Assembly (NCBI GenBank): GCA_965219995.1
Contig: CBDCOX010000002.1
Coordinates: 4,064,001 to 4,128,000 of the forward strand
DNA: 64,000 nt
Source: Candidatus Latescibacterota bacterium
GTDB lineage: Bacteria > Latescibacterota > UBA2968 > GCA-2709665
Direction of reading: 5' to 3'
Shown here: piece by piece, positions 1 through 64,000 of the stretch
How the letters are laid out: every line of letters starts with the position of its first letter
Numbering within the stretch: position 1 is the stretch's first letter
Notes under the pieces: model-generated
The model's input: the letters and a program-made list of their open reading frames with translations, nothing else
The model's database searches: none
Told to the model about the DNA's origin: nothing
Made by a program: the position numbers and the translations under genes

Positions 1-1
1 A

Positions 2-2245
2 AGCATCCGCCGGGCAAACGGAGCCTTGAGGCCGGGCGATACCCTGGTCTTCCTCCCAGGGGTATACGAGGGCACGATCGCCCCGGAGCACGGAGGGACG
101 CCGGATGCTCCCATCCACTGCCGGTCTGACGTCAGGCACCGGGCCGTGCTCGCGGGTGGAGGCGACAGTCAGCCCGCGGTGGATCTTCAGGAGAAGCACA
201 ATATCCGAATCGAAGGGTTTCGGATCGCGCCCGGCGAAGGGCGTTGGCTGCGCGCCGATGGATGCGACCGGCTTGCCGTAGCGGGGTGTTACATGGAGAA
301 AGCCGGTAACGCGACGCCGTTCGTGCTGACCGGGTGTACGCACGTGCGGCTCATCGACAACGTGTTCCGCAAGGATCGCGTTGGCGGCAATATGTGCCAG
401 GTCGTGGAGTGCACGTACGTGCTGATCGAGGGGAACGCGTTCTCGCGGGTCGGGCACTGCCCGCTGCAGATTTCGATGACGAACAACCTGGTCGTTCGGT
501 CGAATTGCTTCCACAACCCCTGGGGGCGCAACTACGAATTCTGGGCTTCCGGGAGGGTGCTGGTCGAGGGAAATATCGTTACCGAGGCGCTCGACAGCGC
601 GCATTCGGCGGACAGCCGCGCGAAGAATCTGTTGATCGACGGCATCGTCCGCTTCAACCGGGTCTACGGCAACCTGCATACGCCCCTCAATTCATCGAGC
701 TACGTGCCCGTCAATTACCACGTGCGCGATCCATTCCGCTTCGTCAATTCCAGGGTGTACCACAATACGATTGCGGACAACCTCGGGTACGGATGGGAGA
801 TCACCGGGGTCAACGTGAGTTCGAACGTGTTTGTGAACAACATCTTTTGCAGGAATGACAAGTACGGCGGAAATGTACAGATCGCGAGGGGAGACGGTAT
901 TGCGGGCGACAACCTGTTTTTGAGCAACGTGTTCCGGGGTACGGAGGCCGGACAGCGGGTGGTGCGGTACGGTGACCGGTTCCGGACGGTGGACGAGGCC
1001 AACAGGGCGTCGGTCGTGAGGGGGCACTGGCGGGAATTCGAGGAGAACCTGGACGTGGACCCCTGTTTCGTGGATTCGGAAAACCGGGATTTTCGCCTGC
1101 GTCCGGGCAGTCCGTGCATTCATGCGGGGCGTGCCCTGACCGTGACGAGACGGGCCGGGCGGGGCCGGGAGGTCCCGGTCGACGACGGCAGATACTTCTA
1201 CGACGGGTTCGGCATTGAAGGTGAGATGGGCGACAGGGTCGCCGTAGGAAGGGCGGACCGGATCGCCCGTATTGAAAAAGTCCTGCTCAACTACTATCAG
1301 CCGGACCTGCTCGTTCTGGACCGGGAGATGCAATGGGACGCCGGCGCGCCGGTCAGCCTGCCCTGGTGCGGGGAGGCGCCGGATATCGGCGCGTACGAAC
1401 GGGGCCTCCCGGGATCCGGACGGGGGATTGCACGGGCGGAACCGGTCGACACCGAACCGGGGCGGGAGGTGAGGTTCTACGCAGAGCCGGCGGGAAGAGC
1501 CGTCGCGTCCGTCCGGTGGGATTTCGGCGACGGGGAGACCGCACAGGGGTGCGAAGCGGTACACGTCTATTCGGATTGCGGCCATCATCCTGCGCGGGTT
1601 CGAGTGCGTTATGAGGATGGCGACGACGAGGCGGACGTCGTCTTTGAAAGGGTGAATCAGCCGGTTGACCCCTGCGCGCCGATGCTCGTGGTTGATTTCG
1701 AAGAAGAGACGACGCTGGAGTGGGGGTACCTGTTCAAGATCTATCGGGGAAACCGGCTGACAGGACACGAATTCGTCGCGGACGGTTTCGGAGGCGGCAG
1801 ATGCGTCCGGCTGTTCGCGGAGGCGGACGGCTCCGACCTGGGCTGCAGTCTCGCTCCCGGAGATTGGGATATCGACACCTATCCGTTCATCCGTTTTGCC
1901 TACCGGATTCCCAGGGGGGTACCGGTGGGGCTGTGGCTTCAGGCGTTTCCCTCGGAAGCGTACGGCGAGGGCGTCGTCATTGCGGGAGGGACGTCGTCGC
2001 GCGAGTCCGGACCGTATCCGGACACGGGTGCCTGTACATTGATGGACGACGGCCGCTGGCACGCTGCAATACTGGATGCAAGGACGATACGGGAACAGAT
2101 CGGCGGGGTCCGTTATCTTCGCCGTTTCCGGTTCTATACGCACGGGAACGCGAAAGAAGGACACCAGTTCTGGTTCGACGAGTTCGAGATTTCGCCGGCT
2201 GGTAGATTGGATCCCACAGAATCGCACGGAAAACCGCAAATATGA
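2..2245 (+). CDS. Right-handed parallel beta-helix protein with PKD domain and C-terminal beta-sandwich (pectin-lyase fold), 5'-truncated by the window edge
   Basis: Frame is open from position 2 (SIRRANGALRPGDTLVFLPGVY, a typical beta-helix N-cap). Asn-rich beta-helix repeats, DFRLRPGSPCI and APDIGAYE motifs, PKD motif WDFGDG...HVY. Confidence 0.75.
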   Translation, partial: SIRRANGALRPGDTLVFLPGVYEGTIAPEHGGTPDAPIHCRSDVRHRAVLAGGGDSQPAVDLQEKHNIRIEGFRIAPGEGRWLRADGCDRLAVAGCYMEKAGNATPFVLTGCTHVRLIDNVFRKDRVGGNMCQVVECTYVLIEGNAFSRVGHCPLQISMTNNLVVRSNCFHNPWGRNYEFWASGRVLVEGNIVTEALDSAHSADSRAKNLLIDGIVRFNRVYGNLHTPLNSSSYVPVNYHVRDPFRFVNSRVYHNTIADNLGYGWEITGVNVSSNVFVNNIFCRNDKYGGNVQIARGDGIAGDNLFLSNVFRGTEAGQRVVRYGDRFRTVDEANRASVVRGHWREFEENLDVDPCFVDSENRDFRLRPGSPCIHAGRALTVTRRAGRGREVPVDDGRYFYDGFGIEGEMGDRVAVGRADRIARIEKVLLNYYQPDLLVLDREMQWDAGAPVSLPWCGEAPDIGAYERGLPGSGRGIARAEPVDTEPGREVRFYAEPAGRAVASVRWDFGDGETAQGCEAVHVYSDCGHHPARVRVRYEDGDDEADVVFERVNQPVDPCAPMLVVDFEEETTLEWGYLFKIYRGNRLTGHEFVADGFGGGRCVRLFAEADGSDLGCSLAPGDWDIDTYPFIRFAYRIPRGVPVGLWLQAFPSEAYGEGVVIAGGTSSRESGPYPDTGACTLMDDGRWHAAILDARTIREQIGGVRYLRRFRFYTHGNAKEGHQFWFDEFEISPAGRLDPTESHGKPQI

Positions 2246-4227
2246 AGCCATCCGGGCCGAAGTCTCCGACGGAGGCGCAGGCCTCGAAATTGAGGGAGGG
2301 GATCACCCTCAGGGCAGTGGTCATCGGCGTGCTCGCCGTGGTCGCCATCAATCTCTGGGTGACCTACGCGGAGACGGTGGTACGGTCCTCCCGGCTCAAT
2401 CTGAGTTTCTTTCAACTCACCCTGCTGAGTATTTTCATCGCGCTGGTGGGCGGCGTGAACCCGTTGCTCAGGCGAGTCAGGCCCCGCTCCGTTCTGTCTC
2501 CGTCCGAGTTGTTGACAGTGGCTGCAATCGGCATGGTCGGGTCGGTGGTGCCGACTTCCGGAGTTACCGGGTTCCTGGTGGGCGTGATCGGCAGCCCCAT
2601 CTATTTTGCAACGCCCGAGAACGGGTGGGCGGAGTACTATCACCCGCATCTGAAGCCGTGGATGGTGCCGTCGGACAGCGGCGCCCTGCGGGCCTTCTTC
2701 GAAGGCGGCGCCGGCGGCGTTGTGGCGTGGAAGACCTGGATGGCGCCGCTGGCGTGGTGGAGCAGCCTCGTCGCGGCCCTTCTCGTGGGCTCAGCGTGCG
2801 TGATGGTGATTCTGCGGCGGCAATGGGCGGAGCACGAGAAACTGGTGTATCCCCTTGCCGCCGTGCCAATCGAAATGGCGGAGGGCGCGTCGTCCCGAAG
2901 TGCGTTGCCCGATTTCATGAAAGGCAAGCTCTTCTGGCTGGGGGCGATTCTTGCGTTCGGGCTCTTCGCCTGGCACGCGACGTCCTGGTTCTTTCACGGG
3001 ATGCCGGGCATCCGGTTCTTTCCCCACGCCGGCTACTTTCGCTTCACCCGCTATTCCCCCGGCGTCTATATTCAGCCCCTGCAGTTCTATACGATCGGGT
3101 TCGCGTATTTCGCCAACCTGCAGGTGTTGTTCAGCATCTGGTTCTTCTTCCTGGTGCACGTGGTGGAGGGCGGCATCTTCAACCGCCTCGGGTATCAGAT
3201 CGAACGGTCCACCGATACCTTCAGCGCGGACCCGCCCACCGAAGCGTGGCAGTGCTTCGGCGCACTGGCATGCCTGGTCGCCTGGCGCCTCTGGGTGGCC
3301 CGGACACACCTGCGGGACGTGTTCCTCAAGGCGATGCGGGCGGACCATCCGCTCGACGACGGCCGGGAGGTCCTTTCGTACCGGGCATCGGTCCTGGGGC
3401 TGCTGTTGAGCGCGGTCTATGCGCTGTTCTGGCTCCAGCGGTCCGGTATGGACGCGGTATCGGCGGCGATGTTCCTGTTCGCCCTCGGCATTATATACAT
3501 CGGCCTGGCGCGAGTCGTATCGGAGGCGGGGGTGGCCTACGCCCAGGGCACGGTAACGCCGCAGGCCTTCGTGATGGACCTCCGGGGCACCTACGGGCTC
3601 TCCGGCGCCTGCCTGACGTCCATCGCGCTCTCCTACGCGCTGATCGACTATATGCGCGGGCTCTTCACACCCGGTCTGGCGCAGGCCGTGCGTATTGCGG
3701 ACCGGATCCGGGGGAACCGGCGCCTCCTGCTGTTCTGTGTGACCGTGGGGGTGTTCGCGGGGCTCGCGTCATCGGTCTGGTTCACGCTCCACCTGGGCCA
3801 TACGCACGGCGCGTACAATTTCTCGCGCCTGTTTTTCAACGGGAACCCCAAGGCCGTCTTTTCCACCACGCTGGGACAGATGCGAACGCCGGGGGCGCCC
3901 GAGTTGAGCCGGGTGCTGTTTTTCGGCATCGGCGCGGGCCTGATGGGGGCGCTCACCTTCCTTCGCTACCGGTACTCCTGGTGGCCGGTCCATCCCATCG
4001 GGCTGGCCGTCGCCGCCGCCGATAACGTGTACAGCCTTGCGATGCCGGTGTTCATGGCCTGGGCCGCCAAGTCGGTGGTCATGCGGGTGGGCGGGGTCTC
4101 CCTCTACCGGCGGTCAAAGCCGCTGTTCCTGGGCCTGCTGGTGGGATATACGGCAGGCGTCGTGCTGGCCTTTACGGTCGACGCCGTGTGGTTTTCGGGC
4201 CAGGGACACCAGGTGCACTGGTGGTAG
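2242..4227 (+). CDS. DUF6785/DUF6784-type multi-pass membrane protein (putative transporter), paralogue 1
   Basis: 661 aa with many TM helices; motifs ILRRQW..EKLVYPL, GFAYF, WWPVHPIG. ATGA overlap with the upstream gene. Confidence 0.75.
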   Translation: MKPSGPKSPTEAQASKLREGITLRAVVIGVLAVVAINLWVTYAETVVRSSRLNLSFFQLTLLSIFIALVGGVNPLLRRVRPRSVLSPSELLTVAAIGMVGSVVPTSGVTGFLVGVIGSPIYFATPENGWAEYYHPHLKPWMVPSDSGALRAFFEGGAGGVVAWKTWMAPLAWWSSLVAALLVGSACVMVILRRQWAEHEKLVYPLAAVPIEMAEGASSRSALPDFMKGKLFWLGAILAFGLFAWHATSWFFHGMPGIRFFPHAGYFRFTRYSPGVYIQPLQFYTIGFAYFANLQVLFSIWFFFLVHVVEGGIFNRLGYQIERSTDTFSADPPTEAWQCFGALACLVAWRLWVARTHLRDVFLKAMRADHPLDDGREVLSYRASVLGLLLSAVYALFWLQRSGMDAVSAAMFLFALGIIYIGLARVVSEAGVAYAQGTVTPQAFVMDLRGTYGLSGACLTSIALSYALIDYMRGLFTPGLAQAVRIADRIRGNRRLLLFCVTVGVFAGLASSVWFTLHLGHTHGAYNFSRLFFNGNPKAVFSTTLGQMRTPGAPELSRVLFFGIGAGLMGALTFLRYRYSWWPVHPIGLAVAAADNVYSLAMPVFMAWAAKSVVMRVGGVSLYRRSKPLFLGLLVGYTAGVVLAFTVDAVWFSGQGHQVHWW

Positions 4228-4346
4228 CCGGGAACGGACGTCGATCCGCACCGGCGGTACCAGGTGATACGCCGCCGTCCGCGCATTCGCAAGCAACGAT
4301 TGCGCGCTCCGGACTTCCCGTCTGAAACACGTTCGAAACGAATTCC

Positions 4347-6317
4347 ATGGAATCGTCGCCGATACATACCGGGGCGCCACACACCGGAAACCGCGAGGAC
4401 AAACCTGGCGGAGTCACCCCGAGGTCGGTGGGAATCGGCCTTCTCATGGTGGTGTTCGTCAACTTCTGGATCCTGTACTCGCTGTACCTGATCCGGGCTT
4501 CCTGGCTGCAGGTGACCCATTTCCCGATGGGACTGTTCGTGCCCTTCATGCTCCTGGCGCTGTTTGTGAATCCCGCGCTCAAGGCGCTGGGGCACGGCAG
4601 GGGCCTGTCCCGGTCGGAGATTCTGGTGGTGGCAGCGATGGGCCTGGCCGGCGCGATGGTGCCCGGGTTCAGCCTGATGACCACGCTCCTGGGGACCATC
4701 TCGGTTCCATACTACATGGCGACCCCGGAAAACCAGTGGAGCGCCTTTTTCCATCTCCACATGCCGGACTGGATCGCGCCGTCGAACCGCGGCGGTACGA
4801 TGCGGATGCTGTTCGAAGGCCTCCCGTCGAGGGACATGCCGATTCCCCTTGGCGCCTGGGCCGGTCCATTGACCTGGTGGATGGCCCTGGTGGGCGCGTT
4901 CGCGTTCGCTTCGATGTGCCTGATGGTGATCCTGCGCCGGCAGTGGGTGGAGTACGAACGCCTGGTGTACCCCCTCGCGCAGGTGGCAGCCGACATGGCC
5001 GGCGACGAGAGGGACGGGCGTTCGCTTCCGGGGTTCATGCGCACCCGTGCGTTCAAGTTCGGGTTCGGGGCGGCCACCCTGGTCATGACCTGGAACATGA
5101 TGTCTCATTTCGCGCCGGGGTTTCCCGAGATACCGCTCGGCATCCCGTCGCGATGGACCACGTTCTTCAAGGGATTTCCGCCGCTCCACACGACCATCAA
5201 CTTCTACACGATCGGATTCGCGTATCTGGCCAACCTGGACGTGCTCTTCAGCATCTGGTTCTTTCACTTCATGGCAATGTGGGAGGTCTTCGCCTTCGGA
5301 AGGCTGGGCGTGGGGGGCATCTCCGGCGCGGCGGCCGTATCGTGGCAGAGCATCGGTGCGTTGTGCACCCTGGTGGTGTGGGGGCTGTGGACCGCCCGGA
5401 AACACCTGCACCAGGTTCTCAGAGGGGCGCTCCATCCATCCGGCGACGATGATCAGGAGATCCTTTCCTACCGGACGGCCGCGTGCGGCGCGGCGCTGAG
5501 TCTGATCTTTATCGTTGCCTGGTTTTACAATACGGGCATGGGCCTGCTTCTTTCATCTGTGCTGGTGCTTCTCTTCTTCATTACCTATCTGGGCATCGCG
5601 CGGGTGGTGGCGCAGTCGGGCCTGCTGTACGTCAGCTCCCCGATGTTTCCGCAATCCGCGATCCTGCGCGCCGTCGGCCCTGCCGCGATTCCCGGGCGCG
5701 CAATGACGGCGTTGGCCTTCTCCTTCGCCCTGCGCAACGACGGCCGCGGCCTATTCATGCCCGCCCTGGCGCACGTGGCGAAAATCGGCGACCTGATCGG
5801 CGGGGACCGGCGTCGGCTCGGTTACGCCGTGGCGCTGGGCCTTGTCGGCGCCGTAGCGACCTCGGTCGGTCTGACACTCTACTGGGGATATACGATCGGC
5901 GCGTACAATTTCGGCAGCATCGCGCTGCTTCGGCGGACGGTTCCCACCTTCAACTGGTTTGTGGGGATGATGTCCAGCCCGGACCCGGTGAAGCCGGAGG
6001 TATTCGGGTATTTCGGCGCCGGTTGCGTGGCAATGCTCGCGCTGACTTTTCTTCGCTACCGAGTTCCGTGGTGGCCGTTGCACCCATTGGGGCTTGCCGT
6101 GACCTGGTCGGGAATGACGGTGCATTCGGTGCTCTCGGTTTTTCTCGCATGGTCGGTAAAAGCGATCTTGCTGAAGGCGGGCGGCGTTTTTCTGTACCGG
6201 CGTTCCATTCCTTTTTTCCTGGGGTTGATGGTCGGATATGCGCTCAACGTGGGCGTTTCGTTCGTGCTGGACATCACGTATTTCGGCGGGGAGGGACACG
6301 GCGTACATGCCTATTGA
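4347..6317 (+). CDS. DUF6785/DUF6784-type membrane protein, paralogue 2
   Basis: 656 aa with the same motifs (ILRRQWVEYERLVYPL, WWPLHPLG) and the same architecture as paralogue 1. Confidence 0.75.
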   Translation: MESSPIHTGAPHTGNREDKPGGVTPRSVGIGLLMVVFVNFWILYSLYLIRASWLQVTHFPMGLFVPFMLLALFVNPALKALGHGRGLSRSEILVVAAMGLAGAMVPGFSLMTTLLGTISVPYYMATPENQWSAFFHLHMPDWIAPSNRGGTMRMLFEGLPSRDMPIPLGAWAGPLTWWMALVGAFAFASMCLMVILRRQWVEYERLVYPLAQVAADMAGDERDGRSLPGFMRTRAFKFGFGAATLVMTWNMMSHFAPGFPEIPLGIPSRWTTFFKGFPPLHTTINFYTIGFAYLANLDVLFSIWFFHFMAMWEVFAFGRLGVGGISGAAAVSWQSIGALCTLVVWGLWTARKHLHQVLRGALHPSGDDDQEILSYRTAACGAALSLIFIVAWFYNTGMGLLLSSVLVLLFFITYLGIARVVAQSGLLYVSSPMFPQSAILRAVGPAAIPGRAMTALAFSFALRNDGRGLFMPALAHVAKIGDLIGGDRRRLGYAVALGLVGAVATSVGLTLYWGYTIGAYNFGSIALLRRTVPTFNWFVGMMSSPDPVKPEVFGYFGAGCVAMLALTFLRYRVPWWPLHPLGLAVTWSGMTVHSVLSVFLAWSVKAILLKAGGVFLYRRSIPFFLGLMVGYALNVGVSFVLDITYFGGEGHGVHAY

Positions 6318-6336
6318 AAGACGGGAGAAGCGTAGA

Positions 6337-7590
6337 ATGCAGATGGGTAGATGGTTACCGTTGGCCTGGTTCTTCGTTTCCGCGCTAACCGCCTGCGGCG
6401 GGTCCGATGATGGATCGTCCGGCGGAAAGGTGACGCTCAGAATCGCCTGGATGGGCCCCGAACGGGAAGCGTTCCGGGCGTGGAAGAAGGGATTTGAAGC
6501 GGAACACCCCGGTGTGAAGATCGAGCAGCGGTTCATCCCGTACGATCAGGGGCCGACGGTTTACAATACCATGATTCAGGGCGGAAACCTTCCGGACCTG
6601 GGATATCTGTTCATGGGGATGATTTCGGAGTATGCGGAGCGGGGGGTACTGGAGCCGCTGGACGACTATATGACGGATGACGAACGCAACGCGTGGATTT
6701 CCACGGCGCTCAGCGCCGGCGAGTACCGGGGAAAGACGTACGGGGTGCCGCTATGGGGCGCCAACCGGGTTCTCTACGTCCGCAGAGACTGGATGGAAGA
6801 GGCAGGGGTGAGCGCGCCGCCCGATACGTGGGAGGCGGTCCGGGAACTGGCAATCAGGCTGAACAGGCCGCCCGAGCGCTACGGGATCTGTGTGGGCGCG
6901 GGAAGGCCGAAGCACCTGATGCAGGAGCAGATCGCCATGATGTGGGGGTTTGGCGCCGACTTCTTCGACCGGGACGGCAGGCTGGCGATCAACAGCCCAG
7001 AGGCGGTGGCGTACGTGAAGTTTCTGACGGAGTTGCATCTGGTGGACGGGGCCATGCCGCCGGGCATCCTGAATCTGAACGCGGATGATTGCTATGCGGT
7101 TATGGACGCGGGAAAGGCGGGTCTTACGTTCAGCGGGCCGTGGCAGTACGAGCGGTGCCGGAATGCCGGGATCGCGTGCGAGCCGCTGATGACGCCGGCG
7201 GGACGCGACCGGAAGATGCTGCTGATTCTGGATATTCTTTCCGTGTTTTCCACGTCGAAACGGAAAGACCTGGCGTACGACTTCATCCGCTTTACGCAGC
7301 GGCCGGAAAACCGGGAGTTGATGGACGTGGAGAACGGGGGCGTGCCGGTGACCAAAGCGGTGTCGGAACACGCGTATTACCGGACCGTGCCGATCCGCAA
7401 TTACCTGGCGCAGGCGGACCTGATCAAACTGACGCCGAAGCACCCGGAATGGACGAAGATCCAGGACGGGTGGGGAGAGGCGATCCAGATGGTTCTGGCG
7501 GGTACGGCGTCTCCGCGTGAGGCGCTGGATACGGTCTATGCACGTCTGATGAGGGAACTGGAAGACCCCACGCTACCCCGCGAGGATTGA
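6337..7590 (+). CDS. Carbohydrate ABC transporter substrate-binding lipoprotein
   Basis: ATG at 6337 after GGAGAAG; lipobox LTAC; PDL, GKTYGVP and PDTWE motifs of SBP family 1. Confidence 0.9.
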   Translation: MQMGRWLPLAWFFVSALTACGGSDDGSSGGKVTLRIAWMGPEREAFRAWKKGFEAEHPGVKIEQRFIPYDQGPTVYNTMIQGGNLPDLGYLFMGMISEYAERGVLEPLDDYMTDDERNAWISTALSAGEYRGKTYGVPLWGANRVLYVRRDWMEEAGVSAPPDTWEAVRELAIRLNRPPERYGICVGAGRPKHLMQEQIAMMWGFGADFFDRDGRLAINSPEAVAYVKFLTELHLVDGAMPPGILNLNADDCYAVMDAGKAGLTFSGPWQYERCRNAGIACEPLMTPAGRDRKMLLILDILSVFSTSKRKDLAYDFIRFTQRPENRELMDVENGGVPVTKAVSEHAYYRTVPIRNYLAQADLIKLTPKHPEWTKIQDGWGEAIQMVLAGTASPREALDTVYARLMRELEDPTLPRED

Positions 7591-7599
7591 GGAAGGCTT

Positions 7600-8466
7600 A
7601 TGGAGCGGGAGAAACAACGGCTGGCGTACCTTTACGTTGCCCCCGCGGCGGTGTGGTTGTTTCTGTTTATGGGGGTTCCCATTCTGGACGTGATGGAGAC
7701 GAGTCTCTATCACACGTCCTACAAGGGAGAGACGTTTGCCGGTTTGGGGAATTACCGCGGACTTCTGCAGGACGATCTGTTTCTGCTGGTGCTGAAGAAC
7801 ACGGCGTTGTGGACCGCCCTGGCGGTCGTGATGAACGTGGGATTGGGGCTGGGCGTGGCGCTGTTGTTGAGCCGCGCGTCGGTTTTCAGCGAATGGGTCA
7901 GGGGCCTGCTGATCCTCGCGTGGGCAATGCCGCTGGTGGTGGCGGCGATCACCTGGAAGTGGATGTACAACGGCGAGTACGGGCACCTGAATTCGCTTCT
8001 GCTGGGCCTGCAACTCATCGATACGCCGGTTCAGTGGCTGACGGACGCTTCAACGGCCTTTGCCGGGGCGCTGGTCGCCCGGTTGTGGACGGCCCTTCCG
8101 TTTACCACGTTCGCATTCCTTTCCGCGCTGCAGTCGATCCCCGGCGATCTTTACGAGGCTTCCACGATCGACGGGGCCACGGGTTTCCGGCAGTTCCGTC
8201 ATATCACGCTGCCGCTGCTGCGCCCGGTCACGCTGGCGGTTCTGCTGGTCAGCGTAATCTGGTCGTTCAACAGCTTCGTCTTCATCTATGTCATTACGGC
8301 GGGAGGACCGGCGAACCAGACCCAGATTATGGTTACGGAAATCTACCGGCGTGCGTTCGGTTACTTCAACTTCGGACAGGCGAGCGCCCTTACCGTTCTG
8401 GCGTTCCTTCTGCTGCTCGGGATCAGTCTTCTCCAGTGGCGGGTATTCTACAGGAGGGAAATATAA
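7600..8466 (+). CDS. Carbohydrate ABC transporter permease (MalF/UgpA-like)
   Basis: EAA loop LYEASTIDGA; TAGGP motif; RBS GAGGAAGG. Confidence 0.92.
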   Translation: MEREKQRLAYLYVAPAAVWLFLFMGVPILDVMETSLYHTSYKGETFAGLGNYRGLLQDDLFLLVLKNTALWTALAVVMNVGLGLGVALLLSRASVFSEWVRGLLILAWAMPLVVAAITWKWMYNGEYGHLNSLLLGLQLIDTPVQWLTDASTAFAGALVARLWTALPFTTFAFLSALQSIPGDLYEASTIDGATGFRQFRHITLPLLRPVTLAVLLVSVIWSFNSFVFIYVITAGGPANQTQIMVTEIYRRAFGYFNFGQASALTVLAFLLLLGISLLQWRVFYRREI

Positions 8467-8468
8467 CC

Positions 8469-9305
8469 TTGGGACCGGTCCGTGTGCGGCCTTCGGGGGT
8501 ATTGCGGGCGCTCCTGATCGCGGGCGTCGCCGCGTTCGCGCTGTTTCCGTTTCTGGTCGTCGCGGGGACTTCCCTGAAGACGCTGGGCGAAGTGTTTCAG
8601 TCGCCGGCGACGCTGGTGCCCAGACTGTTTGCGTGGCAGAATTATGTGGATATCTTCGTCCGGATTCCAATGACGCGCCATCTGGCGAACAGTCTGATCA
8701 TCGCTGTGGGAACCACGGTTCTGAACATTGCCGTGGCGACTCCGGCGGCCTACGCGATGGCGCGCATCCGGTTTCGCGGCCGCGGGGCGTTCGGGCTGGG
8801 CATCCTCGTGATGCAGATGTTTTCCCCCGTGATCGTTCTGATTCCCCTGTTCAAGGTGATGAAGTCGCTTCATCTTCTGGACACGTACAGCGGCCTGATT
8901 CTGGTGAATACCGCCGTTACCCTGCCGTTTTCGATATGGATCCTGGCTGGGTTCTTCAGGCGCATTCCGGAAGAACTGGAAGATGCCGCGATGATCGACG
9001 GCCTATCCAGAACGGGGATGCTGTTCAGGATCGCCCTGCCGCTGACCGGGCCTGGGCTGGCGACAACCGCGATCTTTGCGTTCGTGACCGCCTGGAACGA
9101 GTTCATCTTCGCCCTGGTACTGGTTTCCCGGAGGGAAATGCAGCCGATCACGATGGCGCTCTATTCGTGGGAAAAGAACAACGTGGTGGAATGGAACCTG
9201 CTGATGGCGACCGCGGTGGTGGCGACGATTCCAACCGTGCTGCTGTTTCTGCTGGTCAGGAAGCGGCTGACGGCGGGTCTGATGGCGGGTGCGGTGAAGT
9301 CCTGA
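8469..9305 (+). CDS. Carbohydrate ABC transporter permease (MalG/UgpE-like)
   Basis: Likely TTG start at 8469 after AGGAGG; IPEELEDAAMIDG EAA loop, AWNEF, C-terminal GAVK. Confidence 0.9.
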   Translation: MGPVRVRPSGVLRALLIAGVAAFALFPFLVVAGTSLKTLGEVFQSPATLVPRLFAWQNYVDIFVRIPMTRHLANSLIIAVGTTVLNIAVATPAAYAMARIRFRGRGAFGLGILVMQMFSPVIVLIPLFKVMKSLHLLDTYSGLILVNTAVTLPFSIWILAGFFRRIPEELEDAAMIDGLSRTGMLFRIALPLTGPGLATTAIFAFVTAWNEFIFALVLVSRREMQPITMALYSWEKNNVVEWNLLMATAVVATIPTVLLFLLVRKRLTAGLMAGAVKS

Positions 9306-9331
9306 GCGCGCTCGATCCCCGGTTCCGCCGG

Positions 9332-10447
9332 CTATTCGGGCGCATCCGGGAGCAGCGCGGCTTCGGTTTCCCGATCGAAAAAGTGGACGGCGGAGAGGTC
9401 GAATGCCAGGCGGACCTCCTCGTCCACCGAAGGAATGGGTTCCGCGGCCACCCGGGCCACGCAGGAGGCGCGCCCGACGGTCAGGTAGAGGAAGGTCTCA
9501 TGTCCCATCGGTTCGACCACTTCGACTTTCGCGACCACGTCTTCGGATTTGCCGGGTCCGTGAACTGAAGACGCGTAGTGGATGTGCTCGGGACGGATAC
9601 CCAGGATGACGCGGCGGCCGACGCAGCCTGACAGGCTGACCCGGAGTCGATCCGGTATCGGGAGGCGGAGGCCGTCTCCAGAAAATGCCAGACCGTCGTC
9701 CCGAACGAGTTCACCTTCCAGGAAATTCATCGACGGGCTGCCGATAAAACCGGCCACGAACCGGTTTACGGGGCGCCGGTAGAGCTGAACCGGAACGCCG
9801 ATCTGCTGAATTCGTCCGTCTCGCATCACCACGAGCCGGTCGCCCATGGTCATCGCTTCGACCTGGTCGTGGGTGACGTAGATCATCGTGGCCCCGAGCC
9901 GGGTGTGCAGCTTGCCGAGTTCAGTACGCATCTGCACCCTGAGCCCGGCGTCCAGATTGGACAGGGGTTCGTCGAAGAGGAAGGCCTTGGGTTTCCGGAC
10001 GATTGCCCGGCCCACGGCCACCCGCTGACGCTGCCCTCCGGACAGTTCCTTCGGCTTGCGGTCCAGCAGGTCTTCGAGACCCAGGATGTCCGCCGCCTCC
10101 CGCACCCTGGCGTCGATTTCCGCTTTCGGAAATTTCCTGAGTTTCAGCCCGAAGGCCATGTTCCGGTAGACGTCCATATGGGGGTAGAGGGCGTAGTTCT
10201 GAAAGACCATCGCGATGTTCCGGTCTTTGGGCGGCAGATCGTTCGCGAGTTTGCCGTCAATGTAGACGTTACCGCCGGTCACCTCCTCGAGGCCGGCGAC
10301 CAGCCGGAGCGTGGTCGATTTTCCGCAGCCCGAAGGCCCGACGAGCACCACGAACTCCCCATCTTCGATATGGAGGCTGAAGTCCTCCACCGCGACGGTG
10401 TTCCCGTTGTATATTTTCCGGACGTCTTTCAGGGTTACCGTTGCCAT
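9332..10447 (-). CDS. Sugar ABC transporter ATP-binding protein (MalK/UgpC/MsmX family)
   Basis: Walker A GPSGCGKST, signature LSGGQRQR, FLFDEPLSNLD, C-terminal TOBE domain. Confidence 0.95.
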   Translation of the reverse strand: MATVTLKDVRKIYNGNTVAVEDFSLHIEDGEFVVLVGPSGCGKSTTLRLVAGLEEVTGGNVYIDGKLANDLPPKDRNIAMVFQNYALYPHMDVYRNMAFGLKLRKFPKAEIDARVREAADILGLEDLLDRKPKELSGGQRQRVAVGRAIVRKPKAFLFDEPLSNLDAGLRVQMRTELGKLHTRLGATMIYVTHDQVEAMTMGDRLVVMRDGRIQQIGVPVQLYRRPVNRFVAGFIGSPSMNFLEGELVRDDGLAFSGDGLRLPIPDRLRVSLSGCVGRRVILGIRPEHIHYASSVHGPGKSEDVVAKVEVVEPMGHETFLYLTVGRASCVARVAAEPIPSVDEEVRLAFDLSAVHFFDRETEAALLPDAPE

Positions 10448-10570
10448 CCTGCCCCCGGCTCCGGGTGAGAGGTGGTGGACCGGATAAAGTAAGTATAACC
10501 CTTTGAATTAACAAGCTTCCGAAGGACTCGCGGGGCGTTTACCCTGAACATTCGAGACGAGGACCTTCCA

Positions 10571-10759
10571 ATGGCCGGAACACGGATCGAGACGCTGAAG
10601 GAGATGCACCTGACGACGGACCTCAGGGAGGGGGCGGAGATCGTGGCGCTGTTGAGCGCCGGTGGCGTGACGGCGCTGGCCGATCTGCATCTCACCGGCG
10701 GTCCGGGCCTTCTGGCAGGCACGGACAGGGGTGTGATCACCGCGTTGAGCCGGGCATGA
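10571..10759 (+). pseudogene. 62-aa internally deleted paralogue of the 1222-aa protein at 14048
   Basis: N-terminal LKEMHLTTDLREGAEI is identical to the start of the 1222-aa protein. C-terminal GVTALADLHLTGGPGLLAGTDRGVITALS aligns with its end GVTVLSRLSSPGKPGLLVGTDGGILCALS. RBS GAGGA present. Confidence 0.7.
10596..10643 (+). repeat. 48-bp exact direct repeat, second copy at 14073..14120
   Basis: TGAAGGAGATGCACCTGACGACGGACCTCAGGGAGGGGGCGGAGATCG occurs at both positions. Confidence 0.95.
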
Positions 10760-13509
10760 TGCGTGTCGTTTCGAAATCCGGACGGGCAGTGGTCTGCATA
10801 CTCGCTGCCTCGGTGTCGGTTGCATGGAGTTCGAGTTTCGGGGGTGAACGTGTGAACATCCGGGACCTGCTGCAAGACCGGGGGATCAGCGGGGCGTTGC
10901 TGGAGGCCGAACGCACGCATCCCTACCTTTTCTTCTCGGCCGAAGACGTGCCGCGTCTGCGCGAAATGGCAAGAAGGGAGCCGTACCGGACGTGCGCCGA
11001 GGGGATCGTCCGGGCGGCCAGGCTGACGCTGAAAAACCCGATTCCGCAAGAACCTCCCGCGGGAGCGGCCGACAGCCGGTTACCCGATGGCAGTTACGAC
11101 GAGTCGTTTCTGAAGTCGACCTACGACTTTCTGTCCTACGCGTACGCGATGCAATACTACGGTCCGTTGTACGCGTTCGCTTACCTGCTGACAGAGGAGG
11201 AGGTCTTCGCGCAACGCGCCAAGGCGTGGGCGCTGGCGTACGCGGGCTGGGAGAACTGGGGTCCGGCGGCCGATCCCTGGGATATGGAGGCGGCCATGAT
11301 CCTGTCGGGAGCGGTGATTGTCTACGATTGGATTCACGATCGGTTCTCCCCGGCGGAACGTGAACGTCTGCTTGCGGGACTGCGCGAGAAAGGGCAGAAG
11401 CTGTGCGAGAAGGATGCGTACTGGCTGACGCGGGACCCGGCGGCGCGACGCGGGTCCCTTGCGAACAACCACAGATGGCGGAGCATACCGCTCGAGGGAC
11501 TGGCGGGGCTGGGGCTGCTCTACGAGGTCGAGGAGGCGAGGGACTGGCTGGATATGGGGCTTGTGCTCACGCGGGATTACCTGCTGCCGGCGGCCTATGG
11601 GAGAGACGGCGAACGGATGGAGGGACGGGGCTGGCTGGGGGTCTGTCTGAGCGACGGGGGGCGGTTCATGGAGGCGCTGGTCCGAAACGGAGGGCCGGAC
11701 CTGTTCGATAGCGGGCCGCTGCGGCGGTTGTCGCACTTTCTGATTTTCGGCATGGAGATGTACCGGTCGCGCGGGCACTTTAACGAGCGGGCGGGCCTTC
11801 TGGCGCATGCCGGAAGGCTTCGGGATCCTGCGCTTCAATGGCTGGCCCTGAAGCACGATCTGGAGCCCGATATGGAGGGTTACCCGGCGTACTGGTACAA
11901 CCGGAATAAAGTTCTCTATCAGCCTGAAACCCTTTATACGGTTTCTCTGCGTTGGGATGCCTGGAACGGCGGGATGCAGATCGAAGTGAACGGCGTCGTT
12001 CGGGACCGGCAGGAGATCGAATGCGTGGAAGGGATCGACAGGGTCGCGTTTCAGGTCGAGGGCGACCGGGTGGAAATCGTCTCTTTTGAGGTCCTCGACG
12101 CCGCCGGAAGTGTCGTGGATCGCCTGGACGGTCCGGTCGTGCTGACGGATGAACGCGGGGAGACGTCCCTCGGGTTCGGCAGCCTTCGCACCGGCGAGAT
12201 CCGGGCTTCCCTCCGCAAGGACCGGTCCGACGCGGGGCAGGCAGTGATGATGCTGACGTCCGGAGGGCGGCGCGTGAGGGGCATCGCATTCACGGATGAC
12301 CACGAGATCGCCAAGGCGGTTGAGGAGTTGGACGGAACGTATACACTGGGAATTGCGGCGGCGAAGGGACTCTATTTCCACGGGCCCTGGGAGTTCCTGT
12401 TCTATAACGAGAGCCTGGCGCCGGCGGCCCCGAAGAAGGATGCGACCGGGTTTCACTTCCGGGACCTGGGGTTGGTGAAGTTGCACGACACGCTGCATGC
12501 GGACGGGGTGCACGTCACGTTCACGTCCGGTCCGGAAGTGAGTAAGGAGCAGGGGGACAAGAATGGGTTTACGCTCACCGCGTTCGGGGAGCGCCTATTG
12601 ACCCGGCTGCGGACCCCGAAGACCGGGGAGGCGGTGCTGACGCAGGCGCAGTACGATCTGACGGCGTGGTACGAGGGCACACCGGGGCGAAACACCATCC
12701 TGGTGGATGGACGGGGGCAACCGACGGTTCACGAGGAAAGTCCGGTGCCGCGTGAGTACGAGCTGCAGTGGCTGGGAGGAGAGGACGTCGCGAAGAGTGG
12801 CCGGATCGAGGAGACCTTCTTTTCCGCGGACTACGATTACGTGCGAGGAGAGGCGGCGCGCGCGTACCGTCCCCTGCTGGAGACCTACCGTCGACAACTG
12901 ATGTTCCTGAAGCCGCACGACGATCCTGACCTGCGGTACCTGTTGCTGTTCGATGAGATCGAAACCGCGGGAGGGCGCCCCAGACAGATCGAGTGGCGGC
13001 TGCTGAGCCCGTACGGAAGTGTGACAATCACAGGCGCGACTTCCAGGATCGAGGGGCGCGCGGCGGCGTTACACGTGAAGCACCTCTGGCCGGAGGCGTC
13101 GACCGTCAGGATCGATTCCACGCCCGCGCCGCGTGATGCGGACCGGCTGCCCTATCTCCGGTTTCCAACGCCGGAGCCGGTGCAAAGGGTAAACTATCTT
13201 CACCTGCTTCAGCCGCTCCGTTCCAGTGAGGCTGAACCGGTTTCGGCGAAGCGGGTGACGGGGCATGGCGGGATCGGCGTCCGGGTAAGCGGCCCTGACG
13301 TGACCGCTCTGGCGGTCTTCAGAACTGGAGATGAAACAGTTACCGCGGGCGGGCTGATCACGGACGCCCGCGCCAGTCTGGTGCGTTGGCGAAAGGACGG
13401 AGGCGGGTCGGTCGTCCTGCACGGCGGGACGTTTGCCGAACTGGACGGAAGACGCGTCTTCAATTCCGACGATGCGGTGAGCGTTCTGGTGGAGTTGCCG
13501 GTTGAGTAG
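10756..13509 (+). CDS. Heparinase II/III-like polysaccharide-lyase-fold protein (alpha/alpha toroid plus beta-sandwich, DUF4962-like N-terminus)
   Basis: HPYLFF motif, NNH motif, NTILVDGRGQ, DYVRGEA..AY, LLFDEI; signal-peptide-like N-terminus. Confidence 0.7.
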   Translation: MMRVVSKSGRAVVCILAASVSVAWSSSFGGERVNIRDLLQDRGISGALLEAERTHPYLFFSAEDVPRLREMARREPYRTCAEGIVRAARLTLKNPIPQEPPAGAADSRLPDGSYDESFLKSTYDFLSYAYAMQYYGPLYAFAYLLTEEEVFAQRAKAWALAYAGWENWGPAADPWDMEAAMILSGAVIVYDWIHDRFSPAERERLLAGLREKGQKLCEKDAYWLTRDPAARRGSLANNHRWRSIPLEGLAGLGLLYEVEEARDWLDMGLVLTRDYLLPAAYGRDGERMEGRGWLGVCLSDGGRFMEALVRNGGPDLFDSGPLRRLSHFLIFGMEMYRSRGHFNERAGLLAHAGRLRDPALQWLALKHDLEPDMEGYPAYWYNRNKVLYQPETLYTVSLRWDAWNGGMQIEVNGVVRDRQEIECVEGIDRVAFQVEGDRVEIVSFEVLDAAGSVVDRLDGPVVLTDERGETSLGFGSLRTGEIRASLRKDRSDAGQAVMMLTSGGRRVRGIAFTDDHEIAKAVEELDGTYTLGIAAAKGLYFHGPWEFLFYNESLAPAAPKKDATGFHFRDLGLVKLHDTLHADGVHVTFTSGPEVSKEQGDKNGFTLTAFGERLLTRLRTPKTGEAVLTQAQYDLTAWYEGTPGRNTILVDGRGQPTVHEESPVPREYELQWLGGEDVAKSGRIEETFFSADYDYVRGEAARAYRPLLETYRRQLMFLKPHDDPDLRYLLLFDEIETAGGRPRQIEWRLLSPYGSVTITGATSRIEGRAAALHVKHLWPEASTVRIDSTPAPRDADRLPYLRFPTPEPVQRVNYLHLLQPLRSSEAEPVSAKRVTGHGGIGVRVSGPDVTALAVFRTGDETVTAGGLITDARASLVRWRKDGGGSVVLHGGTFAELDGRRVFNSDDAVSVLVELPVE

Positions 13510-13575
13510 TCGATTGCGTGACTTCGTGTGGTGGGCGAACCCGGGCGACGACGTCCGGTACAACGCCGCGGTTGT

Positions 13576-13626
13576 TCAGGCCGCATCTTTGACGTCGTAG
13601 AGATATTTCAGCATCTCAGCGTCCAT
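13576..13626 (-). pseudogene. 16-codon stub of a HEPN/DUF86-type toxin
   Basis: MDAEMLKYLYDVKDAA-stop overlaps the MNT 3' end and resembles the DUF86 N-terminal helix (KYLxD..xA). Confidence 0.55.
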
Positions 13627-13912
13627 AGATGTTCATCCTTTCGTCAAGGATGCTGCGACGAAAGTAGGGGTTCTTGAGTCCGTTGAATGTAAGCAGATCT
13701 ACTCTGCAATTCAGCTTGTCCTCAAGATGGTGAAGAAGCCCGAAAAACCTCGTCGAAGGCAGCGTCGTTGGGTCTTCAAACTCCACGATTAGATCCACGT
13801 CGCTGACAGCAGTCCCCTGGTCTCGGCTCAGAGATCCAAAGAGATCCAGTCTTTTCACCCTGAATTCCCGACACGCCGGCCCTGCGATTTCTTTTATTCT
13901 CTCAATTGTCAC
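13616..13912 (-). CDS. Minimal nucleotidyltransferase (MNT antitoxin family)
   Basis: GTG start at 13912 after GGAGA; about 98 aa; LFGS..R...SDVDLIV and VDL..LKNPY motifs; lower GC than its flanks. Confidence 0.85.
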   Translation of the reverse strand: MTIERIKEIAGPACREFRVKRLDLFGSLSRDQGTAVSDVDLIVEFEDPTTLPSTRFFGLLHHLEDKLNCRVDLLTFNGLKNPYFRRSILDERMNIYGR

Positions 13913-14047
13913 CGGCAGGAATCTCCGAATTGAGGTAAAGATACTATTACCATTAAGATACGCGAATCGACGCAAACTGTCACGCACATTCCGCGCATAC
14001 AAACGCGAAATCCCTGTACTCTGGAATTCCATCAATAGGAATGTACA

Positions 14048-17000
14048 TTGGCCGAGCGAAAGATCGACAGGTTGAAGGAGATGCACCTGACGACGGACCT
14101 CAGGGAGGGGGCGGAGATCGCGGCGCCGGTGGACCCGGACTGGGCGCCTCTTGGCAGGCGGTTTCAGGAGATGGTCCGCGCGCATGCGGGAGTGGACCTG
14201 GCTGTCGTGGATCCGGCCTGCCTGCCGCCCCTGCCCGACGGCCGCCACCGCGTCCTGCTGGGCAATGCGATGGTAAACGACTCGATCATGGCGCTGTACC
14301 GGCGGCAATACGCGTACGTGGACGAGTTTTATCCGGGAGGGGACGGGTATGCGGTCCGGACGGTGCACAACCCGGAGAACTGCGGCCGCAACGTGCTGCT
14401 GGTGGGCGCAAGCAGCGTGGAGGGCGCGGCCGCGGCGCTCGAGGCGCTGGAGGGCGTCCTAAAGGAGACCGGTGGGCGTCTGGGGTATACCAATCTGTCG
14501 CAGTCGGAGGTCCACCAAACGCTCCTGCCGGAGATGACGCCGGATGCGTTCCGGGCGTGGGTGGCGGAAATGTACCGGGACAATCTCAGCTATTACCCGG
14601 TGGAGCAGGCGACGTTCCTGGGGCTGGTCCACCATCTGACGAACGATCCCGGCTGCGCCCGGATGTTCCGGGATGCCCTGTTTTACTACGAGGACCTGGT
14701 GAGGAACCGCTACGGTGGGAACTGGCTGTTCGAGCATATGCTGTTCATCTATTCCTGGGCATGGCGGCTGTTCATGGTCTGGGACCTCATAGAGGAAAGC
14801 GATGCGTTTACGGACGTGGAACGACTCCGCATCACCAATGTATTGTGGGGACTGGCGAATTACGTGGCCGGTACGCGCTATTTCGAGGGCGAGACGCCGC
14901 CCCCGTCCGAGATCCGGCAGAACCACTGGACGTTTGCGGGGCTGAGCGGGTCGTTCTGCGCACGGTATTTCGAGGATTATTACGGGATCGGGAGATTCGA
15001 GAAGCAGATCCGGTTCTCGCAGGCGGTTTTCGACGGTCAGGCGGACAGCTACAAGCCGAACGACGACGCGGGAGGCGGATGGTGGGGTTACTGCTGGTTG
15101 GCGCCATATCACCAGGTAATCTACGATCTGAAGCGGGACGACTTCCGCTTCCTGGAGAACGGCCAGCTTCGCGCCTTTGCCGACTACGGCATCCAGGTGA
15201 CGGACAATCTCGGCGTGCCGGTGAGCTTTGGCGATATGTGGTCCTACGTTGAGCAGGGACGTTATGCGGTGGCGCTGAAGAGCAAGACCATCTCGCTCGA
15301 GTTGGCAATGGCCCTGTGTACGGCGGCCTGGTACTATGAGGACGGGAGCTATCTGTGGGCGCTGGACTGGATGGGGGGCGCGCCGTATCCGGGCTGTTTC
15401 TACAGGGCGCTGCCGAAGCGGCCGCCCGACCGGCTGACCGGGGTCACCGTTGCGCCGTTCAACCGTTCGCTCTACGACTGGGTGGAGCGTTACGCGCCGA
15501 CCGGAGCGAACGTGCCGATCGAAGAGGCGTTCGACAAGCTGGTCCTGCGCGGTGGGTTCGACAGGGACGACGAATATCTGTTGCTGGACGGGACGTCGAC
15601 GTTCGCGCACGGACACGAGGACGGCAACTCGATCGGGCGGCTGACGTGGAAGGGGCGGATGTGGCTGGCGGAACTGGACTACATCTGGAAGCGGCCCCGG
15701 CACCACTGTTCCGTTGTGTCGATCTGTGGTGGCGAAACCGCGCCGATGCCGCCGCTGGTGGCGTTGAAGTGGGCGGAGGCGTTCGGCGGGACGTCATTGA
15801 CGCGCACCGTTGCGCCCGGATATAACGGCCTGGACTGGACGCGGGATATCTTCTGGGTAAAGGGCCGGTTCTTTCTGGTTGCGGACTCGCTAAGGCTGCT
15901 TCGTGACGCGGATTACGATCTCAAGTGCCTCTGGCGGACGCTTGGCGACATCCGGCAGAAAGGTCGTGAGCTGATCGTGGAACAGGAGGGAGTACACTTC
16001 CGGATTCTGAACGCGGACGATTCGGAACCGTCCCTCCTGACGGAAGAAGCCCGCGTTGCCGGAACCGACCCATACGAATTGTACCCGTACGCGGACGGCC
16101 CGATCCGGATTTTCAGCCAGCACAAGGCGCTGCATGGCCGTCCCGGAGACGTGGAGCGATTCTTCAACCTGATGGCGGCGGGGTCGGAGGCGGAGATCGA
16201 TGCATGGCGAATCGATCGCATCGAAGAGGGCCTTGTGAAGGCGGCGCATCCGGACGGGTCCACTGTCGTGGGTGTTGTCGACGGGGAGGCGGAGATAGGA
16301 GGCTTAAGGATCGCCGCCGAGGTCGTGGTGCTGACCGAAACGTCCGTAGTGCTGCTCGACGCGACGGTTCTCCGGGCGGATGACGCCATGTTCGAGAGCG
16401 AGGCTCCGGTGCATCTGGCTCTGTATCCAGGTGAGAGACGCGGGGAAGTTCGTGTAAGGGAAGAGATTGGCGTCCGAACCAGGGGCGTCTCTTTTGACGG
16501 GGCGGGACCTGCACCGGACAGCCTTCCGGCCGGGACGCACGAGATCAGCATCGAAACCGGCCTTCAGGATGTCATTCACGAGGCCCTTCGGGCCGGCACG
16601 CCCTACGTACATCGAAGAGCGCCGAGAGCGCATGGGTTTGTCCCGAAGGATATGTCCATCGCGCGTCTCTGGGAAGCGCAGGTCGGGGGACCGGTCCGGT
16701 GTATCGAAGCGAGGGGTGAATCGACAGCCGTCGGCACAGCCGCGGGACAGGTGCTTTTGCTGGACCGGGAAGCGCGAGTCAGATGGACGCGCGAGACCGG
16801 CGCCGGGGTGCGCGCCGTGCATCTCACCGGCCTGGGGGAAGGACGCCTTCTGGCCGGCGGCCGGGACCGTGCGTTGACGATGTTCGATGCCGACGGGGAG
16901 ATTTGTTGGCGACGGGCGTTCTCAGAGTCTCACGGGGTGGACCAGAATGTGAACGCGGTGACGACGGCGGACCTGACCGGCGATGGAAAACCGGTCATCC

Positions 17001-17716
17001 TGACGGCGACGGACGGCTGGCTGGTGTGGGCGCTGGCGCCGGATGGCGAGGAAGTCTGGCAGCGGCAGATCGAACACCACGCCGCACGGACCCTGGTGAT
17101 CGGAGACGTGGAGGGCGACGGAAAGCAGGAAATCCTGGTGGGCGCCGAATATTACACGTCGAATCTGCTGGAGTCCGACGGAAGGATCCGGTGGACGGTG
17201 AACGGGGGCCCCTGTTTTTCGGCCCTGGCCCTCGCGGACCTGAACGGCGACGGAGTGAAGGAAGCGATTTACGGGGCCATGGACGGGAACGTCTACGCGG
17301 TGGATTCAATATCCGGAAAGATCCTCTGGACGGCCAACCTGGGAGACGACGTCCGTCACGGCGTGACGGTTGGTGGGAAGGGATTCGCGGCGGGAAGTGA
17401 GAGCGGCCACGTGGCGCTGCTGAACGGCCGGGGCAAGAAGCGCTGGCGACGCGACCTGGACGGCGGCGTGACGGGAATGGTTCTTCTGGAGGCCGCCGGC
17501 GAAAAGATGATCGCGGCGGGGACCTCCGACGGGTGGGTCGTGTTCCTGTCCATCGATGGGGAGGTTCTCGGCAGCCACCGCATGGCAGCGGGCGTGACCG
17601 TGTTATCCCGCCTGTCGTCGCCCGGGAAGCCCGGTCTGCTGGTGGGGACGGACGGGGGCATATTGTGCGCGCTCAGTACCGGTGCGGCGCCTTTGGAATT
17701 GCGAATGAATCCGTGA
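14048..17716 (+). CDS. 1222-aa heparinase II/III-like protein with C-terminal PQQ/FG-GAP beta-propeller
   Basis: QNHW and HGHEDGNSI motifs; C-terminal DLTGDG, DVEGDG and DLNGDG repeats with Trp-ended propeller blades. Confidence 0.65.
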   Translation: MAERKIDRLKEMHLTTDLREGAEIAAPVDPDWAPLGRRFQEMVRAHAGVDLAVVDPACLPPLPDGRHRVLLGNAMVNDSIMALYRRQYAYVDEFYPGGDGYAVRTVHNPENCGRNVLLVGASSVEGAAAALEALEGVLKETGGRLGYTNLSQSEVHQTLLPEMTPDAFRAWVAEMYRDNLSYYPVEQATFLGLVHHLTNDPGCARMFRDALFYYEDLVRNRYGGNWLFEHMLFIYSWAWRLFMVWDLIEESDAFTDVERLRITNVLWGLANYVAGTRYFEGETPPPSEIRQNHWTFAGLSGSFCARYFEDYYGIGRFEKQIRFSQAVFDGQADSYKPNDDAGGGWWGYCWLAPYHQVIYDLKRDDFRFLENGQLRAFADYGIQVTDNLGVPVSFGDMWSYVEQGRYAVALKSKTISLELAMALCTAAWYYEDGSYLWALDWMGGAPYPGCFYRALPKRPPDRLTGVTVAPFNRSLYDWVERYAPTGANVPIEEAFDKLVLRGGFDRDDEYLLLDGTSTFAHGHEDGNSIGRLTWKGRMWLAELDYIWKRPRHHCSVVSICGGETAPMPPLVALKWAEAFGGTSLTRTVAPGYNGLDWTRDIFWVKGRFFLVADSLRLLRDADYDLKCLWRTLGDIRQKGRELIVEQEGVHFRILNADDSEPSLLTEEARVAGTDPYELYPYADGPIRIFSQHKALHGRPGDVERFFNLMAAGSEAEIDAWRIDRIEEGLVKAAHPDGSTVVGVVDGEAEIGGLRIAAEVVVLTETSVVLLDATVLRADDAMFESEAPVHLALYPGERRGEVRVREEIGVRTRGVSFDGAGPAPDSLPAGTHEISIETGLQDVIHEALRAGTPYVHRRAPRAHGFVPKDMSIARLWEAQVGGPVRCIEARGESTAVGTAAGQVLLLDREARVRWTRETGAGVRAVHLTGLGEGRLLAGGRDRALTMFDADGEICWRRAFSESHGVDQNVNAVTTADLTGDGKPVILTATDGWLVWALAPDGEEVWQRQIEHHAARTLVIGDVEGDGKQEILVGAEYYTSNLLESDGRIRWTVNGGPCFSALALADLNGDGVKEAIYGAMDGNVYAVDSISGKILWTANLGDDVRHGVTVGGKGFAAGSESGHVALLNGRGKKRWRRDLDGGVTGMVLLEAAGEKMIAAGTSDGWVVFLSIDGEVLGSHRMAAGVTVLSRLSSPGKPGLLVGTDGGILCALSTGAAPLELRMNP

Positions 17717-17801
17717 TCGCATAAATTAGGGGGTCACTCGACCCGCGCCCGATCAACGCGGCATTGCACCGTCGTCAAACCCGCATTCGGAGAACGATTC
17801 G

Positions 17802-18743
17802 ATGAAATTTGCACTCGTCCTGAGTCCCCTCAATGAAGAACGAATGGCCCTGGCCCGCCAGATCGGCGTGACCGACCTGGTAACCACACTCCCCAATGGC
17901 GGCCCAATCTGGGACTTTGACGCCATTGTACACCACAAGCAGCGCATTGCCGACGCGGGTCTCACGTGGTCCGTGGTGGAGTCTGTCCCGATCTCGAACC
18001 GCGTCACGCTGGGTCTGGACGGCCGGGACGAAGACATCGACGCGTACTGCCAGACCATCCGCAACCTGGGCGCGGCCGGAATCGGGATCATGTGCTGGAA
18101 CTGGATGGCTGTGTTCAACTGGATGCGCACCTCCTTTACGACGCGAGGACGGGGCGATGCATTTGTAAGCAGCTACGATGACACGCTGATGCAGGACGCG
18201 CCCCCGACGAATTACGGGGAAATCAGTGAAGAGCTGCTGTGGGAAACCCTGGAGTATTTTCTCGAACGGGTCATCCCGGTGGCCGAGGAAGCTGGCGTCA
18301 AACAGGCGCTGCATCCCGACGATCCGCCCCTGTCGCCCGTTCGGGGAATCGGCCGCATCATCACCAGCGTGGACGCGTTCCAGCGCGTCGTCGACATGGT
18401 TCCCAGCGACTATAACGGAATTACCTTCTGCCAGGGCAACTTCGCGGCGATGGGAGCTGACGTGCCGACCGCCATCCGCCGGTTTGCGGACAAGATCCAC
18501 TTTTCCCACTTCCGCGACGTGAGAGGCACCGTGCCCAGCTTCGAGGAAACCTTCCACGACGAGGGCGACACGGACATGGCGGAGTGCATCCGGGCGTATA
18601 AAGACATCGGTTTCACCGGCCCCATCCGCCCCGACCACGTTCCCGTGCTGTCCGGCGAGGCAAACGACCCGCCCGGTTACACCCTGATGGGCAGGCTCTA
18701 TGCCATCGGCTATATGAAAGGGCTGCTTGACGGTACGGCCTGA
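17802..18743 (+). CDS. uxuA: Mannonate dehydratase
   Basis: WSVVESVP, ALHPDDPP, NGITFCQGNF, HFRDVRG, IRPDHVP, GRLYAIGY motifs. Confidence 0.92.
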   Translation: MKFALVLSPLNEERMALARQIGVTDLVTTLPNGGPIWDFDAIVHHKQRIADAGLTWSVVESVPISNRVTLGLDGRDEDIDAYCQTIRNLGAAGIGIMCWNWMAVFNWMRTSFTTRGRGDAFVSSYDDTLMQDAPPTNYGEISEELLWETLEYFLERVIPVAEEAGVKQALHPDDPPLSPVRGIGRIITSVDAFQRVVDMVPSDYNGITFCQGNFAAMGADVPTAIRRFADKIHFSHFRDVRGTVPSFEETFHDEGDTDMAECIRAYKDIGFTGPIRPDHVPVLSGEANDPPGYTLMGRLYAIGYMKGLLDGTA

Positions 18744-18834
18744 CGCCCTTGCCCGAATCCCGGCGGAGTTGCCCATGAGGGCGGAACCGTCAGATCGAGA
18801 CCAGGCGTATCGTTAGCGGCAGGATCGACAATCC

Positions 18835-19803
18835 ATGCGCGACATCAGAATCGGCGCCGCCCAGTTCGAAGCGAGAGACGCCGATAAGCCGTACAACCTG
18901 TCCCGTATCGAGGCCCTCACGAAGCGGGCAGTCGACGCGGGCGCAGAAGTCGTTTCCTTCCACGAGTGCAGCATTCCCGGTTACACCTTTCTGCAGACCC
19001 TCTCCCGTTCCCGCATCGCCGAACTCGCCGAACCCGTTCCAGGGGGACCCTCCACGAAACGCCTGACCGAAATCGCAAGGGAGTACGACGTCGCCGTGCT
19101 GGCAGGCCTCGTGGAAATCGAAAGCGACACCCTTTACAATACGTACGTCGCCGTGGGTCCGAACGGCTTCATCGCGAAACACCGCAAGCTGCACGCGTTC
19201 ATCAGCAGATTCATCGACTCGGGTGACGCGTTTACCGTCTTCGACCTCTGCGGCTGCCGCGTGGGCATCCTGATCTGTTATGACAACAACCTGCCCGAGA
19301 ACGTGCGCCTGACCGCCATGATGGGCGCCGAAATCGTGTTCATGCCGCACGTCACCTGCGGGCTGCCCTCCTCCATGCCGGGCCGGGGTGTCATCGACCG
19401 CGCCCTGTGGGAGAACCGTCACCGCGATCCCGTGTCCCTCCGCCAGGAGTTCAACGGGCCGAAGGGACGGGGTTGGCTCATGCGCTGGCTGCCGGCGCGG
19501 GCGTACGAGAACGGTGTATACGCCGTATACACCAATCCTATCGGCATCGACCACGACACCGTCAAGAACGGCAATGCGATGATTCTGGACCCGTTCGGTG
19601 AGATCGTGGTCGAATCCGACGCCCTCGAAGACGACGTGGTGGTGGGCCTGCTCACCCCCGAAAAGATACCCGTCTCGTCAGGGTACCGATATCTTCGCGC
19701 GCGCCGCCCCGACCTTTACGGTAAGCTGACGGACCCCCTGCCGTCCGACATGCAGGCGGGCACGAATCCGGGCTGGAAACTGAAGGACCCGGATGATGGC
19801 TAG
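18835..19803 (+). CDS. Nitrilase/carbon-nitrogen hydrolase family protein
   Basis: Glu-Lys-Cys triad motifs: FHEC, HRKLH, ICYD. Confidence 0.9.
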   Translation: MRDIRIGAAQFEARDADKPYNLSRIEALTKRAVDAGAEVVSFHECSIPGYTFLQTLSRSRIAELAEPVPGGPSTKRLTEIAREYDVAVLAGLVEIESDTLYNTYVAVGPNGFIAKHRKLHAFISRFIDSGDAFTVFDLCGCRVGILICYDNNLPENVRLTAMMGAEIVFMPHVTCGLPSSMPGRGVIDRALWENRHRDPVSLRQEFNGPKGRGWLMRWLPARAYENGVYAVYTNPIGIDHDTVKNGNAMILDPFGEIVVESDALEDDVVVGLLTPEKIPVSSGYRYLRARRPDLYGKLTDPLPSDMQAGTNPGWKLKDPDDG

Positions 19804-19816
19804 GCCCTTCGCCGAC

Positions 19817-19840
19817 CCTTCGACAAGCTCAGGGAGCGGC
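19817..19840. repeat. REP-like motif CCCTTCGACAAGCTCAGGG; a related core TTCGACAAGCTCA lies at about 55649
   Basis: Intergenic short imperfect palindrome whose core is seen twice. Confidence 0.45.
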
Positions 19841-19903
19841 TCAGTGCCCGGATCGGCCATCCCTCTCCAACTGGCGCTTACCAGGACCCATTGAAAGGAA
19901 AAG

Positions 19904-21883
19904 ATGGCGCAGAGTTCCGCAGCACAGACAGCGTCCGGGTCCCACGCCGCGCCGCAATCCGACGCGGTGACGCTTCGCGCCGTCGCCATCGGCCTGCTGC
20001 TGGTGCTCGTCGTCAATTTCTGGATCTCAATCACCGAGTACGTCATCCACGCCTCGCGGATGCAACTCTCCTTTTTCCCCCTCGCCCTCTTCGCCACCTT
20101 CCTCCTGCTGGTCATCGCCAACGGATTCGTCCGCCGGATCCGGCCGCACAGCGCCCTTCAGTCGTCGGAACTGCTCACCGTCCTGGCAATGGGATTCGTC
20201 GGCGCCGTAGTGCCCACCTCGGGCATCACGGGATTTCTCCTGGGCATTCTATCCGGCGTCTACTATTTCGCTACCCCGGAGAACCAGTGGGCGAACTATC
20301 TGCATCCGAATATGCCCGGCTGGGCCGTGCCTTCGAACGAAAATCACGCGATGACCTGGTTTTACGAGGGCCTGCCCGAGGGGCAGCAGGCGCCGTACCA
20401 GGCCTGGATTGCGCCGCTCATCAGCTGGGTTTTCTTCCTGTTCGCCCTTTGCACGCTCCTGTTCTGCATCGCGGTGATCCTCCGCAAACAGTGGGTTCGG
20501 AACGAGCGACTGGTCTTTCCGCTTGCTTCCGTGGGGGCCACGCTGACGCGCGCCGACCGGGGCGGTTTTCTGCCCGATGCCCTTCGCGGTGGCCTCTTCT
20601 GGGGTGGCTTCGGCGTGGGGTTCGGCGCCATTTCCTGGAATATCCTCAATTACTTCTGGCCGGTGGTCCCCAGGATTCCCCTCCAGGGCAAATGGGTCGT
20701 CTTTGCGAAGGGCTTTCCGCGCGTAAACACCCGCATCAACTTTCTCACCGCGGGATTCGCGTACTTCGCGAACCTGAATATCCTGTTCTCCATCTGGGTT
20801 TTCTTCGTCCTCTTCTTCTGGTTTGAAAACGGCATCATCAACCGCATCGGCTACGTCATCCCGCGCAAGCCGCTCAACTTTTCGGCCGAGACCGAAGTCA
20901 CCGCCTGGCAGGGATTCGGCGCGCTGACCGTGCTGGTGCTGTGGAACCTCTGGACCGCGCGCACGCATATCAGGGCCGTCTTCGCCAGGGCGTTCGGGAA
21001 AGGCGATGCCGACGATGCCGGGGAACTGCTTTCCTACAGGTTCGCCGTGTTCGGACTCGTCGGCAGCCTCGTCTTCATCTGCGCCTTCTTTGCCCGACTG
21101 GGTATGCAGGGCAAGCTCGTCGCGCTGCTCGTGCCGGCTCTGATCGTCAACTATCTCTCCATCGCCCGCATCGTCTGCGAGACCGGACTGGCCTATATGC
21201 GGACCACGCTGACCGAACAGTACGCCGCCCTGTACACGATCGGCACCAGGGCGCTTTCGCCCGCAAGCATGTCCGGCGTCAGTCTCACGTACAGCCTTGT
21301 CTGCCAGGGCAAGGGCACGTTCATGTCCCCCTTCATGCACGTGGTCCGACTCGCGGACCTCATCCGACGGAACAGGCGGCGGCTCGTCCCCGCCCTGGCG
21401 CTGGTGGTCGTCGTGGGCCTCGCGGCCGACTTCGCCCTCACGATCTTCCTGGGTTATCGGACCGGCGCGTTCAACTTCAATGCGTGGCCCTTCTCCAGCG
21501 CAGGCCGATTCGCCTACGACCTGACGGTGACGCAGATGCGGAGTCCCTTCGACACCAGTTGGGAGCGCCTGGCCGTCTTCTGCGTTGGCGCCGCCGCAAT
21601 GTCTCTGCTTACTTTTCTGCACTATCGTCTGCCGTGGTGGCCGTTCCATCCCATCGCGTTTCCGATTGCCTTTTCCTGGAACACCCAGCTTACCGTCTTT
21701 TCCATTTTCGTCGTCTGGGCCATCAAGGCCATCCTGCTCAAGGTCGGCGGCGTCAACCTGTACCGGAAGTGGCAACCCGCCTTTCTGGGGCTGCTGACCG
21801 GATATGTTCTGGCGATCACGTTATCCTTCGTCGTGGACGCGATCTGGTTTCCCGGCCAGGGACACGGCGTGCACAATTACTAG
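19904..21883 (+). CDS. DUF6785/DUF6784-type membrane protein, paralogue 3
   Basis: 659 aa; VPTSGITGFL, ILRKQW..ERLVFPL, WWPFHP; very similar to paralogue 1. Confidence 0.75.
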   Translation: MAQSSAAQTASGSHAAPQSDAVTLRAVAIGLLLVLVVNFWISITEYVIHASRMQLSFFPLALFATFLLLVIANGFVRRIRPHSALQSSELLTVLAMGFVGAVVPTSGITGFLLGILSGVYYFATPENQWANYLHPNMPGWAVPSNENHAMTWFYEGLPEGQQAPYQAWIAPLISWVFFLFALCTLLFCIAVILRKQWVRNERLVFPLASVGATLTRADRGGFLPDALRGGLFWGGFGVGFGAISWNILNYFWPVVPRIPLQGKWVVFAKGFPRVNTRINFLTAGFAYFANLNILFSIWVFFVLFFWFENGIINRIGYVIPRKPLNFSAETEVTAWQGFGALTVLVLWNLWTARTHIRAVFARAFGKGDADDAGELLSYRFAVFGLVGSLVFICAFFARLGMQGKLVALLVPALIVNYLSIARIVCETGLAYMRTTLTEQYAALYTIGTRALSPASMSGVSLTYSLVCQGKGTFMSPFMHVVRLADLIRRNRRRLVPALALVVVVGLAADFALTIFLGYRTGAFNFNAWPFSSAGRFAYDLTVTQMRSPFDTSWERLAVFCVGAAAMSLLTFLHYRLPWWPFHPIAFPIAFSWNTQLTVFSIFVVWAIKAILLKVGGVNLYRKWQPAFLGLLTGYVLAITLSFVVDAIWFPGQGHGVHNY

Positions 21884-21909
21884 CCTCCTAAAGCCAACAA
21901 CCGGAACCA

Positions 21910-21936
21910 ACATGGATGGACAGGATAGACAGGATG
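21910..21936 (+). repeat. Nonamer-periodic intergenic repeat ACATGGATGGACAGGAT, second copy at 33619..33644
   Basis: 17-bp identity between the two sites, each followed by another ACAGGAT unit. Confidence 0.6.
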
Positions 21937-22082
21937 AAAACCTAAAGACTGGAATACACCCGATTCGTGCTACAGCGTTGATTTCGACAGCCCTTGGTAG
22001 CAAATAAAGAGGGCCGACGAATGTCTCGTCGGCCCTTCCTGTCCTGCCTGTTGTCGAGCGAGGCTCACGTCTACCCGCAAGG

Positions 22083-24116
22083 TCACGGCATCACCCGGAA
22101 TACCGCGGAACTCGTCGCACGGCTCTTTGCCCGCAAGTCCTCCACGACCACCCTGAAGGCCCAGGGTCCGGGTTTCGACCCTTCCATGTCCAGGGTGAGA
22201 TAATGCGGCTGCCAGTCCCGGGTCTCGTTGTACGAGTTGGTCACGGCCGTGGTCCACTCAGGTATCGCGTCGTCGTCTTCCTTCCACTTCTCCGGCAGCA
22301 GGCGGGTCTGGTACGTGATCCGGTAGCTTGTGGCGCCGAACTCATCCCGCTTCAGATTGTAAACCTCGAAATAGAACGACATGCTTGCGTCCCGCTGGCA
22401 CTGCTTCAAAGGATTGGGCAACACCATAAATCGGTCCCGACCGAACGGCCGGTCGTCGTGTTCGACAACCCGCTGAGCCAGCAGCAGATCGCTGATCTGC
22501 AGTCCGTCTCTGCCGAATCTGCCGATCTCCAACGACTCGCGAAAGGTCCCGAGGCTGTGCCGGCCGAGATCCTCCGTCTCAACCGACAGATGGTACGTCC
22601 CCGGATCCATCGACAGACGCTCGCCCCAGAAGAGGTATCCGTCACGAACGGCGTTGCCTTCGATCCACGGCATTCTGTGAATGGGTGAAATGGTCTTTCG
22701 GACTTCCTTCCACGCCTCGTCGAACAGGAACAGGCCCTGCTTGAGATCCACCGCCTGTATACCGGAACTGACCTCCCGGTGCGCTACATGTTCGCCGGCA
22801 AGCGCATAGTACAGCTCCACGCGGGTTTTTCCGTTCTCTCCCCGGAACTGCGCGATCTCGAACGGCGCGTCGTACCGCTTCAGCCAGTACGGGTCGCTGT
22901 AGTACTCGGGGATCCGCGCCAACAGGTCCTTGAACCTGCTTCTGACCGAACCGCGGATCGTGACCTGCAGCACCTCCCAGTTTTTTTCTCCGAGGCGCTC
23001 GAACGTCACGCTGAAACCGGGATAGCTCCACGTCTCGCGGAGCAGCACGTAGTTCATCCGGTCCAGATAGATGTTTCGCGCATCGGGATGCCCGTAACGT
23101 ATGTACACCTGGCCGCGGTCCGTCTCCCAGCCTTCGACGCCCCGGTCCGGATCGGCGAACCTGAGATTGGCGTATGCCACCCGCCTGCAGTGTTCCAGCA
23201 TCCGCTCGTTCCCGGGAGTCAGAAACAACGGATCCCGTCCTGTCCAGAACCGCCGCAGGGTTTCTTCGTCCGGCAGCTCGCCGCCGTCTTTCAACGCTTC
23301 CCGGTCCGTCAACACCACCACGGACCGGATGAACTGCTGTTCCAGCGGCGACATCAGGTCCAGACCTACCGAATAGAGGTCAAACGCCTTATCCAGGTCC
23401 TCGCGATTCTGGTAACCCAGCCCCGTGAAGAAGTACGCATCCCAGTCTTCCGGGTGGCGCTGAGCATAGTCTTCGAACAGATCCACGAGCCGATCGGCCA
23501 TGTGTCCTTCCAGGTAGACCTGGCCGAGCAGAATCCGCGCTGGACGGTGTTCCGGATCCACCTCCAGCACGCGGGTCAGATAGCCGATCGCCTGCTCCCG
23601 CATCCCCCTGCCGTAATTCCCGTAGTGGAACCTTCGCTTGCGCTCCGGTCCCGACTTCAGGGTTTCCCGTTCCAGATTGTACATCATTTCCCTGGCGGCG
23701 TATCTGCCGGCCTGATAGAGGGCGTCGACGTTATTGGGCGACAGCGCGATCGCCCGCCGGATCTGCACGTAGAACTCTTTGCGCGACCCCGCCTGCCAGT
23801 AGATCTCCGCATACGTCTTCACGTAAGCCGCGTTCTCCGGCTCCCGCTTCATCGCCCGTTGCACCCACTGCCGAGCGAACCGCCTGGACAACACGGTGCC
23901 GCGACTCAGATAGTGCCTGGCCAGGGCGTGCATCGCCCTTCCGGACGGATCGTATCGAACCGCCCGCTCCATCAGCGATACGCGCTTCATGTGCGACAGG
24001 GTGGTATCCGCCGCGGAGGCAAGAAGGGCGGCCACCTTGTACGCGTCCCGCTTGGCCGCCGGCGAGGGCGCGGCGAAGCAAAGGATGGTGGGGATCAACA
24101 GCGCAAGACGCAACAT
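22083..24116 (-). CDS. TPR plus GWxTD domain exported protein 1
   Basis: Signal peptide from ATG 24116; TPR helices; FW..RDP...NER..EH..R; GWETDRGQVYIRYGHPD; C-terminal SDLLLA / PNP / YFEVYNL domain. Confidence 0.85.
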   Translation of the reverse strand: MLRLALLIPTILCFAAPSPAAKRDAYKVAALLASAADTTLSHMKRVSLMERAVRYDPSGRAMHALARHYLSRGTVLSRRFARQWVQRAMKREPENAAYVKTYAEIYWQAGSRKEFYVQIRRAIALSPNNVDALYQAGRYAAREMMYNLERETLKSGPERKRRFHYGNYGRGMREQAIGYLTRVLEVDPEHRPARILLGQVYLEGHMADRLVDLFEDYAQRHPEDWDAYFFTGLGYQNREDLDKAFDLYSVGLDLMSPLEQQFIRSVVVLTDREALKDGGELPDEETLRRFWTGRDPLFLTPGNERMLEHCRRVAYANLRFADPDRGVEGWETDRGQVYIRYGHPDARNIYLDRMNYVLLRETWSYPGFSVTFERLGEKNWEVLQVTIRGSVRSRFKDLLARIPEYYSDPYWLKRYDAPFEIAQFRGENGKTRVELYYALAGEHVAHREVSSGIQAVDLKQGLFLFDEAWKEVRKTISPIHRMPWIEGNAVRDGYLFWGERLSMDPGTYHLSVETEDLGRHSLGTFRESLEIGRFGRDGLQISDLLLAQRVVEHDDRPFGRDRFMVLPNPLKQCQRDASMSFYFEVYNLKRDEFGATSYRITYQTRLLPEKWKEDDDAIPEWTTAVTNSYNETRDWQPHYLTLDMEGSKPGPWAFRVVVEDLRAKSRATSSAVFRVMP

Positions 24117-24301
24117 GACGTACACCACGTGAATCGGCGGAGACGGAAAACCGGCGACAGGCGGGATGAAGGCGCCCGCCGCATCCGTTTGCAAATTATC
24201 CCTTACGTACCCCGTGTACCATTTGTAGACCCTGAAATGGAACGAAAGGTTCCGCCGGCGTGTCCATCGACGCTTCGACCGGCGAGCCATCCGCGAGTCG
24301 G

Positions 24302-26422
24302 CTACCATCGCACGCGAAAACGGGTCATGGACTCGGCCTCGGCGTCCGCCAGCAGATCCTCGACGATCACCCGGAAGGCGCGCAATCCCGGCGCCGTATC
24401 GGCCATATCCACCCGCAGATACCGGGGTTCCCAATCCCTGGCGCCCCGGTACGTATATGACACCGCCGTGGTCCACTCCGGCCGCGGGTCATCCAGTCTG
24501 CTCCTCTCGGGGATCACCTGGGTCTGATAGCCAATCCTGTAATGTGTGGCGCCGAAGGTATCGCGCGCCAGGTTGTACACCTCAAAATAAAACCACGCGC
24601 TTCCGTCGCGCGAGCACTCCCGCAGCGGATTGGGCAGCACCATGAAACGGGCGCGGTCCATCGGCCACTCGTCCCGCTCCACGATGCGCCGCGCCATCAG
24701 CAGGCTGCTGATTTCCAGCGAATCGGCGCTGAACCGCCTGACCCGCAACCGGTCCCGGAACGTGCCCACTTTCCTGGTGGCCTGGTCCTCCGCCTCTCCC
24801 GCCAGGTTATAGTCTCCGGGCGCCAGCGTCAGCTGCTCGCTCGCGAGCAGGTATCCCCTCCTGGTCGAGACGTAATGTATCCAGGGCATGCGCCGTACCC
24901 GGCCGACATCCCGCCGCAGCGTATCCCAGGCCGTGTCGAACAGGAACATCGCCTGCAACACGTCCACCGCGCGGACCCCGGGATTGACCTCTTCATGCGC
25001 GACCTGGTCGCCGGGAAGCGCATAGTATACTTCCACGCCGGTCTTCCCGCCATCGCGCCTGAATTGAGCGACCTGATAGGGCACGCTGTACTGATAGGGG
25101 TAGCGGTAGTAGTCCGGAACCGCTTTGACCAGTTCGCTGAAATTGAGGGTCCGGCCGCCCAGCTTCGACTTGCCGAATCGCCACGAATCCCAGGAATTGG
25201 TGTTCAGGAACGACACCTCGAACCCCTCGTACGTCCACGTATCCTTTCGAGGATGGAACTCGAAGATCCCACCTGACGGGCGCCACTGCCGCCGCCTCAT
25301 CTCCGCTTCCTCTTCGATGGTCTTCGTCAGGCCCAGATCGATGTCCGCGGGCGTCATGTGCCGCGCGACGGGGTCGCCGTACCGGATGTACGCCTGACCC
25401 CGGGCCGTTTCCCATCCGGCGTATCCGTTGATCGGGTCCCCGAATCGCAGGTTCGCGAAGGCCACCCGCCGGCATTGCTCCAGCATCCGTTCGTTGATCT
25501 CGCTCAGATACAGCGGATCCTTCCCGAACCAGAACTTCCGGATCGCTTCCTCGTCCGGCGGGGGCTCGTCGTTCTTCCAGGATTTCCTGTCCCGCATCAG
25601 AAAGACCGACTGCATGAACCGGCGCTGCCGGTCGGACAGCCGCGCCAGCCCGTCCACGTAGGCGCGATAGGCTGCTTCCGGATCACCCTTCTCCTGGTGG
25701 CCGAGCCCCTTGAAGAACCAGGCGTCCGCGCGGCCTTCATTTCGTTCGATTTGTTCGTTAAACAGGGAGATCAGCGCATCCGGCCTGCGCGCCAGATAAT
25801 ATGCCAGCCCAAGATGCACGCGGGACGGCCAGTGGTCCGGATCCAGCCACAGGGCGCGGCTCAGATAGTCGATCCCGACGTCCACGTCCATGTCCGCGTA
25901 GCCGCGCTGCGCGAACGTGCGCCCCGCGGTCACGTCTCCGTCCCCTGCCACACGAGCCTCGTCGCCCGCTCCCTCCCGCGTGAAAAACGTCATTTCCCAC
26001 GACCAGACCACGAACCGCCCCGCCCAATAGTAGGCGCGCACGTTTTTCGGATCCAGCGCGATGGCCTCCCTCGCCCTTTTGTACGAGCCGGACCGCGGGC
26101 CGGTGCGCCAGAGCAGTTCCGCGAAGGACGCCACGTATTCCGAGTTATCGGGCTCACGCTCCAGCGCCCGCTTCAAGAGCGACCGCGCCTGCTGGCGCGA
26201 ATACGTCGTGCCTTTTTCCAGCCGCAACCGCGCGAGCGCATGCAGGGCCCTTCCCGTCCTGTCGAGTTCGATCGCGTTCTTCAACAGGTCCCTGCGTCGG
26301 TCCATCCCCAGCGAGGTATCCGTGGATGCCTGAACGAGCGAATCCACCGTCGCCAGGTCCCCTTGCGCGGCCTGCGCAGGGACCGATAACAACAACAGGC
26401 AAACGAACGTCCGAAAGGTCAT
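24302..26422 (-). CDS. TPR plus GWxTD domain exported protein 2
   Basis: Signal peptide MTFRTFVCLLLLSVPAQA; GWETARGQAYIRYGDP; paralogous to the downstream gene. Confidence 0.85.
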   Translation of the reverse strand: MTFRTFVCLLLLSVPAQAAQGDLATVDSLVQASTDTSLGMDRRRDLLKNAIELDRTGRALHALARLRLEKGTTYSRQQARSLLKRALEREPDNSEYVASFAELLWRTGPRSGSYKRAREAIALDPKNVRAYYWAGRFVVWSWEMTFFTREGAGDEARVAGDGDVTAGRTFAQRGYADMDVDVGIDYLSRALWLDPDHWPSRVHLGLAYYLARRPDALISLFNEQIERNEGRADAWFFKGLGHQEKGDPEAAYRAYVDGLARLSDRQRRFMQSVFLMRDRKSWKNDEPPPDEEAIRKFWFGKDPLYLSEINERMLEQCRRVAFANLRFGDPINGYAGWETARGQAYIRYGDPVARHMTPADIDLGLTKTIEEEAEMRRRQWRPSGGIFEFHPRKDTWTYEGFEVSFLNTNSWDSWRFGKSKLGGRTLNFSELVKAVPDYYRYPYQYSVPYQVAQFRRDGGKTGVEVYYALPGDQVAHEEVNPGVRAVDVLQAMFLFDTAWDTLRRDVGRVRRMPWIHYVSTRRGYLLASEQLTLAPGDYNLAGEAEDQATRKVGTFRDRLRVRRFSADSLEISSLLMARRIVERDEWPMDRARFMVLPNPLRECSRDGSAWFYFEVYNLARDTFGATHYRIGYQTQVIPERSRLDDPRPEWTTAVSYTYRGARDWEPRYLRVDMADTAPGLRAFRVIVEDLLADAEAESMTRFRVRW

Positions 26423-26488
26423 TCGCAACTCCGAAACCCCCGGCGGATTTCGATTCTCCCGGCATCGATCCATTCGATTCGCTGCCGG

Positions 26489-27601
26489 CTACGCGGCGTG
26501 AATCGTCTCGTGCGCGCGGCTGTATCGCGCCACGGCGTCCATATTCAGTTCGCACCCCAGCCCGGGGTCCATGGGAACCGGCGCGAATCCGTCCGCAAAC
26601 GCGATCTGCTCCCGGATCAGGTTGCTCTCCCGGACCCAGCTTCCCACAATATCCGACGCCATGGTGCAGTTGGGCGCCGCCGAGACCGCGTGTACGTACG
26701 ACGCTTCGAGGATGCCCAGGTCGACCCCGGATCCGTGCCAGCAGCGCAGCCCGGCCGCCTCCGCTACGGCGGCGCTTTTCACGAAGCCCGTCATGCTCCC
26801 GCCCAGGTTCACGCAGTCCACCACGCCGGCCTTCACCGCCCGAATGACGTCCGACCCGCTCCCCAGGTGCATCGCAATGGGGATATTGACGGCCTCGTAA
26901 ATGGCAACGTAGCCCTCCAGGTCCGACTTGGGAATCGGGTCTTCGAATACCTCCACGTTGCCCAGGGGCTCGAGTTGCCCGGCGAGCTCGATCGTCTGCT
27001 CGGCCGTACGGAACCGCTCGTTGGGGTCCACGGTGACCTTGAACTCCGGGCCTGCGACGTCCCGGATGGCCCGCAGCCGTTCCAGCATCGGTTCCTCGAT
27101 CTTGCACTTGATCTTGATCCCCTTGAAGCCGTTCTCAAGCGCCCGTGCGACGGTCCGCTTTCCGTCCTCGGGCGTCTGGGACCCCATCCAGTAGTCCGTA
27201 CGCACCCGGTCGCGCACGGCCCCGCCGAGCAGGGCGTGTACGGGCATTCGGCGCGCGCGGCCGATCAGGTCGAATACGGCCATCTCGAGGGCATGATACG
27301 CGGGGCCCGTTCCCACTTCCAGCATCTTCTCGGCGCCGTCGGTGCGGGCTTCGTAGACATTCTGCAACGTCACGGTTTCGGGGTCCCGTCCCAGAACCAG
27401 GTCCGCGCCCGCGCGCACGTCCTCGATGGGCACACCCCGGCCGGACTCTCCCAGCCCGTAGGTTTCGGTGTCCGTATTGATCCGGAGGATATGCTTGGGC
27501 ACCACGTCCCACCCGACTTCGGGGACCCATTCGGGACTGTTCACGCGCCCCGGGAGACTGGGCACCACCACGGTCCATACGTCCATCGACGTCATTTTCA
27601 T
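26489..27601 (-). CDS. Mandelate racemase/muconate lactonizing enzyme family protein
   Basis: ATG at 27601 after GAGGAG; KIK motif, DPN, EDP, PGLGCE. Confidence 0.88.
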   Translation of the reverse strand: MKMTSMDVWTVVVPSLPGRVNSPEWVPEVGWDVVPKHILRINTDTETYGLGESGRGVPIEDVRAGADLVLGRDPETVTLQNVYEARTDGAEKMLEVGTGPAYHALEMAVFDLIGRARRMPVHALLGGAVRDRVRTDYWMGSQTPEDGKRTVARALENGFKGIKIKCKIEEPMLERLRAIRDVAGPEFKVTVDPNERFRTAEQTIELAGQLEPLGNVEVFEDPIPKSDLEGYVAIYEAVNIPIAMHLGSGSDVIRAVKAGVVDCVNLGGSMTGFVKSAAVAEAAGLRCWHGSGVDLGILEASYVHAVSAAPNCTMASDIVGSWVRESNLIREQIAFADGFAPVPMDPGLGCELNMDAVARYSRAHETIHAA

Positions 27602-27639
27602 CGTTCGCTCCTCGGTTATTGGATTTCGGATTAAACCAT

Positions 27640-27682
27640 TTGACATCTGCCTGTGTCTACTGTATATTGAAAGTAATACACT
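27640..27682 (+). promoter_or_regulatory. Sigma70 promoter overlapped by a YtrA-type GntR operator
   Basis: TTGACA (27640)-17 nt-TATATT (27663). The inverted repeat TGTAT-N10-ATACA (27661..27680) covers the -10 box. Confidence 0.8.
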
Positions 27683-27705
27683 AATACACTTTGGAGAACC
27701 GACCC

Positions 27706-28098
27706 GTGCTGATTGCAATCGACCACCACAGCGGCGTGCCGGTCTACCGGCAGTTGATGGACCAGATCAAGTTTCATATCGCGAGCGGCCTGTTGAATGC
27801 CGGCGAAAAACTGCCCACCACCCGCTCCCTCTCGGCAGAACTGGGCGTGAACCCGATGACGGTCAGCAAAGCCTACGGCTATCTGGAGGCCGAGGGCATC
27901 CTGGAGCGGAGGCGCGGACTTCCGCTGACCGTGAGTTACCTGAGACCCGAAAAGATCGAAGTTCAAAAGCTCAATCGGCTCCGGCAGAGCCTGGCGCCTA
28001 TTGTAGCCATCGCAAGACAACTCGGCGTCGAAAAATCGCAGGCCCTGGAGCTGTTCGGCCGGATGCTGGACGATGCCGAGGATCAGGAGGAATCATAA
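27706..28098 (+). CDS. GntR family regulator, YtrA subfamily
   Basis: PVYRQL, GEKLP..RSL..ELGVNPMTVSKAY winged HTH, short C-terminus, precedes an ABC ATPase. Confidence 0.92.
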   Translation: MLIAIDHHSGVPVYRQLMDQIKFHIASGLLNAGEKLPTTRSLSAELGVNPMTVSKAYGYLEAEGILERRRGLPLTVSYLRPEKIEVQKLNRLRQSLAPIVAIARQLGVEKSQALELFGRMLDDAEDQEES

Positions 28099-28099
28099 T

Positions 28100-28984
28100 A
28101 TGGAATCCGCATTTGAAGTCAAGAACCTGACGAAGACGTTTGGAGACGTCACCGCGCTGGACAACGTGAGCGCTTCCGTACCCGGCCCGGCGGTTGTGGG
28201 CCTCATCGGCAGAAACGGAAGCGGAAAGACAACGCTGCTTCGCCACGTCATCGGCCTTTACCTGCCAACCAGCGGGCAATGCACTACCTTTGGATGCCCC
28301 AGCGACAAACTGGGTTCCGACGAACTCTCGCGCATCGGCGTCGTGCACCAGGAGAACCGGTTCCTGGAGTGGATGAAGGTGGAGCAGCAACTGCGCTATG
28401 TCTCCTCGTTCTACAAACGTTGGGACCGGGACCTCGAAGAGCGCCTGATCGACGAACTGGAACTGGAGCCCTCGGCACGCGTGGGGACGCTTTCGCCCGG
28501 CAACGCGCAGAAGCTGGGCATCATTCTTGCCGTCTGCCACCGCCCGGACCTGCTGATCCTGGACGAACCGATCAGCGGCCTGGACCCCATCACGCGCGAG
28601 CAATTCCTGAGATTCCTCCTCGAACTCCTCCATCAGGACGCGAATACGATCGTCATTTCGTCACACGTCCTGCGCGACGTCGAGAAAGTCATCAACCGCG
28701 TGATCTGCCTCGACAAGGGCCGGATCAAGGCGGATGCCTCGCTGGACGACCTCCAGGAGCAATTCGCCGAGTGGCGGGTGACCGTCAAGGCCGGCAGACT
28801 CCGCACACATTTCGAAGAAAACTACGTCGTGTCACAGGAGGTGGACAGCTACCAGGCCCGACTGCTCGTGAAAGGAGCATCGGACAACCTGGACGCATTC
28901 AAATCGAAATACGGGGTGGACGTCGACAACAGACCGCTCAACCTGGAAAGTATGTTTCCGCTTCTCCTGGAGGAGAACGGATGA
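28100..28984 (+). CDS. ABC-2 type ATP-binding protein (YtrB-like)
   Basis: GRNGSGKTT, LSPG, LILDEP, ISSH. Confidence 0.92.
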   Translation: MESAFEVKNLTKTFGDVTALDNVSASVPGPAVVGLIGRNGSGKTTLLRHVIGLYLPTSGQCTTFGCPSDKLGSDELSRIGVVHQENRFLEWMKVEQQLRYVSSFYKRWDRDLEERLIDELELEPSARVGTLSPGNAQKLGIILAVCHRPDLLILDEPISGLDPITREQFLRFLLELLHQDANTIVISSHVLRDVEKVINRVICLDKGRIKADASLDDLQEQFAEWRVTVKAGRLRTHFEENYVVSQEVDSYQARLLVKGASDNLDAFKSKYGVDVDNRPLNLESMFPLLLEENG

Positions 28985-30384
28985 TGGGGTTCTACGCGTT
29001 GTTCGGATTGCTGTGGCGCAAATGGACCGTCCTGTACCTCTTCGGCCAGGGATTGCCGATCGCGTATTTCCTGTTTTCCTATGCGGACCAGCCATTCCCC
29101 GGCACACCCACGCCAGGCCGTCTCAATTTTCTCAGCTTTCTCATCGCGGCATTTATTGGACAGGATCTTGGGTTTGCCTTGCGCGAGCTTCAGCACACCC
29201 TGATCTCGTGGACGCTGCCCAAGCTGCGAAGGCGACTCTTCATTTCATTGCTATTGGCCGGCATCGTCACCGCGATGACTGTGACGTGCGCATATAAATC
29301 GCTCGGCGGTCCTGGACCATCGCTCGCGATTCTCGCGTCTGTTCTTCTCTGGTATAGTATGGGAGTGGCCGTCGGAAGAGGTTCAATACCGAGATTTTGG
29401 AGTTTACGCATCTCCTATGACCAACTTTCGACTCTAACTCTGTTTCTATTGGTCGTTGCCGGTTTTTCGATCAATCACATCGTCGATTTTTGCGGCGCCC
29501 ACGCCCTTCTGTGCGCCTTCGTGGCAATGCTGGGCGCCTCGTTCTTCCTCCATAGAAATCTCTCTGTCAACGTTGCCCGGCGGAATTCACAGATCTCCAT
29601 AGCGGAACTGACGGCATGGAAGGGAGTTTCGAGGCGGAAATGGCAGCAAAGACGTCCGATTACCGGCCTGTTCAACTGGATCCGAGCCGGGGCATACGAA
29701 AACCACGGTTTCGTCCGCGGAGGATGGCCGGTCATCGCCGTCGGAATGTCATGCATTGCCGCGCTAATTGTGACCGGTATGGCATACTACAAGGGATACA
29801 GCACGGGATCTCATGAAATGGGGATTCAGTTCATATACACTGCCATATTCGATGCTTCATCGGTAAGGAATATACCCGTACTCATATCGATCTTTCCCGC
29901 CATGTTTGTTGCTTTCCATGCCGTGATCGGATCGTGTCATCTCAAGGGTAATTTGCACTATCCGCTTGCCCGTCACCAATTGGCAAGGCTCGCGTATTGG
30001 GGTAGTCTCGTTCACAACGCTGTTTTCTGTGGGATGCTGCTACTGACCTTTCACCTTTCGGGAAGCCTGGCCTGGTTCAATACAGGAGGGGTGGCACCGT
30101 TCAAGTTTGTCCCTGATTCTGCCCTTCCACTCATCCTGATGTTTGCCTTCAGCCCGTTTCTTTCCTGGATGTGCCTGCGATATGGACAAAGTTCGCCTTC
30201 GAATGTAGTAATTCTGCTTCTCTACACACTTGTCGTTGGGTTGTTGGGTGTGCTATGGCTCGAAGAGGGTTCCGGCATTTCGGATCTCTATGGGATCACA
30301 GGGGGCATTGCTCTCATCCTCCTGTCCCAGTTCCTCTTCCGCTACAAGATCGAAAGGTATTTCAAGACCGCCGATCTCGTCTGA
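28981..30384 (+). CDS. Multi-pass membrane protein, probable ABC-2 permease
   Basis: ATGA-coupled to the ATPase; about 12 hydrophobic segments; ends in ADLV; lower GC. Confidence 0.65.
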   Translation: MMGFYALFGLLWRKWTVLYLFGQGLPIAYFLFSYADQPFPGTPTPGRLNFLSFLIAAFIGQDLGFALRELQHTLISWTLPKLRRRLFISLLLAGIVTAMTVTCAYKSLGGPGPSLAILASVLLWYSMGVAVGRGSIPRFWSLRISYDQLSTLTLFLLVVAGFSINHIVDFCGAHALLCAFVAMLGASFFLHRNLSVNVARRNSQISIAELTAWKGVSRRKWQQRRPITGLFNWIRAGAYENHGFVRGGWPVIAVGMSCIAALIVTGMAYYKGYSTGSHEMGIQFIYTAIFDASSVRNIPVLISIFPAMFVAFHAVIGSCHLKGNLHYPLARHQLARLAYWGSLVHNAVFCGMLLLTFHLSGSLAWFNTGGVAPFKFVPDSALPLILMFAFSPFLSWMCLRYGQSSPSNVVILLLYTLVVGLLGVLWLEEGSGISDLYGITGGIALILLSQFLFRYKIERYFKTADLV

Positions 30385-30419
30385 CGATGCGATGCGTGGC
30401 GGCGGCGTTGTGGTATACT

Positions 30420-33400
30420 CTATGGCAGTTCCTCGAATTCACTCCAGATAGCCCCCGCTTTTGCCGCTTCGAGTCTGGTGGTCGGCAGGAGGAAAAAGAG
30501 CCCCTGAATCCGTTCCCCGGGCCCCATCCACCGATCCAGGTTGCCATTGAGAAAGCATCCGACCTTGCCCAGGGCGAACCCTGCGGCGCGCGCCCCCTCC
30601 CCGGCCGCGCTCAGGAACAATGCCTCTCCGTTCTCCCCGACGAGACCGCCCCATTTCCAGTTTCCGCCGCTGGTCCAGTGGGGCGCCGCCCGTGTCGAGA
30701 CTGACGCTTCGGTCCCGTTGTAAAACGTCGCGGTCCCGGGTGAGGCGGCGAATGCCGGCCAGATTTCGAAGCCCACGTCCCCATCGGCGCCGATTCCCAG
30801 TTCGTCCCGACAGGTCACGCGAACAGCCAGAACGTCCGCGCCGGGCGCGAGCAGGTATTCCAGCGAAATCGACTGACCGCGGGCATGCTCCTGCGCGATA
30901 CGGCAATGGACGCGCACCCCGCGCCAGACCAGTCCCTGGTGCCCCTTCTGTTCGATCACCCGGTACCGGAACCGTTCCTTGTGGAGCGTATCCTCGAGCC
31001 GGTCGTACTCCGGCGAGATGCCTCCGTGCCAGGGGTTCATCCAGGCGCGCGGCTCTGCGTCCGGATACGGGCTGTTGAGATACTCCACGCCGTCCCGTTG
31101 CAGAGAAATCACGGAACCCAGGAAAGAAGGCGCGACCTTCACCGTCAAGATCCCATTGTCGACCAGGATGATGCGGCCCTTCCCCAGGCGCGACACCGAG
31201 ACGTCGCGAGCGTCCGCGGGAAGGACCAGCGCCTTTTCGCTGAACCTGTAGACTGCCTCCTCCGTCTCGAATCGAACGCCGATTTCCTTCGCGCCGGACC
31301 GGACTTGCTCCGTGGTGCGAAAGGCCACCTTATGAATCACCGGTTTCGATTCGCAGAGCCCCCGTACCTTGACGGTTGTAACGCCCGTGTACAGACCGCC
31401 GGACGGTTCAATGATAAGTTCGCCGTCCAGCGTATGCCTGCCGACGTGATCGAGGCGCAATGTGGCATCGGTGCGCTCTCCCGCCACCAGCAGCGGGTGC
31501 GGTTCGATGCGGCACTCGATCGGCCTTCGCGTGGGCGCAGCGGACGTCTCGTTCTCCGGGACGTTGCCGCACAGGGTCCGCCACCAGGCCCGGACCGTCT
31601 GCCAGTTCCCGTCTCCAACAAAGGCGTTGACGGGGTCCAGCGACCTTGATTCCCCCGGCTTCACGCGAACAGCTCGAGTTCGAAGACTGCCCCAGGCGCC
31701 GGGGCTCACCCGCTCGGCCCTGTCCCACAGAATTCCCGTGGCGCAGCCATCCTCTCTATCGACGCAGAACCATCCCTCCGGCCACGCGTCCGCTTCCTCC
31801 GAAAGCCTGAGGTCGTCCAGGTCCCGTCCTCCCGATCCGAACGCCTGCCGGGCAACCCCTTGTCTTCCGGGCACGACCAGAGAAGCAACGCGTCCCATTT
31901 GCATCCACCAGCTTTGCGACACAGACAGGTCCAGCGGCAGCGAAGTTCCGTTGATTACCGTATCCTGTACCCTGACCAGCGGGCCCTGGCCAACCCGGAC
32001 GTTTCTTTCCAGCCACACCCCCGGTCGCAACACGGAAGGGGTCCGCAGGCTGAGCACGACACCGAAGCCCTCCCGTTCGACCCGCGCCTCGGCCTTCTCC
32101 TGAAACAGGTCGCCGACGGAAAATGGCGGGCCGAGCGTCGGGGTCTGCAGCTTCAGCCGGCGGGATCTCAGCGCTCGCAACGTGTGAAAGAAGTATAACT
32201 CACCGCTACGTAAATCGGCGCTGACCATCAGTCCTCCGCCGCAGATCAGGGCGCTTTCCGCACCGACGCCGCCGGACGTGCCGCCTCTCTCAACGGCCAG
32301 CAGGTCCAGGCGTTTGGTCTTGACCGGAATGTCCTTGCTGTCCACCGAGGCGGTCGTCTCGACGTCGATCGCACCGGGTCCGGCCCCTGGCGCCGTCACC
32401 GGTACGGCCAACTCGGTCCCGCCCTTCGGGTCGAGCGTCACCTGCCGCTCCCCTGCGTTGACTTCCACGCCGCCCGCCGGCCTCACCCGCAGTTTCGCGG
32501 AACACGCCTCGTCCAGATTCGACCGCAGGGTCAGCAGCGCCTCTTGAGGCGTCCCCGGCGCAAGCACCCGACGAACGGGATCCAGGGAAACGTCAACCGC
32601 CTGCCGCGCGGCGATCCCGGCCGCCAGTTCGATCCCCACGCCGTCGATCACAACGTCGGTCCGAAGCACCGCCGCTTTGGGCTCGCGCGTCTTCTCCTCA
32701 ATGCCCGGATCGATGACGAACGTGCCCTCCATATCGACGGCGTCCGCGACGTCAAGCGCCTCGCGCGTTTCGACTCTGACGCCCGGATCGCCCGAGGCGG
32801 CGAGAAAGACGCGCGCCGGCTGGGGCTTCCTGTTCTCGATGCGCCAGCGCACAGCGTGGGAAACGCCCGCGACCAGTTTCTCGTCGGGCAGGCTGCACGA
32901 CGCCATCAGATCGTTGGTCTCGATCTCGATGATTCCCCAACTCTGCCGGTCGAACACCAGTCTGAGCAGATCGCCGTCGGGCGCGCGCCACTCATACTCG
33001 TAGACCTTCACCCTGCCGCGCGTCATCACGTCTTCTTCGAGGCTGAGTTCCCGCACCTGGGTTTCGTACCAGTCGTGCCTGGCGAAAAACGCGGCGGCGA
33101 GCGGATGCCGGCGGGCGGCGGGCGTGAAGTTCTCCATGTGCACGGACGAGTCCGGGCGCCACATGAAACCCGTCTTCTTGTACAGGGGAACGGCCTGCAG
33201 GTTTCCCGGCCAGGTGTAAAGGTCGACCTTCCGGCAGCCCGCCTCGAACGCGCGGTCCATCGCGCCCCACAGGGCCGACTTCCCGTGTCTCTTCCCGTGG
33301 TAATCGGGATGACAGTTGAGGTGCGGAATAAACGCCTGCGCCTTCTGTCCCGGCGTGGTCCTGATCGTGCACAGGCTGATGATGCGCTCTTCATTCTCCG

Positions 33401-33575
33401 TGACGATGGCCCCCAGCAGGTTGCTCTCCCTGATGCTTCGCTCCTGCTCTTCAGCGGACGTCTGCCATCCGCCGCCTCCAGGCCAGCCCACGTCGGCTTC
33501 CATCTCGAGCGTGGCGAGTTTCCGGTCGTCCCCCTCCCGCCAGTCCTCCACGAGGTTTCGGGTCTTATGGAGCAA
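30420..33575 (-). CDS. Large GNAT-family N-acetyltransferase with extended beta-rich C-terminus
   Basis: Probable TTG start at 33575 after AAGGAGGAG; HPDYHGKRHGK acetyl-CoA motif; N..AVPLYKKTGF. Confidence 0.75.
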   Translation of the reverse strand: MLHKTRNLVEDWREGDDRKLATLEMEADVGWPGGGGWQTSAEEQERSIRESNLLGAIVTENEERIISLCTIRTTPGQKAQAFIPHLNCHPDYHGKRHGKSALWGAMDRAFEAGCRKVDLYTWPGNLQAVPLYKKTGFMWRPDSSVHMENFTPAARRHPLAAAFFARHDWYETQVRELSLEEDVMTRGRVKVYEYEWRAPDGDLLRLVFDRQSWGIIEIETNDLMASCSLPDEKLVAGVSHAVRWRIENRKPQPARVFLAASGDPGVRVETREALDVADAVDMEGTFVIDPGIEEKTREPKAAVLRTDVVIDGVGIELAAGIAARQAVDVSLDPVRRVLAPGTPQEALLTLRSNLDEACSAKLRVRPAGGVEVNAGERQVTLDPKGGTELAVPVTAPGAGPGAIDVETTASVDSKDIPVKTKRLDLLAVERGGTSGGVGAESALICGGGLMVSADLRSGELYFFHTLRALRSRRLKLQTPTLGPPFSVGDLFQEKAEARVEREGFGVVLSLRTPSVLRPGVWLERNVRVGQGPLVRVQDTVINGTSLPLDLSVSQSWWMQMGRVASLVVPGRQGVARQAFGSGGRDLDDLRLSEEADAWPEGWFCVDREDGCATGILWDRAERVSPGAWGSLRTRAVRVKPGESRSLDPVNAFVGDGNWQTVRAWWRTLCGNVPENETSAAPTRRPIECRIEPHPLLVAGERTDATLRLDHVGRHTLDGELIIEPSGGLYTGVTTVKVRGLCESKPVIHKVAFRTTEQVRSGAKEIGVRFETEEAVYRFSEKALVLPADARDVSVSRLGKGRIILVDNGILTVKVAPSFLGSVISLQRDGVEYLNSPYPDAEPRAWMNPWHGGISPEYDRLEDTLHKERFRYRVIEQKGHQGLVWRGVRVHCRIAQEHARGQSISLEYLLAPGADVLAVRVTCRDELGIGADGDVGFEIWPAFAASPGTATFYNGTEASVSTRAAPHWTSGGNWKWGGLVGENGEALFLSAAGEGARAAGFALGKVGCFLNGNLDRWMGPGERIQGLFFLLPTTRLEAAKAGAIWSEFEELP

Positions 33576-33996
33576 CGGCTCCTCCTTCTTTCCTGAATAA
33601 TTCACTAAACATGAACTTACATGGATGGACAGGATGAACAGGATAAAGACCAAGAGCAGGACAAATGTTCACGATTCCGGGCCAAACCGATGGATCCTCA
33701 CCTTGGTGGGCTACGAAACATCACCCTGACCAATCAACTTCGTAATTCATGAAATTCCGTCGCATAATACTTCGCTGAATTTATTGAAAAACAACTCGTT
33801 ATACATCAAAACCAAGGATTTTCGTGGATAATTTACTCTACGTTAGATTCAAATATTGTTGAATTTATTTTCCGAATTAGGGAATATCAGATAGTTAAAA
33901 TACAATGACAATTACTATAAATCTATATCAGACTTCGAAAAACACAGGCGTCGAAGATCATCAGCCAGGTCCTTAGACACCGTGAACGCCAGCGAC

Positions 33997-36060
33997 CTAT
34001 CCGTTCCGTGCGAAATAGCTTGCGAAAGCCAAGAAATCGCTGTTCCCCACGGTCCCGTCGCCGTCCAGGTCGAAGCGCGCGTCATATCCTGGGTCGCCAA
34101 GGTTCAGGCCGAACTTCGCCGCGAACTGAAGAAAGTCGGAGAATCCCACGGTCCCGTCGCCGTCGAAGTCGGCAACAAGGGGTTGAGTCGCGCGAAACCG
34201 CGACACGTCCCACAGCAAAATCGTACCGTCCCGACTGCCGCTCGCCAATGTGTTCCCATCGTGCGAAAATACCACCGAGGTGACCAGATCGGTGTGTCCT
34301 TTGAGGATGCGCATTTCCTGCCCGGTGGCCAGATCCCACACCACCACCGCCTTGTACGGACTGCCGCCCGCCAGCGTCGTCCCATCCGGTGAATATGCCA
34401 ACGACCAGAATTGATGGCGAAATGGTATGGGGGTTGCAGTGAGGGCGCCGATTACCTGACCCGTGTCGACGTTCCACAAACGGATCGCATCGTCTCCGCC
34501 GCCGCCCGCCAGCGTCGTTCCATCGGGCGAAAACGCTACCGAGCGGACCGGACGCGTATGTCCTGTGAGGGCACCTATCTGCCGACGGGTGGCCGTGTCC
34601 CACAACCTCACCGTGCCGTCCCGGCTACAGCTCGCCAGCCTCTTTCCATCCGGTGAAAACACCACCGAAGCGACAGACCCCGCATGTCCTTTGAGAACGC
34701 CATTTTCCAGTCCTGCGGCCACATCCCACAACCGCACCAGGCTGTCCCGACCGGCGCTTGCAAGAGTTGAACCATCCGGCGAAAACACCACCGAATTCAC
34801 CCACCGGGTATGCCCTACCAACGTGCCATTTTCCAGTCCTGTGGTCATATCCCACAACCGCACGGTACGATCCCCATGGCCGCTTGCCAGCGCCATTCCA
34901 TGCGACTCGTATGCCACCGACTCGGCCCATCGTGCATTACCTGCAAGGATGCTCAATTCCTGCCCGGTGGCCGCGTCCCAAAACCTGACACCGTTGCTCT
35001 CGCCGCTTGCCAGCGTCGCCCCGTCCGGGGAAAACGCCACCGAACTGACCGAGCGGGTATGTCCCTTGAGGATGAGAATGTCTTCTTCGCGGCCAGTGGC
35101 CAATTCCCACAGACGAACCGTTCCGTCCGATCCGGCGCCTGTCAGCGTCGTCCCGTCCGGGGAAAACGCCAGCGAACGGACAGACGCTCTCTGTCCTGTG
35201 AGGGTGCCTTTTTCCTGCCCCTTTTCCACATCCCACAATCGCACCGATAGGTCAACACTGCCGCTTGCAAGGGTGGACCCGTCCGGGGAAAAGGCCAGCG
35301 TACGGACAGACCCCAAGTGTCCATCGAGGGCGTGTTCCTCCTGTCCGGTGCGCACGTCCCACAGGCGGACCACACTGTCCGCACCGGCGCTCGCAAGCGT
35401 CATCCCGTCCGGCGAAAAGGCCACCCGCTGGACCACGTTCGCATGCCCTGTCAGGGTGTGCTTTATCCGTTTCGAGTCCACGTCCCACAACCGCACCGTA
35501 CCGTCACTGCGAGCACTTGCCAGCGTTTTCCCATCCGGCGAAAATGCCATTGAATTGACCCATGACAAGTATCCCAGGAGGGTGCGTATTACCCGCCCTG
35601 TGGCCACGTTCCACAACCGTGTCGTGCCGTCCCGGCCGCCGCTCGCCAGCATCGTCCCATCCGGCGAAAACGCCACGGTTTCGACATCATAGGTGTGTTT
35701 ATCAAGGATGCGTAGTGTCTGTCCGGTGGCCAAGTCCCACAACCGGATCATATCGTCCCGGCTGCCACTGGCGAGTGTCATCCCATCCGGAGAAAACGCC
35801 ACGGAATTGACTCGGAACACGTGGCCCTTCAGCAAAGAAACTTCGTCACCGGTGCGGGCGTCGTAAAGCCAGACGCCGTATGTGCCTCCGACGGCCATGC
35901 GGGAGCCGTCCGGCGACCAGGCTACAGTGCGCACGTCGCCTTTGCCCATTCGAAGGAGGGCACCTTCGGGCAGGTTCCAGCGAGTGTAATCCTGCGCGCG
36001 GGCGTCCTGTGCGCACAGGGCCGCCATCAAGGCGACCATGCAGACCATCAGTTGTCTCAT
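33997..36060 (-). CDS. Secreted WD40-repeat protein with C-terminal dockerin/EF-hand-like tail
   Basis: Signal peptide; about 14 GH...V.SVAFSPDG..LAS...D.TVRLWD repeats; twin D(F/L)DGDGTVG.SDFL motifs. Confidence 0.92.
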   Translation of the reverse strand: MRQLMVCMVALMAALCAQDARAQDYTRWNLPEGALLRMGKGDVRTVAWSPDGSRMAVGGTYGVWLYDARTGDEVSLLKGHVFRVNSVAFSPDGMTLASGSRDDMIRLWDLATGQTLRILDKHTYDVETVAFSPDGTMLASGGRDGTTRLWNVATGRVIRTLLGYLSWVNSMAFSPDGKTLASARSDGTVRLWDVDSKRIKHTLTGHANVVQRVAFSPDGMTLASAGADSVVRLWDVRTGQEEHALDGHLGSVRTLAFSPDGSTLASGSVDLSVRLWDVEKGQEKGTLTGQRASVRSLAFSPDGTTLTGAGSDGTVRLWELATGREEDILILKGHTRSVSSVAFSPDGATLASGESNGVRFWDAATGQELSILAGNARWAESVAYESHGMALASGHGDRTVRLWDMTTGLENGTLVGHTRWVNSVVFSPDGSTLASAGRDSLVRLWDVAAGLENGVLKGHAGSVASVVFSPDGKRLASCSRDGTVRLWDTATRRQIGALTGHTRPVRSVAFSPDGTTLAGGGGDDAIRLWNVDTGQVIGALTATPIPFRHQFWSLAYSPDGTTLAGGSPYKAVVVWDLATGQEMRILKGHTDLVTSVVFSHDGNTLASGSRDGTILLWDVSRFRATQPLVADFDGDGTVGFSDFLQFAAKFGLNLGDPGYDARFDLDGDGTVGNSDFLAFASYFARNG

Positions 36061-36114
36061 ATGCGTGTCCGTAACTGCACCTATATGGAACTGGCGCGGC
36101 CGTCTCCGTGCTCT

Positions 36115-38448
36115 TCATTTCACCACGAACGCCGCATCCTTAGTGACGGTCTCGCCGCTGTTCACGTCCGTGACCGCCACCTGAAGCACCTGCCGTCCGG
36201 TTTTTTGCTGCCCCAGTTGCAGCGCCACGTACTCCACTTCCGAGCGTTGCGTTCCAACCAGCTCGTATGCCACCTCGACTTCCGCCCGCCGGTTTCCCCG
36301 CAGCCTCACAAGACGCGCGATATTGCCGATACCGGGTTCTCCCTTTTCACCCACGGTATAGGCCACGCGGAACCTTGTTTGCCCGAACGTGTCCCTGGCC
36401 AGATTGTAGATTTCATAATACACATAGACGCTGTGGCCCTTTCCATACGTGCGGGTTGGCATGGGTACGACATGTAATTCGCCCTTGCTGAATTTGTCTT
36501 CAAGACTGGTCTCCGAAATGCGCCAGGCCAGTTCCAGGTCGCTCATGCGAAGACCTGTCTCCGGGTATGCCTCCACGTGGATCGTCTGCCGGTACCGGCC
36601 GCGCCTGCCGGTGCGCCTGTCCCTGGCCTTCACTTCCATCCGATAGTTGCCCTGCGGCACGTCCAGCCGAGCGACGTCGGGAATAAACCCATCCGACCGT
36701 TGTCCCATGTCTCCCCGGCGACGAAACCGAACGTCGCCTTCAGCGCGATACACCGACCCGGTTTCCATGTTCAACACGGCGATCGTCCTTTCCACCTCGA
36801 GCGTCGTCACGTCTTCGGCCTCCACGTATTGCGCCGTTTCCTGTGGAATTCCGACGTAGACTTCAAGTGCGGACGCCGCGTCTCCGCGCCCTCGAAAGTC
36901 GGCCAGGTCGTAGTAGAACTCAAGTGGATCTTCGTTAACAGGCGGCTGGTAGTAGTTCGGCATCCGCGCGGCCGCGCGCATACTCACGTTTTGCGGACTG
37001 AACCTGTTGAACATGGCCATTCTTCGAATATCGATATCCACGTCGACGGGTGCGGGCGCGAAGTCGAACTTCCCTGTCAGTCGCTCGTCCGTAAACGTCA
37101 CCTCCATTCCGCCGCCCGCGCCGTTATAGACGTAGACCCAGCTCTCCCAGGGTACCATCGATTCGTCCGGTCGATTGGCGATCACCGGGCGGTAGGCGGG
37201 GGCCATGAATCCGCCGAAGTCATGCCCTTCGCGGATGCTGCGTACCGGAAATGCGACCAGGATGTCTCCCCAACTCGTATCCATCGGCGCGCCGTGAAGT
37301 TGCCGCGCGATCGATTCCTTTACCCGTTGGACCTCCAGACTCTGCTGGAAGTTCACCCAGTCAGACCTCGAGCGATGATCGGGCTCGCCGAATCTTACGT
37401 ACATCTCACCCCGCGTATCCCACGGCTGCTTCGCTTTGGCGAAGTGCTGCCGCGCGAACCACACGCGCCGGTAATGCTCCAGTCGCCGCTCGTTGGCGGC
37501 TGTCGTCAGATCCGGGTCCCGGTCTCCCCAGAACCGGGTAAGGTAAGCGTCCCTGTCGTTCGCCTGCGTAAGGGCCTCGAATTCGTCGGGAGAAGCCAGG
37601 AGACGGATATCCTCATACAACGCCCGTTCTGCAGGTTCACACGCTTCGAGATATCTCTCGTATGCAACTTCCGCCAGGCCAAGGGAGTCCTGTGCGAGAT
37701 AGGCGTTCGCGAGGACGAGCGACATTTCGATCGCGTCGGGATGGTTCTGAATCTGCGTACGCATCAGGTCCACAACGCGAGCGTGGTCGCCGACTCTACC
37801 ATAGGCCCCCGCCAGACGCAGAGCGGTTTCCAGATCATCGGGCCTTAGAGACAGGTATCGTTCGTAGTGCTCCGCGGCGCGCGGATGGTCTTCCTTGAAT
37901 GTCTCGTACCATTCACCGAGAAGCCGGTGCGCAGGCGCAAACGCGGGGTCCATCTTTAGCAACTTCTCCGCCTCACGACCCACGTCGTGTTCTCCCATCG
38001 CGTACCTCGCCTCGGCGATATGGTACCGCGCTTCCAGGTAGTTTCGGTCGTATTGCAGCGCCTTCTTGAAGTAGTCGATCGCCGTGTACAGGCCTTTCGG
38101 TTTCTCCCTCCATACAAGCCCGAGTCCGTTGTACGCCGGAGCGTATTTGTGCTGCCGCCGCCGCGCATCCATAAATGCCCGCTCAGCTGCCTTCAGGTCC
38201 CCGGTCTTCAGACGTACGTGGCCGAGTCCGACGTATGAGGGCGCGTGTTTCCCGTCGATCTCGATTGCCGAACGGAATTTCGCAGCCGCTTCGTCAAACC
38301 TGCCGTTTTCGAGCAGGTCCATTCCCTTGCCATATAGATTCTGAACCAGAGCGCGATTCTCAACGGACACCGGCGCCGCAAGAACGTCCCCATCGCGAGA
38401 CGTTAACGCGGTGATCGCCAGGACCGCCAGGACCGCTATGGGTCTCAT
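36115..38448 (-). CDS. TPR plus GWxTD-like exported protein 3
   Basis: RBS GGAGG; signal peptide; TPRs; FWGDRDP..T..NERRLEHYRR; PWDTRGEMYVRFGEPD; YYEIYNL. Confidence 0.85.
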   Translation of the reverse strand: MRPIAVLAVLAITALTSRDGDVLAAPVSVENRALVQNLYGKGMDLLENGRFDEAAAKFRSAIEIDGKHAPSYVGLGHVRLKTGDLKAAERAFMDARRRQHKYAPAYNGLGLVWREKPKGLYTAIDYFKKALQYDRNYLEARYHIAEARYAMGEHDVGREAEKLLKMDPAFAPAHRLLGEWYETFKEDHPRAAEHYERYLSLRPDDLETALRLAGAYGRVGDHARVVDLMRTQIQNHPDAIEMSLVLANAYLAQDSLGLAEVAYERYLEACEPAERALYEDIRLLASPDEFEALTQANDRDAYLTRFWGDRDPDLTTAANERRLEHYRRVWFARQHFAKAKQPWDTRGEMYVRFGEPDHRSRSDWVNFQQSLEVQRVKESIARQLHGAPMDTSWGDILVAFPVRSIREGHDFGGFMAPAYRPVIANRPDESMVPWESWVYVYNGAGGGMEVTFTDERLTGKFDFAPAPVDVDIDIRRMAMFNRFSPQNVSMRAAARMPNYYQPPVNEDPLEFYYDLADFRGRGDAASALEVYVGIPQETAQYVEAEDVTTLEVERTIAVLNMETGSVYRAEGDVRFRRRGDMGQRSDGFIPDVARLDVPQGNYRMEVKARDRRTGRRGRYRQTIHVEAYPETGLRMSDLELAWRISETSLEDKFSKGELHVVPMPTRTYGKGHSVYVYYEIYNLARDTFGQTRFRVAYTVGEKGEPGIGNIARLVRLRGNRRAEVEVAYELVGTQRSEVEYVALQLGQQKTGRQVLQVAVTDVNSGETVTKDAAFVVK

Positions 38449-38570
38449 TTTGGTACCTCCAGGAAATAAGAGGTCCTGTTGGAGATTTGGAGGCGCTTCA
38501 GGTGAGCAGGTTTGCGTCTTCGCGTGAACTGAATTCCGGCAATCTATCTCCCGGACAGATACGTTGCTGC

Positions 38571-41500
38571 TTACTCCAGCACCAGTTGAACCGTCTTTTC
38601 ACGTTCGGTGCGGGCGTGGTTGTCGCGGACCCTGACTGTCAGCAGAAACTCTCCGCTGCCGGCCTTGCTCAGGTCCAGCGAGCGATATTCCCGGGTATCC
38701 GGCGCATCACCCAGCTGCGAGACGGTGACCGTCGTGGCGGGTTTCTTCCCGCTGCCGAAGATTCTGAGCAGCCTACTGACGCCCTTCCGCTTCAGCCGGG
38801 TCAGCCCGTACGAAATATCGAATGAAGTTGTGCCCCGCTCGTCGGGCGTCAGATTGTACAGCTCGAAATAGATGTATACCGGGTCCTTGCGGGAGAATCG
38901 GAGAGAGGGATTGGGTACCGCATTGATTCCACGAAGATTGAACCCCTCGCTGCCCTTGACGTCGGGCCAGATTACATGCGCCGGAACGACGCTGCTCATT
39001 TCCAGTTCCGTCTCCGAAAAATCCGGAATCCGCACGCTCTGCTTCCAACCCCCCAGCAGACGCCGCCGCGACGGCCGCAGGAAAAACGCTGCATGACTCG
39101 AGTCGGGGTCCGCCGAAAGCCTGAGTACGCCGAAACTCCGTTCTTCGTACCGGGACCGTTCGACCTGCGACTTTCGTACGTGTCCAGTAAGGTTCTCAAA
39201 CCGGTTCCATTGCATGTCATGAAGCGTCAGGCCGTACTCATAGATGGAAGACGTATCCGGTAGCGAACCGTAGTCCTTGTTCAACGCTTTAAAGGGCATT
39301 CCATAATACAGCTCGACGTCCTCCCTGCCCGATTCGCCCTTGAAGAATGCCAGGTAGGACTCGTAATCAAGCGCATCCACGTCGTCCACCCATGAATGCC
39401 GGTCCGTCTTGAGACCCATCTTTACGGAAGCGTGCGCTTCACGTCTGGATTTCTCATTCTCCCACCGCAAACGCTGTCCAAAGTTCCCCGAGCCTGAAAG
39501 GGATTCCACCAGACGCCAGTTCGAACCCATACTGCTGGGTGTGGCGACAAAATTGAACACCATTTTCGGGAATTCATCCGTCTTCCAGTAATGCCAGACT
39601 TCCGCCATTGAAAACTTCTGCGTATCCGACGGACGGCCGTGCCGTATGTATACGAGTCCCGGATCGTTGAACCGGTCGTTCAACTCGATCGTGCTCGGAT
39701 ACGGGATCTTGTCGTCTCTGTCGGGATCGTAGAACCAGGTACGAAATCCGTCGTAGATGTAATACCGTTCGACATACAGGATCCGTCGATAGTGCTCCGC
39801 CAGACGTACGTTGGGAGACACGGCCGGGGTGGGATCCCGGCTCGCCCATAGCTTCCGGAAGAACTCCCGATGGGCCTCCGGCGTTTCGAGCCTGGAAAAC
39901 GCATCCATCTCCTCTACGGTAACGATGTATTTGACGTCTTCATACATCAGCCGCGCGTCCAGTGAGTCCCGGATGTTCTCAACTGCCTTGTTGTAATGGC
40001 CCTCTCCGGCTTCCAGGTCATCGCGGGCGTAGGCGATGCGCGCCAGCGAGAGATAGGCCGGTATGACGCTCAACGATGGATGCGACGCGACCCAGGCACG
40101 CAACACCGTGTCTGCGCGGGCCGTCCGACCGGCGAGACGCAGGGCCTCGCCCTCGAAATAACGCGCGTATTCCGAACCATGCCTGCGCATCCACTTCAGT
40201 GCATCCTCCGGGTCCATATTGTCCAGGAGATACAGGTACAATCGCCGCAGCCTGCGCCGATGCACGAGTTCGTTCGGCTTGATCCGCACCTGGTTTTCAC
40301 CCAGCTTGATCGCTTTGACAAACGCCATGTCATAGCGCTTGAGTACTGCATACTGATACAACGCGTCACGGTACTCCGGCGCTTCATCCACGAGTCGTCT
40401 GAAGAACCGTTCCGATCGCCGCCAACTCAGCCAGCGCATCACAGTCGCCTGGTATTTCCCGGCTTCCCGGTGCGCGACCGCCAGTCGATAGAGTGCTTCC
40501 GGATTGTCCGGGTCCTGCTTCAGAATCCGCGCTGACCACTTCTTCTGGTCCCCCCAGTTCTCCTCCGCCATCGCCACGTCACTCAACGCCATCAGCGCCG
40601 GGGGTGACTCCGGCGCCCGCTTCAACGCCCGCTTCAGGTAATATTTCGCGTCGTCCCAGGCGTCCTGCTGCAGATACGCCCTTCCCAACCCCACAAAGGC
40701 CGGCGAATACCCGTCGTCCTCAGAGATCGCATCCTCGAATTGCCGCCTGGCCTCGTCGAGTTTGCCTGCGGCCAGCAGCCCCACCCCCTGGTTGTACGCC
40801 GCCGGCCCATCGGGGTCTGCCGCCAGCGCCGCTTCGGATGCCGGGGGTTGGCTGACGCCCGGCGGAGAAGAAGCGGATTCCCGTATCCGTCGAGGTACGC
40901 GAAGGGACCGAAAGCCCGTTTCAGGCCCCGTCGCCCGCTCGAAATCCGTGCGCCGCGTTCCCGGTCTGACGTTCAGGCGTTGCACGAGCGTGTCGCTGTC
41001 CACGAGATGGGTCAGGCGGACGCCTTCCAGGTCGCGAATCGCAACGGGTTCCGCGCGGTCCAGCAGCAGCCGTTCGGGCCGCGGCACCATCGTGGACGGG
41101 AACACCAGCACGCCGCGGGCGGGCGGGTCTTCGGCGATCGCTCCCGGCGGGGCGTGAGCGCCGGCGGGATCGGAGACCGAGACGACCGTTATCGCCCCGG
41201 CGATACCCCCGCCCCGGGCCTCATCGAGGCCCTCTACCGCGGAGGCCACCGCCTCGGCGGTGTATACGGTCACTTCCGCCGCCACGTCTGCCGCCCGATC
41301 CAGCGCATCTTCGTCCGGCATCGCTTCCTTCGCGAAACCCGAGAACGCCGGAATATAGACCACACGGATGGTATCTGTATCCCAGACGTCCGCTGCCATC
41401 TGTCCGCGCGTACGGTTCACCACCAGGACGTTCGGCGTGGCCGGCGCCGGCATGATCAGATGTACGGGAGCGCTCCACCGCGCGGACAGGTCCTCGTCCT

Positions 41501-41897
41501 TCGCAACGCGGTTCATGAAGCCCATCAGGTTCAGGCTTACACGCGCGTCGATCCGGCGCATCCGGATGTCGGCCAGCAGCAGCCGGGTCTCTTCCGCGCC
41601 GACCGAGCCCGCCTCCAGCGCCAGGTTCATCGCGTCGACGTCCCGTTTGAGCTCCAGGAGCGACCTGCGGTTCAGGACACGCAAGTCACTGAGCATCTCC
41701 TCGAAGTCTCCGACGCGGGAAGGTGTCGACCGGCCGGATTTCACGGCGTGAATAGAACCTCCCCCGCCCACCTTCAAACGAATGCTGTCCGCCGGTCCGC
41801 CGATACCCCGAACACGCACTTCCAGCGAATCGACCGCGGCCGCGTCTGCAGCGGACAGCATCGCAAAAACCAAAACGACAGGAATCACGGGTCGCAT
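38571..41897 (-). CDS. TPR plus degenerate GWxTD-like exported protein 4 with a long N-terminal extension
   Basis: Signal peptide MRPVIPVVLVFAML..AAA; TPRs; LWASRDPTP..N.RLAEHYRR; DPGLVYIRHGRPS; YFELYNL. Confidence 0.75.
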   Translation of the reverse strand: MRPVIPVVLVFAMLSAADAAAVDSLEVRVRGIGGPADSIRLKVGGGGSIHAVKSGRSTPSRVGDFEEMLSDLRVLNRRSLLELKRDVDAMNLALEAGSVGAEETRLLLADIRMRRIDARVSLNLMGFMNRVAKDEDLSARWSAPVHLIMPAPATPNVLVVNRTRGQMAADVWDTDTIRVVYIPAFSGFAKEAMPDEDALDRAADVAAEVTVYTAEAVASAVEGLDEARGGGIAGAITVVSVSDPAGAHAPPGAIAEDPPARGVLVFPSTMVPRPERLLLDRAEPVAIRDLEGVRLTHLVDSDTLVQRLNVRPGTRRTDFERATGPETGFRSLRVPRRIRESASSPPGVSQPPASEAALAADPDGPAAYNQGVGLLAAGKLDEARRQFEDAISEDDGYSPAFVGLGRAYLQQDAWDDAKYYLKRALKRAPESPPALMALSDVAMAEENWGDQKKWSARILKQDPDNPEALYRLAVAHREAGKYQATVMRWLSWRRSERFFRRLVDEAPEYRDALYQYAVLKRYDMAFVKAIKLGENQVRIKPNELVHRRRLRRLYLYLLDNMDPEDALKWMRRHGSEYARYFEGEALRLAGRTARADTVLRAWVASHPSLSVIPAYLSLARIAYARDDLEAGEGHYNKAVENIRDSLDARLMYEDVKYIVTVEEMDAFSRLETPEAHREFFRKLWASRDPTPAVSPNVRLAEHYRRILYVERYYIYDGFRTWFYDPDRDDKIPYPSTIELNDRFNDPGLVYIRHGRPSDTQKFSMAEVWHYWKTDEFPKMVFNFVATPSSMGSNWRLVESLSGSGNFGQRLRWENEKSRREAHASVKMGLKTDRHSWVDDVDALDYESYLAFFKGESGREDVELYYGMPFKALNKDYGSLPDTSSIYEYGLTLHDMQWNRFENLTGHVRKSQVERSRYEERSFGVLRLSADPDSSHAAFFLRPSRRRLLGGWKQSVRIPDFSETELEMSSVVPAHVIWPDVKGSEGFNLRGINAVPNPSLRFSRKDPVYIYFELYNLTPDERGTTSFDISYGLTRLKRKGVSRLLRIFGSGKKPATTVTVSQLGDAPDTREYRSLDLSKAGSGEFLLTVRVRDNHARTEREKTVQLVLE

Positions 41898-41902
41898 AAC
41901 CG

Positions 41903-42376
41903 CTATCTCCACTGTTGCTCCAGTTCGGCTTCCATTTCCAGGATAGACGCCTTGATCTGCGCCAGTTCCTTTCGAATGGGCGCGGATGTTCCGTTTCCGG
42001 CCGGATGAACCGGTTCGTACATCTCCAACCCCCAGATCGCAATCATCAGGGCGGCGGCCACCGCCGCCGGCGCGAGCACGCCACGGGGAATCCTGTCAAC
42101 CAGGTCCGACAGTCGCCATGGAATGCGCCCCGGCCTCTCGGGCAGGCGATCCGACAACCCGTCCCAGAGCCCTGCAGGCGCCGTTTCGTTTGCAACGGCC
42201 GCCGCAAAATGTCCCCGGACCGCGCCCTCACTCCGGCGCAGCCGTTCGAACGCAATGGCGCAATCTCCGCACTGCGCCAGGTGCGCCCGCATCGCCTTTT
42301 CATCCATCGGCGACAGATCGGCGTCCAGCCAGCTGTGCATCCGCCTTCTGGCTTCGCGACATTCAAGATTCGGCAT
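41903..42376 (-). CDS. Zinc-binding (ZAS/zf-HC2) anti-sigma factor
   Basis: HLAQCGDC HxxxCxxC motif, one TM helix, directly downstream of the ECF sigma gene. Confidence 0.88.
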   Translation of the reverse strand: MPNLECREARRRMHSWLDADLSPMDEKAMRAHLAQCGDCAIAFERLRRSEGAVRGHFAAAVANETAPAGLWDGLSDRLPERPGRIPWRLSDLVDRIPRGVLAPAAVAAALMIAIWGLEMYEPVHPAGNGTSAPIRKELAQIKASILEMEAELEQQWR

Positions 42377-42399
42377 GTTGCAATCCTTTCTTATCTCGA

Positions 42400-42978
42400 T
42401 CAATCCAACAGATCCTGTCTCTCGATTTCTTTCTGCAGCTTTTCCCGCGCCCGGTGAAGCCGCGACTTTACCGTGCCTTCGGGTACATTGAGGATTTCCG
42501 CGACTTCACTGCCGGTAAGCTCCTGCAGATAGGTCAACACCACAACCTCGTGGAGCTTTGCCGGCAGCCGGTCGATGATCGCCCGCAGGCGAATCCGGAC
42601 GTCCCGCTTCGCAAACCGGACATCCGGCGCTTCGGTACCGGCAGAGGCCAGACCTCCGAACCATGAAGGCGGCGTCAGGCGCTCCAGGAGCCGCCTGCGT
42701 CTCCTGCGCCGCGCGTTCAACGCGGTTCGTATTGCAATCCGGTACAGCCAGGCCTGAAAGGGCACCTGACCGGAAAACGAACGCAGTCCCCGGAAGGTCC
42801 GGACAAAGGCATCCTGGGCCGCTTCTTCCGCCTCTTCCCGGTCGCTCAGAACCGAGAGCGCAACCAGGAAGACAAAGTCCTGGTGGGGTTCGATCAGCCT
42901 CCGGAACGCGTCCCTGTTTCCCGAAAGACACTGCTGGATCAGGTCCCGCTCCTGGGGCATTGTGGACTCCGGCGTCAT
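42400..42978 (-). CDS. ECF sigma-70 factor
   Basis: AEEAAQDAF, AWLYRIA (region 2); EVAEILNVPEGTVKSRLHRAR (region 4). Start codon uncertain. Confidence 0.93.
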   Translation of the reverse strand: MTPESTMPQERDLIQQCLSGNRDAFRRLIEPHQDFVFLVALSVLSDREEAEEAAQDAFVRTFRGLRSFSGQVPFQAWLYRIAIRTALNARRRRRRRLLERLTPPSWFGGLASAGTEAPDVRFAKRDVRIRLRAIIDRLPAKLHEVVVLTYLQELTGSEVAEILNVPEGTVKSRLHRAREKLQKEIERQDLLD

Positions 42979-43230
42979 GGCCTGCTGATGAATCGCGATC
43001 GTGAAATGCCTTTGTAGATCTGCGGATAACACTTTTTTACCCTGAACAGGCGGAGGAAGCGCTGTTTGCCGTATCTCACAACCTGCAAGACACGGCTTCT
43101 GTCCGGCAGGTTCGATAAAATTTCACCAGTTTGGGTCAAAAAGCAACCATTATCGCGGGGAAGCGAAACACGTGCGATTCCTGTATACACAATGGAGGAT
43201 GGGTCTCGCGGTCCACCGCCGAATATTCGC

Positions 43231-43259
43231 TTGACGCGCCGGGTCCATGTCCCTACTTT
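43231..43259 (+). promoter_or_regulatory. Putative sigma70 promoter for the PhyH-HEAT gene
   Basis: TTGACG-17 nt-TACTTT. Confidence 0.5.
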
Positions 43260-43334
43260 TTTAACGTAGCGGCGTAAGAAAACGGGAATCGCGCCTGCCC
43301 TGAGCATGCTCACCATCTTCACGGAGATTTAACG

Positions 43335-44705
43335 ATGCTTGATCCGAAATACCTCCTCGACGACAGCAAAATGCAGGAATTCATCGCCAATGGATTCATT
43401 ACGATCAAGGTCGATCTCCCGCCCGGGTTCCACGAGGAAATCTACAGGAAAACCGACGAAGTCTTTCAGAAGGAAGGGAACCCGGGCAACAACGTCCTGC
43501 CTCGAATTCCCGAAATTCAGACCGTGTTCGACCAGCCCGAGGTCCGGGGCGCGTTCTCGTCGATCCTCGGGCACGACCATACCATGCACGTCCACCGCCA
43601 CTGCCACTTCAACACGCCCAACGGAAAGGGCGGGGGATGGCACAAGGACAGCTACTGGGGCTACTATAAGCTGCGTTACCTCCGCAACCGGTGGGCGATG
43701 GCGTTTTACTATCCGCAGGACGTGGAACTCGAGAACGGCCCAACGGGCGTTATCCCCAACACGCACTGCTACATGGACCGGCTGAAGGACCCGGACGAAG
43801 CCGGAGTTTCCGTTTGCGGCGAAGCCGGAACGATCGCAATTGTCCACTTCGACATCTGGCACCGCGCCATGCCCAACATGGTGGACAAGCGGCGGTATAT
43901 GATGAAGTTCCAGTTCACGCGGATGTCCGAGCCAACGCAGCCGGATTGGAACCACAGTGACGGCGCCTGGCGCAACGCGGACGTTGGAAACCGGCACCCC
44001 TTCGTCTGGAACAACACCTGGGAATGGTCTCGAGGCGCGAACGCCAACGGCCACGCGGGCGACGTGGCCGCACTTGCGCGGACCCTTCAGGACGGCGACG
44101 AACCCGCCCGGCTGAACGCGGCATTCGAGCTCGCCGCGACGGGCGAACCGGCTGTCGGACCGCTTTCGCGCGCCCTTCGTTCGGCCGACGACGGCGTCAA
44201 ACTCCACGCCGCGTACGGTCTGGCCGCCGTGGGAGAGCCCGCCGTTTCCGATCTCGCCGCCGCGCTCGGAGATGACGATGAAAAGGTCCGCGGCCACGCC
44301 GCCTTCGCCCTGGGCGACGCGGGTCCCGCAGCCGCCGGCGCCGTGTCCGCACTCGCGAAGACGCTGGACGATCCTTCCGAATGGGTCCGCCACCACGCGG
44401 CGGAGGCCCTCGGCACCATCGCGCGAAATCCGGACGAGGCCGTGCCCGCTCTGGCGAGCGCGCTGAAGGACGACGACGCCCAGGTCCGCTACAACGCGGC
44501 GTATTCCCTGGCCCGTTTCCGCGGGGACGCCGAAGCGGCCGTCCCGGCTCTCGGCGAAGCCCTTCAAGACGAAAATCGATACGCGTCCGGGCACGCGGCG
44601 GTGGCGCTGGAGTATATCGGTACGCCGGAAGCGCTCAACATCCTCCTGGACCACCTCAACACCGCGCGCTGGTGCCCCATCACCACACGGGAAGACCTTT
44701 ACTAG
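43335..44705 (+). CDS. Phytanoyl-CoA dioxygenase-like domain fused to HEAT (PBS-lyase) repeats
   Basis: WHKD and DIWH facial-triad motifs, NGPTGVIP; repeated VR..AA.ALG units. Confidence 0.85.
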   Translation: MLDPKYLLDDSKMQEFIANGFITIKVDLPPGFHEEIYRKTDEVFQKEGNPGNNVLPRIPEIQTVFDQPEVRGAFSSILGHDHTMHVHRHCHFNTPNGKGGGWHKDSYWGYYKLRYLRNRWAMAFYYPQDVELENGPTGVIPNTHCYMDRLKDPDEAGVSVCGEAGTIAIVHFDIWHRAMPNMVDKRRYMMKFQFTRMSEPTQPDWNHSDGAWRNADVGNRHPFVWNNTWEWSRGANANGHAGDVAALARTLQDGDEPARLNAAFELAATGEPAVGPLSRALRSADDGVKLHAAYGLAAVGEPAVSDLAAALGDDDEKVRGHAAFALGDAGPAAAGAVSALAKTLDDPSEWVRHHAAEALGTIARNPDEAVPALASALKDDDAQVRYNAAYSLARFRGDAEAAVPALGEALQDENRYASGHAAVALEYIGTPEALNILLDHLNTARWCPITTREDLY

Positions 44706-44774
44706 AAATGATCCCTGTCGGGATTACAATTGCGCGTTGCGGGGATGCGTTTCACAGTTAAAAATACTAGAACC

Positions 44775-45012
44775 GGTGAGACGGTAGACGGTAGACGGTA
44801 GATGACATCCTTGCTCGATTGGTTCTTCCTTTATGCCTCCGGCAAGATATGAAACCGCACCGGGCAAGTAAGATCGGGGAGACACAAGTAGAGGAAGACA
44901 TTTACAGCAGTGTTTCCGCATAAACCGTGCCTGTTTATCTACCGCTATCGTAACGACAAGAAACACCATAGGGCGCAGATATCATCTCCCGTCTCACGTC
45001 TTACCTCTCACC
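44775..45012. repeat. Heptamer-armed inverted-repeat element 1 (core A plus core B)
   Basis: Ends GGTGAGA...TCTCACC with AGACGGT/AGACGTG heptamers; core A 44811..44867, core B 44910..44966. Confidence 0.8.
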
Positions 45013-45024
45013 GCCTTTGTGACA

Positions 45025-46158
45025 ATGACAACCAACTTCTGCAAACTGTTTTCCCGTATCGCGGTGCTGTGTTTTCTCGTAGCCTGCGGCGGGAAAGAAA
45101 AACCCGCCGCCCCGGCGCCGGAACCGGCGCCTGCCGAGACCACGGATAACACCCCCCGGCAGCCCAGACCCCTGTTGTCGGACAGTACGTTCGGCGCCGA
45201 CTCGAACCCCACCGGCAATCCCATCGGCGGGGGAGACGGATACGATGAACTGGTAGAGGAAACCGACTACCTGGTTACCAACCGGGCGGAGCTGCTCGAC
45301 GCGCTCAAGCAGGCGACGCGGGGACAGGTGGTCTATCTGGCAGACACCGCCAGGGTGGACCTTACCGGCGACCAGAGAATCGAGATCGCCGGCGGCGTCA
45401 CGCTGGCAAGCGGACGGGGCAAGCCCGATACCGAAGGCGGCCTGGTTTACTCAAAGGAACTGGAGACGATTCCACTCTTTGTCGCCACCGGTCCGGACGT
45501 GCGCGTGACCGGACTCCGGCTGGAGGGCCCGGACACGATGAGGCGCACGGAGCAGATGAGGCAGCTCAGTGCGGAAGGACGGTACTACAGCATCCCCAAC
45601 TCGCGGGCCATCGAGACCTTCGAACCACGTCTGGAAGTGGACAACTGCGAACTCTTCGGCTGGAGTCACGGCGCGATTTTCCTCCGGGCCAATTCAACGG
45701 ACAACCACATTCACCACAACTATTTCCACCACAACCAGCGACACGGTCTGGGATACGGCGTGGTTATGGACCAGTCGGAAGCCCTGATCGAGGCCAACCG
45801 CTTCGACTGGGGCCGGCACCACATCGCCGGGACGGGCAGGCCCGGCACGAGCTACGAGGCCCGCTACAACCTGGTCCTGGAAAACGCCAACAGCCACAGC
45901 TTCGACATGCACGGCGGCCGGGACCGGGACGACGGGACGGACGTCGCCGGCACCGTAATCCGGATTCATCACAACACGTTTCTGGCCGTCGACGTGGCCG
46001 CGGTCGTCATCCGGGGCGTTCCCGAGGAATACTGCGACATCTACAACAACTGGTTCATCCACTCTGTCCCGGGCGTCGCCGTCAAACAGGTCAACGCCAA
46101 GGGAAACGTGCGGCACTACGCGAACCAGTACACCAACGATCGGGTCGTCAAGGACTGA
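45025..46158 (+). CDS. Lipoprotein with right-handed parallel beta-helix, copy 1
   Basis: Lipobox LVAC, Pro-rich linker, HIHHNYFHHNQ..GLGYG and FDMHG motifs. Confidence 0.8.
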   Translation: MTTNFCKLFSRIAVLCFLVACGGKEKPAAPAPEPAPAETTDNTPRQPRPLLSDSTFGADSNPTGNPIGGGDGYDELVEETDYLVTNRAELLDALKQATRGQVVYLADTARVDLTGDQRIEIAGGVTLASGRGKPDTEGGLVYSKELETIPLFVATGPDVRVTGLRLEGPDTMRRTEQMRQLSAEGRYYSIPNSRAIETFEPRLEVDNCELFGWSHGAIFLRANSTDNHIHHNYFHHNQRHGLGYGVVMDQSEALIEANRFDWGRHHIAGTGRPGTSYEARYNLVLENANSHSFDMHGGRDRDDGTDVAGTVIRIHHNTFLAVDVAAVVIRGVPEEYCDIYNNWFIHSVPGVAVKQVNAKGNVRHYANQYTNDRVVKD

Positions 46159-46508
46159 GATGACGTCCTTGCCCGATTGGTTTTTCCCTTATGCCTGCGG
46201 CAAGAGATGATACCGCACGGGGCAACAAAACCCGTTAGACGTAAGACGGTAGACGGTAGAGGACATCATTGCCCGATTGGTTGCTCCTTAATGCCTCTGG
46301 CAAGATGTGATACCGCACAGGGCAATAAAACCGGTGAGACGTGAGAAAGGAAGAAGGAAGAAGTAGGAATGAAGAAATGTTGGTAACCATTTCGCATGTG
46401 ACGACCGCAATGGGCGTCTCGTTGTGCGCACCGGGATGCGAATTGCAATGGGCGTCGCGAGACCGGAAGCGGTGTGGTTCAAACCCGTCTTACGTCTACC
46501 CTTTCACC
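46158..46508. repeat. Repeat cluster with two tandem core-A copies 100 bp apart
   Basis: Core A at 46169..46225 and 46269..46325, separated by AGACGTA/AGACGGT heptamers; right-arm-like sequence near 46485..46508. Confidence 0.8.
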
Positions 46509-46519
46509 GCCTCCACCGA

Positions 46520-46623
46520 CCTACCCCCTATCCCCCTTCCCGGGGGAAGGGGGAACTGTGATCCCCTCGCGGTGTCCTGGTTTTCTCCCCCTTTCCTTTA
46601 GGAGAGGGGGCCGGGGGGAGAGG
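46520..46623. repeat. C/G-rich REP-like palindromes
   Basis: TCCCCCTTCCC-GG-GGGAAGGGGGA and CCCCCTTTCCT-TT-AGGAGAGGGGG hairpins; related CCCTCACCCCCCGGCCCCT at 59601. Confidence 0.55.
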
Positions 46624-46636
46624 TCTGCGTAAATTC

Positions 46637-46919
46637 GGTGAGACGTAAGAGGGTAGACGGTAGATGACATCCTTGCCCGATTGGTTGCTCCCTTATGCCT
46701 CTGGCAAGATGTGAAACCGCACAGGGCAATAAAACCGGTGAGACGTGAGACGGTAGACGGTAGAGGAAGACTCTTGCAGCAGTGTTTCCGCATCAACCGT
46801 GCCTGTTTATCTACCGCTTTCGTAACGGCAAGAAACGCCATAGGGCGCAGACATCATCTCCCGTCTCCCGTCTTACGTCTACCCGTTCTTCATGCACTCA
46901 CATCCTCTCCCGTCTCACC
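46637..46919. repeat. Heptamer-armed inverted-repeat element (core A plus core B), paralogue of element 1
   Basis: GGTGAGACG...CGTCTCACC ends; core A 46673..46729, core B 46782..46838. Confidence 0.8.
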
Positions 46920-46931
46920 GCCTTTCTTGCA

Positions 46932-48059
46932 ATGAAAACGACCAATTACATACTGATTTCCTGTCTCGCGATGCTGTTTTTTCTAGCGGCCTGCGGCGGC
47001 GAGGAAACGCCCCCTGCCCCCGAACCGCAACCGACCGAACCGACGGGCGGACGGGACGTGAGTAACCGCGCGCTGCTATCCGACGACAACTTCGGGGCCG
47101 ACTCGAATCCCACCGGCAATCCCATCGGGGGCGGAGAGGGATACGATCAGCTGGTGGAGGAGTATGACTATTTCGTTACAAATCGCGCGGAGCTTCTGGA
47201 CGCGCTCACGAAGGCGACCGGGGGGCAGGTGGTCTACGTGGCGGACACCGCGCGAGTGGACCTGACCGGCGACACGGACATCCAGATCCGGGCGGGCGTC
47301 ACGCTGGCCAGCGGCCGGGGCAAGCCCGATACCGATGGCGGGCTTATCTTTTCTAAACAGCTGGATACGGCCCCGCTGTTCGTCGCCGCCGGTCCCGACG
47401 TTCGCCTTACCGGCCTGAGGCTGGAGGGGCCGGACTCAATGCGGCGCACCGAACAGATGACGCAACTCCTGCGGGAGGGGCGGTATTACAGCATACCCAA
47501 CTCCAGGGCCATCGAGACCTTCGAAGAGAGGCTGGAGGTGGACAACTGCGAACTCTGGGGCTGGAGCCACGGTGCGATTTTCCTGAGGCGGAATTCGACG
47601 GACAACCACATCCACCACAACTACATTCATCACAATCAGCGTCACGGTCTCGGCTACGGCGTGGTGATGGACAATTCCGAAGCGCTCATCGAAGCCAACC
47701 TGTTCGACTGGTGCCGGCACCACATTGCCGGCACCGGCAGGCCGAATACCAGCTACGAGGCCCGATACAACATGGTCCTGGAGAACGCCAACAGCCACAG
47801 CTTCGACATGCACGGCGGCCGGGACCGGGAAGACGGAACGGACATCGCCGGAAACCTCATCCTCATTCACCACAACACGTTTCTCGCCATTGACGTGGAA
47901 GCGGTCGTCATCCGGGGAATTCCACGGGATATCTGCGACGTCTACAACAACTGGTTTATCCACTGGCTCCCGGCGACGGCGATCAAGCAGGTCTATGCCA
48001 CGGGCAATATGAGGAACTACTCGAACCAGTACACGCACACCCGGGTCGTGAAGGACTGA
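46932..48059 (+). CDS. Lipoprotein with right-handed parallel beta-helix, copy 2
   Basis: Lipobox LAAC; closely similar to copy 1 along the whole mature domain. Confidence 0.8.
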   Translation: MKTTNYILISCLAMLFFLAACGGEETPPAPEPQPTEPTGGRDVSNRALLSDDNFGADSNPTGNPIGGGEGYDQLVEEYDYFVTNRAELLDALTKATGGQVVYVADTARVDLTGDTDIQIRAGVTLASGRGKPDTDGGLIFSKQLDTAPLFVAAGPDVRLTGLRLEGPDSMRRTEQMTQLLREGRYYSIPNSRAIETFEERLEVDNCELWGWSHGAIFLRRNSTDNHIHHNYIHHNQRHGLGYGVVMDNSEALIEANLFDWCRHHIAGTGRPNTSYEARYNMVLENANSHSFDMHGGRDREDGTDIAGNLILIHHNTFLAIDVEAVVIRGIPRDICDVYNNWFIHWLPATAIKQVYATGNMRNYSNQYTHTRVVKD

Positions 48060-48094
48060 ACGAACCACGCGTTGTCACGAGAGGAGTCCGGCGA

Positions 48095-48547
48095 ATGCCG
48101 AGGCAGTGGAAGGTGTACCTGGCCGGCGAAATTCACAGCGACTGGCGGGACCGGATCGTGAGCGCCGCCGCGGAGAAGGAACTCCCTGTCACGTTCACGT
48201 CGCCGGTCACGGACCACGCGGCAAGCGACAACTGCGGCGTGGACATCCTGGGCCCGGAGGACTCCTCCTTCTGGAAGGACCACAAGGCCGCGAAGATCAA
48301 TGCCATCCGGACGCGAACGCTCATTGGCGACGCCGATCTCGTGGTGGTGCGCTTCGGAGACCAATATCGTCAGTGGAACGCGGCGTTCGACGCGGGATTC
48401 GCATCGGCTCTCGGCAAACCCGTTGTCGTGATCCACGATTCTGCGAATGCTCACGCGCTGAAGGAAGTCGACGCGGCCGCGATGGCGGTGGCGGAGACGC
48501 CCGAACAGGTCGTGGACGTACTCGCCTACGTGACCCGTGGAACCTGA
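48095..48547 (+). CDS. YtoQ family protein (nucleoside 2-deoxyribosyltransferase-like)
   Basis: VYLAGEIHSDWR, QWNAAFDAG, HALKEVDAAA. Confidence 0.88.
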   Translation: MPRQWKVYLAGEIHSDWRDRIVSAAAEKELPVTFTSPVTDHAASDNCGVDILGPEDSSFWKDHKAAKINAIRTRTLIGDADLVVVRFGDQYRQWNAAFDAGFASALGKPVVVIHDSANAHALKEVDAAAMAVAETPEQVVDVLAYVTRGT

Positions 48548-48608
48548 ATTGCGCGGTCCCCACGCGTATTCCACCCTGGATGCCGCATGCCGCTGCACAA
48601 AAAACACC

Positions 48609-48637
48609 TTGAAAGATGAACAAAGATGCACTATATT
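48609..48637 (+). promoter_or_regulatory. Putative sigma70 promoter of parE-parC
   Basis: TTGAAA-17 nt-TATATT. Confidence 0.55.
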
Positions 48638-48785
48638 ATAGTGCTGTCTTTCCCCTTTATTTCCCCGTAGTTAGGTTCTTTTCAGGCCCTGTTTCGCCCT
48701 GAGCCCACGCCGGGATCGTCTGTCTCCCCTTCCGTATCGTCGCCGCGCGGGATTGCGCGTTGGAGCGACCCCGAATAGGTACGCC

Positions 48786-50687
48786 ATGCCCGATACCAGA
48801 CCGACAGTCCGGAAATCGAGTCAGCTCTCCCTTTCCATCAACGGGAAACCCGCGTCCACCCCGAAGTCCGCCGGCAAGCGCAAGAATGGCGCATCGCCGG
48901 TACACGGGTACGACGAGTCCAAGGTCAAAACGCTCAGCTCGCTGGAGCACATCCGCCTCCGCACCGGGATGTACATCGGCCGGCTCGGCGACGGGTCGAA
49001 TCCGGACGACGGCATCTACGTGCTGCTCAAGGAAGTCATCGACAACGCCGTCGACGAATTCATCATGGGCTTTGGCAAAAGGATCGACGTCAGCATCGAA
49101 GACAACCGGGTCCGTGTCCGGGACTACGGCCGCGGCATTCCGCTCGGCAAGGTGATCGACTGCGTTTCAATCATCAATACCGGCGCGAAATACAACGACG
49201 ATGTGTTTCAGTTCAGCGTGGGCCTCAACGGCGTGGGCACCAAGGCAGTGAATGCCCTTTCCTCGGACTTCCGGGCGGTGGCGTTCAGGGACGGCAGTTA
49301 CTTCGAAGCGCGTTTCGAGCGTGGACGACTGAAAAAGAAAATAGAGGGGCGAAAACCCGGTGAACCCGACGGGTCTTATTTCGAATTTCTGCCCGATGTA
49401 CAGATTTTCGGAGATGATTTCGCGTTCAATTTCGATTACGTCCGGCAGCGACTGTGGAACTATGCCTGCCTGAACAGCGGACTTTCGCTCATTTTCAACA
49501 GGGAACGTTTCGTCTCCAGGCACGGGCTGCTGGACTTTCTCAGTCGCGAAGTGGGCGAGACGGCCCTATATGAACCGTTGTACTACAAGTCACAATACCT
49601 CGAATTTGCGTTCAGCCACACGGTCAGCTACGGCGAAACGTACTTCTCCTTCGTCAACGGCCAGCACACCAGCGACGGCGGGGCCCACCAGAGCGCCTTT
49701 CGCGAGGGCGTCCTCAAGGGCGTGAACGAATTCTACAAGAAGAACTACAACGGTATCGACGTCCGGGAGAGCATCTCGGGCGCCGTGGCCGTCAAGCTCA
49801 AGACGCCTGTCTTCGAGTCGCAGACCAAGAACAAGCTGGGAAACACCGATATTCGGGCGTGGATTGTCGCGGACGTCAAGAGCGCCGTGGTCGACCTCCT
49901 GCACAAAAACCAGACCGCGGCCCAGCAACTTTCCGAAAAAATCGCGCAGAACGAAAAGTTGAGAAAGGAACTCAACGCCGTAAAAAAAGAGGCCAAGGAA
50001 GCCGCGCGGAAGATCGCAATCAAGATTCCGCACTTCAAAGACTGCAAATTCCACCTGGGCCACAAGAAACACGGCGAAGACTCGACCATCTTCATCACCG
50101 AGGGTCCTTCGGCCGCGGGGTCCATGGTTTCCGCGCGCGACGTCCTCACCCAGGCCATCTTCGGCCTGAAGGGCGTTCCGCTGAACGTCTTCGGCAAGAA
50201 CAAGGCCGCGGTGTACAAGAACGAGGAGCTCTACAACCTGATGATGGCGCTCGGCATCGAAGACAACATCGAAAACCTGCGCTTCAACAGGATCGTGATC
50301 GCCACCGACGCCGATCACGACGGTTACCACATTCGCTATCTGCTTCTCACGTATTTCCTGAATTATTTCGAAGAACTCGTGCTCGCGGGACACCTCTATA
50401 TTCTCGAAACCCCGCTCTTCCGTGTCCGGAACGGCAAGGTCACCCGATACTGCTACAACAATCGGGAACGGGACAGCGCCCTGGAAGAGGTAAAGAACCC
50501 TGAGATCACCCGCTTCAAGGGCCTCGGGGAGATCTCGCCGAAGGAATTCGGTCAGTTCATCGGCGACGACATGCGGCTGGTCAAGGTCAACATCAGGTCC
50601 ATCTCCGAAATCGCCAATACGCTCAGCTTCTACATGGGCAAGAACACCCCCGAACGCAGAGACTACATTATTGAAAACCTGATCTGA
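48786..50687 (+). CDS. parE: DNA topoisomerase IV subunit B (type IIA, Bacteroidota/Chlamydia-like clade)
   Basis: EVIDNAVDE, DYGRGIP, GLNGVG, TOPRIM EG.SA, DADHDG, RFKGLGEI. Confidence 0.88.
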   Translation: MPDTRPTVRKSSQLSLSINGKPASTPKSAGKRKNGASPVHGYDESKVKTLSSLEHIRLRTGMYIGRLGDGSNPDDGIYVLLKEVIDNAVDEFIMGFGKRIDVSIEDNRVRVRDYGRGIPLGKVIDCVSIINTGAKYNDDVFQFSVGLNGVGTKAVNALSSDFRAVAFRDGSYFEARFERGRLKKKIEGRKPGEPDGSYFEFLPDVQIFGDDFAFNFDYVRQRLWNYACLNSGLSLIFNRERFVSRHGLLDFLSREVGETALYEPLYYKSQYLEFAFSHTVSYGETYFSFVNGQHTSDGGAHQSAFREGVLKGVNEFYKKNYNGIDVRESISGAVAVKLKTPVFESQTKNKLGNTDIRAWIVADVKSAVVDLLHKNQTAAQQLSEKIAQNEKLRKELNAVKKEAKEAARKIAIKIPHFKDCKFHLGHKKHGEDSTIFITEGPSAAGSMVSARDVLTQAIFGLKGVPLNVFGKNKAAVYKNEELYNLMMALGIEDNIENLRFNRIVIATDADHDGYHIRYLLLTYFLNYFEELVLAGHLYILETPLFRVRNGKVTRYCYNNRERDSALEEVKNPEITRFKGLGEISPKEFGQFIGDDMRLVKVNIRSISEIANTLSFYMGKNTPERRDYIIENLI

Positions 50688-50791
50688 AAACCGGGTCAGG
50701 ACACTGACCCGTCAGGAATACAAGCGTCAGGAGAGAACCGCGTTCCCGTCCTCCATGGCGCTTTGATTTCGAACGGTAACGAGGAGAATCC

Positions 50792-52681
50792 GTGGCATTC
50801 GTCGACACGCTGTACGAGAAATACTATCTCGAATTCGCCTCCTATTCCATCAAGAACCGGGCAATTCCCAGCATTGACGACGGCTTCAAGCCGGTTCAGC
50901 GGCGCATTCTGCACGCTCTCCACGAGATGGACGACGGCAAGTATCACAAGGTCGCCAACGTGGTGGGCCAGACCATGAGGTACCATCCCCATGGCGACCT
51001 GTCCATCTTCGGCGCCCTGGTGAACCTGGCCAACAAGGAACTGTTCATCGACAGGCAGGGGAATTTCGGCAACATCTTCACCGGCGACGAGGCTTCCGCC
51101 GCGAGGTATATCGAATGCCGCCTCACGCCGCTCGCACGCGAGGTCCTCTTCAACCCGGAGACAACCGAATTCGAGGATTCTTACGACGGCCGCAATCGTG
51201 AGCCGCTCGCTTTTCCGGCGAAGATCCCGGTCCTGCTCGCAATCGGCTCGGAGGGCATCGCGGCCGGGATGACCACCCGGATTCTCCCGCATAACCTCAT
51301 CGAACTCCTCGAGGCGCAGATCGCCTGTCTGCAGGACAGACCCTTCCGCATCCATCCCGACTTTCCCACGGGCGGTTTGGTGGACGTCTCCCAATATGAA
51401 GACGGCAACGGGAAGGTTCTCGCCCGCGCCAAACTGGATACCCGCGACTCGAAACGCATCGTCGTACGCGAACTGCCTTACGGAACGACAAGCGAAACCC
51501 TCATTGCATCCATCGAAGACGCTGTTAAAAAAGGCAAGCTCAAGATCTCGGGTATCAGCGATTATACGACCGATGAGGTCGAAATCGAGATTCAGCTGGC
51601 CCGTGGCGTGCATACCAGGGATACCGTTGACGCACTGTATGCGTTTACGGACTGCGAAACATCGATTGCGGCGAATCTGCTGGTCATTCGCGACAACCGG
51701 CCTCAGATCACGACCGTGACCGACGTCATCGAATACAACACCGGCCGCCTGGTCGACCTTCTCAAAGCCGAACTCAAACTCGAAGAACGCCGGCTGAACA
51801 CGCGGCATCACGCGAAGACGCTCGAACAGATCTTCATCGAAAACCGGATCTACAAGAGCATCGAAGACGAGACCACGTCCGAGGACGTCTACCGCGCCGT
51901 GTTCGACGGGCTCGAACCCTACCGGGAGGCCATCAGGGCGGAAGTTACCAGGGAGGACGTGGAGAACCTGCTCAAGATCCCCATCCGGCGCATCTCACTC
52001 TACGATATCAACAAGGCCCAGGAGGAGATGCAGGAAATCCGCAAGCGTCTAAGGGAGGTCCGTGCGAACCTCCGCGGCATCCAGGCATTTGCGGTTGCGT
52101 TTCTACAGGACATCATCGAGAAATATCGCGACGATCACCCCCGGAAGACCGAAGTCGCCACGATTCAGAAGGTCGACGTCCGGGATGCAGCACAGCGCAA
52201 TCTCAAGCTGCGCTACGACAGGAGTACCGGTTACCTTGGCCACGAGGTCAACGGCGCCGCCCTTTTCGACGTGTCCCCGTACGACCGTGTCCTGGTGATC
52301 CGCAAGTCCGGAACGTACTCCGTGGTGGACGCGCCCGAAAAGCTCTTCGTGGACAAAGGCATGCTTTTCTGCAATTTCGTGGACGAAAGTCGCGTGTACA
52401 ATATTCTCTACAAGGAAAACAGGACCGGATATCTCTACATCAAACGGTGCAAGATCGACAAATTCATCATGAACCGGGGGTACGAACTGGCGCCCGAGGG
52501 TTGCCGGATCCTGAAACTCACGACGAAATCCGACGGTACGATTCACGCCCAGTTCAAGCCGAAACCCCGGGTGCGAATCACCGAAGAACAATTCGCCATC
52601 GCCGATTATCCGGTCCGCGGAAACAAGGCCCGGGGGATTCGCCTGGCTGCCCGAGAAGTCCAATCCGCCAAATTCGTATGA
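50792..52681 (+). CDS. parC: DNA topoisomerase IV subunit A
   Basis: DGFKPVQRRIL, YHPHGD, catalytic AARYIE; short C-terminal domain with no GyrA box seen. Confidence 0.88.
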   Translation: MAFVDTLYEKYYLEFASYSIKNRAIPSIDDGFKPVQRRILHALHEMDDGKYHKVANVVGQTMRYHPHGDLSIFGALVNLANKELFIDRQGNFGNIFTGDEASAARYIECRLTPLAREVLFNPETTEFEDSYDGRNREPLAFPAKIPVLLAIGSEGIAAGMTTRILPHNLIELLEAQIACLQDRPFRIHPDFPTGGLVDVSQYEDGNGKVLARAKLDTRDSKRIVVRELPYGTTSETLIASIEDAVKKGKLKISGISDYTTDEVEIEIQLARGVHTRDTVDALYAFTDCETSIAANLLVIRDNRPQITTVTDVIEYNTGRLVDLLKAELKLEERRLNTRHHAKTLEQIFIENRIYKSIEDETTSEDVYRAVFDGLEPYREAIRAEVTREDVENLLKIPIRRISLYDINKAQEEMQEIRKRLREVRANLRGIQAFAVAFLQDIIEKYRDDHPRKTEVATIQKVDVRDAAQRNLKLRYDRSTGYLGHEVNGAALFDVSPYDRVLVIRKSGTYSVVDAPEKLFVDKGMLFCNFVDESRVYNILYKENRTGYLYIKRCKIDKFIMNRGYELAPEGCRILKLTTKSDGTIHAQFKPKPRVRITEEQFAIADYPVRGNKARGIRLAAREVQSAKFV

Positions 52682-52785
52682 AGCCGATCCCGGGGTCGAA
52701 ACGGCAAACATAAACGCAGCCGGAAGCGCGTCCGCTTTCCAGCCCGTTGATAAAGTCCATCCGTGCGACGATGAAAGAAGCCTCT

Positions 52786-53550
52786 ATGTCACCCAAACCC
52801 CTCGCGGATCTTCTGGATCTGACCGGACAGGTCGCCATTGTCACCGGCGCCAGCCGGGGCATAGGAAAGAGCATTGCCGAGGTCTTTCACCAGGCGGGCG
52901 CCGGGCTCATGCTGGTCGCGCGCAATGCGGGCCCGTTGCATTCGGTCGCGGATGCGCTATCCGATCGGGGCGACGTGCTCGCGGCCCCGGCCGACGTTGC
53001 AGACGAGGCGCAGGTCAACGCCTTCGTCCAGGAGACCGTGGACACGTTCGGACGCGTGGACATCCTGGTCAATAACGCCGGCGTATCCAGCCCAGGGCCC
53101 TATACAGGCGTCGACCATGCCGAGTGGCAGCGGGTGATCGGCGCCAATCTCACCGGCGCGTATCTCTGCTGCCTGGCGGCGGCCCCCCACATGGAGAATC
53201 AGAAGAGCGGCCGGATCATCAACATCTCCTCCATCAGCGGCCAGACCGGGGGCGTCGCGGGCGGGGTCCACTATGGAAGTTCGAAGGCAGGAATGATCGG
53301 GATGACCAAGACTCTCTCTCGCGACCTGGCTTCGAGCAACGTCACCGTCAACGCCATCACCCCGGGCGTCATCGAAACGAGCATGCAAATCCCTCCCGAG
53401 ACCCGCAGCCGGATCAACGAACTCATACCTCTGGGTTACGTCGGCCAACCCGAGGAGATCGCTTATTCCGCCCTCTTCCTGGCCTCGCGGATGGGCGCAT
53501 ACATCACCGGCGCCACGATCGACGTGAATGGCGGGATATTGAAGAGATAA
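52786..53550 (+). CDS. SDR family oxidoreductase (FabG-like)
   Basis: TGASRGIG, NNAG, YGSSK. Confidence 0.92.
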   Translation: MSPKPLADLLDLTGQVAIVTGASRGIGKSIAEVFHQAGAGLMLVARNAGPLHSVADALSDRGDVLAAPADVADEAQVNAFVQETVDTFGRVDILVNNAGVSSPGPYTGVDHAEWQRVIGANLTGAYLCCLAAAPHMENQKSGRIINISSISGQTGGVAGGVHYGSSKAGMIGMTKTLSRDLASSNVTVNAITPGVIETSMQIPPETRSRINELIPLGYVGQPEEIAYSALFLASRMGAYITGATIDVNGGILKR

Positions 53551-53556
53551 AAAGAA

Positions 53557-53610
53557 GCTATCAGCTATCAGCCGTCAGCTCAAATCAAAATCGAAAATCA
53601 AATTCAAAAT
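53557..53610 (+). repeat. Short tandem repeats (GCTATCA heptamers followed by TCAAAA-like hexamers)
   Basis: GCTATCAGCTATCAGCCGTCAGC then TCAAATCAAAATCGAAAATCAAATTCAAAAT. Confidence 0.6.
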
Positions 53611-53637
53611 CCCCTTTCCCCAAATTCCCTAAGGGCG

Positions 53638-53783
53638 GGGAGACGCAAGACGTGAGACGTGAGAGGATATCAGTGCCCAATGGTGTTTCTTGTCGTTACG
53701 ATAACGGTCGAGAAACAGGCACGGTTAGCGCGAAAACACTGTGGTGACGTTATCATCTACCGTCTTCCCTCTACCCTCTTACC
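53638..53783. repeat. Heptamer-armed element carrying core B in reverse orientation
   Basis: Left arm AGACGCAAGACGTGAGACGTGAGAGGAT; 53683..53739 is a reverse-complement homologue of core B; right arm ATCATCTACCGTCT. Confidence 0.8.
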
Positions 53784-54126
53784 GCATTTGCCTGGGCGCG
53801 GGGCCTGCTATATGCATAGCGCGAACCCCCTCACAGGATGCACAGGATCTGCTGCCCTGGCAGCAAAGGTGGCACATCAATCCGCGTCGCTGGACGGATC
53901 AGCGCGCTCTGCTCTGATAGCCGTCCGGTAAGGAAATACCTTTGTAGACTGGTTGGCACCTGTACGATGAGGAATTCCGTCGACTTGAAGCAAAGACATA
54001 CAGCGAGAGGCAAACAGCGGAATCTCTTTGAAGCCGTGAAGTTGGCCTTCCTGGGATGCCATTCGCCAGCTCCGATGTGTGGTTGTTGAAGGTATTCTGA
54101 GTGTGGACACCGAACAGGAGATAGAT

Positions 54127-55317
54127 ATGCAGACTGAACGAGAGAAGTGGAAGCCAGGTCCCGAAACGATTGAATCTCTGTCCTCGCTGATCCGGTCGAA
54201 ACCCGAGGAAGTGCGGTGGACGGAAATCGGCTGGGAGACGGACCTCTGGACGGCACGTCGCCGCGCGGCAGCGGTGAACAGACCGATGTTCATCTGGGCG
54301 ATGAACGGAAACCCGCTCGGCTGCGTCTGAAACAATGGCATCGCGGGCCGTGAGTCCGTTTTCTCCCATCCCGATATTATCCGGGTCCTCAACGATTCCT
54401 ACGTTTCCGTTGCGGACAACTGCAGCTACACCCAGACGCAGAAAGACGCCAAGGGCGAGTTCTTCCGCCTCGTGGCGGAACAGGGCCATTACGGCGGGCG
54501 CACAGAACCCACGGCCACCAGGCAGGGATTGTACGCGTGTACCTCGGAGGGAGAACTGCTGGGGTCCATCAACACGCGGGATGCCGCCCCGCTCCTGGAA
54601 GTGCTCGAGCAAAGCCTGGAAAGGTGGCGCCAGCGCCCGGCCGGGAGCGCGTCGGACGATATTCCCGATACCTATTCCGTCGATCCGAGACTCGGATGGT
54701 CCTATCCGGAAAACGGACTGGCGCTCAAAGTGACGGTCCGCGACCTCCCGCGGAATTCCGACGAAGTGGACGCGCGGCACAACATCGACTTCGCGTGGTT
54801 TACAGAGGAGGAGGTCCGGTCTCTGGTACCCGGGGATGCCCGGCAAGGCCGGACCTGGCGCGCGCCGGATTTCTTCACCAGACGTCTCGCCCTGCGCCAC
54901 TTCATCGACACGGTCCGCGGGCAGTCGCCCGGATGGCGGGAGGAAAACCTGAAGGACGGAGAGTTCCGGCTGACCGTCGAGTCCGCCGAAGCCGATCTCA
55001 TCCGGCTCCGCATAGACGGACGCATCCACCTCGAAGCGGAACCCACGTATGAAACGAATCCCTTCAGCAAGCTTACGGTGGACAAGCCACGGGGTCTGAA
55101 CCTGATCCTCTACGGCATGCTCGCGTTCGATTCCCGGCGGCGGACGGTCGAATCCTTCGACGCCGTCGCGACGGGCGACCGCTGGGGATATACCACCTAC
55201 AACGTGCGCTTCGACGATCCCGGCCCGGCGCCCATCGGTTTCGCGTTCGAACTCGCGTCGGACGATCCCATCGAACGCACCCCGCCCGCCTCCATCGGGC
55301 GGAACTACTTCGCCTGA
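54127..55317 (+). CDS. Probable selenoprotein, thioredoxin-like fold with CxU motif (UGA at 54328..54330), 396 aa
   Basis: AGGAG RBS and ATG at 54127. The ORFs 54079..54330 and 54472..55317 share a frame with only one TGA between them (MNGNPLGCV-U-NNGIAGRESVFSHPDIIRVLNDSYVSVA). A hairpin follows the TGA. Confidence 0.75.
54335..54369 (+). promoter_or_regulatory. Candidate bacterial SECIS hairpin
   Basis: Upper stem GCGGGC/GUCCGU with loop CGUGA starting 19 nt after the UGA; possible lower stem AUGG/CCAU. Confidence 0.5.
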
Positions 55318-55349
55318 CGCGTCATCGCCGAAACACGTACAGCAAAACA

Positions 55350-55386
55350 CGCCCCCGCAACGGCTTGTCGAGACGTTGCGGGGGCG
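55350..55386 (+). terminator. 13-bp perfect hairpin downstream of the selenoprotein candidate
   Basis: CGCCCCCGCAACG / CGTTGCGGGGGCG; no clear U-tract on the plus strand. Confidence 0.5.
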
Positions 55387-55397
55387 CGTGTGTTGGG

Positions 55398-55536
55398 GTG
55401 GGGCAGACATTCCCGTCTGCCCGCATCGCTCAAAATGAAAGGTCGGCCGATCGCCGAAACTGTCATCCTGAGGAAGCTGCCAGGCCTGCCGGCGCGAATC
55501 ATTGGCAGGCCGGCTGACGAAGGATCTACTGCGGCA
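55398..55536. repeat. Composite REP-like direct repeat, left copy
   Basis: GTGGGGCAGACATTCC..TCTGCC and CTGTCATCCTGAGGAAG...GGCCTGCC..GGCAGGCC..GACGAAGGATCTACTGCGGCA, repeated at 56186..56298. Confidence 0.85.
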
Positions 55537-55605
55537 TCGGTTTACACCGGGCGCCTGGCATTCAATCGACGCAACAGGCGGCACGTATGCGCCCATACGG
55601 TCAGG

Positions 55606-55944
55606 CTAAGGTGGCGCGTGAGTTGACGGGATCCCGATATACGGGCATTTCGACAAGCTCAATGACCACGTTTTGGTAGGTGGTCTTCCACTCCGCTCGG
55701 GAGGGGTGAGTGAATATTCCGTCGATTCTTTATTCAGTGGATTTCGAACGCTACCTTCAAACGGGTCGGCGGTGTAATAAAAAATCCGATAGAGATCAAT
55801 CCCGCACAACTTACAGTGAGATCTTATTTTCTCAATTTGACTGAATATATCCTGAGCGGTTGGAGATTTCGCGCTCTTCCCATGTAGGTTCTTCTTGAAC
55901 CATTCGCCGTCAATGAGGATTGCATATCTATCGGGGAAACTCAT
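55606..55944 (-). pseudogene. Truncated NYN (LabA/DUF88, PIN-fold) ribonuclease
   Basis: YAILIDG and LYRIFYY...PF...NP motifs; similarity ends after about 80 aa; the QKGVD/GDSDF catalytic half is missing; low GC. Confidence 0.72.
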
Positions 55945-55968
55945 CCATTGATGCTCGTATAAACGGTT

Positions 55969-56055
55969 GGCCCCCGCATTACGTGCATGCCTAAAGCCTG
56001 GATGCGTCCATCCAGGGTCGACATGTCTTTGGATGGGTGACGTAACGCGGGGGCC
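55969..56055 (-). ncRNA. Structured RNA leader upstream of the NYN gene
   Basis: 16-bp closing stem with one A/C position that is a G-U pair on the minus strand, enclosing a further stem and a perfect 8-bp hairpin CCTGGATG/CATCCAGG. Confidence 0.6.
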
Positions 56056-56087
56056 TAGATTTCTTCAGTGGCTCCAAGTTAAGATAA

Positions 56088-56116
56088 TATATACCCAGAC
56101 ATTGTCTCACTGTCAA
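56088..56116 (-). promoter_or_regulatory. Near-consensus sigma70 promoter driving the leader RNA and NYN gene
   Basis: Minus strand TTGACA (56116..56111)-17 nt-TATATA (56093..56088) with an AT-rich UP region. Confidence 0.7.
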
Positions 56117-56185
56117 GTTTATTTATCGAAACACCCCTACTCCCTTCGTGGTTTCCACACGAGCTCTGACGAAGTCGGCGTGAGA

Positions 56186-56298
56186 GTGGGGCAGACATTC
56201 CAGTCTGCCGGCGTCTGCCAAACCTGTTATCCTGAGGAAGCCGCCAGGCCTGCCGGCGAATCAATGGCAGGCCGGCTGACGAAGAATCTACTGCGGCA
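56186..56298. repeat. Composite REP-like direct repeat, right copy
   Basis: Matches 55398..55536 and overlaps the stop codon of the aldo/keto reductase. Confidence 0.85.
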
Positions 56299-57277
56299 GC
56301 CGATGCGCCTCCATTCTTTCGCTGTAGCGAACGCTGGCCGCGTCGAGCTTCGCGCGCAATTCGGCCGGCAGCTTCAGCGCCGCACCGGCCAGCGTCTCAT
56401 CCACGTGAGCCGTGGACTCGGGACCGGCCAGCACCGACGTCACTTCCGGGTGATCCAGCACCCATGCGACGCAGACCTCCGCCCGGCTGACGTCCAGGGC
56501 ATTCGCCGCCTCGTCCAGTGCGGCGTGCATTTCCGCGAGCGGGGAACCCGGATCGGCCTCGAATCGGGGCGACAACTCGCCCGCATCCAGCGGGCTGTAC
56601 GCAATCACCCCGATTCCCTCGGCGCGTACGACCGGAAACATCTCGCGTTCCAGTTTTCGGATTCTGGACCGCCCGTCCGGTGTGAGCGTATAGCCCGATA
56701 CAGTGTAATAATCTTCGACAACGGACGGCGGACTCGTGCCAGCCCCCCGGGCGTGCGCGCAGCACGCCGTCACGAATGCCGCATCGTGGTTGGACAGGCC
56801 CCAGAAGCGCGTTTTCCCGGTTCTGACGAGACGATCCATCGATTCACAGATCTCCGCTGCGGGGGTCCCCTCGTCCGGCGAGTGCAGCAGATACAGATCC
56901 ACGAAATCGGTGCGCATACGCTTCAGCGAGCACTCGAGCCGCCGCGTCAGGAATTCCCGCGTGAATCTCGCCGGGCCGCTCCCGCCTTCATCGCGAGCGC
57001 GAGGATGTGTCGGCGGCACCTTCGTGCAGATGACGGCACGGTCCCGCCGGCCCTCCAGTACTCTCCCGAGCAACTCTTCCGAACCTCCCCAACCGTATTC
57101 CTGTGCGGTGTCGAAGAAGTTGACGCCCGCGTCCAGACAGTGCCGCAGCACCCGCTCCGCCTGTGGATCGCGCGCGTTCCGCTCCAGGTGACGGAAGGCC
57201 GTGCCCTGGCAGTAACGCGTTACCGCGAGATCGGTCCGTCCCAATCGCACCGGTGTCAGTGGTGAAGAGTGTTCCAT
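56288..57277 (-). CDS. Aldo/keto reductase
   Basis: FFDTAQEYG.G.SEELLG, SLKRMRTDFVDLYLLH, AYSPL; ATG at 57277. Confidence 0.92.
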   Translation of the reverse strand: MEHSSPLTPVRLGRTDLAVTRYCQGTAFRHLERNARDPQAERVLRHCLDAGVNFFDTAQEYGWGGSEELLGRVLEGRRDRAVICTKVPPTHPRARDEGGSGPARFTREFLTRRLECSLKRMRTDFVDLYLLHSPDEGTPAAEICESMDRLVRTGKTRFWGLSNHDAAFVTACCAHARGAGTSPPSVVEDYYTVSGYTLTPDGRSRIRKLEREMFPVVRAEGIGVIAYSPLDAGELSPRFEADPGSPLAEMHAALDEAANALDVSRAEVCVAWVLDHPEVTSVLAGPESTAHVDETLAGAALKLPAELRAKLDAASVRYSERMEAHRLPQ

Positions 57278-57451
57278 ATTCGTACAATCCCTTTCTTGCG
57301 AACAGTGTGGCCGAGTTGGAATTTGCTCGAAGGGAGTCGCGCCGATGGCGCCGCATCGCATCGCTAAGGTCTTGACACCGCGTGTCGCTGCGGTTTTATA
57401 TGGTCGACCGTCACGCAGGACCGATGTCATCACCAATCAAGGAGATTCTCC

Positions 57452-58432
57452 GTGAATGTCCCACCCGATGACGGTATTCGCGTTCCCGTGGACGACCTGC
57501 GGCGCCTCGTATGCGCGATCTACGAGGCCGTCCCACTGCCTTCGGAGCACGCCCGGCTGATTGCCGATCTGCTGATCGACACCGAACTGCGCGGCGTGGT
57601 CAGCCACGGTGTAACGCAGGTGGAGCGGTACGTCCGCTCATTCCAGGAAGGGCGCGCCAATCCTGATCCTTCCATCCGGGTTCTCCACGAGGGTCCCGCG
57701 ACCGCCGCGCTCAGCGGGGACGGCGGCCTGGGGATGATCGTCGCCACGCGCGCGATGAAGATGGCCATCGCCAAGGCCGGAGAACTCGGAGTGGGTGTGG
57801 TCACCACGGTCTATCACGACCATCTGGGCAGTTCGGGGAAGTACGTGAGGATGGCGCTGAAAGAGGGCCTTATCGGCATCAGCCTCTCAGGCCGGAACGC
57901 CGCCCCGTCATACGACCGCGCCAACAGCATCCGTGCCTCGATCCAGGGCAGCCCGCCGCTGGCCTTCGGGATGCCGGGAGGCGACGGTCGACCGGAGTTT
58001 CTGCTCGACTATGCCAGCCATTTCGTGACGGACGACGAGGACGTCCGCAGAAATCCGGCGGTATACGTGAAGGCGATCGGCATGTCTCACGTGGCCAATA
58101 TCCTCTCCGGGACCCTGGGGGGGCAGATGCTTCCCGAATTCGACCGGCGGACAACGAGATTCCAGGGCGCGGACCAGTCCGGATTTCACATGGCGCTGGA
58201 CGTGGGCCGCTTCACGTCACCTGACGCGTTCAAAACGGATATGGACTATCTGATGGACGAGACCGCGAAGATGCAGCCGCTGCCCGGACTTTCGAATGCG
58301 GGTCTGCCGGGACAGCGGGCCTGGCGGAAGGAGGCCGACTATCGCGAGAACGGCATTCCCATCAGCACGAATGCGGTATCGTCGCTCGAGGGTCTGGCGC
58401 GCGAGTTCTCGCTCCCGGTCCCCTGGACCTGA
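57452..58432 (+). CDS. Ldh_2 family (malate/L-lactate/ureidoglycolate-type) oxidoreductase
   Basis: RGVVSHG, GDGGLG, A..KA...GVG, H.G, LPG motifs; RBS AAGGAG. Confidence 0.85.
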   Translation: MNVPPDDGIRVPVDDLRRLVCAIYEAVPLPSEHARLIADLLIDTELRGVVSHGVTQVERYVRSFQEGRANPDPSIRVLHEGPATAALSGDGGLGMIVATRAMKMAIAKAGELGVGVVTTVYHDHLGSSGKYVRMALKEGLIGISLSGRNAAPSYDRANSIRASIQGSPPLAFGMPGGDGRPEFLLDYASHFVTDDEDVRRNPAVYVKAIGMSHVANILSGTLGGQMLPEFDRRTTRFQGADQSGFHMALDVGRFTSPDAFKTDMDYLMDETAKMQPLPGLSNAGLPGQRAWRKEADYRENGIPISTNAVSSLEGLAREFSLPVPWT

Positions 58433-58453
58433 CGATGTGGCCTGCGAGGTCCT

Positions 58454-59575
58454 TTACCGGAACCAGTCATAGTTCAGACCGAGAGAGCGGTCCTCGAGCG
58501 GAAGCTCGACGCGCTCTCCGCCGCGCGCCGAAGACAGCTTCAGTGCGACCTCGACTTCCAGGGCGACCGCGATCCGCCGGCCCGAGTTCTTCGGCTCGTC
58601 CAGCCGGCCTTCCATGCAGTCGATCACGTCATTGAGCGAGTAGACTGCGCCGTACGGAGTTGCAAACTGGGGTTCAGGCCACGGCATTTCGACCCGAATC
58701 CTGCCGGTGGTCTCCAACTCTTGTCTCAGGTGCCATAGACGGTCCGGCCCGAACACGATCTCCCCGGTGCTTCCGTCCAGGCGGACCGGCGGCGCTCCCG
58801 CCCGGAAGTGCACCACCGTCCCGTCCGCCGCAACCGCGATTCCCTGGCCCCTGAATTCATCGCTTCCGCCGGGACCGCTGAATTCGTCGGTGCCCTCACC
58901 CCGCCGGGGAAGGTCGCCGGTGCCCGAGACCCAGGCTGGCGGGCTGTCCAGAAAATACGACCAGTTCTGATGCTGGGCGAACGGGGAGGATGTCTCGATG
59001 GACCGGATCTCCCCGATGGCCCCGCTCAGTACCAGTTCCCTTGCTTTGCCGAAGGACGGGTGGGTCGTGGTGATCGCGCCGCAGTTCAGCGGGACGCCCG
59101 CAGCAGCGCAGTCCGAGACCATGCGGTCCGCTTCCTCGAGCGTGTGACACATCGGTTTATCGGTAACAATGCCCCGGGCTCCGCATTGCACCGCGAGACA
59201 TGCCAGGTCGGCGCGCCCCTTCGTATTCGTGGCGATGGCCACGATATCCAGGCGCTCGGCGCGCAGCATTTCTCCGGCGTCGGTGTAGGTCGCTTCGATG
59301 CCGTAGCGTTCACGGAACGCCGCGAGCCGTTTCGGGTCCCGGTCGGCTGCCGCCACCAGGTCCACCTCGGGCCGGTTGTGCAGCGCTTCCGCATACGAGG
59401 TCGGATTCCCTTCGTTTCCAGGGTGATCGTGGTGGTAGAACCGGCGATGCACGTCCAGTTCGGGCGTCGGCCGGTCCACGTCGTCCACTTTGAAAAGGTC
59501 CGGGATGCGTTCCGCCAGATCGTAGAGCATGCCCATCCAGCCCAGACCGATCACGCCCGCGCGGTATTTCGCCAT
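58454..59575 (-). CDS. Gfo/Idh/MocA family oxidoreductase
   Basis: VIGLGWMG, LDIVAIAT, DKPM, GAIGEI. Confidence 0.88.
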   Translation of the reverse strand: MAKYRAGVIGLGWMGMLYDLAERIPDLFKVDDVDRPTPELDVHRRFYHHDHPGNEGNPTSYAEALHNRPEVDLVAAADRDPKRLAAFRERYGIEATYTDAGEMLRAERLDIVAIATNTKGRADLACLAVQCGARGIVTDKPMCHTLEEADRMVSDCAAAGVPLNCGAITTTHPSFGKARELVLSGAIGEIRSIETSSPFAQHQNWSYFLDSPPAWVSGTGDLPRRGEGTDEFSGPGGSDEFRGQGIAVAADGTVVHFRAGAPPVRLDGSTGEIVFGPDRLWHLRQELETTGRIRVEMPWPEPQFATPYGAVYSLNDVIDCMEGRLDEPKNSGRRIAVALEVEVALKLSSARGGERVELPLEDRSLGLNYDWFR

Positions 59576-59626
59576 AGTCGACTCCTATCGTTGTTTGAGA
59601 CCCTCACCCCCCGGCCCCTTAAAGGC

Positions 59627-59755
59627 GGGTAGACGCAAGACGTAAGACGTGAGATGATATGATTGCCTCGTGGGGTTTCATTTCTCGCCGGTGGCATATA
59701 GGGACAATCAATCTGGCAGGGACATCCTCTCCCGTCTCCCGTCTTACGTCTCCCC
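59627..59755. repeat. Heptamer-armed element carrying a diverged core A in reverse orientation
   Basis: Arms AGACGCAAGACGTAAGACGTGAGATGAT and ACATCCTCTCCCGTCTCCCGTCTTACGTCT; core 59663..59719. Confidence 0.75.
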
Positions 59756-59918
59756 GCTTTCAGGCCGTTCACGTCATAAGATACTGGTATTCATGTCGCG
59801 TTTCCAGTATGGTATACATCCCTGTTCCGCCATCAACGTGCGTTATCCCGCGCCCGTTTGATCTCAGCCCGAATCACGGGTACGGAATACATCAATCTTC
59901 ACGTCAGGAGTCACCAAT

Positions 59919-60695
59919 ATGCGAAAAAGCAAACTGCTCGCGAAGCTGCGCGATGACAGGCCGGCCCGGATCTGCGGGCTGGGCCACTCTATTCCTGCTT
60001 ACATCCGGATGGCCGCGACCGCCGGATACGACTGTATCTGGCTGGACGGGGAGCACCGCTGCTTCACCGAACGGGAAATCCAGTCGTTGCTCGCCTGTTT
60101 CCACCTGTACGATATCGACTGCCTGTTCCGCCCGCCCACAACGGAGAGAACGAGGCTGTATCGATATCTGGAGGACGGCGCCGCCGGTTTGATGATTCCC
60201 CACGTCTCCACGCCGGAGAAAGCCCGGTCGCTGGTCGACGCCGTCAAATTTCCGCCGATCGGCGACCGCGGTCAGGACGCGGCCGGTCTCGACAGCGACT
60301 TCTTTCTGGGCGACGCCGAATCCTACGTCGAGGATGCCAACCGCGAGACGTACCTCATTGTTCAAATTGAAACACCGCAGGCCATCGAGAATCTCGACGC
60401 GATCGCGTCCGTCGAGGGCGTCGACGGGCTGTTCGTGGGCCCCGGCGATCTCGGGTTGAGGATCGACCGGCTGAAGCCGGGCTACACGCTTGACGAAGCC
60501 ATGCGCAAAGTCGCGTCCGTCGCGGGCGAACGGGGCGTCGCGTGGGGCTGTCCGGCGTCTTCCGGCGACCATGTCAAGAAGCTCCACGACATGGGCGCGC
60601 AACTGATCGCCTACGGCAGCGAATTCTTCGCGCTGATGCAGATGCTCGATGCGTGTTCGCGCGACCTGGATGCGGCCTACGGCGACCGGGCCTGA
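59919..60695 (+). CDS. HpcH/HpaI aldolase family protein
   Basis: WLDGEH, G.MIPHV, VQIET, FVGPGDL. Confidence 0.9.
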   Translation: MRKSKLLAKLRDDRPARICGLGHSIPAYIRMAATAGYDCIWLDGEHRCFTEREIQSLLACFHLYDIDCLFRPPTTERTRLYRYLEDGAAGLMIPHVSTPEKARSLVDAVKFPPIGDRGQDAAGLDSDFFLGDAESYVEDANRETYLIVQIETPQAIENLDAIASVEGVDGLFVGPGDLGLRIDRLKPGYTLDEAMRKVASVAGERGVAWGCPASSGDHVKKLHDMGAQLIAYGSEFFALMQMLDACSRDLDAAYGDRA

Positions 60696-60719
60696 TTGCG
60701 TTCCGTCTCTTCTTCCCGC

Positions 60720-61733
60720 TCAGGTTTCCTCGAACCTGGCCAGCAGTTCGGCCGCCCGTTCCCGCATCGCCGGGTCATTGTGCCTCGCGATGATCCGCTG
60801 GAGTGCCGAGACCGCCGTCTCGTCTCCCCGCTCGGCCATGTCGAAGGCCATCCGGTCCCGCTTGTCGTGGTAACTGTTGTCGTACTCCACGACTTCCAGG
60901 TCGTATTTCTCCCAGTAGTACTTCAGCGATTCGTCTTCCCAGCCTCGATAGATGTTTTCCCAGGTGTTCGGCTGGCTGTGGGGAAGTATGCTTCCCGGCG
61001 CGATGGGATCGCTGATCCTCTGATATCGCGCGTCGATGGACATGCGGAGACGGTCGGAGTGGTTCGGAAGGCCCTTGTGGACGAGCATGCTGTGGAAGAA
61101 GAGGACGTCGCCCTGTTCGAACGGACTGTTGACCCAGGCCCCCTCGAGCGGATCGGTGACCTCGATTCCGCCCGCGCCCAGGGCCGGCTTGAAGTCGTAC
61201 ACGCCCCGGCGATGGGAACCGGCCGCCACCTGAAGGCCGCCCATCTCGAACGGCAGGTCGCTGAGCGGAATCCACGCGGTGTACGTTTCAGCCGTCCCCT
61301 GGATGGGGATGAAGTCCTGGTGCGGTGGAGTCGTATAGGCTTCCCGTTGCGGAAAGATGGTCCTCGCGATGATCCGTGGATGGGGCAGAACCGGTTCGCC
61401 GGTCATGCGTTCGAGAAGTCGGACGATGTTCGGGTGGTGCTGTAGGGCGTGAAAGGCCTGGATACCGTATATACCGGCGTAGACGTCCATGTAGTCCGCC
61501 TCGGGCTCGACGCAGAAACCGTCGAGGTCCGCGATGGCGTCCTCCGTCGGCGTGTCTTTATTAACCCATCCGGCTTCCAGCGCGATCTCCAGAAACGCCC
61601 GACGCAGTGCTTCCAGATCCTCTCCGGGCAACAGACTTCGGATGAAGAGGTATCCGTCCTCCAGCATTCGTTCTCTCAACAGACGTCCGTCGCCCGCTAT
61701 ATCTGTCGAATCTGCAAATGCATTCAAGGCCAA
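60720..61733 (-). CDS. Phytanoyl-CoA dioxygenase family protein
   Basis: TPPHQD, WIPL.D....GGL....GSH, GDVLFFH...VH, R.S.D.R. Confidence 0.9.
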   Translation of the reverse strand: MALNAFADSTDIAGDGRLLRERMLEDGYLFIRSLLPGEDLEALRRAFLEIALEAGWVNKDTPTEDAIADLDGFCVEPEADYMDVYAGIYGIQAFHALQHHPNIVRLLERMTGEPVLPHPRIIARTIFPQREAYTTPPHQDFIPIQGTAETYTAWIPLSDLPFEMGGLQVAAGSHRRGVYDFKPALGAGGIEVTDPLEGAWVNSPFEQGDVLFFHSMLVHKGLPNHSDRLRMSIDARYQRISDPIAPGSILPHSQPNTWENIYRGWEDESLKYYWEKYDLEVVEYDNSYHDKRDRMAFDMAERGDETAVSALQRIIARHNDPAMRERAAELLARFEET

Positions 61734-61772
61734 TCCTCCTTGTCAGGCGCGTCAAATACGCGACGTGTGCGT

Positions 61773-62630
61773 TCAGGTCAGATTCCGGAAGAAGAAGTGC
61801 TGTGCCGTCCCCCAAAGGATCGCGTCTTTCTCCGCGGGGCTGAGGAAACCCGCATGGTCCCGGATCAACGCCACGGCGGCAGGGTAGTCGGTCATCGGGT
61901 CCTCCATTTCGATCGGACCGCCGCTGTCGGACTCCCACATGCAGCGATGGGCGCCGTACGCTTCAACCACCCGTTGAATCAATGGCAGGACGTCGAGGTA
62001 GGGGGCGCGGCGGGAGCACAGCGCCTGCAGGGGCCCGATCTTGACCATTACCTTCTCATGCTTTGCAAACCGGAGCAGCGCGTCGAGGTCTTCCTCGCTG
62101 TAGTCGGCCTCCCGGATGCCCACGTGGCAGACGTGGTCCAGAATGACCGGCGTTTCCGGGAAGCGGGTGCACAACCGGTCCAGGTCGCGGAGCATTTCGA
62201 CTCGCATGTTGAAGCTCAGGGCGAGTTCGTGTTCCGCTCCCGCGGCGAACATCTTCTCGAATGCCGGATGATCGAATTCGGAGGGCGGCTCGCGAAACGC
62301 GAAACATCCCCGCTGCGAGAGCTCGACCATGGTCCTGTCCGGCTCACGATCGTCCAGGCTGATCATGCCCGTGCCCGCAAACGTTTCCGGGTCGCCCGCA
62401 ATCAGGTCCAGGATGTAGCTGTGGTCGTAGTCGTACCAGATCATCTGCACCAGGTTGATGCGCACGTCGCCCACCGTCCGGCTGTAGCTGAAGTACTCCT
62501 CCGGCGTGAAGGTGGGATGCCAGAGGTCCTCCTTTTTCACCTCCTCGGCCAGGGGGTAGCGTTCGAAATCGTCCGTCCATACGTGGATGTGGGCGTCGAC
62601 GATCCGGTGTGAAGATGCCTGCTCCGGCAT
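61773..62630 (-). CDS. Amidohydrolase_2 family protein (sugar lactonase-like)
   Basis: VDAHIHVW, VILDH, RCMWESD. Confidence 0.85.
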   Translation of the reverse strand: MPEQASSHRIVDAHIHVWTDDFERYPLAEEVKKEDLWHPTFTPEEYFSYSRTVGDVRINLVQMIWYDYDHSYILDLIAGDPETFAGTGMISLDDREPDRTMVELSQRGCFAFREPPSEFDHPAFEKMFAAGAEHELALSFNMRVEMLRDLDRLCTRFPETPVILDHVCHVGIREADYSEEDLDALLRFAKHEKVMVKIGPLQALCSRRAPYLDVLPLIQRVVEAYGAHRCMWESDSGGPIEMEDPMTDYPAAVALIRDHAGFLSPAEKDAILWGTAQHFFFRNLT

Positions 62631-62773
62631 GAAAATGCTCCGTTCCGGGTTCTACCTGCTTCACGGGATATCCGTGATCCCGGTCAACCATTCCGTCCGT
62701 TTTGCGTCTTGCGAACGGATTGGCTATATTAATCCGATCCCGCGAACCTCATTCCCGTCGTCCGGAATACATT

Positions 62774-63532
62774 ATGGCGAAAGAGAAATACGACGGCGTC
62801 TGGCAACCCGATATGTTGGACCGGTTTCCAATGAATCCCAACGTCATGGTTGCCGACCTGGAACGGGAACGGCTGGACCTTCTCCTCACGTACGTGGCGG
62901 AAACCGGCCGCAGCGAATCCCTGTCCACGTTCATATCGGGGGTTGTGGAGCGCCACCCGAAATATCTTCGGGTGAAAGAGCTGTTCGAGACCTTCGAGGC
63001 GTACCGGCGAATCGGCCAGGCCATCTACGAGCAGTGGCGCGAGGGCAACGTGGACACGGTCTTCGACCTGGCATGCGGCCACGGACTTCTGGGTGTCCTG
63101 CTGGCCTGGCGGTTTCGGAAACTGCGCGTGGTCTGCGTGGACCTGGAACGCCGTCCGGCCTTCGGACACTACCTGGAAATCCTGCGTGAACAGGCCGCGC
63201 CCCTCGCGAACATCACGTATATCGAAAGCGACTTCAAGGACGTGGAACTGGGCCCGCGGTCCTACGTCATCTGCATCCACGCCTGCAACGAAGGCACCCG
63301 GGATGCCCTGGATATGGCCGATTCCGCGAACGCGGGTTTCGCGGCCATGCCATGCTGCATCCGGGACCGCCTCTACCTCCGCCGAATAAACCACCTGGAC
63401 GACGACGCCCGATATACCGCGGCAGTCGGGGTGATCGCCGGCCGCTACGGGGCCTACAAGATCACGGCGATCGACCGGCGCATCACCAACCGCAATCTCG
63501 TCATCCTGGGTGCGCCCGTGCCGGCATCCTGA
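62774..63532 (+). CDS. SAM-dependent methyltransferase (Methyltransf_32-like)
   Basis: DLACGHGLLG, IHAC, MPCC, T.RN motifs. Confidence 0.8.
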   Translation: MAKEKYDGVWQPDMLDRFPMNPNVMVADLERERLDLLLTYVAETGRSESLSTFISGVVERHPKYLRVKELFETFEAYRRIGQAIYEQWREGNVDTVFDLACGHGLLGVLLAWRFRKLRVVCVDLERRPAFGHYLEILREQAAPLANITYIESDFKDVELGPRSYVICIHACNEGTRDALDMADSANAGFAAMPCCIRDRLYLRRINHLDDDARYTAAVGVIAGRYGAYKITAIDRRITNRNLVILGAPVPAS

Positions 63533-63613
63533 TTCCCCAATTCTGCGCCTGCCGCGTCCTAGCTGGCAGATCAGACCCGCGGCTGCGGATTGATTTCACC
63601 GGAGCGTGCGCGG

Positions 63614-64000
63614 TCACCATTGATAGTCGGGCTCTCCCGCCTCGAACGCGGCGGCCGAAGCCATCATCGTGTCCAGGTCTCCCTTTGGCCGGTAACCGAT
63701 CAGCGTCTTTGCTTTCGTGATGTCGTGATCGTACATCCAGCGCACCGGGAGTGTTACCTCCAGGGGTTCCCGTCCCGTGATTTCCCCCAGCAGCCGGGCG
63801 CCTTCCGGGAACGTAAACGGGGCCGGGGCGCCGCCGTTGAACGACTCGCCGACCGCATCCGGAGACCGCAGCGAGCACACGATGCAGTGCGCGATATCCC
63901 GCGCGTCGTTCGGCTGATAATACCAGGGCCGCCCGGCCTCGTCCCTGGCCGCGCACGGCTGGTCGGGATCTTCGGCCCGCGCCTCGATTTCGTGCCAGAG
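63614..64000 (-). CDS. NAD-dependent epimerase/dehydratase, C-terminal part (runs off the window)
   Basis: Frame open to the window edge; DARDIA, AVGESFN, DITKAKTLIGYRP. Confidence 0.75.
   Translation of the reverse strand, partial: LWHEIEARAEDPDQPCAARDEAGRPWYYQPNDARDIAHCIVCSLRSPDAVGESFNGGAPAPFTFPEGARLLGEITGREPLEVTLPVRWMYDHDITKAKTLIGYRPKGDLDTMMASAAAFEAGEPDYQW

Follow-up and report, generated by a model that had tools for sequence, protein, structure and literature searches.

Gene structure at the locus

Translated through an in-frame UGA, positions 54127-55317 of the plus strand of the window (the whole 64,000-nucleotide stretch of Candidatus Latescibacterota DNA analysed here) form a single ORF of 396 residues that ends in a TGA stop. 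The sole internal stop is the TGA of codon 68 (54328-54330), in the motif C-V-U-N-N-G, the residues around Sec68 being G-C-V-U-N-N-G. An ORF listing under translation table 11 breaks the gene into two fragments, 54079-54330 and 54472-55317. The sequence-only reading had described these as an ORF pair in one frame, parted by a single TGA, with 47 open codons after it and a second ORF lacking a convincing ribosome-binding site. Each of these points was confirmed: the TGA stands at codon 68 in the context that had been quoted, codons 69-115 are open between the two fragments, and direct reading found no site ahead of GTG 54472 comparable to the AGGAG in front of ATG 54127 (Table 1). In the close relatives L009-L019 and L021, too, the corresponding ATG has a site of the GGAG type in front of it.

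The gene is single-copy, and its own genome contains no paralogue. An assembly error as the source of the TGA, which had been raised as a possible objection, is excluded by a contig from run X4, possibly the source of this DNA, that equals 53900-55500 with 0 differences, and by the presence of TGA at this column in 80 distinct sequence contexts. From two RNA libraries (X19 and X20; share of words 0.05-0.06) there are contigs of a relative that cover 54146-54754 and 54146-54675 and run across the UGA; being contigs, they may be DNA and are no demonstration of transcription. A search for sigma-70 promoters at the locus found none, and the inverted repeat just 3' of the stop is absent from the output of a terminator scan that allows loops of up to 8 nt.

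Table 1. Features of the predicted selenoprotein gene and its immediate surroundings (positions in the window)
Feature	Position	Strand	Remarks
Shine-Dalgarno-like AGGAG	54116..54120	+	6 nt ahead of start ATG; GGAG-type in close relatives
Full gene, 396-aa predicted selenoprotein	54127..55317	+	no signal peptide, probably cytoplasmic
Predicted thioredoxin-fold domain, residues ~26-173	54202..54645	+	DsbD-gamma / AGR / DUF255 / UAS type
Cys66, candidate resolving thiol	54322..54324	+	two residues ahead of Sec; conserved, with the role presumed
In-frame TGA, predicted Sec68	54328..54330	+	N-terminus of helix 69-77; register of the first Cys of CxxC
Putative bacterial SECIS hairpin	54343..54359	+	6-bp stem, loop CGTGA, 18 nt from UGA to loop
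R132-Q133-G134, candidate active-site residues	54520..54528	+	before strand 134-138; conserved in Sec forms
C-terminal beta-rich domain, residues ~190-392	54694..55302	+	conserved polar residues
13-bp perfect inverted repeat, 11-nt loop	55350..55386	.	just 3' of stop; possible terminator or processing hairpin

No hydrophobic, signal-like N-terminus follows the ATG led by the ribosome-binding site, and from its sequence the window copy is probably cytoplasmic. A simple hydropathy test for a signal was positive in 39 of 80 TGA forms, mostly from Planctomycetota and some from Poribacteria; many Planctomycetota copies and some of those in Poribacteria, with signal peptides, would act outside the cytoplasm.

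Multicopy elements occupy both intergenic flanks (window 53551-53990 and 55390-55520). The blastn pieces in the genome number 141 for 53551-53880, 21 for 53880-53990 and 56 for 55390-55520, at about 78-87% identity, and these elements also pile up in sequencing contigs. On the minus strand, window 55606-55944 holds an ORF of 112 aa that looks truncated and has no Pfam hit, with a weak 5'-3' exonuclease hit (E 0.0086); its beginning resembles that of an NYN/PIN nuclease. Further away, two lipoprotein-like paralogues, each with a region of right-handed beta-helix, lie in tandem on the plus strand at window 45019-46158 and 46782-48059.

Conservation of the UGA and the selenocysteine machinery

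All 34 close loci compared, namely the window and 33 related loci from GTDB genomes that were chosen by their likeness to the query (33-91% identity), have TGA at the Sec column, with similarity on either side of it. The related loci come from Latescibacterota (the closest, 91%), Gemmatimonadota, Poribacteria, Pirellulaceae/Planctomycetota and Chloroflexota. Within its own phylum the family was recognized in 45 of 168 genomes; 47 of the 52 matches cover the Sec column, and there is one TGA in each of the 47. In a sample of 401 genomes of Planctomycetota (the phylum of genome G004) it was found in 131, and a TGA lies within 140 of the 150 matches listed, out of 192 matches in all, the TGA position having been checked in fetched loci only. 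The ten listed matches without TGA comprise two with Cys, five with Ser or Asp, one that is 5'-truncated, one with AGA at a contig end and one with TGA upstream of the match. Over all fetched loci, 89 distinct contexts (a set deliberately enriched with non-TGA cases) gave 80 TGA, two TGT, seven others and no TAA or TAG. Of the earlier expectation that homologues would carry TGA or Cys, the first part held; Cys also occurs and is rare, most non-Sec forms having Ser, Asp or Ala.

The genome check that had been suggested was positive for all four genes: selA, selB, selC and selD are above the cut-offs in the same genome (98.6% complete, 7.6% contamination), where selA, selB and tRNA-Sec (anticodon TCA) are clustered at C2:1802578-1806100 and selD carries an in-frame TGA of its own. 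Among the 31 genomes behind the first loci, selA was found in 28 and tRNA-Sec in 28; two genomes (G020 and G028, completeness not given) have the TGA form and showed neither selA nor tRNA-Sec. In the own phylum, selA is present in 43 of 45 carriers, the two without it being 80-81% complete; G075 (80% complete) has the TGA form without selA. In the Planctomycetota sample, selA occurs in 127 of 131 carriers versus 172 of 270 non-carriers, kin in these counts not being independent. The TGA form is absent from all four selA-less carriers there; in three of them both Cys and Sec are gone, and the fourth has no N-terminus.

On both sides of the UGA there are about two synonymous changes for each amino-acid change (94:45 before and 234:101 after). 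As the relatives are not independent, these and the other counts are overstated. A true stop, leaving either a pseudogene or two proteins of 67 and 281 aa, would agree with public gene calls, which split the family; most of the best 150 representatives start past residue 68, and 33 short N-terminal fragments are on record. We regard it as very improbable, however, given that no TAA or TAG occurs at the column in the 89 contexts, that the break would fall inside one folded domain, that purifying selection acts on either side of it, and that the downstream hairpin covaries and the TGA form tracks selA. A reading of TGA as Trp or another residue, through a changed code or a suppressor, is scarcely credible: UGA is not generally reassigned, because CCA is the anticodon of tRNA-Trp and the gene itself terminates in TGA, and in addition the sole TCA anticodon belongs to tRNA-Sec and no homologue with Trp at the column was seen.

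Based on the TGA in 34 of 34 loci, the presence of selA, selB, tRNA-Sec and selD in the genome and the covarying hairpin, read-through of the codon-68 UGA as selenocysteine is, in our judgement, nearly beyond doubt. The two annotated fragments are almost certainly one enzyme of redox type. The case for selenocysteine rests on the comparison because the hairpin of a single sequence is not above chance.

The putative SECIS element

As the sequence-only reading had it, a GC hairpin with G at loop position 2 follows the UGA, its loop beginning at the 19th nucleotide (a spacing of 18 nt). The stem pairs 54343-54348 with 54354-54359, the G in the loop is followed by U, and the two shortest stretches have computed energies from -7.7 to -9.8 kcal/mol. 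The bacterial SECIS model given in the Fig. 2 legend of PMC13188914 has a loop of 3-9 nt, a stem of 4-16 bp, G in the first two loop positions, a spacing of 16-37 nt and an MFE of at most -7.5 kcal/mol, and the window hairpin, with its loop of 5, stem of 6, G at position 2 and spacing of 18, agrees with that legend.

The hairpin alone is not more stable than shuffled sequences (z +0.55 to -1.42 over four stretches), and a loose SECIS pattern fits 4159 of the 48,980 candidate TGAs of the genome. A seven-pair stem, named by the analyst, was scored on 29 distinct sequences: 89.2% of the cells were paired and five of the seven pairs had changed on both sides, a degree of pairing that 0 of 500 shuffles attained and from which slid controls (up to 53.2%) stayed distant. 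RNAalifold by itself predicts six of the named pairs. A stem of at least 5 bp stands at this register in 52 of 80 TGA forms, versus 7.0 expected from synonymous resampling with the amino acids fixed, and in one of nine non-TGA forms, which is the contig-end case; in the other 28 TGA forms, mostly from Planctomycetota, the strict stem is shorter than 5 bp. Codons 73-77 are identical in all 12 sequences of the genus, including CGT for Arg75, a codon used for three of the 41 Arg in the gene; several codons ahead of the UGA are also invariant, so that this identity has a supporting role. In short, the conservation and covariation of the hairpin are above chance in these alignments, whereas the single-sequence hairpin is not, and the SECIS reading is borne out by covariation over the 29 sequences rather than by stability.

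The thioredoxin-fold domain and its active site

In the predicted structure (pTM 0.94), both halves of the product fold into one domain, so that the UGA cuts a confidently predicted thioredoxin fold, with the first helix and strand before it and the remainder after it. In an ungapped register, U68 falls on the first Cys of the DUF255 CxxC, on the Sec of VPGUxxT proteins and on the Sec of selenoprotein N-type proteins, and both the model and this register place Sec68 at the thioredoxin nucleophile position. The thioredoxin-like layout proposed from the sequence was thereby upheld. There is no CxxC or UxxC; 78 of the 79 Sec forms have Gly at U+3, and a Cys stands at -2 instead. R132-Q133-G134, ahead of strand 134-138, lies at the presumed place of the thioredoxin cis-proline loop, Q133-G134 preceding the strand at which the Pro would be expected.

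The residues around this site differ in frequency between Sec forms and non-Sec forms, a contrast inflated by relatedness among the Sec forms: Cys66 (74/79 versus 9/20, being replaced in 5/79 Sec forms), M59 (79/79 versus 4/20), N69 (78/79 versus 1/20), N70 (79/79 versus 8/20), R132 (76/79 versus 5/20), Q133 (79/79 versus 7/20) and G134 (79/79 versus 18/20). The scaffold residues W36, P53, W57, G61, R75, G142, R205 and D261 are kept in both. At the Sec column, Cys is found in five of 20 non-Sec forms and in two of the 150 Planctomycetota matches listed, and the non-Sec forms mostly have Ser, Asp or Ala. Sec forms thus far outnumber Cys forms, which is unusual. We read this pattern as a Sec-dependent site that decays upon loss of Sec; a conserved Cys-only enzyme is not evident among the sequences compared. 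That the locus carries a real selenoprotein gene, belonging to a Sec-dominant, two-domain family of thioredoxin fold, seems to us established with very little doubt.

C-x-U is a short two-chalcogen motif, CxxC is absent and a cis-proline apparently so, and many of the predicted selenoprotein ligands are metals according to PMC13188914; the inserted Sec and Cys66 might therefore bind a metal or metalloid (Cu, Hg, As or Zn) in a chaperone or detoxifier rather than in a redox catalyst. Such a function appears unlikely, as Sec stands at the thioredoxin nucleophile position, in the same register as in selenoprotein N, VPGUxxT and DUF255, and no metal-resistance genes recur among the neighbours. The non-Sec forms that lack Cys and Sec keep the two-domain scaffold, several (P0035, P0039, P0043, P0044 and P0125) are fused to regions that are presumably Ser/Thr-kinase-like or FecR-like, and a gene which we take to be ECF-sigma-like lies near four of 32 loci. 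These facts would suit a Sec-containing redox sensor or signalling module, in which the beta domain would present a binding surface that changes with the oxidation state; such a mode of action on partner proteins has been proposed for selenoprotein N. Stand-alone Sec forms dominate, however, and keep a catalytic-looking cluster of invariant polar residues, while the fusions are a few non-Sec proteins, and we hold a sensor to be improbable.

Comparison with catalogued families

The query is unmatched in Pfam and NCBIfam, family members give weak scattered hits, and a PDB sequence search with the family profile gave a best E of 0.21. The closest catalogued families differ from it in several respects. 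VPGUxxT proteins (NCBIfam NF041382 / NF041383, OS_HP5) share the fold subgroup and have their Sec ahead of V[FL]SHP at the matching register, and they match the thioredoxin domain with an hhalign probability of 96.4-97.2%. They differ in that their motif is VPGUxx[CT], in which U+3 is a resolving residue, the loop is short, NNP stands at the cis-proline position, the C-terminal part is another one, and Cys forms are common. The NF041382 and NF041383 models gave weak hits in six and three of 146 members (best E 8.6e-4) and none in the query. Membership in this family was rejected, the VPGU motif being absent and the query below the curated cut-off. From DsbD-gamma-like, AGR, DUF255 (PF03190) and UAS proteins (PDB 3f9u, 2lst, 3ph9, 3ira and 2ju5), the window protein differs in having no CxxC but Sec with an upstream Cys, and its family is below the Pfam thresholds and has an added C-terminal domain.

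The CxU/PxGxxU selenoproteins in Table 1 of PMC13188914 (rhodanese form 3, UshA-like, ferredoxin-thioredoxin reductase, Brachyspira Sec.1 and TsoC) share the decoding mechanism and motif spacing but are different families: their NCBIfam models matched none of the 146 members at E <= 0.05. Brachyspira Sec.1, according to PMC5330540, belongs to PF13192 and is a small protein whose Sec lies in a short extension of the N-terminus. TsoC (NF045708, NEPxGxxU), a model of 87 positions, was rejected by the same count of 0/146 at E <= 0.05. No entry of the 2026 table of 119 prokaryotic selenoprotein families in PMC13188914 fits by motif and model. In the literature searched there was no description of the family or of a bacterial selenoprotein N, and Haft and Tolstoy 2025, BSepDB Table S2 and Deng et al. 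2026 could list the family. It is apparently uncatalogued, and the earlier suggestion of a poorly described family agrees with the lack of Pfam and NCBIfam hits and with its absence from the 119-family table.

Relation to selenoprotein N

The thioredoxin domain aligns with its counterpart in selenoprotein N-type sequences with an hhalign probability of 96.8% (E 2.7e-10, 113 columns), with U on U. The score alone does not single out selenoprotein N, because VPGUxxT (96.4%) and DUF255 (89.8%) also match. The layout is more specific: with selenoprotein N, and not with VPGUxxT or DUF255, the protein shares a long loop ahead of Sec (15-16 residues from the strand start, as compared with 10-11 in those two families), a Gly at U+3 and an Arg at U+7. 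Both proteins also pair a thioredoxin domain with a beta-rich domain. Selenoprotein N (SELENON/SEPN1) differs, however, in having S-C-U-G where the window protein has C-x-U, in its N-terminal transmembrane helix and EF-hand, neither of which is present here (no Pfam EF-hand), and in the order of the domains, with the beta domain before the thioredoxin domain. The SCUG motif and layout follow PMC12839072. Membership in selenoprotein N was rejected, as SCUG, the transmembrane helix and the EF-hand are lacking and the domain order is reversed.

The comparison sequences were retrieved with a short motif, which yielded animal-type proteins about 540-595 residues long that carry SCUG and give weak EF-hand hits; no database names them, and their label rests on the SCUG motif (as described in PMC12839072), those weak hits and length. 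A full-length comparison of A3 with A5 gave a short match only. The likeness to selenoprotein N noted from the sequence, which concerned the thioredoxin-like region, stands (96.8%, U on U, register), and the active-site layout of this domain is, on alignment, truly selenoprotein N-like; it is qualified in two ways, VPGUxxT scoring alike (96.4-97.2%) and the protein being no member of the selenoprotein N family.

The C-terminal domain (residues 190-392) is beta-rich, spans about 205 residues plus a linker, and conserves the polar residues R205, D206, N219, D221, R253, D261, N359 and R361. It had been put at about 230 aa and called unrecognised; the size was too large, and the second point agrees with the lack of a clear solved relative. 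Its comparison with the beta domain of selenoprotein N covers 102-103 columns and gave a probability of 1-3% on shallow alignments. With a deeper alignment hhalign gave 27-34% (E 4e-4 to 7e-4), and 5-6% in the reverse direction. None of 40 column shuffles reached this score and a reversed alignment fell short of it (best 17.5 versus about 30), and the control with DUF6263 gave 0.3%. Profile-to-sequence scoring showed enrichment above the 99th percentile of 7344 decoys (34 of 244 and 6 of 55), and no score exceeded the best decoy. Homology of the two beta domains, in swapped order, is possible and weakly supported by these alignments, and we put forward a domain-swapped relative of selenoprotein N as a minority reading, at about one chance in three. 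Tentatively, the same two modules in opposite orders might make the protein a soluble cousin of this human myopathy protein, in which Sec is the rule, Cys cannot readily replace it, and loss of the selenium machinery leaves a catalytically dead scaffold.

Bacterial SCUG genes were found in Poribacteria and Planctomycetota. With a short SCUG pattern, neither the own genome nor any of five Poribacteria genomes had shown a selenoprotein N-like gene; a wider search found such genes. In Poribacteria (the phylum of G001), loci L137-L149 hold selenoprotein N-like SCUG genes in tandem arrays; the SCUG pattern with at most one mismatch occurs in 97 of 121 genomes, up to 14 times in each, with a near-empty control, and these genes have no Pfam or NCBIfam hit. 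One selenoprotein N orthologue from Poribacteria was reportedly described in a doctoral thesis. In Planctomycetota, selenoprotein N-like genes were seen in eight of 251 genomes (L233-L241); the one at L238 is without the thioredoxin part, that at L237 has SCUPSG, and L240, a weak hit, contains a beta-domain-like piece only, behind repeats that we take to be HEAT-like.

Proposed mechanism

The most satisfactory explanation as a whole, and in our estimate a probable one, is a selenocysteine protein with Sec as the nucleophile and the beta domain choosing the substrate. SelB would bind the hairpin 18 nt after the UGA and deliver Sec-tRNA, and the ribosome would thus make the 396-residue protein, a step strongly supported by the comparison of loci. 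The target of the selenolate would be an oxidised centre of sulfur or oxygen on a specific substrate, namely a disulfide, a sulfoxide or a peroxide. Since U+3, where the resolving residue usually stands, is occupied by Gly, the intermediate would be resolved by Cys66, forming a selenenylsulfide, or by an outside thiol, after which the thiol system of the cell would re-reduce it. N69/N70, together with R132/Q133 at the presumed cis-proline position, would shape the active site. The C-terminal beta domain, which packs in a fixed position, could select the substrate, a role to which we give an even chance; for Sec as a redox nucleophile the chances are good, and a selenol-dependent reductase is likely. 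The gene neighbourhood is shared only within the genus, and across 32 loci no neighbour occurs in more than five, so that it points to no substrate or partner; the neighbours are topoisomerase subunits, a short-chain dehydrogenase, an aldo-keto reductase and a malate/lactate dehydrogenase-like gene.

Extent of the family

At E <= 0.001, 1638 representatives at 50% identity match the family. It would add a large family to the bacterial selenoproteome, one whose genes are cut in two by public annotation, and offers a natural test of when sulfur cannot replace selenium. If the link to selenoprotein N covers both domains, a small soluble bacterial protein would become a tractable model for an enzyme with poorly defined chemistry.

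In P0035, P0039, P0043, P0044, P0125 and L115, a Sec-less two-domain unit is located behind a kinase-like or FecR-like region or before a region that is presumably SecD-like. At L255 (G298:C55:11000-24000) a family member and a VPGUxxT selenoprotein gene are about 2.5 kb apart, in what is possibly a small selenoprotein cluster. Two family copies are about 18-23 kb apart at L264-L265 (G120) and in G113, and in Planctomycetota there are up to five family matches per genome.
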